The notes: generated from the letters alone by a model not told the origin. Positions 1 to 64,000 are shown, counted from the first letter of the stretch. The stretch is 64,000 nucleotides of DNA from Sminthopsis crassicaudata (GCF_048593235.1 NC_133617.1:497282958-497346957), one strand, 5' to 3'. Translations and numbers: made by a program.

Positions 1-23700: not shown

Positions 23701-25459
23701 TAGTGAACTTTAAAAGTGAACTGATTAAAAATTGAGTAAGTAAAATCAAGAAAATAATACACACATTGTTTACAAAAAAAAAAAATAGACTTGAAAGAAC
23801 AAAAAACACCTAAACACTTAAACTGACCAATCTAAACCAGGGGAATACTTAAAAATATGTGCTTTCCTTCATTTGCAGAAGTAGGGGAATATGGGAATGA
23901 GTATTGCATACACTGTCAAACTTTATTTTATTCTTTAACAAAAGATAGCTCTGGTAGGTAGCAGAACAAGGAAAGAATAATCAGACATAAAGGTGATTTT
24001 TTTTAATTAAGATTTTTATAGATAAAGTAAGCCATTAACTCCTAAAGCATAAAAGAAAGTGGAAATTCCACTGTTTTCTATTCATAGATGCAGCCTTATA
24101 AGAAAATTGCTTGGACTCAGAATCTCAAGACTTGGGCTGAACTTCAAGCCACCCTTAGTTCTGGAATCATTTTAGTTATATCATTTAGTCTTATGACCTT
24201 TGCTTAAAGGTCTCCATTTTCATTATACCTTTAGACAGCTCACTTGTTTGCAAGTTTTCTGTAACATCAAAATTAAATTTGTTTCTTAGCAACTTCTACC
24301 CATTGTTTCTTATATTTTCCTCAGAGACCAGAACAAATTTACTTTTTCATCTTTATGGCAGTACCTTAACTCCGTAAGATAGTTACATTCTTTCCTAAAT
24401 CATTACTTCTTTTGGTAACCCTCCCAAATTTTGATCTTGATTTTCTTATCAGAATCATTTTTTTTTTAAATTAATTGCTTTAAATATTTCATTTATCCAC
24501 TTAAGGACATCTCAGGATATCTTAGATGATTTATTTTTTCATCTGTTTTGCTGCTGGAACTTGAATGCTCCATAGTTTTGTTGTTTTTTTTTTTGTTGTT
24601 GTTGTTGTTGTTTTTAATCATATGATCACTTTTCTTCTTTTTGCTTGGTTTGTTTTATTTTTATTTTCTTTTTTGGTACTTAGCCATTTTCTTCTCTGAT
24701 TTCTGGCATTTCAAGAGCCAGTAGAACAGCCAACATTAATATCACTGTTTTAACTTTTGCAAAATTCTTTGCAGATATCCTATTTTATCTTCACAATAAC
24801 CTTGATATTTAGCCTCTTATATAATCCTCACTTTACAGATGAGGAAGCCAATGCAAGCAGAAGTTAGGTGATTTATCCAGAGACATACAGCTATTAAGGG
24901 TCTTGAGACTGAATTTGAACTAATGTTTTACTAGTAGACTTTAGACAGGGCACCCTATTCATGCCACTACCTAGCAGCTTTTGCCTATTGAAAATATATA
25001 ATATATATGTAGCATATAGCTGACTTTATCTCTACCTCAATTAACATAAACACAGAAGATTTCTCTGTTAATTCAAAGTTGCAAACTAGCCACGAATGCA
25101 TTCTTAATCAGTTTGGGAGGAGGAATGAAGGATTTGAGTTATACATATGAAAACTCTATTTGTGATTGGCTGAAAGACTCTGACACACCACTGGGTCTGT
25201 TTGTATAATGTAGCTAATTAATCTTGGGGCAGTAAACTCAGAGCATCTTAAGGAGGCAGACCCTTGTACTATGTCAAGGGGAGGGTGAGGGAGAATGAGA
25301 CCAGAGGGATTATTACAATTTTCTCCCTTGACTGACCATGTCATTGGAAAGATTGTACCAGGAGGAAACAATGCATCTGAAAGGAAGCTCACATAGGAGG
25401 ATTTCACAAAGGTTTTGATCCTCAAAGTCCAAAAGAAAGCTATAGCTAAGGGGAACTTT

Positions 25460-25604
25460 TTTTTTTTTTTTCTGAGGCTGGGGTTAAGTGACTTGCCCAG
25501 GGTCACACAGCTAGGAAGTGTTAAGTGTCTGAGAAGAGATTTGAACTCTGGTCCTCCTTAATTCAAGGCTTGTGCTCTATCCACTGCACCACCTAGCTGC
25601 CCCC
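25460..25604 (-). mobile_element. Young WSINE1-like SINE with perfect 16-bp TSD
   Basis: TSD agctaaggggaacttt at 25444-25459 and 25605-25620. Confidence 0.92.
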
Positions 25605-26618
25605 AGCTAAGGGGAACTTTATGAGGATTTCACGTAGGGAAAAAAGGACTGAGTGTAATCTGCAGTTGTAAACTATCCCTTTGCCACATTTGTATCCTAC
25701 ATACAGTCTTATTAGCACCATTGTAATCTGCATTTGATTCTCATGAGTACCCAAGGTCTTTTTGGGGGAGAAGGTAGTTTTTGTACCAACTGTTCTTACT
25801 ATTATAAGAACTATCTTTTCTAAATTCTCTTCTGGCTGAGACAGTCTCAGTAATATCTATGCTCTTTCACTTCTATGGCTATTTCCTTGCTCTTTCAAAA
25901 TGCAGTGATATCAGTATTAAGAATAGTCTGCTCATCTATGATAACTTATGTATCAAACTTTATAGACATTTTGTACATCAAACACTGTTCCTTTCTACTC
26001 CTTAAGGAAACCCATTGTGGTTTGATGAACCAAAATTCATTTCGTGGGCCCTTTAATCTCAGTATTGGAAACCTTGGCTTCTATCAGCATCTTAATGATC
26101 TCTTGCTCAGACTGTTATGGGGACACTCCACGGCTTGACTCAGTACTTTTCGCTAACTGACCTCCATACTTGGGACATTCTCCATCTTCATTTCCACCTT
26201 CTGATTTCTTTGGCTTCCTTCAAGACTCAACACTCAGAAGCTTTTGTCCCACCCTCATCTCATACTGCTGATTCCTTGCCATTTACACTGTAGGTAATGT
26301 GGTGGTTTTCTTATTGTGGGCCCCATTATGTGAGCTCTTTGAGAGTAAGGATTATGTTTCAATCTTTGTTTTTATCCCCTGCATGTACTGCAGTGCCTCT
26401 CACACACAAAGCACTTAATATTTGTTGACTGACTATACCACAATAGTAAATAAAGATAGGCTAATTAAGCCTAATTGATAATCCATGTTGGTAGAAAATA
26501 ACATGGATTAGGGGACTCATGGCAGATAATATTAGAAAATCTGCAGAGTTTCCGTTAAAACCCTGAGGAAAGAAGTAGTCATTGTTCTCTGGGACTAATT
26601 TGGGAGTTAGCCCAGAGA

Positions 26619-26855
26619 GGCAGGCAGGTGGTACAGTGGATAGAGCTCTAGGCCCGGCATCAGGAAGATCCGAGTTCAGATGTGCCCCCAGATGCTTGCT
26701 AGCTTACTAGCACTTATGCAATGTGTTTTTTCCTCAGAGATAAAATGTAGATCATAATAACAGCTGTATCAAAGAGTTGTAGTAAGGATCAAATGATATG
26801 TTTGTAAAGGATTTAGCACAGTGCCTGGCACATAATAGATGCTTAATAAACATTC
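26619..26855 (+). mobile_element. Near full-length MIR
   Basis: tRNA-like head, CORE, and L2-derived tail (ttagcacagtgcctggcacataatagatgcttaataaac). Confidence 0.8.
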
Positions 26856-27171
26856 CCTTCCCTTCCCCCACAGGGATAATAACTACAGTAAGATATGTAT
26901 ATGAATTAGGGGAATGTTCATACAAGGAAACTCTCTCAGGCCGTGTAGGTTGACATTTTCTCTGCAAATTATAGCTACAGCATTGAGAAGTTAAGTGATT
27001 TTGCCAGGGTCACATCCTTAGCCTAAGTAATCCTACTTATATATTTTCATTGAATCCCAATATCTTATTAAATCCCTCATTCTAACCCATGGTATTCAAT
27101 ATCTATAGTTAATCATAGACATATCCATACTACGTATAGGTGAAAAAAAAAGGAAGAAAATAGTGATCTGA

Positions 27172-27581
27172 TGATCAGTTCTGATATACATGGTTCTTCT
27201 CAACAATGAGATGATTCAGATCATTTCTAATGGTTTTGTAATGAAGAGAGCCATCTGCACCCAGAGAGAGGACTGTGGGAACTGAGTGTGGACCACAGCA
27301 TAGCATTTTTGCTTTTTGTTGTGTGTGCTTGAATTTTATTTTCTTTCTCATTTTTTAATTTTTGATCTGATTTTTCTTATGCAGCAAGATGATTGCATTA
27401 ATATGTATGCCAATATTGGATTTACATGTATTTTTACCATGTTTAACATATATTGGACTACTTGCCATCTACAGAAGGGAGTGGGGGGAAGGGGAGGAAG
27501 AATTGGAACACAAGGTTTTGCAAGGGTCAGTGGTGAAAAATTATCTTTGCATGTTTTGAAAATAAAAAACTTCAATAAAAA
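27172..27581 (+). mobile_element. 5'-truncated L1 (410 bp) with perfect 18-bp TSD
   Basis: Marsupial L1 3' end; TSD aagaaaatagtgatctga at 27154-27171 and 27582-27599. Confidence 0.92.
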
Positions 27582-28029
27582 AAGAAAATAGTGATCTGAG
27601 AAAGGAGTGTGAGTATGTGTGTTTAATCCCTGACTATAAACAGTTAATTCAGACCTTATAGAAAGTTTCCTTATAGAAATGATGATTTGACAGCATAGAA
27701 TACTAGGAATTCTAATTCCTGTGGTTAGGGTAAATCCCTCCTTCTCAGGTCTTCCTCTTAATAAGCCTGGGGCAAGAGCAAGATGCTGGGTGGGGGTCTG
27801 ACAATTGGAAAGGTAGAAATACTCTAGTCAGTACTTTAAATGGAACTATAATCCGGGCACAGGCAGAGAGTATGTGTGGGGGCTGGAGGGAGGTAGGATA
27901 CTGTGCCTACATCTTGCTCTTTTTCACCTTTGCCTTTGACATATTCTCTGCCAACTGCTCCTTTAGCTGGCCTTGATGATTTGATTTTTTCTTAGTTTAT
28001 GCCTCCATTCCATTGTGCACTACAGAATA

Positions 28030-30850
28030 TAGGAAGTCAATAAGCATTATTACCATGGGATAAGCAGTGAAGATTTTTTTAAGAAGCCAAAACAGCCACT
28101 CCCCTCAAAGAGTTCACTTTCTAATGGGAAAGTCAACATGTAAACAACTATATAAAAAATATTTAGAGGATAAATTTAAGTTAATCTCAGAGAGAAGCAT
28201 TAGCATTACAGGGGACTAGTAGAAGATTCTTGCAGAAAGTAGGATTTTACTTGAGAATTGAAGGCCAAGGAAACCAAGAGATGGAGAAGAGGAAGGAGAA
28301 CATTCTGCTTGGTAAACATTCACTGAAGATATCCAGAATCAGGAGAGGAAGTGTCTTGTGCAAGAACAGTAAGAAGGCCAGGGTCACTGGACCATAGAGT
28401 ACATACAGGAAAGTAAGGTATTAAAAAACTGGAAAGATATGAATGGGGCTTGGTTGTAAAGGGTTTTAAAAGCCAAATAAGAGGCTTTTATATTTAGTCC
28501 TAGAGGTAACAGAACCCCTGGGGTTTATTGCATCAAATGGTGATATGCTTTAGGAACTTTGATAGTTAAATGGAAAATGGAAATGAGGAGAGACACCAGA
28601 GGCAAGGATACCAACTATAAAACTATTTCAGCAGTTTAGGCACAAGGGTGATGAGTGTTTATACCAGAATGGTTGACAATTCCCAAAAGAAGGGAACAAA
28701 TATGAAGAGTTATTATAAAGCAACCAGACTTGGCAACAGACTTGAGAGAGGAGGTGGGGGGAAGGAGGGGAAAAGTTAGAACAAAAGGTTTTGCAATTGT
28801 CAATGCTGAAAAATTATCCATGCATATATCTTGTAAATAAAAAGCTATAATAAAAAAATAAAGTGCTTTCCAGATCTTATATTAAAAAAAAAAAAAAAAA
28901 AAAAGAATAGTGCTACCCTTAATAAATAATAGGGAAGATTTTGGAAAAAGAGAAATTCCATTTTGGACATGTTGAATTTGAAATGTCCAATAGTTGGAGG
29001 AGTGAGTCTTGAGGTCAAGAGAGAGTTTGGGACTTATTAAATAAGAACTCCAATCATTAGCATAGAGATGATAATTGAATCCATGGAAACTGGATGAAAT
29101 TACTAGACATCATAGTATGGAAAAAGAAAAGGATAGAGCCCAGAACAAAGCCTTGGAGGAGACACGTCCTTACACGTTGTGCCCTGTATGAAATAGCCAA
29201 CAGAGAAGACAGGACTGGTCAGACTGGTAAGAGGAGAACCAGAGGAAAGCAGTATTAACAAAAATCTAGAAAGGCAGCCACAAGGAGAAAGAATCTGTTT
29301 AACAGCTTCAACAGCTACAATTAAAAAAAAAAAAAAAAAAAAGCCTTTTAGATTTAGAAATTAAGAGATCTTTAGTAATTTTAGAGCAGTTGGTTGAAAT
29401 GTCAGAATTTCCTAATAAGGGAAAATGGAAGGGGAAGTGAACTTTTTATAGTTCATAAAGTTGAATTCAGTTGATCAGTTAACTGATCAAATATGTCAAT
29501 ATTTGATCAAAATAAATACAGTTATTAAACATGTACTATTTTGGAGACACTGTGAAAAGCACCAGAGATATAAAAAGAGGAAAAAGACAGTCTCTGCCCT
29601 TATGAAGCTTACAGTCTAAAGGGAGTTATAGCAATTATAAATATAAATAAAGCTAACTATATAAATATTTTTTAAAAAAAATCAACAGAGGAAAGATACT
29701 GGAAATGAAGGGTTAAAGAAGGCTTCCTATGGAAGGTGGAATTTTAGCAGGAACTTGTAAAAAGTCAGGAGGCTGGAGTCAGAGCAGAAGAATGAGAGCA
29801 TCAAAGCCATAAGGAGACAGCCAGAGAAAACATTCAGAGTCAAGGGATAGAATATGTCATGGAGCAGCCAAGAAGGCCAGTGACCTATTGAAGAGTGCGT
29901 ATCTGGAAATAAAGTGAAGGTAGTAAAGGTTATGAAGGGTTTTGAATGCCAAATAGAGCATTTTGATTTGATTCTGGAAGCAAAAGGAAGTCATTGAAGT
30001 TTACTTACTAAAGGGATAACAATGGTTAGCCCTGTATTTTAGGAAAATCACTTTAGTGGTTGAATGGAGGACAGATTGGAGTTAGGAGAATTGAGGCAGC
30101 AGATTATTAAAATGATGTCATGAGATGATGAGGGCCTGCACTGGAAAGGTGTCAGTACCAAAGGAGAGAAGAGGGCATATTGGAGAGATGTTGCAAAAGA
30201 TAAAATCAACAGGTTTTAGCAACAGATTGGATATGGAAGAGAGAAGGAGTGTGAAACAGAGAGACAAATACAGGACAACTAGCTTGTGAGCCTGAGGGAC
30301 TGGGAATGGTGGTTTTGCCTTCTATAGTAATAGGGAAATTAAGAAGGTGGAAAGAAGTTTAAAGGAAAAGATAACGAGTCCTGTTTTTGGACTTACTGAG
30401 TTTAAGATGCCCACTGGAAATACAGTTTGAGATGTTTGAAAGGGAGCTGGATATGTGAAATTTAGAGGCAGTAGAGAAATTGAGGCAAGATAGGTAGATT
30501 TAAGAATCATCAGCATAAAGATGAGTGATTTAAATCCATGGGAGCTGATGAGATCACCAAATGAAATAGAATAAAGGGGAAAAGAAAAGAAGACCCAGGA
30601 CAGAATTCTGAGAGACACAAATGTTAGAGGACAAGATCAGGAGGAAAATCCAGTAAAGGAGAAAGAAAAAGTGATCAGATAAGTAGGACGAAAACCAGGA
30701 GAGAATGGTGTCCTGAAAATCTAGAGATAAAAGTATATCAAGGAGGAGAAAAAGTGATCAGAAAGGTTAAAGAAATGAGAACTGAGAAAAGGCCATTGGA
30801 TTTCACAACTAAGAGATCATTAATAACTTTGGAAAGGGAATTATACTTCA
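28030..30850 (-). mobile_element. Two adjacent L2 fragments (~28030-29450 and ~29490-30850); the first is interrupted by an L1 tip
   Basis: Each begins with the L2 3' motif (gtcaataagcatt.../ttattaaacatgtactat...) and continues into L2 ORF-like sequence. Confidence 0.75.
28745..28904 (+). mobile_element. L1 3' tip with extra 21-nt segment and second poly(A)
   Basis: gaacaaaaggttttgcaattgtcaatgctgaaaaattatccatgc...aataaa + gtgctttccagatcttatatt + A21. Confidence 0.8.
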
Positions 30851-33800
30851 TGCAATGAGAATGGCCTACAGTGTCCTTATAAAAGGGAAAGGTCATTGTA
30901 GTGATCTACCAGACATGATTCCTTGACTGTAATCAGAAACCAATGTTCAAGGGTCTCATGAAGATCAGTGAGAGTTATGTGTGGTGCTGAGTTGATTTAA
31001 ATTTGGGGGTTTTTCTATGATGAGCTTGGGCTAATGGGTGAGCATTTTGTTGAGATGGTAATTCAGGAGTAGTAGTTCCAGAAGCTGGTGTATCAGATGA
31101 CTGAACTGTGCAGGAAGAAGTGCATGACTAAACCTGGGCCTGAGTTGGATAGTGGAACTGAAACCTGTTTTGTGAAATGCAATATATTGACACAATCATG
31201 ACGTTGGATTGAACCATTGGAGCAGACATAAAAGTTCAGGGCCAATTTTCTCAAAGATCTTGTATAACCTATTTCAGCATAACTATCTCTGTTCCCATGA
31301 TAAAACAAAAAAAACCACCAAAATACAGGATGGGTATGAAAGAAAAGACTGTGGAGACGCAAACTCACACCTTTTATCCTAGCCTTTGGGATATCCTGTC
31401 ATCTGAATGAACAAAGCACAGTTTATATGTTTGAAGGTGATGTATATAATATGTATGTATTATATATGTATACACACGTATATTTATAGTTGCATTGTAT
31501 GTGCATTTTTAATACTAATTTTGTGAAAATAACATTCTTGAATGGGAAACTATTAGATACACACTCATAATACACCGTTTTCTTCTATCATTGAAATAAA
31601 AAACCTTTGCTTCAAGTTGGGAGGAAAAAAACTAATGCCTAGTTTGAATACTCAGATGTGCCTGCTCTTCAAAATTACCTTTTTCTGGTGTTCAAATTTA
31701 ACAAAAATTTTCTTTCTTAAATTTAAACAAACATTAACTCTGTACAAGGCCTGCATGGGTCCTTTACCAAAAAACTGAGAAAGACATAAGACAAGGTGTC
31801 TGCCTTCATTAAAGGTCAAAGTCCATCCAAGTAAACTTCAAAGATCAAAATGCTTCCAGAGAAGAGAGAAAAGTCAGATAGAAGTAAAAATCTATTGCCT
31901 TCTAATACAGAGAAACAAGAGCTCCTGCAAGCTTTTTCTATTGCTTTTGTAAAATGTCTAGCCTATTGACATATTGTACCTATGCATGATTATAGGACTT
32001 CAGTAAAAGCTATAGAATGGACATATTTTATTGTATTCGTTGTTGAGTAGTTTTTTCAAGTTATCATAATTCACATTACCATGTATATTTTATAATTTAA
32101 GTATACTTGACATGTTGGTTACTGGGGTTACAAAGAAAAATTTCAAACTTGGATAGTGAACTGAATAGAACCAAGAAAAATGTACACATTTATTACAACA
32201 ATGTCATCAAAAAAGGACATTATTTATTGTTTATAAATGCGGTGTAGTTATAGTCACCAATTGATCAATTATAATGGCCTTGGAGAAAGAGATGAAGAAA
32301 TGCACTTCCCCCCCTTTCACTGGAAAGATGGAAGACTATGGGCAAGTTACATTACATATGTTTTCATATAAAACTAATGGCTGATGGGACTAAACTTTTT
32401 TTTATTACAAAAGGAAAGCTCATTAGGTAGAGGGAAAGGGAAAGAAGACATTCAGAAATTACTTGATGTAAAAAAAAAAAAAAAAAAAGTATTGAAAACA
32501 AAAAAATCATTGTAAGGAACCCAATTAACTAAAGTAATTCCAAAAACATACAAGATAAAACTGAAGATCCTACAATCTTCAGTACCTTTTAAATTTCTTA
32601 AAAATAAGAAATACATATAAGAAATAAAGCAATTTTGGCTTCCACCATGGTCTAACACAGTAAGAACTCTGATGAGATAGTAGCTCAATGAATTAGCAGC
32701 AGAGAAGGCTAATCCCCAGTGACTAACTCACATCAGCCAAACACTACAGCAGGGCAGTATCAAAATAGGTGATTTAGAAACTTTAAGTACAGGAGGAACT
32801 CACAGAATAAAGAAGGAATAATTAAGTGTATGAGCCATGACTCAAAGAAGCGTCTTAAAAAGGAATTGGAGAGAAATAATTAACAGAACAAGGGAAAGAT
32901 GTCATTTTTAGGAAAAGCTGTAGAAAATGAAATAAAATAACAAAAATTTAAGGAGGATGATAGAAGAGGATATTTTATTTGATTTCTTGATTGAAAGAAA
33001 AAAGGTGGGATTTTAATTGGAACCTGAAGGAAATCAGGAAGCAGAGTGAAGAAACAGCAGATAAGGGAATCAGCCAGTAAAAATGCTCAGTTAGAAAATG
33101 GAATGTTTTGTGCAAGGAACATGGGATCAAGAAGTCTATAAAGGTGTTAAGATAGAACAAGTTTTAAAAGGCTTTAAAGCCAAACATATTTTCTAATGGG
33201 AAGTCTCTGGAGTTTATTGCTTCCTATTATTTCTGAAAAGTATTGGCCATTCAGTGCTAGCTCAGGCTTGTGAAAAGTGACTTCAGTTTAAATGCTCTCC
33301 AAATTATAGATGGTAAAGTTCCCTTACCATGGCCTTGCTCTGACTTGTCTCCATTGTCCATTTTATTTAGCTATAACAAGCTTGACTTTTCGGAAGTATT
33401 CAAAACAAATCTTAAATTTCATGCAGGAGGTTATGTTTATTGCCTTATTTGGAAGTTTACAAATTGCTCTATGAGAAATGCTTATCTACATATAACTGAA
33501 ATATATTTAAATTTCAATCTATCTATCTAAATATGAGAATAATACAGTAAAACTATAAGGTTCCCATTAATTTGGTAGACATTTCTGGAATCTACTTTTG
33601 TCACATGATGAACTACATTTTGATTTTTTGCATATGTAGCAATCCACATTAAACACTGGATGGAAATATATTCCACTTATATTCAATGTTTATTTAGCCA
33701 TTTTCAAGAAAGACTGCACTATGCACTGACATATAATGCAGATGCCTTAACAAGAATTTATGCATATAAAACTTTGGTCAACCAGAAGATATGCTTGTTC

Positions 33801-34269
33801 TGACAAGGCATATTAGGAAAACAAAGCAATATAACAACATTTAGGTCATTGAAGGTAATTTTAAACTAAATTCTATTTTTTTAATCATTTGGTTTTATAT
33901 GGGATGCTTGATTTATTTGTACAAAGAATGCTTATACATTACTTCCTGTACTAGAAATTTGTACAGTAAAGGTAATTGCATATTACCCTTCTCCAGGTCA
34001 AAGAATTTGAGAAAGTAGAAATGAACTTGGTACTTTTGAAGTCTGAAGCATTATTCATCATTATTTTTATTATATAACACATCATTCATATGATCAAAAC
34101 ATTCTTTCAAAGGTTCCAAGTACTGCCTTGCAAATTATTGCTTTTGTATTAGTTCATTGTGATGCTGACATAAGCACATGCCTGAGATAAGGGAGGGGAT
34201 TAGGGAATCTTTGGTTAATAACTTGACACTTAGAGGATACTTGGGTTTTAAAAAAAAATTTTGTTTTCC

Positions 34270-34500
34270 TTATTTTGTTGTTTAAGTAGTGTTTGACTCT
34301 TTATGACTTCTTTTGGGGTTTTCTTGACAGAAATATTAGAGTGGTCCAGTTCATTTTCCAGATGAAGAACTGAGGCAGACAAGGTTAAGTGACTTGCCAA
34401 AGATCACACAGTAGTGACTGAGACCGAATTTAAATTCAGGAAGATGAGTCTTCCTCATTCAGGATCAGCTCTTTTTCTCCTGTATCACCTTGCTGCTGCC
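34270..34500 (-). mobile_element. MAR1-type SINE
   Basis: tttggggttttcttgacagaaata...cagatgaagaactgaggcagacaaggttaagtgacttgcc...ggaagatgagtcttcct. Confidence 0.75.
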
Positions 34501-36469
34501 CTGTATTTTCCATATGCTACAATATAAATTGTAGGCTACTTTGCAAATTTTAAATTCCCTTACTGTCTCATCTGTTATTACTTAATGTTGAGAAAGCTGG
34601 TAAATAAAGAACTAGCTGATTACCTTTATACATTTTGTATACTTGTGTGTGTTTTTAAAATTCCTGTAAGATACTGATATTGTATATCAAAAACCAAAAT
34701 CTTTACTTGAAGCCATGAAGTAGGAGATTGCCTGGAAATTTGCAGGGAACAGACCCCATTAGATAGCAAAGATGTTTAACACTGCTCTTAAATGTCAATT
34801 TCCTTCAACCTTGGATTCATAAATTCCATTCTAAAAACTAGGGATTAAGATTATGTCAGAAGGGCAAAGCCCTTGGGCTGATTGATAACCTTCTCTACAT
34901 GAATATTGAAGGGGTTAAAAAAAAATTAAGTCTTTGTAACCTTAGAAATATTGGGCCATTTTGCTAATCTTAAACTGTGCTTTTTCTTTGGAATCTGTTT
35001 CTTTATAAAATCTTAGTTTATTATTTTATTTACATGATTTTAAAATAAGATAATTGATTTTTGCTCTAAAATGTATTATGAATTACTGTTGTATATGATA
35101 CAAATTCAAAGTAATGCCAGTATCTTTGGACTCAGCAAATATAACCAATTAACATGCATTTATTAAGTGCCTTCTATGTGCTAGGCACTGTGCTAAGTGC
35201 TGGAGACATAAAGACAATGAATAAAACAATTCCTTTCCTCAAGGAGCTGATATTTTAAGGGAGGAGGAGTGGGGGTGAGATACATTCTAAAGATGTTCCT
35301 GATAATACTAAACTGTCATGTATTGTGTTACAATTATAAAATAGCGATCATTTGTTTTATTAACACACACGGTAACAACTATACCTACTTTAAGGACAAA
35401 GCAATGGAATTTACAATTTGGATCTATATAAACTTACTTTTGTAATCATTTTTTGATTTTGATCCAGGGAAATGTATTTCAGCTGGTTCTGTCTAGTTCT
35501 TATATCTATTCAGTAATGTGGAATTGTTATGTGTTATGACTGTTCCACATTATTTTCTGGCCTTGATGTAGTTTCAAAACAGAGCTAAGAAAATTTTGTT
35601 TCAATTTGTTTCATGACTTAGACCCAATAGAAGTTTATATTATCTTTGGATGCCCCTTCTGATAGTAAATCCCTCTGACCAGTAAATGCCTTGTGGCATT
35701 ACCATGTCATTAATTACATTGTCTGAACTGGCAGTACTGGGGATAAGAGTTGGAAATTTTCTTGTAAGAATTACTAAGTTATTTCTCCAAAATTTAAGAA
35801 GTCCCAAGTACTCAAGAATATTGATATGGGATATAAAGCCTACCAATGGGAAATATTTCATTTACCATCTCATCCTAGTAGACTGGCTCTTTATAAAGAA
35901 ATTCTAGGGAAAATTTTCACTTGAGTCTTTATTAAAAAGGACTCCATCTCATGAATTCGGGGCATGAGTTCCAAACTGTTAACAATGGTGAGTCTCCTAT
36001 GTATGAGTCAGTGAAGAACTCTATAAAGGATTGAAGGAACTCTCTGGGGATACAGGACCAAAAACTCTTGTTTGGTAACACAAACCAAAGCGGATGGGAA
36101 TTATACTCTGGAGTAAGGGGACCAGCCAGTTCTCATATCTATGAAATAAAATAGAAGTGATCATGGAGTCATGATCTGAAAATAGGCTGTCTTCCAGCTT
36201 TTTGATATGCTTTAGTTTAAGCATCTAACCTGCCAACCAAAAAGTGGTGTTTACAGTATATGTGTGGACACTAGTGAGTCCAGAATTGAACAAATGGAGG
36301 AGAGTAGATCAGCTTTCTTTTTCCCCCCAGGAACCTGCAAAGCTCTTTTAATGACTCCCTACTTGCTATGAAACAAAAGGTCTATTTTTTTTTCCCATTA
36401 AATACCAACATTCTATTGGCATTGTTTTATAGCAGTGAAACATACAATATAGTAGTCCCCAAAGAATTT

Positions 36470-36620
36470 TTCAAAATGAGTATTACACAATAGATCTATG
36501 GTGAGTGTGAGCAGGCTGCATTATGTAGTGATTGAGGAACCTTCAAAAATCGGAATAAAGTGATATGAAAGAATTATATGACAAGAGCAGACAGGCTGGA
36601 CATGTGACAAGAGTAAAGGA
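36470..36620 (+). mobile_element. RTE LINE / RTE-derived SINE 3' fragment
   Basis: gctggacatgtgacaagagtaaaggat encodes AGHVTRVKD, like the RTE ORF WAGHVAR motif. Confidence 0.5.
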
Positions 36621-37629
36621 TGTATAGCGGTTCCTCAAGATTCTGTCTTAGGTCCTCTTTTTTTTCCCCTTTTCCTTTTTCACTGAGTGATTTCATCAGC
36701 TTCTCTGGTTTTAGTTACAATGCAAATGAGTAAAAGATATACTTCTCTAGCACTAGCTTCTCTCCATTCGCCTCCAGTCTCCAGTGTTGCCTTTGTTAGA
36801 TGACTCAGGCTGAATATCCTACAGACATCTTCATTTCAACATGTCCAAAATTGAACTTGTCTTCTCCCCCTCTAATCCCTTTCATCTTTATAACAACCTA
36901 TTACTCCTAGTAATCTAAGATCAGAATCTTCGATTTCTCATTCCCTCTATTCTTCCATATCCAATTTATAGTCAAGGCTTATCTTTTTTTTTGGAGCATA
37001 AGGAGCTGGGGGATTAAAGATACTATGGGGAAAAGATAGTGACAAGAAAAACAAGCTTTCTGATCCTGAAGATGGTTATATTAAAAGGGAACCTGGGGGA
37101 AAGAAACGAGTAGAAAGTCAAAGAACAGCTGAATAACAACAACAACAACAAACAAAAAAGCATTCAATAGTGCCAGGCACAGTACAGATTCTTAAGAAAT
37201 GTTTATTGATTAGACTATATATATTTCCATATATCTAATGTTGAATAAAGGAGTTTCAGAGAATCCTGGATAGGATGAACTGGCTCACAGTAAACAGAAT
37301 CAGGAGAACTATATATACAATAACATTATAAAGAATAAAAACTTTGAAAGATTCAACAATTATCCCCAGCTACTGTGTAGGTTTATTTTTGCTTGACTAT
37401 GCTTATTTCCCTCCCTTTCCCTCAGTGTAATTGAGTAGTGAAGGATAGTGAGTCATAGTCTCACACACATACACACACACACAAACAAGGCCATTTTGTA
37501 AGATTTTTAAAAATGAACAAAAAAGAATAGAAGAAAATTAGGAAGCACAAAAAATAGCATAGTCATAAAAGTATTATTTAAAATATTACACATTCATATA
37601 TTATTATAAAAAATAAATTTTGCTTTGGT

Positions 37630-40600
37630 TCTGATTGTCTAGTCCCTATTTTCTTCAGGCCTTAGACCATTGAGACCAATGACAAGGAATCAATGTTAAT
37701 TAAGATTTAATCTGATCCCATCCCTCAAAACTTTTTTACACAATAGTCATACAGTCCACAGCTCAATCCATTGAGAATATCTGCCAGGATCCCTACCTCT
37801 CAATGTATTTTTCATTATCAGATTTAACTGTTTCAAGTCCTGAGGCACATGCCATCTCTATAGTGGACAGTGAAGCAGAAAAATATATTCCACAGGAGCC
37901 AGGAATTCATATATGGGGCCATTTGAGCTAGTGAAGGAAATAGGATTTTAAGGCTAGGATCAGATGCCTCCATCTTTCTAAAGGAGTTGGAATCTATTTG
38001 TGAAGGAATCTAATATTTGAAAATACTAAGCAAGCATTTCCATTTAATAATAGCTTCTCATATCTGACCCATTTTGTTTCAAGGGCCATCTTATATCACC
38101 AGATTAATTCCTAACAAACAGGCAACTCTGGACAAAAGCTCCAGACCTTATGACCAACATCATTTATTTATCCAGCCAGGACTCAATATAGGCAAGTACT
38201 GCTGGTTTTCAGAAATGGCATTGTGAATAGCTGGTTCAGGAGCTTATGGTTCTAAAAGACCAGTAATCAATTGGCCTGGGTGACCCTGATGCTAGCAAAA
38301 GCTCCACTGAGCTTGGTATTTATAGATATAGGTCTTCCACATTCTTTTGGTTGCCACTTATAGGAGGCAGACTCTGGAACTTTCCATTTAATGAGAACTG
38401 GCAGAGTATCTAGGTAACAAAGTTCTCCAAAACTCATAGTATCTGGGTCTCTCTCTTTTTTTTTTTTTTTAATTCTAAAATAAAGATCACATTTATTATC
38501 ACAAGTTGCATAAAAACACAGACAGCTTTTACAAAAATGATTTTGATAGAAAAATATTTGAGTTTAAGTACATTGTGATATTGCAGGAAAACCACACACT
38601 CTATTGCTGTGCCTCCAGCTAAAGCTTCAAAAAAACTAAACATTTCATAATCAAGATATCCATTATTTACCATAACCCGTCTTTGGAAGTACATTGTGTT
38701 TTTTTAACAAGCCAAATCATTTACTCATTCAAGTTAAATTCCATGGCTGTATAATTCCTTGGTGTCATTGATATAGCACATTAGTGAATAGTAGAATCAG
38801 AGCTGAACAGGATCGTAGTGATCATTTAGTCGAACCCCCTCATTTTACAGATGAGGAAACTGAGGCCCAGAGAAGAAATAATTTGCCCAGAAGGAGCTGG
38901 GTCTAGAATCCAGGTCTCCTGATTTTTCTGGCAAATGTTATTTTCCTTCTGTCAGCTGGACATGAAAAACAAACTAAAAGATGCTGATGATTTTAAACAT
39001 TCCTTCCTCTCTGCTGAGAATTATACCAATTGGGAATAGTTTAAAATAGTTAATCAATGGAACAGGATGAAAACTCATTATCAAAGGTCACTTAGGTCAA
39101 AACGTTGGCTCAATGCGTCCTGTGTACCCTACTAATTGTACTAAAGATTATGGAGCAATAACATGATGGTCCACATGACAGACGTGGGTCTCTTTTTTTT
39201 TAAAAAGTGGATAATATCAATAATTTATTCTGAACTGTGTTCAGAATCATCTAGATACTTCTCTTCCTTCACTGTATCTTTCAAACCTTAATTGGGTTTC
39301 TTATATTTCTTATGATCAATTCCCCCATTCCTTATAGGCCATCATCCAACATAGGGTGCCTCCTCACCATGACCTCATGCAGCCCAACATCAACATCATG
39401 TCATAAACGTGATCAATGGTGTCTTCAGCAAGTGGAACCTCCTTCAGATTTCTGCCCGACAAGCTGTGGCAGTAATGAGGGAGCTCTGGAGAATAATAAA
39501 AAGTATACTGGACCTCTTTCCAGGTGAAAGGAAACTACTTGTAACTAGCCTTAGCCAGAGAAAAAGAAGAAAAGCATTGATAAGACTGATAACCCCATAC
39601 CACTCACCCAGGCCAGGGCTACCTGGAGTGACAATGCTCACTTTCCATAAGTCACCGGGAGCCATCCATCCTCTTCCTGGGCCATAGTTAGAGGGTTCAA
39701 TGTAGCAAGGTACTGGGGGTCTTCATCTCTATCAGTAGAAGGGAAATATCATTTTGCCCTCCCTCTGTAGCCCTAAAGATCTTGATGTTTTGTACTAAAA
39801 GGTTTAAGCAACTCGAATTTCCAACAACTGATGCTAGAGATGCTCAAAAGAGCTTGTATAGGGAATAACTCTTAAGAGCTCATGATGGCCCTTCTTTTGG
39901 GATTCAAAGGAGCTGCTGAAATGCTCTTACTGTCCTGGTGCTGGATGCCATGATACAGTTTAACAGTATTCAAAAAGGCTGGCAATGAATTGCCTCCTTA
40001 ACAAGATCATGTCTCAGAAGCTTCTCCCAAAGGTCCCTCTGGCAGATGGGATTACATTTCTGGTTATTCATTTTCAGTTATGTCTGATTCTTAGCTTGGC
40101 AGGTAAAACCCCAATGAGTTGGCTGGATTTGTTTCCTCCTGTTTTCCTACAAAGTGACCATGATGTTTTGATGGCCTGGGACTAAGGTCCCATTGGATTC
40201 AAGCCTATTACCAAAGCTGCTTCTGGCTTCTATCTCCTTAGTCCTTCACCAAAGCACCTGCAAAACTGGGTTGGGTACAGGCCTACATGCTATTACTCAC
40301 AACTCTGGAAGGCTCTTAGCTATTTTCTTGAACAGTTAAGAACTAGATGGAGTTTCTAACTGCTTCACTTTGATCTAAACTGTCCTATCTGATCCCTTTT
40401 TAGATTTTGCTGGAATTAATGTGGAATTTTTCACAAGGCCATTTTAACTAGAAGCAATAAGATAACTTTAGGTTGTCTATTCACAAGTGCCACTGTAGAT
40501 ATTAAGAATATATGCTTTCTTTCTAGAAGGATATGGCAGATCTACAGTAGGCTACCAATCCTTTGTTGACTTTGTATTGAACTGGCTCTTTCCTAATTTG
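37630..40600 (-). mobile_element. Decayed ERV-L (class III) pol: RT, connection and RNase H; outer limits approximate
   Basis: Minus-strand frames give GEWYGVISLINAF (cf. GTWYAAIDLANAF), FTWKEVQYTF (FTWQGQQYTF), CHSLSGRNL (CHNLVRRDL), KKETQIL..EFWR (KKEAQRL..GFWR), EAIIKWK (SIIKWK) and SQWIELWTV (SQWAELRAV), with many stops and frameshifts. Confidence 0.85.
38456..39184 (-). pseudogene. Retrotransposed mRNA 3'UTR fragment (source gene not recognised) inserted into ERV-L pol
   Basis: Minus strand ends AATAAA-~19 nt-A16; TSD (A)nGAGACCCA at a TTTT/AAAA L1 endonuclease site; ERV-L motif KKETQ rejoins across the insert. Confidence 0.75.
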
Positions 40601-43600
40601 TTAATTGTGAATACCCTTCTTCTACTTGTGACATTTCTGATACTATTTCTTGTTCTCTGGTAAAGGATATAAAATTCAGAATGTGGGTCTTATAAGAAAC
40701 AAAAATATGGTTTAGGAAGCCCAATTTAGAGTTTGTGGAACTTAAAATTTGTTCTTTTACTTATTCACTATTCCATCCAATAAACTTTTACGGAGGACCA
40801 CTATATGCAAGACCATAATGCAAGATTCTGTCATTGAAAGGACTTTGCATTGCAAGAGCTGTCTGGTCATTGTTGACTTTAGGGATCTTTCCTGCTTGGA
40901 ACCATCTAAAGTGGGATGACTAAAGTGTATAAAACTTAAAGTCAAAGGTTTTTTTTTTTTGACAAGGCTACAGTCAGATCATATTTTCTTTACTGATACG
41001 TGGTCCCATCATCCCATGGAATTTGAGATTTAGTTACTCATCAGGGAAACACTTTTGTTTTAAGATTGTTTAAATTTCTTACCTCTGCTTCTTACTATTT
41101 ATACTAATTGCAACAGACTAACCTACCAAGTATTGTTTCCTAGCTTATAAAATGAGTCATTGTAGATAGTCTTCTCTAGATCTAGTGATTGTAAATAAAT
41201 CAAACCTGCATTTTAACTAAGATGAGACTTAGGAGTAACCTCCAGTTTTGTTATTCTTTAGCACTGTATGGCTTCTAGTTATTGTAGAGACTGATGTTTG
41301 CTAGAGAAAACCCTTTTTTTTTTTTTTGCTGACTCCCTAATACTCTTTTCCTACTTTCTTGAACAATCAGGAACAAATCACAATACTTCTAAAGACTTCA
41401 CAATGACAATGAAACATCCCACCCCAGATGCTGCAGAATCACTTTTCATTTTACTGCTTTTAAAGCTCTATGATGTATTTGTTTTGTACTTTGTGTGATG
41501 ATTGAAGAAATAAGCAATTCTGTCTTTGATGATTCTACAGCAGGTCCTATTGGCTAAAGGTTTGTCTACCTTTTGCCTAGATTTGATTTAACTTTATCCA
41601 ACTTATAACTGGATCTTGTTTTATTTCAGCTTCATTTAAACCCAGAGAAAAACTCAGATAATATCCATTTCTTTCCCTTGCCTCCTAGCCCCATGAAAAC
41701 TATTCATTGTCATTTCCAAGTATTTTTTATCCTCTCATCTTTTCCTGTCTGTTCCCATCCCTGGTTCCCTAAAGTCAGTTGTGAAAAAGATTTATTCTAA
41801 ATATGAGACTTTCTATGCTTCTCTTTCTCAGGTGAATTTATATTTCTATGGTGAAATCTAGTGAAAAAAATATACATTTCTTTGTTGTCCCTGAGGTGAC
41901 TGGACAATTCAAATAAGATAACTAAGAAAATGTCACTGAAACCCTTTATCAATATTTTGTTTCCCAGGTCTGGAAGTCTGAGGACATCCATAGATTTTTT
42001 TTTCAGGGTTGGTCAGTTTGGTCAACACTTTACTGTGCATACATCATACATCATTCTTTTGGGAGAATGTGGTTGGTAATAAGTCAACCGCCATTATGGC
42101 ATTCATTTTTCTCTATTGAATGTTTTAAAGACAAGATCAGAAATCACACATGAAAAAAGACACATGGATTGCAACATAGACTTGTGGAAGGGCATCCATA
42201 TTAATAAAATCATATTCATCGAGGTACTTTGGAGTCATGAGGAAGTACAAATGGGTGGGTACATATGGAAAAAGCAATGAGACTTATATTCCATAATAGT
42301 CCCCATATGGAAACTTATCAGTCAAAAGTCCAGATAGACTTTTCTCAGGGTTTCTTTCCAAAGGCCTTTGCCAGTCAAAAGGTCTTTTCTTTTAGAAGGT
42401 TGGCTAGGGCCTTAACTTGCTCCCAATTTCTGATCCTCTTTTAGGCTTGACACATAAGAGAGGTCAGAAATACAAGATCATTTCTATTTAACTAACAGCC
42501 TACAGAGAAGCATTGACAAGTTAGAAGATGCCTTACCTAAGATTCCTCAGTGTCAGGTAGAAGGAAGTATCTCTATATGACAAAGTACTTTATTCACATG
42601 ATTCTCTTTCATGAAATGATCATGTGAAACTATAAGCACCATCATATTAAGAATTAAATTGGGCAACTGGCTTAATAGTAGGTTGCCAAGCTATGCTCCT
42701 ATCTTACTCAATGGATGGAAAATAGCATTATTTGCAACACTTTAATTTCAAAAGATTAGTTGTGTACTACTCTAGTCTGTTTCAGGTATCCAGAAGCAGG
42801 GAGTTTTGTGTCATTTTTCAAGAGAGCTCAATCTATCAGATGCTTTTAGCATTAGGAGTCATTAGGGGAAAAGTCTTATGAAAAAAGACAGACGATCAGT
42901 TTAAGATACATTAGGGAAGGGAGAAAGGGGGGTGGGTATTAGAAAAGGTGTACAATCAAGTAATAAGTAATGAAAGACTTTTTTTATATCCTTTATAAAC
43001 TGACTTCTAAGACGATTATGGAAAAAGAATCACAAAGATGGGATCAACAGTGGCAACATTTTCAGTCTTCTCAAGGAACTACTATAAAGGAGTTATCTGA
43101 ATGCTTAAGTGCTCATATGATTGGTTTCTTTCTTTTTGTTTTATGAGACAATACATAAAAGAGGGCTACTGGCTCTGGATTTAGTAAGCTCTGTGTTCAA
43201 ATATCGCTTCTGACATATACAAGCTTTGTAATTATGAACAAATCACAACCTTTCCAGTCATAGGAAGTTATTTAAAACTTAAATTACAAAAAAATTTGCC
43301 AATTTGTACTATTGGAACAAGCTATTATGCCAGGAGTTCCTGATTCCAAAAATCAGTCAATAAGCATTTTTATTAAGTGTCTGTTATGTGCCAGGCAGTA
43401 TGCTAAGAGCTAGGACTACAAAAAAAGCAAAAAGTATGCTCTTTAAAAGCTCATAATTTAAAGTCTCATAATAATAATCATATTGCTGAATTAAAACCAT
43501 CTTGAGGTTTTTACAAATGCAAACATTTTGCATGTAAATACTTTTTCATGGTTAGGAGAATAAGTTACTAACTTGATCATAATCAGTACCAAATCATCAC

Positions 43601-44835
43601 ATCAGAAGCTAGGGCATTCATCTGTAAAGGAGGCAAAATGGTAAAACATGACACAAGTTTTAAAATTTTCAAAATGATTTTGGTATATAGAGTATAAGGA
43701 ACATGGAAAACATATTTAGTAGAATAAACACACACAAACACCTTCACCCACAGGATTTTGTAGCACACTGACTTTTTAAGTTTATTTTAAATTGGAAATT
43801 GAAGGGATAATAGTAGCTCAAACAAAATGCCTTCCTTTCTGTTTTGTAACTGGGTATCTGAGAACAAATATGATCAGCTTTCTTCAATGAATAATTAAAT
43901 AGTCTACTTGGAAGGTAATCTAAAATTCCAATCTTCTGAAATGAAGATCCAAGTTTTAGAGATGAAATGACTTCCCTTGGTTACAACAATTATTGGTAAA
44001 GTTGCTGGACAAGGACTTGGAATGCTTATCAAATCCATAAATGTCTTGAGCTAGCCAGTTTGATGATAAAATCCGCATCCAAAGGATCTTTCAGGATGAA
44101 ATGAGGAGGCAAATTTAACTACTAAATAAAATTTAATAGAAATTAATGTAAAATACTAATAAATCAAATACACAATTATAGGATGTAAGGAGATAAGGCT
44201 AGTTAGACAACACTTCCTATGATAAGCCTTAAAGGTCTTAGTGGATCATAAACTAAATAGTTACAAGGTAACCAAAACAGCTAACAAGCATAATTTTCAG
44301 ATATGTGATAGTCCTAACTACTCCTGAGATTCTTAGGACTTTTCCACCACCACTCTGGCAAACCTTTCTCAAGTTGGACAGGCCTCCACTATTGATTCTG
44401 AATTCCTGCCTAGGATCTGCTTTTAAGAAGTATGTAAGTCAACCATATTCAGTTTTAACCTGACCAATTCCTTTGAATTTTGTATTTTAACTCCCTTTCT
44501 CACCCTGTCCCCTTTTCAGCTCCCTTTTAAGTATTATTTTCCTCTATTTGAATGGAAAATTCCTAGAGAGTAAGCATTGCCTCCACAATGTCTAGGACTT
44601 GATACATATTTTAAATAAATATTTTATTCGATTTAATTATTCAATTTAAATCTTAAGTCTATGTGATTACTGTGTTGAGTTCATTAACAAACTGGAGTAC
44701 AACCCACAGATCCAAAATGGGAAAAGAACTAGAAAAAATTTCATATTCTTATCAGTGTATTTACTAATCATGATTTCAGAAGATTCATGATGGAGGACAC
44801 TTCCCACTGCTTGGCAGAGAGATGACAGCCTAGAA

Positions 44836-45104
44836 TAGTGGTTTTCAAAACTTTTTGGGTCTCAGTATCAATTTTATATTCTTAAAAATTTTTGAGTATC
44901 CTTCTCCAAAGAGAATTTCTTTCTGGATATTATATGTTTTACTATATTAGAAATTAAACAATTTTGTTATACCTTCAAAATGTCTTAATATTATTATTAA
45001 ATATCTTAGTATTATTATGAAAATAGTTTTGGCCTCAAAGACTGCCCTCCCCAAGAATTTCAGAACCTGCCAAGGGTCCCTGGATCATATAATGAGGACC
45101 ACTG
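44836..45104. mobile_element. hAT-Charlie-type MITE
   Basis: Degenerate TIRs tagtggttttcaaa / atgaggaccactg; left flank GCCTAGAA resembles the hAT target NTCTAGAN. Confidence 0.55.
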
Positions 45105-45238
45105 GTCCTCAAGTTTACAAGACATAAATTTTCAGACATAGATAATATGTGGATTTACTTTACTTTGTTCAACTGATTTTGTTACAAAAGATGGATTCTA
45201 TGGGAAGAGAAAAGGAATTGGAAAATAGTGACAGTGAG

Positions 45239-45437
45239 ATTTTTTTTTTTTTTTTTTGCTGAGGCAATTGGGGTTAAGTGACTTGCCCAGAATCACATAG
45301 CCAAGAAGTGTTAAAGTGTCTGAGGCCAAAATTTGAACTCAGGTCCTCTTGACTTAAGGGTTGGTGAAGTTGGTAGTAGTTGGTTATTATTTGCTATAAT
45401 AGTAGTTGGCAGTAGTTACTATACCAACTAGCTGCCC
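45239..45437 (-). mobile_element. WSINE1-like SINE carrying a 51-nt internal insertion
   Basis: Standard body; head segment ctctatcc replaced by 45367-45417; imperfect TSD tgacagtga(ga)ttttt / tgacactgattttt. Confidence 0.85.
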
Positions 45438-46569
45438 TGACACTGATTTTTAAAAAGCATCAAAGCATGATTTAAAAAACAAAACAAAAAAAAATACACA
45501 GATGATAAAAAGTTCCTAAGACATAGGAAAGCACAGCAGTTTTGTTGCTGTTCTGTTAAATATGCACCAAAAACAAAAACCATAATAAATTCAGTTTTCC
45601 ACTTAAAAAAAAAAAAAGAGAAAAATTATGACTTATTGAATATCTAGGGGTGGGATGTAGAAGATAATAATAGTCTTTAAATATTTCAAAGTCTATTACA
45701 TGGGGGAAGACTTATTCTGCTTGGAATCAAGAAGCAAGACTAGTAATAATAATATAAGTTGTAAAGAAAACATTTTAGTGGAAATTTTTCTTAATTAGCT
45801 GTCCAAAAAGTGAATGGCTTGCCTCATGACGTCCACTTCATTGAAGATCATTGAAAAGGATGGATGAAAACTTGATAAGGATATAACAGAGGGGTTGGAT
45901 TAGATAGTAACTGGCCCTTTTAACTCTTGAGGCTCCTTAAAGACATATGTTGTAACTTATTTTAGCAAGAATACTTAACCTTTTTTATGTCAAGAACATA
46001 TTTTTTTTACATTTTAAATATTTCAGAATATTTTTAAATACATAAAATAAAGGAAGCCAATTATATTGAAATACAGATAAATCTCAATTAGTATAAGAAA
46101 ATCTCAAAGTGAAAGTATCCATATATTCTTGGTATTTATTTTGGCTTATTTCTATTGGGCTGACACTTCACATGATTTTAAATAGTGCAAAAATTAAATA
46201 TATGTGACTACCTCAAGGTATTATTTTTATTAATCCAGATTTAGCTCTAAAATTATCAAAACATTTTAAAAAACTTATAGACTTGATTGAAAACTCTTTT
46301 ACTAGAATCTACTTTCAACAGTCACGAAAGCTACTGCTCTAAAATAACTAAATTGGTTTCAAAATGACTAATTCTTCATCTATATCTTTTTTAAGGTGAT
46401 TATATTGTGTTATTTAGTCCTACAAGTGTGTGCTCGTTTCATAGCCTGGATCTATGTTGTCAGGTAATCCAATGCCCAATGAATAGGAATAGAAGGTTCC
46501 TCACACTTTAGGTCAGTGGATCTGACTTCCAATTTCTGCCAAAATTTAGAACATATTATTAAAGGAATA

Positions 46570-47950
46570 TTTGTGAGCACCTAGAAAGAGAAGTGATGGT
46601 GCCATCAAAAATAGGTTTTGCCAAGCTAACATTTTTTAATAGTGTAACCAAGAAAATTCTGCATAATACACTTATTTGATTTCACCAAAGCATTTGTCAA
46701 AGTCTCTCATGGGGATAAAGATAAGAGATATGAAGTAGATGATAGTGCTTAGGTAGATTCATACTGGTTAATTCACTGGATCCAAAATTGTAATGGATGT
46801 CAATCCGGAAAGAAGAGGAGAAATAGTAATAAGCATTTATATAAAATCTATCATAAACTGGACATTATATTAAATGCTTTATACAAATATTATCTTATTT
46901 TATCCTCACAATAACCCTGAAAAGTGCTATTATCATTCCCGTTTTATTTAGGAAACTGAGGCAGAGATTGACTTGCTTAAGTCATACTACTAGGTTTATG
47001 AGGCTGAATTTGAACAGTCTTCCAAACTATAAGGCCTCACTCTGCCACCAGCTGTCTCTATCAGTCTAGTGAAGTGCTCCAAAGACTCTGTCCTTGATTT
47101 TGTAATTTTAAGTTTTTTTGTTGGAAGTTTTGTTCAACTTGCTTATCAAATCTGAAACGGCCCACACACTGAATGATAGAACGAGGATCCTGAAAGACAT
47201 AAGTTAGAATGACATGTACAATCTAGATGACAGGAACTAAACTGTGATTTCACTGATACTGGGAAATCCTAAAGGAGGGAACTGTATACCACTGTAGGTC
47301 AGCACATTCCTTGCAATTTAGTCTTAAGTGTGCAGCCTATAATACTGAGAATTTTTGTGATTTGTCTATACTAAAAAGCTAATGTATAAGTGGAACTTGA
47401 GCCTAAGTCTTCCTATTTTTGAGGGTTAGCTCCTTATTCACACATAGTTTAGGAAATTTAAACATATGAGTAAAGAACAAAAGAAGTATGGCTAGACAAT
47501 TTATATGAAAAAATTTGTGTCTAACTGAATAGTTAAAAAACTGAATTTTGTCTCAGGTTTTGCTAGCAATATAATATCCAGAAGGAAACAATCCTGGCAA
47601 GACCACATTAGGAGTACAATTCTGGATACCACATTTAGGAAGGAAAGTGACAACTTGGAGATTGTACAAGGTTGTATAACCATGCTATACACATGTGTTG
47701 GAGGTCCTGGGCCAGACACAAAGGAGAAATATAATCATCAAATAATTGAAAAGAGTTCTAGATTTGTTTTTATTGGCCCCAAAGGAGAGAATTAGGAGCA
47801 GTAGATGAAAGTTGCAGGAGCAGATATCTTGGCGGGGGGGGAATTCCTCAATTCAAACAACTCATGAAGAATGAACTGTTTTGGGAAGGTAGTGAGTGTC
47901 TAATTACTAGGAAGCTTTAATCTAGACAGCTATATGTGAAGAATGTAGAG
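46570..47950 (+). mobile_element. CR1/L3 fragments interrupted by a MIR (~46830-47060)
   Basis: gatttcaccaaagcatttgtcaaagtctctcatg (DFSKAFDKVSH-like) and L3 3' motifs. Confidence 0.65.
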
Positions 47951-49163
47951 ATGATTTCTATTCAAGCATAGATTAGTTAAGAACCAAGAGAGCCCTTCTA
48001 AGATTCCATAATTCTTTGAAACTTCACTTTTTATGTCATTATGTTTTCTAATTCTTACCTATCTCTAAATTTTCTTACATTTATCCTCAGTAAGAATAGA
48101 ATTGTGTGTGTGTGTGTAGTAATTACCTACCCATTTGTCTTGGCTCAGCTCTTTATAACAGAATTTCCACAACTTTACAATTCTACTAGAAAACAATAAA
48201 ACTCACCTGTGATAGTTTTATTCTGGTCTGAAACATTTCTCTGAAAGCAAGTAAAGAGTCTAACCATGAAAATTCTTGAATACCTGCTTGTTGCAATGAT
48301 AGCAAACCAGTTGTTCCTCATGCTCCCTATAAAGTTCACACTGAAGACTATATAACTTTGGTACTGTCCTTGAAGGTCACTGTTTCTGGTATGAGTCCTC
48401 TGAGAAACATTATGTGCCAAGTCCTGATCTCAGTTTTTTAAAAAAGGAGAAATGTGAAAATTAAAATTAAAATAATGCCCAGCAATTTTTACATCAAGTC
48501 AAAAAGCATGCAAAGAGGAAAAAACAAATTTTGGCTATGTCTTGAATAGATTGCTTCTCTTTTTGCTGTATGAGACAGGAAGCACTAAAATGGTAGGTTC
48601 ATTGATACTAATAATTTCCACTGGCACCTCATCACATGAATTTTTGTGATTCATCAATGATAAGATAAAAGCACAGAATGTGTCCCTTATGCTTGCTGTC
48701 TTTATCCAAAATATAGAGGGGCTTATTCAGAGCTTGTCTGAGGCCATTATACAACTAATGAACTTTGGCTGAGTTTTTACATGCAATCAGTGCAGAACTT
48801 CCCATGCCTAAGGAAAATGACAGCTTCTTGTGTCAAGACAGTAAGAATGACCCCAGTAAGCCATCCTCCAGCTGTGCTCAGCTCCATTTCACTGTCATTG
48901 ACTGATGAATACGCAATCCGTTAATGACATTTTCCAGTCTGCGACCTTCACTTCCCTTCCAAATCCTTTCCTGGGGTTAAGCTAACCTAATTTTGATAAA
49001 CTGATTCAAAGGCCTATTATAGACAAGTGCCTTTTCCTTGATATTTTTCTCCTTGTGTTTAGTTACCCCTTTGTGCCACCTGCTCATATTTTCCTACACT
49101 ATTATTAATTTTTAAAAGTTTCTTTAAGTAAATACTAAAAGTAAATACTGTGTTTTATTTCTT

Positions 49164-49344
49164 TTTTTTAATTTTTATTTTATAATTACATTCATGTAAT
49201 TTATTTATTTTCCTGAGGCTGGGGTTAAGTGACTTACCCAGGGTCACATAGCTAGGAAGTGTTAAGTGTCTGAGACCAGATTTGAACTCGGGTCCTCCTG
49301 AATTCAAGGCTGGTGCTCTATCCACTGTGCCACCTAGCTGCCCC
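49164..49344 (-). mobile_element. Young WSINE1-like SINE with 13-bp TSD
   Basis: TSD tgttttatttctt at 49151-49163 and 49345-49357; AT-rich tail at 49164-49210. Confidence 0.9.
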
Positions 49345-50210
49345 TGTTTTATTTCTTAATAATGATCCCTCAGGCTCCAGGTAAAACCGTGGCTTAAGAA
49401 AGCAAGAGTGGAAAGAGGAAAAGACTGACATGGTGCGTGCTAAGTTCTAATTACATTATCAGTCAGTTATATGAATTCAGGAAGCAAAGATTTTTAGCTT
49501 CCACAATAAACTATTTAGAGTAATTACTTATATTTATAGTTATTAACTTCAGTTTTACTCAAATTAAACCAGTGACAGTCTTAAGATCTTTTTGAATTCT
49601 GACTTAAAACCCAGTTTGGTAACTACAGAATTATCACCTACAAATTTGATGAGGCTGCCCTTTAAATTTAATTTAAATCACTGATAAAAATATTAAACAG
49701 CAGGATACTTCAATGTGGAACTCCTTTCCAAGTTGACATTTATTCTTTTTTTGATTCAGTCATTCAACCAATTCCATGTTGATGAAATTGCCCACATCTC
49801 TCAAACTTTTCCATGAGAACACTTGACAAACTGAACAGACTGATTTATTTAATTGACTATTATTTATTTATTTTATTATATTTTATTTATTTTATTATAT
49901 TATTTAATTGACTAAAAACAACTATATAAATGATATTCCTCTTATTTACTAATATAATAACCCTGTCAAAAAAAAAAAAAAAAAAGGGGGGGGAGAATGA
50001 AATTATAATGTTGAAAATAAAGCTGTTGGATAACAAAAACCTAATGAGTGAAATTTTAAAAAAAGTTGGTGCCCACTAGCTGGAAAATAGTGTATTCAAG
50101 ACATCTCTTTCCTTTCAGAATTTAGTCACAAGATCACGCTTACTAAATTTCCTTGTTAGCCAACATTATTGATTTCTTTATTAATAAAGGGATCTGTGTA
50201 TTCTTCCTAG

Positions 50211-50420
50211 GTCCCAGTGATGTGCATGTTATTTGGGAGAAGAATGGAGAAAAAATAGATGTGTGTGTCTCTGTTCAGACTCACATACTGCCTGATGGCA
50301 AAGTATACTTATTTAGTTGGGTCAAAGACACACTAAGAGAAAGTTCGGAGTATTGTTGTTCTTTTTTCTCTAAGACAGGAAATAAGGCCTCCAAAGTATG
50401 GATCACCGTGGACAGACAAG
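50211..50420 (+). CDS. SEMA4D: SEMA4D alternative-isoform exon B (210 nt, phase 1-1): Ig strands C-G
   Basis: TTCTTCCTAG acceptor; (G)PSDVHVIWEKNGEKIDVCVSVQTHILPDGKVYLFSWVKDTLRESSEYCCSFFSKTGNKASKVWITVDRQ(E) matches recalled human GPADIRFVWEKNG...QTHALPDG...IRESAEYRCS; G|GTAAGT donor. Confidence 0.92.
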
Positions 50421-51633
50421 GTAAGTGGGCTGTCTTCTCATATGAAAAGCTGAAAACAATCAGGGTATATACTAACATTGGTTTTCTATAAAGTTCTAAT
50501 CTTTCTGTTAAAAGATAGCCAATTAATTTTGTTAAAAATGAATTCTTTCACATATTTATTACTTCAGGTAGAGGGCTAAGGTAAACAAAAACAATGGAAA
50601 AAAGGTCACTTCATTTGTTTCTTAAAAGAAAGTGCCTCATTTTAGGGAAAAAGAGCAGAGGTTTTTGGAAGTTGAATAGAATCACTGAGAGGAAATTTTC
50701 ACTAACTCTGGGATAACCATGGTAACCTAAATGATTTACATACTCATGGATAAATCAAAAGCTTCATTTTAGTGTGGAGCAATAAGCTCTTTTTTCACCA
50801 GGCTTTATCATAGATTATAAATATAACTACTTAATACAGGGTCACCCTAGGCAGAAGTGACATATTAGAGTAGAACTGGAATAAGAATTGAGACATGTGG
50901 GTTCAATTCCTAGCTTTTGTAATAACTCATTTCATGACTTTGGTAAATTTCCTCTCTAGAACTATTTTTTTATTTTATTTTATTAAAATGAGAGAATGTA
51001 CAAGATGATCTCTATTCCATTTCCAGCTTATACTTTGAGGTTGGATCCTGGTCTTTCTATCGCATTCCTCCTATGCACAGTCCGCCTCCCCCCTCCCCCC
51101 CAAAAAAAATTATTGTTACATATAGCCAGAGCCTTTATCCTTTGCCTTGGGCTTCCTACTCAATTGCTATCTCCCAGTCAAGACTGCTTTTGCAGAATAG
51201 CAACTACTCTTCTGGACCTTTCTGGGGAAGAAGTGTGGCACAATTGATTTAGAATTAAAGACCCTCAGCTCAAATCCAAGTTCTTCACATTGGACAAGTC
51301 ATTTAATGTCTCTCTAGATATCTCACATTTGTAAAATGAAAGGGCTGCCCCAGAGATGCTAGGATCCTTTTCTATTACCCACATTATGATTTTTTATGAG
51401 GGCAGATAGAAAGGACTATAACAGAAGAAAAGGAAATAAATAAAACTTTTATGATAATTGTGGTATTCAATTTCTTGCTTTTTTACTTGGAGTTCTCTCC
51501 CTATGAAGATTTCTATGGAAAATTATTTGTTAAGGCAACATACTAGTCATTATTAAAAAAGGACATTACATACACATTAACAATCCTGAATCCCCAATTT
51601 GGTTCACTGGTTTTTAGAAAGCATCTGTATTAC

Positions 51634-52085
51634 TGTAAGGGGCCTAAGATCATCAGGCAAGCGCAATTGAGATGTAAGTGGACCAGATGTGCTTAAGAGT
51701 TGAGTACTTAGGGACTTCCTTAGTGGATGGGACCTCCACCCATGGCAGAAACCCAGATCTCACTCTGAAGTCTCTGTCAAATTTGGGATGTAACCTTCAT
51801 CATTGATTGGCTTGTGTCTGTGACCTCATTGACCCTATTTAAGCTCTGGACAGGAAGAACTCTTCCCTTTTCTCTTCTCTCTTACCACCTGGAGACTGGA
51901 CTGGGAGGTCATAGAATAAAGTCTAAGCTTGTTCATCTAAACTCTCAGGTGCTCTGTTGTGCACTTAAAACTACTTCCATATGAGATAGTAGCCAGAGGA
52001 TTCTGAGGACCTCAAAATAGAGGTGAGATTGATATTATATTTGACAGTTTTTCTCTGATAGGCCTAGGAATAAGAAACCCTAACA
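51634..52085 (+). mobile_element. ERV LTR (452 bp, TG...CA), betaretrovirus-like
   Basis: Starts TGTAAGG, ends CCCTAACA; TATTTAA at 51836; AATAAA at 51915; immediately followed by a PBS. Confidence 0.9.
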
Positions 52086-52087
52086 TA

Positions 52088-52105
52088 TGGCGCCAGACGT
52101 GAGGC
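52088..52105 (+). promoter_or_regulatory. Retroviral primer-binding site, tRNA-Lys1,2-like
   Basis: TGGCGCCAGACGTGAGGC is a 15/18 match to TGGCGCCCAACGTGGGGC, 2 nt after the LTR end. Confidence 0.8.
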
Positions 52106-52208
52106 ACAATATTTATAATGCTAAGCTTTGATTATTAATTATTACAATTAATATCCAAAAAGGCATACAAGTTCCTCATTCGGAAGAGAAGGTAGAGAGA
52201 GATACACT

Positions 52209-52385
52209 ATGGGTCAATTTGTGACTAGACCCGAGAGTAGAGTAGTAAAAGAAGAGCAAACTTATGAATTACAAATCACAATGGGTGATTCTTTAACAGA
52301 AAACACACCCCCAGAAAAAGAAATGCAGGAAGAGTGCTCCCCAGTGCCAAAAGTATTTATCCTTCATTAGAAGGTTTATCATGAT
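52209..52385 (+). pseudogene. Decayed gag N-terminus
   Basis: ATG GGT CAA (MGQ, myristoylation-type start) after the leader; a shifted frame gives SAKSIYPSL, similar to the retroviral LYPSL motif. Confidence 0.45.
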
Positions 52386-52491
52386 ATGTGCCTCCAGGTG
52401 ATCAAGGTAATAAAGAAAACCACCTTCCCCATCCCTTAAGTACAGCTCAAATAGAGAGAATGGGTGAAGGGATTAAGCAAATAGAACAAAA

Positions 52492-52677
52492 GATGAAAGT
52501 TACATCCTGAACTTGATAGAGATTTCAGAGCAAGATCTGGGTTCCCACCATGGGTGGAGGCCCCACCCATGAAGGAATTCCTTAAGTACTCAACTCTAAG
52601 CACATCTGGGGATGCTAAAAACCATTGGTCTATTTACATCTCAATTGCACTTGCCTGACCTTTTTAGGACCCTTACA
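52492..52677 (-). mobile_element. Inverted copy of the U3 5' portion of the same LTR
   Basis: Reverse complement aligns to 51634-51801 at about 85% identity by hand count (25 mismatches, one 19-nt and one 1-nt indel); ends ...CCTTACA followed by TATTAC. Confidence 0.9.
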
Positions 52678-53366
52678 TATTACCATGTGCCAGGATGGAG
52701 AGACATTTTGATGGCTACAAAACAAATCATAAACACTTGTCTCAGGGCCTTTATTTGTCCATTAGTTTACTTATACTGTTTTCTATAACTAAAGTGTTTA
52801 ATGTTCTTAAAATGTTATGTACTGAATCCCCATGAGCATCAATACAAAGAAATAATGTAGTTAAAATTTTATGATAGATTTTTAGGGGAGCTAATAAAAT
52901 ATATTAAACAAAGTAAAGCTTCTAAGCTTCTTTAAATTGTCTGAACTCTAGTTCACATTAAATCTGTGTTCCCAAACTCATACTCTAGATTTCAATCACA
53001 AACATTAAAGACAGTTCAAGTAAAAAGAAATCTCAGCACGAGCAAGCCCATCCTAATAATCATCCAATATTTCTTGGATTTTTTTTTTTCATGCTTAGAA
53101 AGAATAAATTAACCACCATCTTGCACAAAAGTAAAAGTTGTAAAAAAGATGTGAAGACACATTGACAGGAAGGAAGAGAGTGTACTGGCATCAACCTTAA
53201 GATACCCCAGAATTTAATTCAATACCTAACTACCTATCGCTACCCTTTGATGTTTTTGAAGACATCCTTTCCTAAATTGAGGTTGGCAGCTTAACCAATA
53301 TATTACACAGCCATACCTTGGATCATAGATTTCTTTTCATCTTGTGGAACTGTTTGTATTTTTCAG

Positions 53367-53464
53367 AGGCCACTCATCAAGAAAGCTGGACTAGAGAGCT
53401 CAATAATTGGAAGACTGTGGTTAATGAGCATGACCAAATGATGCAGAATTGGAAAAAAGCATGG
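53367..53464 (+). CDS. SEMA4D: SEMA4D alternative-isoform exon C (98 nt, phase 1-0)
   Basis: TTTTTCAG acceptor; (E)ATHQESWTRELNNWKTVVNEHDQMMQNWKKAW matches recalled human EVTHQERWTRELSAWRAVAGEHDRMMQSWRKAW; TGG|GTAGGA donor. Confidence 0.9.
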
Positions 53465-54384
53465 GTAGGAGGATCTTTGGATCATTTGTACAGTATCACT
53501 TTGAAGCCTATAGGACAGCAAGAACCTAACACAGTTCTCTGTTTTTCCCCCCATATTCTCAGCTATCATTTAGTGACATCAAAGCAACAGTTTCTTTGTT
53601 CTGATATGCAAAGTCTTTAGTAGAACCCCCATTTATCCAGGATGAGAAATGTCCCAGGAGTTTAGAATGACTATACACTCATATTTCTAAAGAGATTATG
53701 GAAATTCTAATTAGGTAGCTAAAAGAACAATACCTTTGGGGTTGGGACAGGCAATTCAACATTCTTTATACATGTCGACAACTCTTCTTTAAGGGCATGT
53801 GTTTATTTTGTGATGTTAAGTTCCACAAAGTGACGTTTCCTCACATGTTAAATTAAGAGAGTTAGTCTAATTAACCTCAAAATGTCCCTTTTGGAGCTAA
53901 GACTTCAAAAATCCCATGATTCAAAGCTGGTAGCTGGAAAAACAAATGGAATGCAATTTTCAAACCCTATCCATGCACAAATACCTTGTCCCCTACTCCA
54001 CTTAAAGCCACATCAAAGCTGGCAAAAAAAAAAAAAATAATAATAATTTCAACTGGCAAACATAAAACAATACTTTCAGGTCTGGAGGGAGTTCATCTTC
54101 AAAAGTAATAATAATGAGAAAGGAAGTATCCTACCTTTTCCAGAGGTCCATATTTCTGGCATAACCAACAATGACTTTCATAAAGAGTAGATGCCATTAA
54201 TGTGATTCCTATTAGCAAAAACTAATAAAAATCTTTTTCTTTGTATTAATTTCTATTTTTATGTTCTGAGAAACAACCAGATAGATACTAAACAGCCCTA
54301 AATCTTATTAAAATATCAATGTCTTTACAAGAGAGCGGCTTGAGTACAGATTCAAAAGGAAAATTAAGCCTGATTTTCTTTCAG

Positions 54385-54435
54385 GAAAGCTGTAATGAGG
54401 AGACCTATTTAAACAAGAGGCTGGAGAAAAACTGA
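54385..54435 (+). CDS. SEMA4D: SEMA4D alternative-isoform terminal exon D, coding part
   Basis: TTTTCTTTCAG acceptor, phase 0; ESCNEETYLNKRLEKN* against recalled human ESCSKDTL*; TGA at 54433-54435. Confidence 0.85.
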   Translation, partial: ESCNEETYLNKRLEKN

Positions 54436-54807
54436 TGAACAACCATGGAAGTTAAAGTTGCTTCTATTTCAACCATACTTCAAGGAAGATTCAACATAGC
54501 TTAAAGCTTCAAAAGCAGCTGATGAGAATGGAAAAATTAGATCAAGATTTTTGTGACTATTTTGAAATTTCTTCAAAAATCAAACCAAACCCAACCCAGC
54601 TACTAATGAGATAATTCACAGTTTGAACACTATTTTCTCTTGAGGCATGGAAATTCATGTTTTGTTCATACAGGAACATACATATAATTCCATCATGAAG
54701 GTGGACAATGTGACTACTTGTACACAGGCCAAAGAGAATCAATATGATCTTTTATTGCAAGTTCTTAGTCAAGTTGATTTGAGGCTATCTGTAAGTTAAG
54801 GCTGATC

Positions 54808-54813
54808 AATAAA
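54808..54813 (+). terminator. Likely polyadenylation signal of the alternative SEMA4D isoform
   Basis: First + strand AATAAA I found downstream of the exon D stop codon (~370 nt away). Confidence 0.6.
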
Positions 54814-56334
54814 TGTAAAATATCTAAATATATTTTAATAAGTGTCTTAAAAAATTCTTTTCCTCCACAGAATTAATCCTTAATTTGTTTGGAAAAGTAT
54901 TCCTTTTTCTTTCCAGTTCAGAAGCAGGTAGGGGGTATGGTGATTATAGAGCTGAAATCCCATATTTACTGTATTTCTGTAGGTAAGTCATTTAATCTTT
55001 CTCAGGTTCACCTTCCTAATCTTCACCTAAAATGAAGATAACAATGTCATCTGCCTCAAAGAGGTCAATTGGGATAATATATGTACAACACCACCTTAAA
55101 AACAGGGAAAAAAGATAAAGAATAAGGATGATATCATAAAAGCTAATTTTTGATGACAATTTTTATTCATCCAATTCTCTTATATTTGGGAAAGTAAAAT
55201 TTTATATCAGTGTTTCTGGTGAAACAAATCTCTGGTTGAGGTTAGTGAATGAATCGAGGAAAAGGATTCTGATTTATTCATTCAAGTTATTCTTGATTCC
55301 ATTATTAGGAATAAGCAAGCTACTATGATCTATTTCTATACTATCTTGTAATAGATGATGATTTATTTATGCCTTCATAAAAGTCTGTTTCACTTAGTAT
55401 TATTTTTAATCATGGAAGTCTTTTATATAGCAATCTTTAATAGTTTGTGTTTTCTTATATTTCAGTTTTTAGTTTTATCATTTATGGATATAAACCTGTG
55501 CACATACCTTAAAAAAATAAAAATGACAAGATTTTTATTGTCAAAATTTAAGTATTGTATTAGGATTCTAATTTAATCCCAAATGGTCCATTTTTTGTTT
55601 GGTATTAGAACATTTTAAACAAGTCTAGTAAAGAATCTGTGTTTGTGTTAAATTAAAGGTATTTTTCACTATGTAATTCTAATACTCTAGTGCTTGATCA
55701 TAGTTCTTAATATTCCCGTAATATTTTACTTTAGTTTTATGTAAATTCAGAACAATGAGTTTTAAAAGCATTTTTATAGAAGTGACATAACTTTTTTTTT
55801 CTGTTAGCTTTAGTTCATTAAGATATTATTGGACATTAATTTGTCTAATAATGAACAGAGTACTGTAACAGAACATGTCACCTTACGTAACAGGATTTTA
55901 TCCAAAGTAAACCACAATTTAACTCTAGGTTAGCTACCTGTGTTATATGTCACAGTGTTCAGATCCTCACACTACCAGCCTTGACTTAATCAAGTTTTAA
56001 TGATATGTTTACTCCAGGAGGAACTGTGTAATAGGCTCATGTTATAACCCTTTTGGATCTTCTGTCAAAAGACTTATAGGAGTTCCTGTAGTTTTCACCA
56101 TGGGCTATGGAGCAGAATACAGAATATATGACAAGTAAATTAATGATTTTCTGTAAAGAATCAACCTTTTTTTTTTTAAACCATAAAATCCATCATGATA
56201 GAATTGTCTATGTGTACTTACTTATACACTAGGAAAAATAACATTTAGTTTACTAAATTATATGTATCTACTCTGTTTTCATTTGTAAAGATTGTTGTTT
56301 GGTACGCTGTGTTGTTACGAGTGAAAAAAATTAG

Positions 56335-58444
56335 ATCACCTCTTGTTACATGCATTTATTTTTTATAGAAAGCTGTACCCATTATATCTTAATGTAATTA
56401 ACACCATGTACATGGCAAATTATTTTATGTTGATTCCTGGTAAAATCTTGGTCCATTTAAATTATTTTTCAGTGATACTGTCATAAAACCAAAAGGAACA
56501 ACCCTATCTGAATGAGGTCTTGCAGAACTGAGTAGAAAAGTGTTTTGTATCTTACAAACATTAACATCTAGTACTTCTAAGTTTGAGGTTTTTGAAAAAG
56601 TACTATAATAGTAGTTAATATTATTGGCTTAGAAATTTTTTTAAAAAGATAGTTAATAGCAGCTTGTTTCTAAAGAACAGTAAAGATGTTTTAAATTATC
56701 ATTTTAGTTTTTAAATTACAGAGTACTGGGCTTCAAGGAATAATGTAGCTGAAGGTATACCAAACATACTATGATTATTTGGGAGATGATTATTATATAT
56801 TAAATCTTTCTTATATTAAAACAAATTATGTTTAGCATCTAGAATTTCAGAATTATCTTCTATAGTTATTTACACTAGGCCAGTAAGACTTATTCTTCTG
56901 CCACACTGATAGGGGGAGGGGAAATTCAAAGAAATTTTTCTATAAAATATGATCAGCCAAAACAAGAGAAAAAAAGAGAGAAGCTTCAATGTCATATCTA
57001 TGGAATCTGTGAACAGATTGACTTGCATTTCCCTTAAGTATTGTCCAGTATTCTAGAGTAGCAGCTTGTTTTAAAGGTTAGAGCACAAATTACAGCCCTA
57101 TACCTATTACTGCTGTCAGCATGGACAGAGTCCAAAGAAAAACCTATTTTAGTTTAATTTTTCCTTTAAAAATAGCTCATCCTGTGAGCTATTTTCCTAG
57201 AAATGATCTGTTTCAATTAACCATATTTTCAAAGCTAAAAATGCTCTGCTAGTTTGATATGCAGAGTACATATTAAAATTTTACACTAAACTTAATTTGG
57301 TAAAACATACATGGCAAAGCTAATTCAAGTCAAATTCAATCAGCTCTACTTAGGAAGATGTTTTAAAAGTTACCTAAAAATTAATCCCCTACTTCAAAAT
57401 ATTAGTAAAGGAGCAAACTCCATCTTCTTTGAGATCATAATAAAGAACTCTTTTCTTACAGCACCACCTCCCAATTTCCTAAATTTTGGTTAATAATTTC
57501 CAGACAAAATGACAATATTTTTAAAAAGCAGCATGTTCCTCTTCTAATTTAAAGAATAAAGGAAATCAATTTTCATCTTTTCTTTTGGCTCTAAAAATTT
57601 TTTTTTTTAGATTAACAAGCCAATTCAAACATTTAAGTGTTTTTTTTATAACCCTATGTTGGTTAAAAAAAACAAACAAAAAAAAGGATAACACTAAAAG
57701 TTTAAAAATTATTTAAATTACTTAAGACAGTGGGTTAAAATTCTTCATAGCAACTTTTCTAACCATACTCAATAGTTTTTACAATTAAAATGGCTAAAAT
57801 TCCAGGACCCCCATAGAATATTTTAATTTTTCTTAATCCTTGGATCTTCAATACATTCAGTACATTATGCTCCCATAAAAAACCAACAATAATGTTGGAG
57901 GGGAGAAAAGCCTATATAACTGCATTGATTCCAAGTTAAGGACAGGGATGAAATGAAGCTTCAAAGCAAAGAGTTTGGGATTGGTCTTATTTTTTCCTGC
58001 TAAAAATTCTCATGATTAGCATAATATCTGTCTACAAAATAGCCAGTTCTTTGAGAACTAAATAACTTGGTTTACTCATCTATAAATTTATATTTAAAAA
58101 GTAAAAATTGAATTGTTTTAGCATCTGGGAATTATTTTCTAGTATTTCATAGATCTATAGTATATCCCACACTTATCAAATCAATAAAACATTATATTAT
58201 GAAAAGGCTTTGAGAAAAGTATTAGTAACTCTTAACTTACTATTCATTGTAAAATATTAATAGCCTGGTGCTTATTATATCATTTATCAACAAATACTGT
58301 ATTAAACCATGAGTTAATTTTAAAATTAAATATTCATACAAAATATTTTAAAATGTCCATAAAGAATTGAAGAAAAAAAGGGGACAGAACACAAAATGAT
58401 CATTTTTTTCCCTACCTCCCCACCCCAAAACAAGTATTCTTTTC
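56335..58444 (-). other. SECISBP2: Probable SECISBP2 3'UTR (distal end uncertain)
   Basis: Repeat-poor AU-rich stretch after the stop; minus-strand AATAAA at 56355-56360, with further candidates at 55534, 55362, 55273, 55162 and 54752. Confidence 0.5.
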
Positions 58445-58539
58445 TCATAAATTCAAGTTCAGCATTTCAGGGGTTGAATTCTGCTCTAGTTCCAGTGCAT
58501 ATGGATTATATTCTTCAAGATTTTTCTTCCAGATTTTAA
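58445..58539 (-). CDS. SECISBP2: SECISBP2 last coding exon
   Basis: Minus-strand TTTTCCTTTTAG acceptor; (I)KIWKKNLEEYNPYALELEQNSTPEMLNLNL* matches recalled human IEIWKKHLEAY...MMNLNL*; phase 1 fits the previous exon. Confidence 0.93.
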
Positions 58540-59149
58540 CTAAAAGGAAAAGAAAACATTACAATTTAACATATGGTGTCAAAATGTTATGAAAATGCCA
58601 CATTCAAACCATAAATATCTTAGCTATAAGAAACTTATTGAACTTTTTGAGGTTCTAGGAAATAAGGGTATCCAATTTAGGATACTTATTTTTTTTTTAA
58701 ATGGTTTGTTTTACTTTTAACAAAGGAATGTCTTTTTTAATCATTCAAATTTGGTCATGTTATAGCCCATACAGAAAAATTACAAAAGATCCAGTTTAAG
58801 CTACAAGAACATTTACAAAGAAAGGAAAATTGAACCTATCTAGTCAGATTACTCATCAAAATGTGAAGTTTTAAGTATATAATCTTAACTGAAAAAATGA
58901 AAAATCTGGATCAGAGTATACAGATTGATTAGGAATTTGAAGGTATAGATGCTCACTATACTGTTAACTTGGTATAGTATCTTATCAAGAACTTAGTGAA
59001 TTCAGCCTCATTACTTTATAGTCTGATGAGGTTACATTCATAAATTCAACAAAATGAAAAACAGTAGATAAACCACGAAGCAAAAGATCTAATTTCAGCT
59101 TCACTCTGACCTAAACGCCCTTTATGAAATCAAGACATAATTCCTGGTA

Positions 59150-60030
59150 AAACTAGACTTGGGATACCTGAAAGAACTGTCACATGTTGTTTATAAGTCA
59201 ATGTGAGCTCCTTTGAAAAACTGTGCAGAAGGAAGAGGTAACAGCAGTATTTTGATTTTCAAAAAAGCAAGAAAATGGAAAGTGGAATACTTAACAAATT
59301 TGCAGATTACAAAAATTTGTTAGGGATATTAATAATTCAAAAGACAGTGCAGTCTAGAACCATGGACTGACCAGATTTAATAAGATGGATCTTTATTGTC
59401 AAGATAAATGTCAAGTTCTAAAAAATTGCTACCATGATTAAGGAATAGGGGACATACAAGATCCCAAGTTCAGTATAACTTGATGTAAGTAGTCAAAAAT
59501 GTTAAAGTAATTTTTAAAATTAATAAGATAGTCATAATGTACTGAAAACTTGTCTCAGTCAAGGTCACATATCTGTAATGCAGTATTCAATTTTATAAAG
59601 CTCCATTATAGGAATGACAATGACAAGCTAGACAGTGCAAAAAAAGATGAGGAATATCATGTCATCTGTGGATTATTTGAAGGAACTAAGGACACTTAGC
59701 CTAAAGAAGCAACTTAGAGTAAACATGACAGCTAATTTCAAGTATATAAGGGGCTATCATGTGGAAAGGGCCTTAGTTTTCCATTTGGCCCCAAAGGGAA
59801 GAATTCAGAGCAATGGTTATAGAAAGTTATAGAAAAACAGAATTAGATGACATAAAGAAAAAATTCCCTAACAATGAAGGTATGGAAAAATAGAATGGAA
59901 CCCTTTAGGAAGGAGACAGTAGTAACTCCAGGCTGAAGTCTTCAAGTAAAAGTTGGATGATCAGATACGCTGTCGAGGGAATTTTGTTCAGGTACATGTT
60001 AGACTAGTCTATCAAATTTTTTCTAACTAA
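59150..60030 (+). mobile_element. CR1/L3 3' fragment in SECISBP2 last intron
   Basis: gattttcaaaaaagc...ttcaagtatataaggggctatcatgtggaa...gcccc aaagggaagaattcagagcaatgg motifs. Confidence 0.7.
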
Positions 60031-60356
60031 ATTCTGTAAATAGGTACTTGTTCTTAGGAAAGTAAGAATGTTTAAGGTTTCAGTTTCATCACTAAAGTAA
60101 AGGAAGATATTAATAATGTAGAAAAAAGCATCACCATTTAGAATTTGGTCACTGCAGCGACCTCATGTAACTTAGAGGACTGATGGTGAAGACTACTCTT
60201 AAGCAGACAGATAGTGCTACACAGTGAAGCAGTGCTACATGGTGAAGCATACATTTCCAGACATGGCCAATGTGTTGATCAGTTTTTACTAGACTGTACT
60301 TATCATTATCAAGCAATAAGAACATGACCATATAAAAGTCACTGAGTGCTACTTAC

Positions 60357-60555
60357 TATAATTGGGTTCTTCATCTTTTGTTGTATCAGTTGTTTTACTA
60401 GGTTCTGAAGAGCAACTTTCAACCTGAGGAGTAAGCAAGGGGGATATGGGATTTTCCGACTCTAGTGCTTCAGTTCCTTCTTTTAAAGTTGATAACATAA
60501 CCTTATATGCCTGTCTGGCTTCCATTGTAAGCTCTATCATTTTGTGAAACTGATC
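60357..60555 (-). CDS. SECISBP2: SECISBP2 penultimate coding exon (199 nt)
   Basis: Minus-strand TTCTTCTGCTTCAG acceptor; DQFHKMIELTMEARQAYKVMLSTLKEG...KDEEPNY(I) matches recalled human DQFHKMVELTVAARQAYKTML...EEPHY; A|GTAAGT donor; known synteny with SEMA4D. Confidence 0.93.
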
Positions 60556-61059
60556 CTGAAGCAGAAGAAAAAACAAATTGGTGATTCCTGAACATTAAAC
60601 AATAAGCTAGTCTAATTTTTCTTAAAATCTTTTTTATCTTAACATTTTAGAAGGATGTCAGTACTAAAACAAAAAGTAAACACACACTAATAAAAGGAAA
60701 AAAATAATTATATTAATTATTTTTTGAAAATGGGTGGAATGGCAGTAATGATGATCAAAAGAGTCAACAATTTTATTTATAGATCCAGGAGTTTTATTTC
60801 AAAGTAAAATTAAGGTGGTTCAAATGCTACTTGTTTATTGAGTTTATACCATTTCTTTTTCCTAGGCTATCACTCCTGAAATGGCTACATTTTCCAAAAA
60901 AATCTTTCTGGACTATTCCCATCATCCAGCACCTTCATTCCTATCCATATGCAACTTACTAGAGGGAAGAAATCAAGAAACCCTGTTGATTTGTTACCTA
61001 ATTGCAACTGGGATATCCCATCACAATTACTGTAGCAAAGCAATCTAATAATTAATTTG

Positions 61060-63000
61060 ATATTCTCCACACTGGTTGTCTTAAATCTTCTCTCCTTAAT
61101 CCTCCCACAATATCCCCGGGAAAGAATTTACCATATACTTTGCTAAAAAAATTGAAGTCACTAGCTACAAGCTCTCTTCTTTCTTCCTTCTTAAATCTAA
61201 TGTCACTCATGTTTCTTCCTCACTCTCTCCTCCTTCATTCCTGTCTCAGATGAAGAGGGAGCACTTTTTTTTCACTAAGGCAAATTCTTCTACATCAGCT
61301 CTTGATACCATCCCTTCCTATCTTACAAGCTCTCTTTACTATGATCCCATCATCTTCACACCCCTCCCAATCTTATGGTTTTTCTCCTGCTGCTTACCAA
61401 CTTGTTTGTGTCTCTCCAATTCTTAGAAAACACTTATGTGATCCAATCTCTAGCTATCATCCTGTCTCTCCCTACATTTTGGGGAAACTCTTTGAAAGAA
61501 TCATTTATATTCATTGTCTCCACTTCACCTTTTTCTGAACTTTGTCATCTGGCTTCTGACCTCATCATTCAATTCAATTCAATTCAATGAAAACTGTTCT
61601 CTCAAATCAATGACCTTAGATTACCAAATCTAAAGAACTTTTCTGAATACTGATCTTTTTTGACGTCTCTTAGGCTTCTAACATTTTTTTTTAGCCTCCT
61701 TTTAAGGTTTTCATCACTTTTTCTCCCATGGTCTTTCTGCTATAGACCTGGCCATTTCTTCTCAAGTCTCTTTTGATGGATATACATAAATGCCAGGTCC
61801 ATTAACTATAGATGTCTTCCAATGCTCTGTTCTGTGCTTATCTATACTACTTTATTTGGTATCTCATCAATCCTCAAGGCTTTCAATTGTCACCTCTACG
61901 ATGCCCATATTTAAATATCTACCCCTAGTTTCCTGTTCCAAGCTCTAGTCCCAATTTACCAATTATCTTTTGAACATCTGGAACTGGATGCTCTGTAAGT
62001 ATCTAGAATTCATTATGCCTAAAACAATTCATTATTATTCCCTCCAAACTATCCTTCTGCTCCATCATCTTCATTGTCACCCAGTTTTGAAATTTTGGGG
62101 TTCTCAACAATTCTCTTAGTAACATCTAATCAAATGCTAAATCTTGTTTAATGTGACCTAAGTGTCTCTCACATTGAATGTTCCCTTCTCTTTACACACA
62201 CACAGACCACTTTAGTTCTGGCCCTCTTTACTTCTCATTGAGACTATTGAAATAGCTTCGTAATTTTCTCCCTGATTCAGGTCTTTGGCTACTACAGGCC
62301 ATTCTCCATTCAGCTGACAAAGTGATTTTCTTAAATGTAGTTCTAACCATACCATCTACTTATTTAGCTCCCGTGATTATTTATATTTGACACCAGACAG
62401 AGGTAATAAAGTTCTTTATGTAGCATTTAAAGTTCTTTGCAACTTGGTCTTTTCCTACCTTTCCATCTTTTTTTACTTTACTCAATTCAAGATATCCACA
62501 ATCCGGCTACAATTCATCTACTATACCTGCACTCTCTCTCTAGCATATTTGAATGCATTCCTTCTCATTTCTGTCTCTTAGTTTCCTTGTTAATTTTTAA
62601 AATTCTGGTAAGATCCCATTCTTCAGACCTTTATTGGTCTCCTTATTTGCTAGTGTCTTCCCATCTTGAGATTGCCTTCTAGCTACTCTAAAAATATTAG
62701 ATGTGTACTTGATTATCTATATGTTTACTTTATTAAAATATGGATTCCTAGAGAGCACTATTTTTTGCCTTTGTAATCCCAGCACATTATCTTGTGCTTT
62801 AACAAATGTCTGTTAACTGACTTCCTGAGGCTCCAATTAAACACTGATAAGGGTGCATGTGATTAATTCTTTGACCTCATACTTCACTGAAAAATCAATC
62901 TGTGGATGCTGGTGACACAAGCTCTTTTCTTAGTCCCTCTTATCTCATGTTACTTATACACCTTCCCCCACTCTTTCCTCTTTCATTCCTCTCAGATGAA
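61060..63000 (+). mobile_element. L2 LINE fragments
   Basis: Pyrimidine-rich L2 ORF remnants (gactattgaaatagc, ttcagctgacaaagtgattttc) ending in an L2 3' tail near 62820. Confidence 0.7.
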
Positions 63001-63489
63001 GAGACAATCTTTCTCAAAACCAAGGCAAACTTTAGTCATTAATAACAGATTCAGTAAAAACTTAATTGGAAATACAAAATTAGAGTTCAAACTAACTAAT
63101 CTCATTGATCATTTCCAACCTGTACCTGAATAAGCATCTCCTTTACAATAAAACTATTAAGTGATCATCTCTAACTTTTGATTGAAGACATATAGTGAAC
63201 AGCAGCTAATGAGGTCATTAAGTAATCCTTTCTAATTTTGGATGCTGTAATTTTTACAAATTTTTCTTCATATCAAAATCTAAGTTTGCCTCTTTGCAAT
63301 ATGAAATGTTCCTCATTCTGCCTTATGGAACTGAGCAGAACAAGCCTAATCCATCTTTTTGTAACAGTCCTTGAAAACCATCATTTGGCAACAGCATTTT
63401 CTCTTTTTCAGAATAATCATTCCTACCTCCTTAAATTAGTATTCTTAAATATAGCATCATTATGACTCTGGCTCACTTTAATTCACTTA

Positions 63490-64000
63490 TTATATCTACT
63501 TCATGCCAGTCATTATATAAAGTACATTATCTTTAAAAAAGATAAAACAATCTCTGGTTGCAAGGAGTTTATATTTTATTGGAATAGACATCAGCAAGAT
63601 ATATAAATATATTTCAAATAAACACATAATAGTTTAGGGAAGAAGAATATTAATAGTTGGTAGGTGGGGAGAATCAAGAAAGATTTCATGTAGATAACAG
63701 TGTATAAGCATGATAATGATATGAGAAATTCTATGAGGGAGAGGGAAAGGAATAGTTTCCAAGCATGGGAATTAGTCAAAATAAGGGAAGAAAGATGGGA
63801 GATAATAAAATATAACATATAAGTAAAAACAGAGAAGGCTAGTTTGTATGGAATGTAGTGAGGGAAAAAGAATGATATGAGGCTGGAAAGATAGGTTGGG
63901 ACCAGGCTGTGAAGAGATTTAAAAAACAAATGGAAGAATTCCTATTTGATCCAAGACAAAAATAAGAAAACTTGGTTAGATCTAAGTTTAAAAGAATATT
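63490..64000 (-). mobile_element. L2 fragment
   Basis: gaaagatttcatgtag...agggaaaggaatagtttccaagcatggg...aggctggaaagataggttggg. Confidence 0.6.

Follow-up and report, generated by a model that had tools for sequence, protein, structure and literature searches.

An endogenous-retrovirus-like insert with two inverted U3 ends inside one 6-bp target-site duplication in a SEMA4D intron

Genomic context and structure of the insert

The DNA analysed here (the window, a single stretch of 64,000 nucleotides) holds SEMA4D, which we named from protein matches: two proteins match at 94–96 per cent, and those of named placental mammals at 71 per cent or less, so that the host is likely a marsupial. SEMA4D exons lie at 16897–17889, 19902–20123, 50210–50419 and 53366–53470; they include the last exon of the membrane form and, 30 kb onward, exons for an alternative long 3′ end. 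In the exon at 53366, the match to the long-isoform protein falls off after approximately 35 codons. Alignment of the protein to the window with tblastn places an intron of the long isoform at 50420–53365 (plus strand), between an exon that ends at 50419 and one that starts near 53366, and this intron contains the insert described below. Just upstream of the latter exon, 108 other letters replace 52 at 53147–53200 in organism B, one of the relatives introduced below. Five SINE-like repeat copies in the window (5029–5231, 16022–16214, 25454–25605, 45240–45366 and 49168–49357), which are 76–92 per cent alike, served only as controls.

The insert is 1,044 bp long, resembles an endogenous retrovirus (ERV), and runs from a TG at 51634 to a CA at 52677. 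Its parts are, in order, a long terminal repeat (LTR) of 452 bp, a primer-binding site, approximately 390 bp of gag-like sequence, and an inverted copy of the first 186 bp of the LTR. One 6-bp direct repeat encloses the whole, and its left copy (51628–51633, plus strand) and right copy (52678–52683, plus strand) match at 6/6 positions, for which the chance probability at the local base composition is about 4e-4. The initial annotation had placed the duplication, the LTR and the U3 ends at coordinates that both sequence and alignment confirm.

The complete LTR (51634–52085, plus strand), which lies in sense orientation relative to SEMA4D, starts with TG, ends with CA, and carries 8-bp terminal inverted repeats with 7/8 letters matching; in alignments it has many related contigs in all three organisms sampled (A, B and C; see below). 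A motif scan located a TATA-like box at 51836 and an AATAAA at 51915 (51836–51920, plus strand), by which the borders of U3, R and U5 are likely set. According to the same scan, the inverted arm contains only sequence from upstream of the TATA-like box, and the segment copied into it would fall wholly in U3. A short hairpin in U3 pairs perfectly in the right arm (52549–52571; 9-bp stem, 5-nt loop) and imperfectly in the left arm (51722–51746). In the two runs of organism A, 12 and 15 LTR contigs depart from the alignment at 52074, and one contig that departs there rejoins after 34 extra letters, from which it follows that the U5 of this LTR is shorter than in many members of the family.

Two spacer bases separate the LTR end at 52085 from a Lys-like primer-binding site (52088–52105, plus strand), presumably of the tRNA-Lys1,2 type, in which both CpGs are kept. 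Compared by eye with the site of the marsupial betaretrovirus-like ERV MEBrv 1 in the supplement of PMC11334065, 15/18 of its letters are the same. The untranslated leader (52106–52208, plus strand) is taken as the stretch that separates the primer-binding site from the first ATG. It is followed by a broken gag-like start (52209–52495, plus strand), in which the ATG-led frame from 52209 meets a stop near 52368–52370 and an overlapping second frame stops at 52382. The region has multi-copy relatives in organisms A and B that are 11–18 per cent diverged. Of the gag start claimed in the initial annotation, a gag-like frame identified by position stands, and Pfam and protein searches returned no true relative of it: two pieces of approximately 50 amino acids each, short and broken, matched no Pfam family, with no matrix domain recognised, and gave 0 hits among 3 and 1 candidates in protein searches. 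Two matches among representative proteins were rejected as unrelated cysteine-rich repeat proteins. It is therefore by position only that we infer a gag identity for 52209–52495. Although the gag-like start resembles no protein searched, it occurs in multiple copies in three species and may belong to an undescribed or non-autonomous ERV family.

The inverted U3 start (52492–52677, minus strand; 186 bp), defined by alignment and, in a second individual, by a contig that extends from 52463 into the right flank, has an intact CA end. It shares 4 nt (52492–52495, no strand assigned) with the internal region, and this overlap is the likely switch point. The right tip of the insert is a U3 end and not a U5 end: the match to U3 extends over 186 nt, and terminal position 4, at which U3 and U5 differ, carries the U3 letter. 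In the canonical layout, direct LTRs leave U3 as the left tip and U5 as the right; here the right tip is an inverted U3 instead. The insert lacks both a second R region and a polypurine tract on the strand where one would be needed; its sole purine run of at least 12 letters is in the minus strand of the left LTR. Because of the missing R region and polypurine tract, the insert is predicted to be immobile and unable to copy itself.

Signals of the AATAAA/ATTAAA type occur inside the insert in SEMA4D sense at 51915 and 52409, and these two could bring about an early end of the long SEMA4D isoform. The two arms are predicted to pair in SEMA4D pre-mRNA over 153 positions (z of −15.9 against 20 shuffles). 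The insert is probably neutral for the host.

The empty site and the integration event

Contigs of public reads from 4 of the 15 runs listed were aligned to positions 50900–53400 at 80 per cent likeness. The runs represent two individuals of the host species, organism A, from different studies (X1 and X2), and one run each of the relatives B and C. In organism B, one contig of 14,203 nt covers the two flanks in their proper order and passes directly from 51630 to 52681, thereby skipping 1,050 letters, that is, the 1,044 of the insert plus 6, with nothing between. Only 3 letters at this joint fit both sides, and one target letter may differ in B. The empty-site joint is present in this 1/4 runs and absent from the other three, among which organism C has low depth and lacks unique flank cover and is thus uninformative on this site. 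Since precisely 1,050 bp are skipped, the duplication is genuine and both flanks are undamaged, and the empty site delimits the insert unusually well. The claim of the initial annotation that two inverted U3 ends lie within one 6-bp duplication is borne out by this exact skip.

The filled site is seen in the host species. The join from the left flank to the LTR is present in 2/2 runs of organism A, and in the second individual one contig leads from 52463 across the junction and through the inverted arm into the right flank, with 7 differences from the window, to which it is unrelated by sample and study. To the left of the overlap this contig has 29 letters (33 with the overlap), which places it at the 31-letter limit of the method. 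The corresponding arm contig of X1 begins at 52499, short of the junction, and none of the 32 longest pieces listed spans the whole insert. These last three observations are what an assembly artefact, a collapse between repeats, would have in its favour, but the left join, the independent junction contig and the exactly fitting empty site make it very improbable. Joints on 'opposite strands' in the contig alignment are explained by LTR contigs that fit either arm and were left out of account.

Other routes to two inverted ends were rejected. Insertions at two nearby but different sites conflict with flanks that are complete, with none gained or lost; an inversion between two LTRs would also invert the duplication; and an autointegration circle could carry two outward U3 ends but, on reasoning, would offer integrase no free ends. 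The TG and CA tips abut a short direct duplication of which the empty site has one copy, as in insertions made by integrase. A duplication of fixed short length is described as the mark of coordinated joining, with uncoordinated joining giving other lengths (PMC2857682), and second ends made by the host are reported to be often truncated and accompanied by flank rearrangements (PMC5041404). Very probably, then, one integrase event inserted a DNA with two U3 ends. The single insertion proposed in the initial annotation is upheld by the clean empty site in a relative and by the junction in a second individual.

Copy number

The LTR belongs to an abundant family: in the two runs of organism A, 15 and 14 contigs reach the arm tip at 52677 and then continue into other flanks. 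Relatives of the internal region were found in organisms A, B and C. The depth of the arm and junction contigs is close to that of the flanks (14.9 versus 15.3–15.4 in X1; 61.5 versus 49.3 and 61.2 in X2), and because of this resemblance the junction is taken to be single-copy, a copy number judged without summed depth. No diverged copy that crosses the junction occurs among the 32 longest pieces listed, beyond which lie 2,373 further pieces. The window contains no other copy of the insert, Rfam gave 0 matches, and scans for LTR motifs in metagenome and viral contigs had 0 hits; six weak candidate loci have no DNA similarity to the insert and were rejected.

Relatives of the internal region also locate the junction. 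Five of the internal pieces listed, from organisms B and C, cease to match at 52494–52495, and four of them continue for 82–178 unlike letters. The U3 match starts at 52492, so that approximately 4 nt are common to both sides; the chance of at least 4 nt is 0.016–0.03. The other internal pieces that reach the junction are two in organism A that end at 52492 (one of them at its contig end) and one in organism C that ends at 52476.

The initial annotation had offered as a third option a mobile derivative with LTR-derived terminal inverted repeats, and a small family of this kind would account for a layout like that of a non-autonomous DNA transposon, with the 2,373 further pieces as a place for its copies. 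Against it stand the flank-like depth, the lack of a diverged junction-crossing copy among the 32 longest pieces listed, the missing second R region and purine tract on the needed strand, and arms that are far from identical, and we regard such a family as very improbable. The pattern of a miniature inverted-repeat transposable element (MITE), with many copies that share ends and interior at different sites, does not appear among these 32 pieces. Most likely, the insert is a dead one-off.

Divergence of the two arms

Over 170 alignment columns the arms differ by 26 mismatches (15.3 per cent), one 19-nt gap and one 1-nt gap (blastn E-value of 1e-36), in agreement with the divergence of approximately 15 per cent and the 19-nt indel in the initial annotation; within the unambiguous arm (52492–52677) the mismatches number 25/167 (15 per cent). 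By comparison, the flanks of organisms A and B differ at 88 of 1,263 aligned sites (7.0 per cent), and the difference between arm and flank divergence over all sites has a P-value of 0.0003–0.001. Seven of the arm mismatches are of the CpG type; without them the count is 18/160 and the P-value 0.03–0.06. The longest paralogous contigs in organism A are 9–15 per cent away from this copy, a range biased toward diverged copies by the choice of long contigs.

How much divergence could have accumulated in place depends on the age of the insertion. Both arms carry a C at 51739/52554, where organisms B (10 contigs) and C (12 contigs) have another letter in all of their depth; in organism A, approximately 96 per cent of the depth shares the C of the arms and about 4 per cent has another letter. 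Since organism B has an empty site and both arms carry the letter typical of A, the insertion likely postdates the split of A and B. In that case, arms that were identical at insertion should differ by approximately 7 per cent or less.

The CpG sites of the arms also bear on their initial identity. There are three TG/CA sites, one CG/TG site and no CG/CG site, a pattern with a probability of 0.0004–0.035 if the arms were identical at insertion and decay was 0.3–0.6; 6- to 20-fold CpG rates at 3.5 per cent per lineage give a decay range of 0.25–0.61. The 19-nt segment (52610–52628) is present in the right arm and absent from the left LTR. In organism C, LTR contigs without it and with it both occur, and since both forms exist as LTRs there, the indel is likely older than the insertion.

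Among transitions outside CpG, read on the viral strand, 12 are A/G and 1 is C/T (P-value of 0.004), or 9:1 without clustered sites (P-value of 0.02), in a test that is post hoc and in which 5/6 control repeat pairs lean toward A/G or are near even and one stands at 27:8. Such a skew is the pattern expected from viral replication and may have arisen in that way. Two different donor viruses are moderately favoured, as roughly twice as probable as a single donor; identical arms that decayed fast are less probable.

Relation to known retroelements

A Lys-type primer-binding site and a 6-bp duplication typify class II ERVs, and the insert has both; it contains no pol. With class II (betaretrovirus-like, ERVK) proviruses it shares a TG...CA LTR of approximately 450 bp, a Lys-like site 2 nt after the LTR, a 6-bp duplication, and an abundant LTR family; it differs from them in its second end, which is an inverted partial U3 instead of a direct LTR that ends in U5. 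The Lys-type assignment draws on the by-eye likeness to the MEBrv 1 site mentioned above, as given in the supplement to PMC11334065 (15/18). Compared by eye with the eight representatives of MEBrv 1–5 and MEGrv 1–3 in that source, two of which have no annotated LTR, the LTR matches the first 480–500 nt of none (8/8), and the gag-like frame matches none of three Gag starts. On this by-eye comparison with the sequences in the source, the insert is assignable to none of its eight clades (PMC11334065).

Aberrant proviruses of HIV and avian sarcoma-leukosis virus (ASLV) with one host-made end (PMC5041404) and HIV proviruses whose LTRs are asymmetric or that contain inversions (PMC9278108, PMC12657518) provide partial parallels. 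They share with the origin that we propose below a viral 3′ end that primes on another viral strand via a short match, and strand-transfer errors between co-packaged genomes. However, these proviruses either have one non-canonical end and flank rearrangements or keep the U3...U5 polarity, whereas both ends of the insert are canonical U3 ends, its duplication is normal, and it is inherited through the germ line. Integration in vitro provides the same one-step joining of two U3-type or two U5-type ends (PMC6705210, PMC5329712), but with short oligonucleotides in the test tube, whereas the insert is a natural insertion. DIRS elements (PMC7192593, PMC3950715) share inverted terminal repeats with the insert, but they rely on a tyrosine recombinase and are normally built with this inverted arrangement, whereas the insert is a one-off with a duplication of the integrase type; none of the 14 open reading frames of at least 100 amino acids in the window encodes a tyrosine recombinase. 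The insert would be best classified as an aberrant class II-like ERV provirus, and neither as a canonical provirus nor as an element of the MITE or DIRS kind. Among the titles and abstract openings listed, with older subscription virology outside this scope, we found no endogenous provirus with two U3 ends in one duplication.

How the two U3 ends may have been joined

The final sequence by itself cannot separate a template switch, a fold-back and the pairing of two DNAs. Our leading explanation, which we hold tentatively and at a little short of an even chance, is that a jump during reverse transcription joined two different co-packaged genomes and integrase then inserted the product. One particle would have contained two RNAs from the same family that differed in their LTR variants. 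Plus-strand synthesis would have copied U3-R-U5 and the primer-binding site and then continued for approximately 390 nt into the internal region, where the growing plus strand would have switched onto the plus-strand U3 DNA of the second co-packaged genome. The resulting branched DNA would have had two duplex U3 ends, which integrase would have joined to the target 6 bp apart, and host repair would have trimmed the two flaps. The switch is supported by the 4-nt overlap and by the location of both breakpoints where early plus-strand DNAs lie. The overlap itself would be equally compatible with host end-joining, and the internal contig of organism A that stops at 52492, and not at 52495, counts against a switch edge at 52495.

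The individual steps have precedents in the sources cited. Retroviral RNAs that diverge from one another can be packaged together (PMC5086612). Strong-stop transfer between co-packaged genomes was proposed for 26/88 HIV proviruses with asymmetric LTRs, and 2 HIV proviruses with inversions were reported (PMC9278108); aberrant plus-strand transfers have also been described (PMC12657518). In vitro, integrase can join two like ends in a concerted reaction, although the integrases of HIV-1, SIV and HTLV-1 prefer U5 over U3 ends, which counts against a joining of two U3 ends (PMC6705210, PMC5329712). An insertion with short U3-type ends has been reported, but its junctions are mostly deleted and we do not count it as support (PMC7240061). 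The initial annotation had kept apart a concerted integration of U3 ends from two viral DNAs, to which it credited the arm divergence, and a fold-back template switch. The jump between co-packaged genomes takes its template switch from the latter and its second donor from the former, and neither proposal alone is preferred.

The nearest rival, which we consider somewhat unlikely, is a fold-back within a single genome, in which the plus strand copies its own U3, identical arms are inserted, and fast CpG decay, or gene conversion of one arm from another LTR, later separates them. A single molecule suffices for it, we would expect an intramolecular fold-back to be easier than a jump between molecules, and the U3 of the left LTR itself would give the same 4-nt overlap. 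The non-CpG excess is weak (P-value of 0.03–0.06), and paralogues in organism A are 9–15 per cent away. Inverted arms inside a direct repeat can promote precise loss, and such a loss could mean that the site in organism B became empty secondarily and that the insertion is older; the A-typical letter in both arms speaks against an age before the split. Also against a fold-back are the all-site excess (P-value of about 0.001), a CpG pattern of low probability, given that the primer-binding site has kept both of its CpGs, the existence of the two 19-nt indel forms as separate LTRs in organism C, and mismatches all along the arm, which conversion would need to span entirely.

Two separate viral DNAs, either with their U3 ends paired in one intasome or as a tail-to-tail dimer, followed by repair at the 4-nt microhomology, would explain two donors and a canonical duplication equally well, and separate like ends do support concerted integration in vitro. 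In long inverted repeats the centre is lost, which would leave short arms. However, several kilobases would have to be removed on both sides, with stops within the first 860 nt of one DNA and the first 186 nt of the other that coincide with the usual ends of early plus-strand DNAs, and a chromosome break would be opened in a germ cell. Moreover, the two integrated ends in cells are generally attributed to one DNA. We judge this origin unlikely.

Changes after an ordinary integration, through either a second provirus in opposite orientation at precisely these six bases, on the same or the other allele, and a later deletion that fuses the two, or a break in a normal provirus repaired from a distant LTR, would provide two donors without an unusual viral DNA. 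The LTR family is abundant, and the U3 and U5 tips match at 7/8 letters. Yet the flanks equal the empty site with nothing gained or lost, so that only exact reuse of the site works, and the U3 letter at position 4 of the right tip leaves room for no more than 3 nt of a U5 end; such changes are improbable. A jump between two co-packaged genomes remains the explanation that we prefer.

Implications

The pairing of U3 with U5 ends and the origin of both from one DNA are normally studied in vitro. As a natural insertion, the locus indicates that a DNA bearing U3 at both ends can likely be inserted in vivo by a retroviral integrase, with a duplication of the normal kind. Should the arms derive from two genomes, it records either that both co-packaged RNAs were copied in one particle or that two DNAs shared an intasome. 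The layout can be counted in genomes, in which the ratio of U3/U3 to U5/U5 insertions, arm lengths and arm divergence would separate the mechanisms. It is an unlikely prospect, though one with consequences, that insertions with two like ends form an overlooked recurrent class and that this locus is a germ-line fossil of two U3 ends in one intasome; if they do recur, LTR finders would miss them, since such tools seek direct repeats. The insert informs on the misbehaviour of reverse transcriptase and integrase in the germ line.
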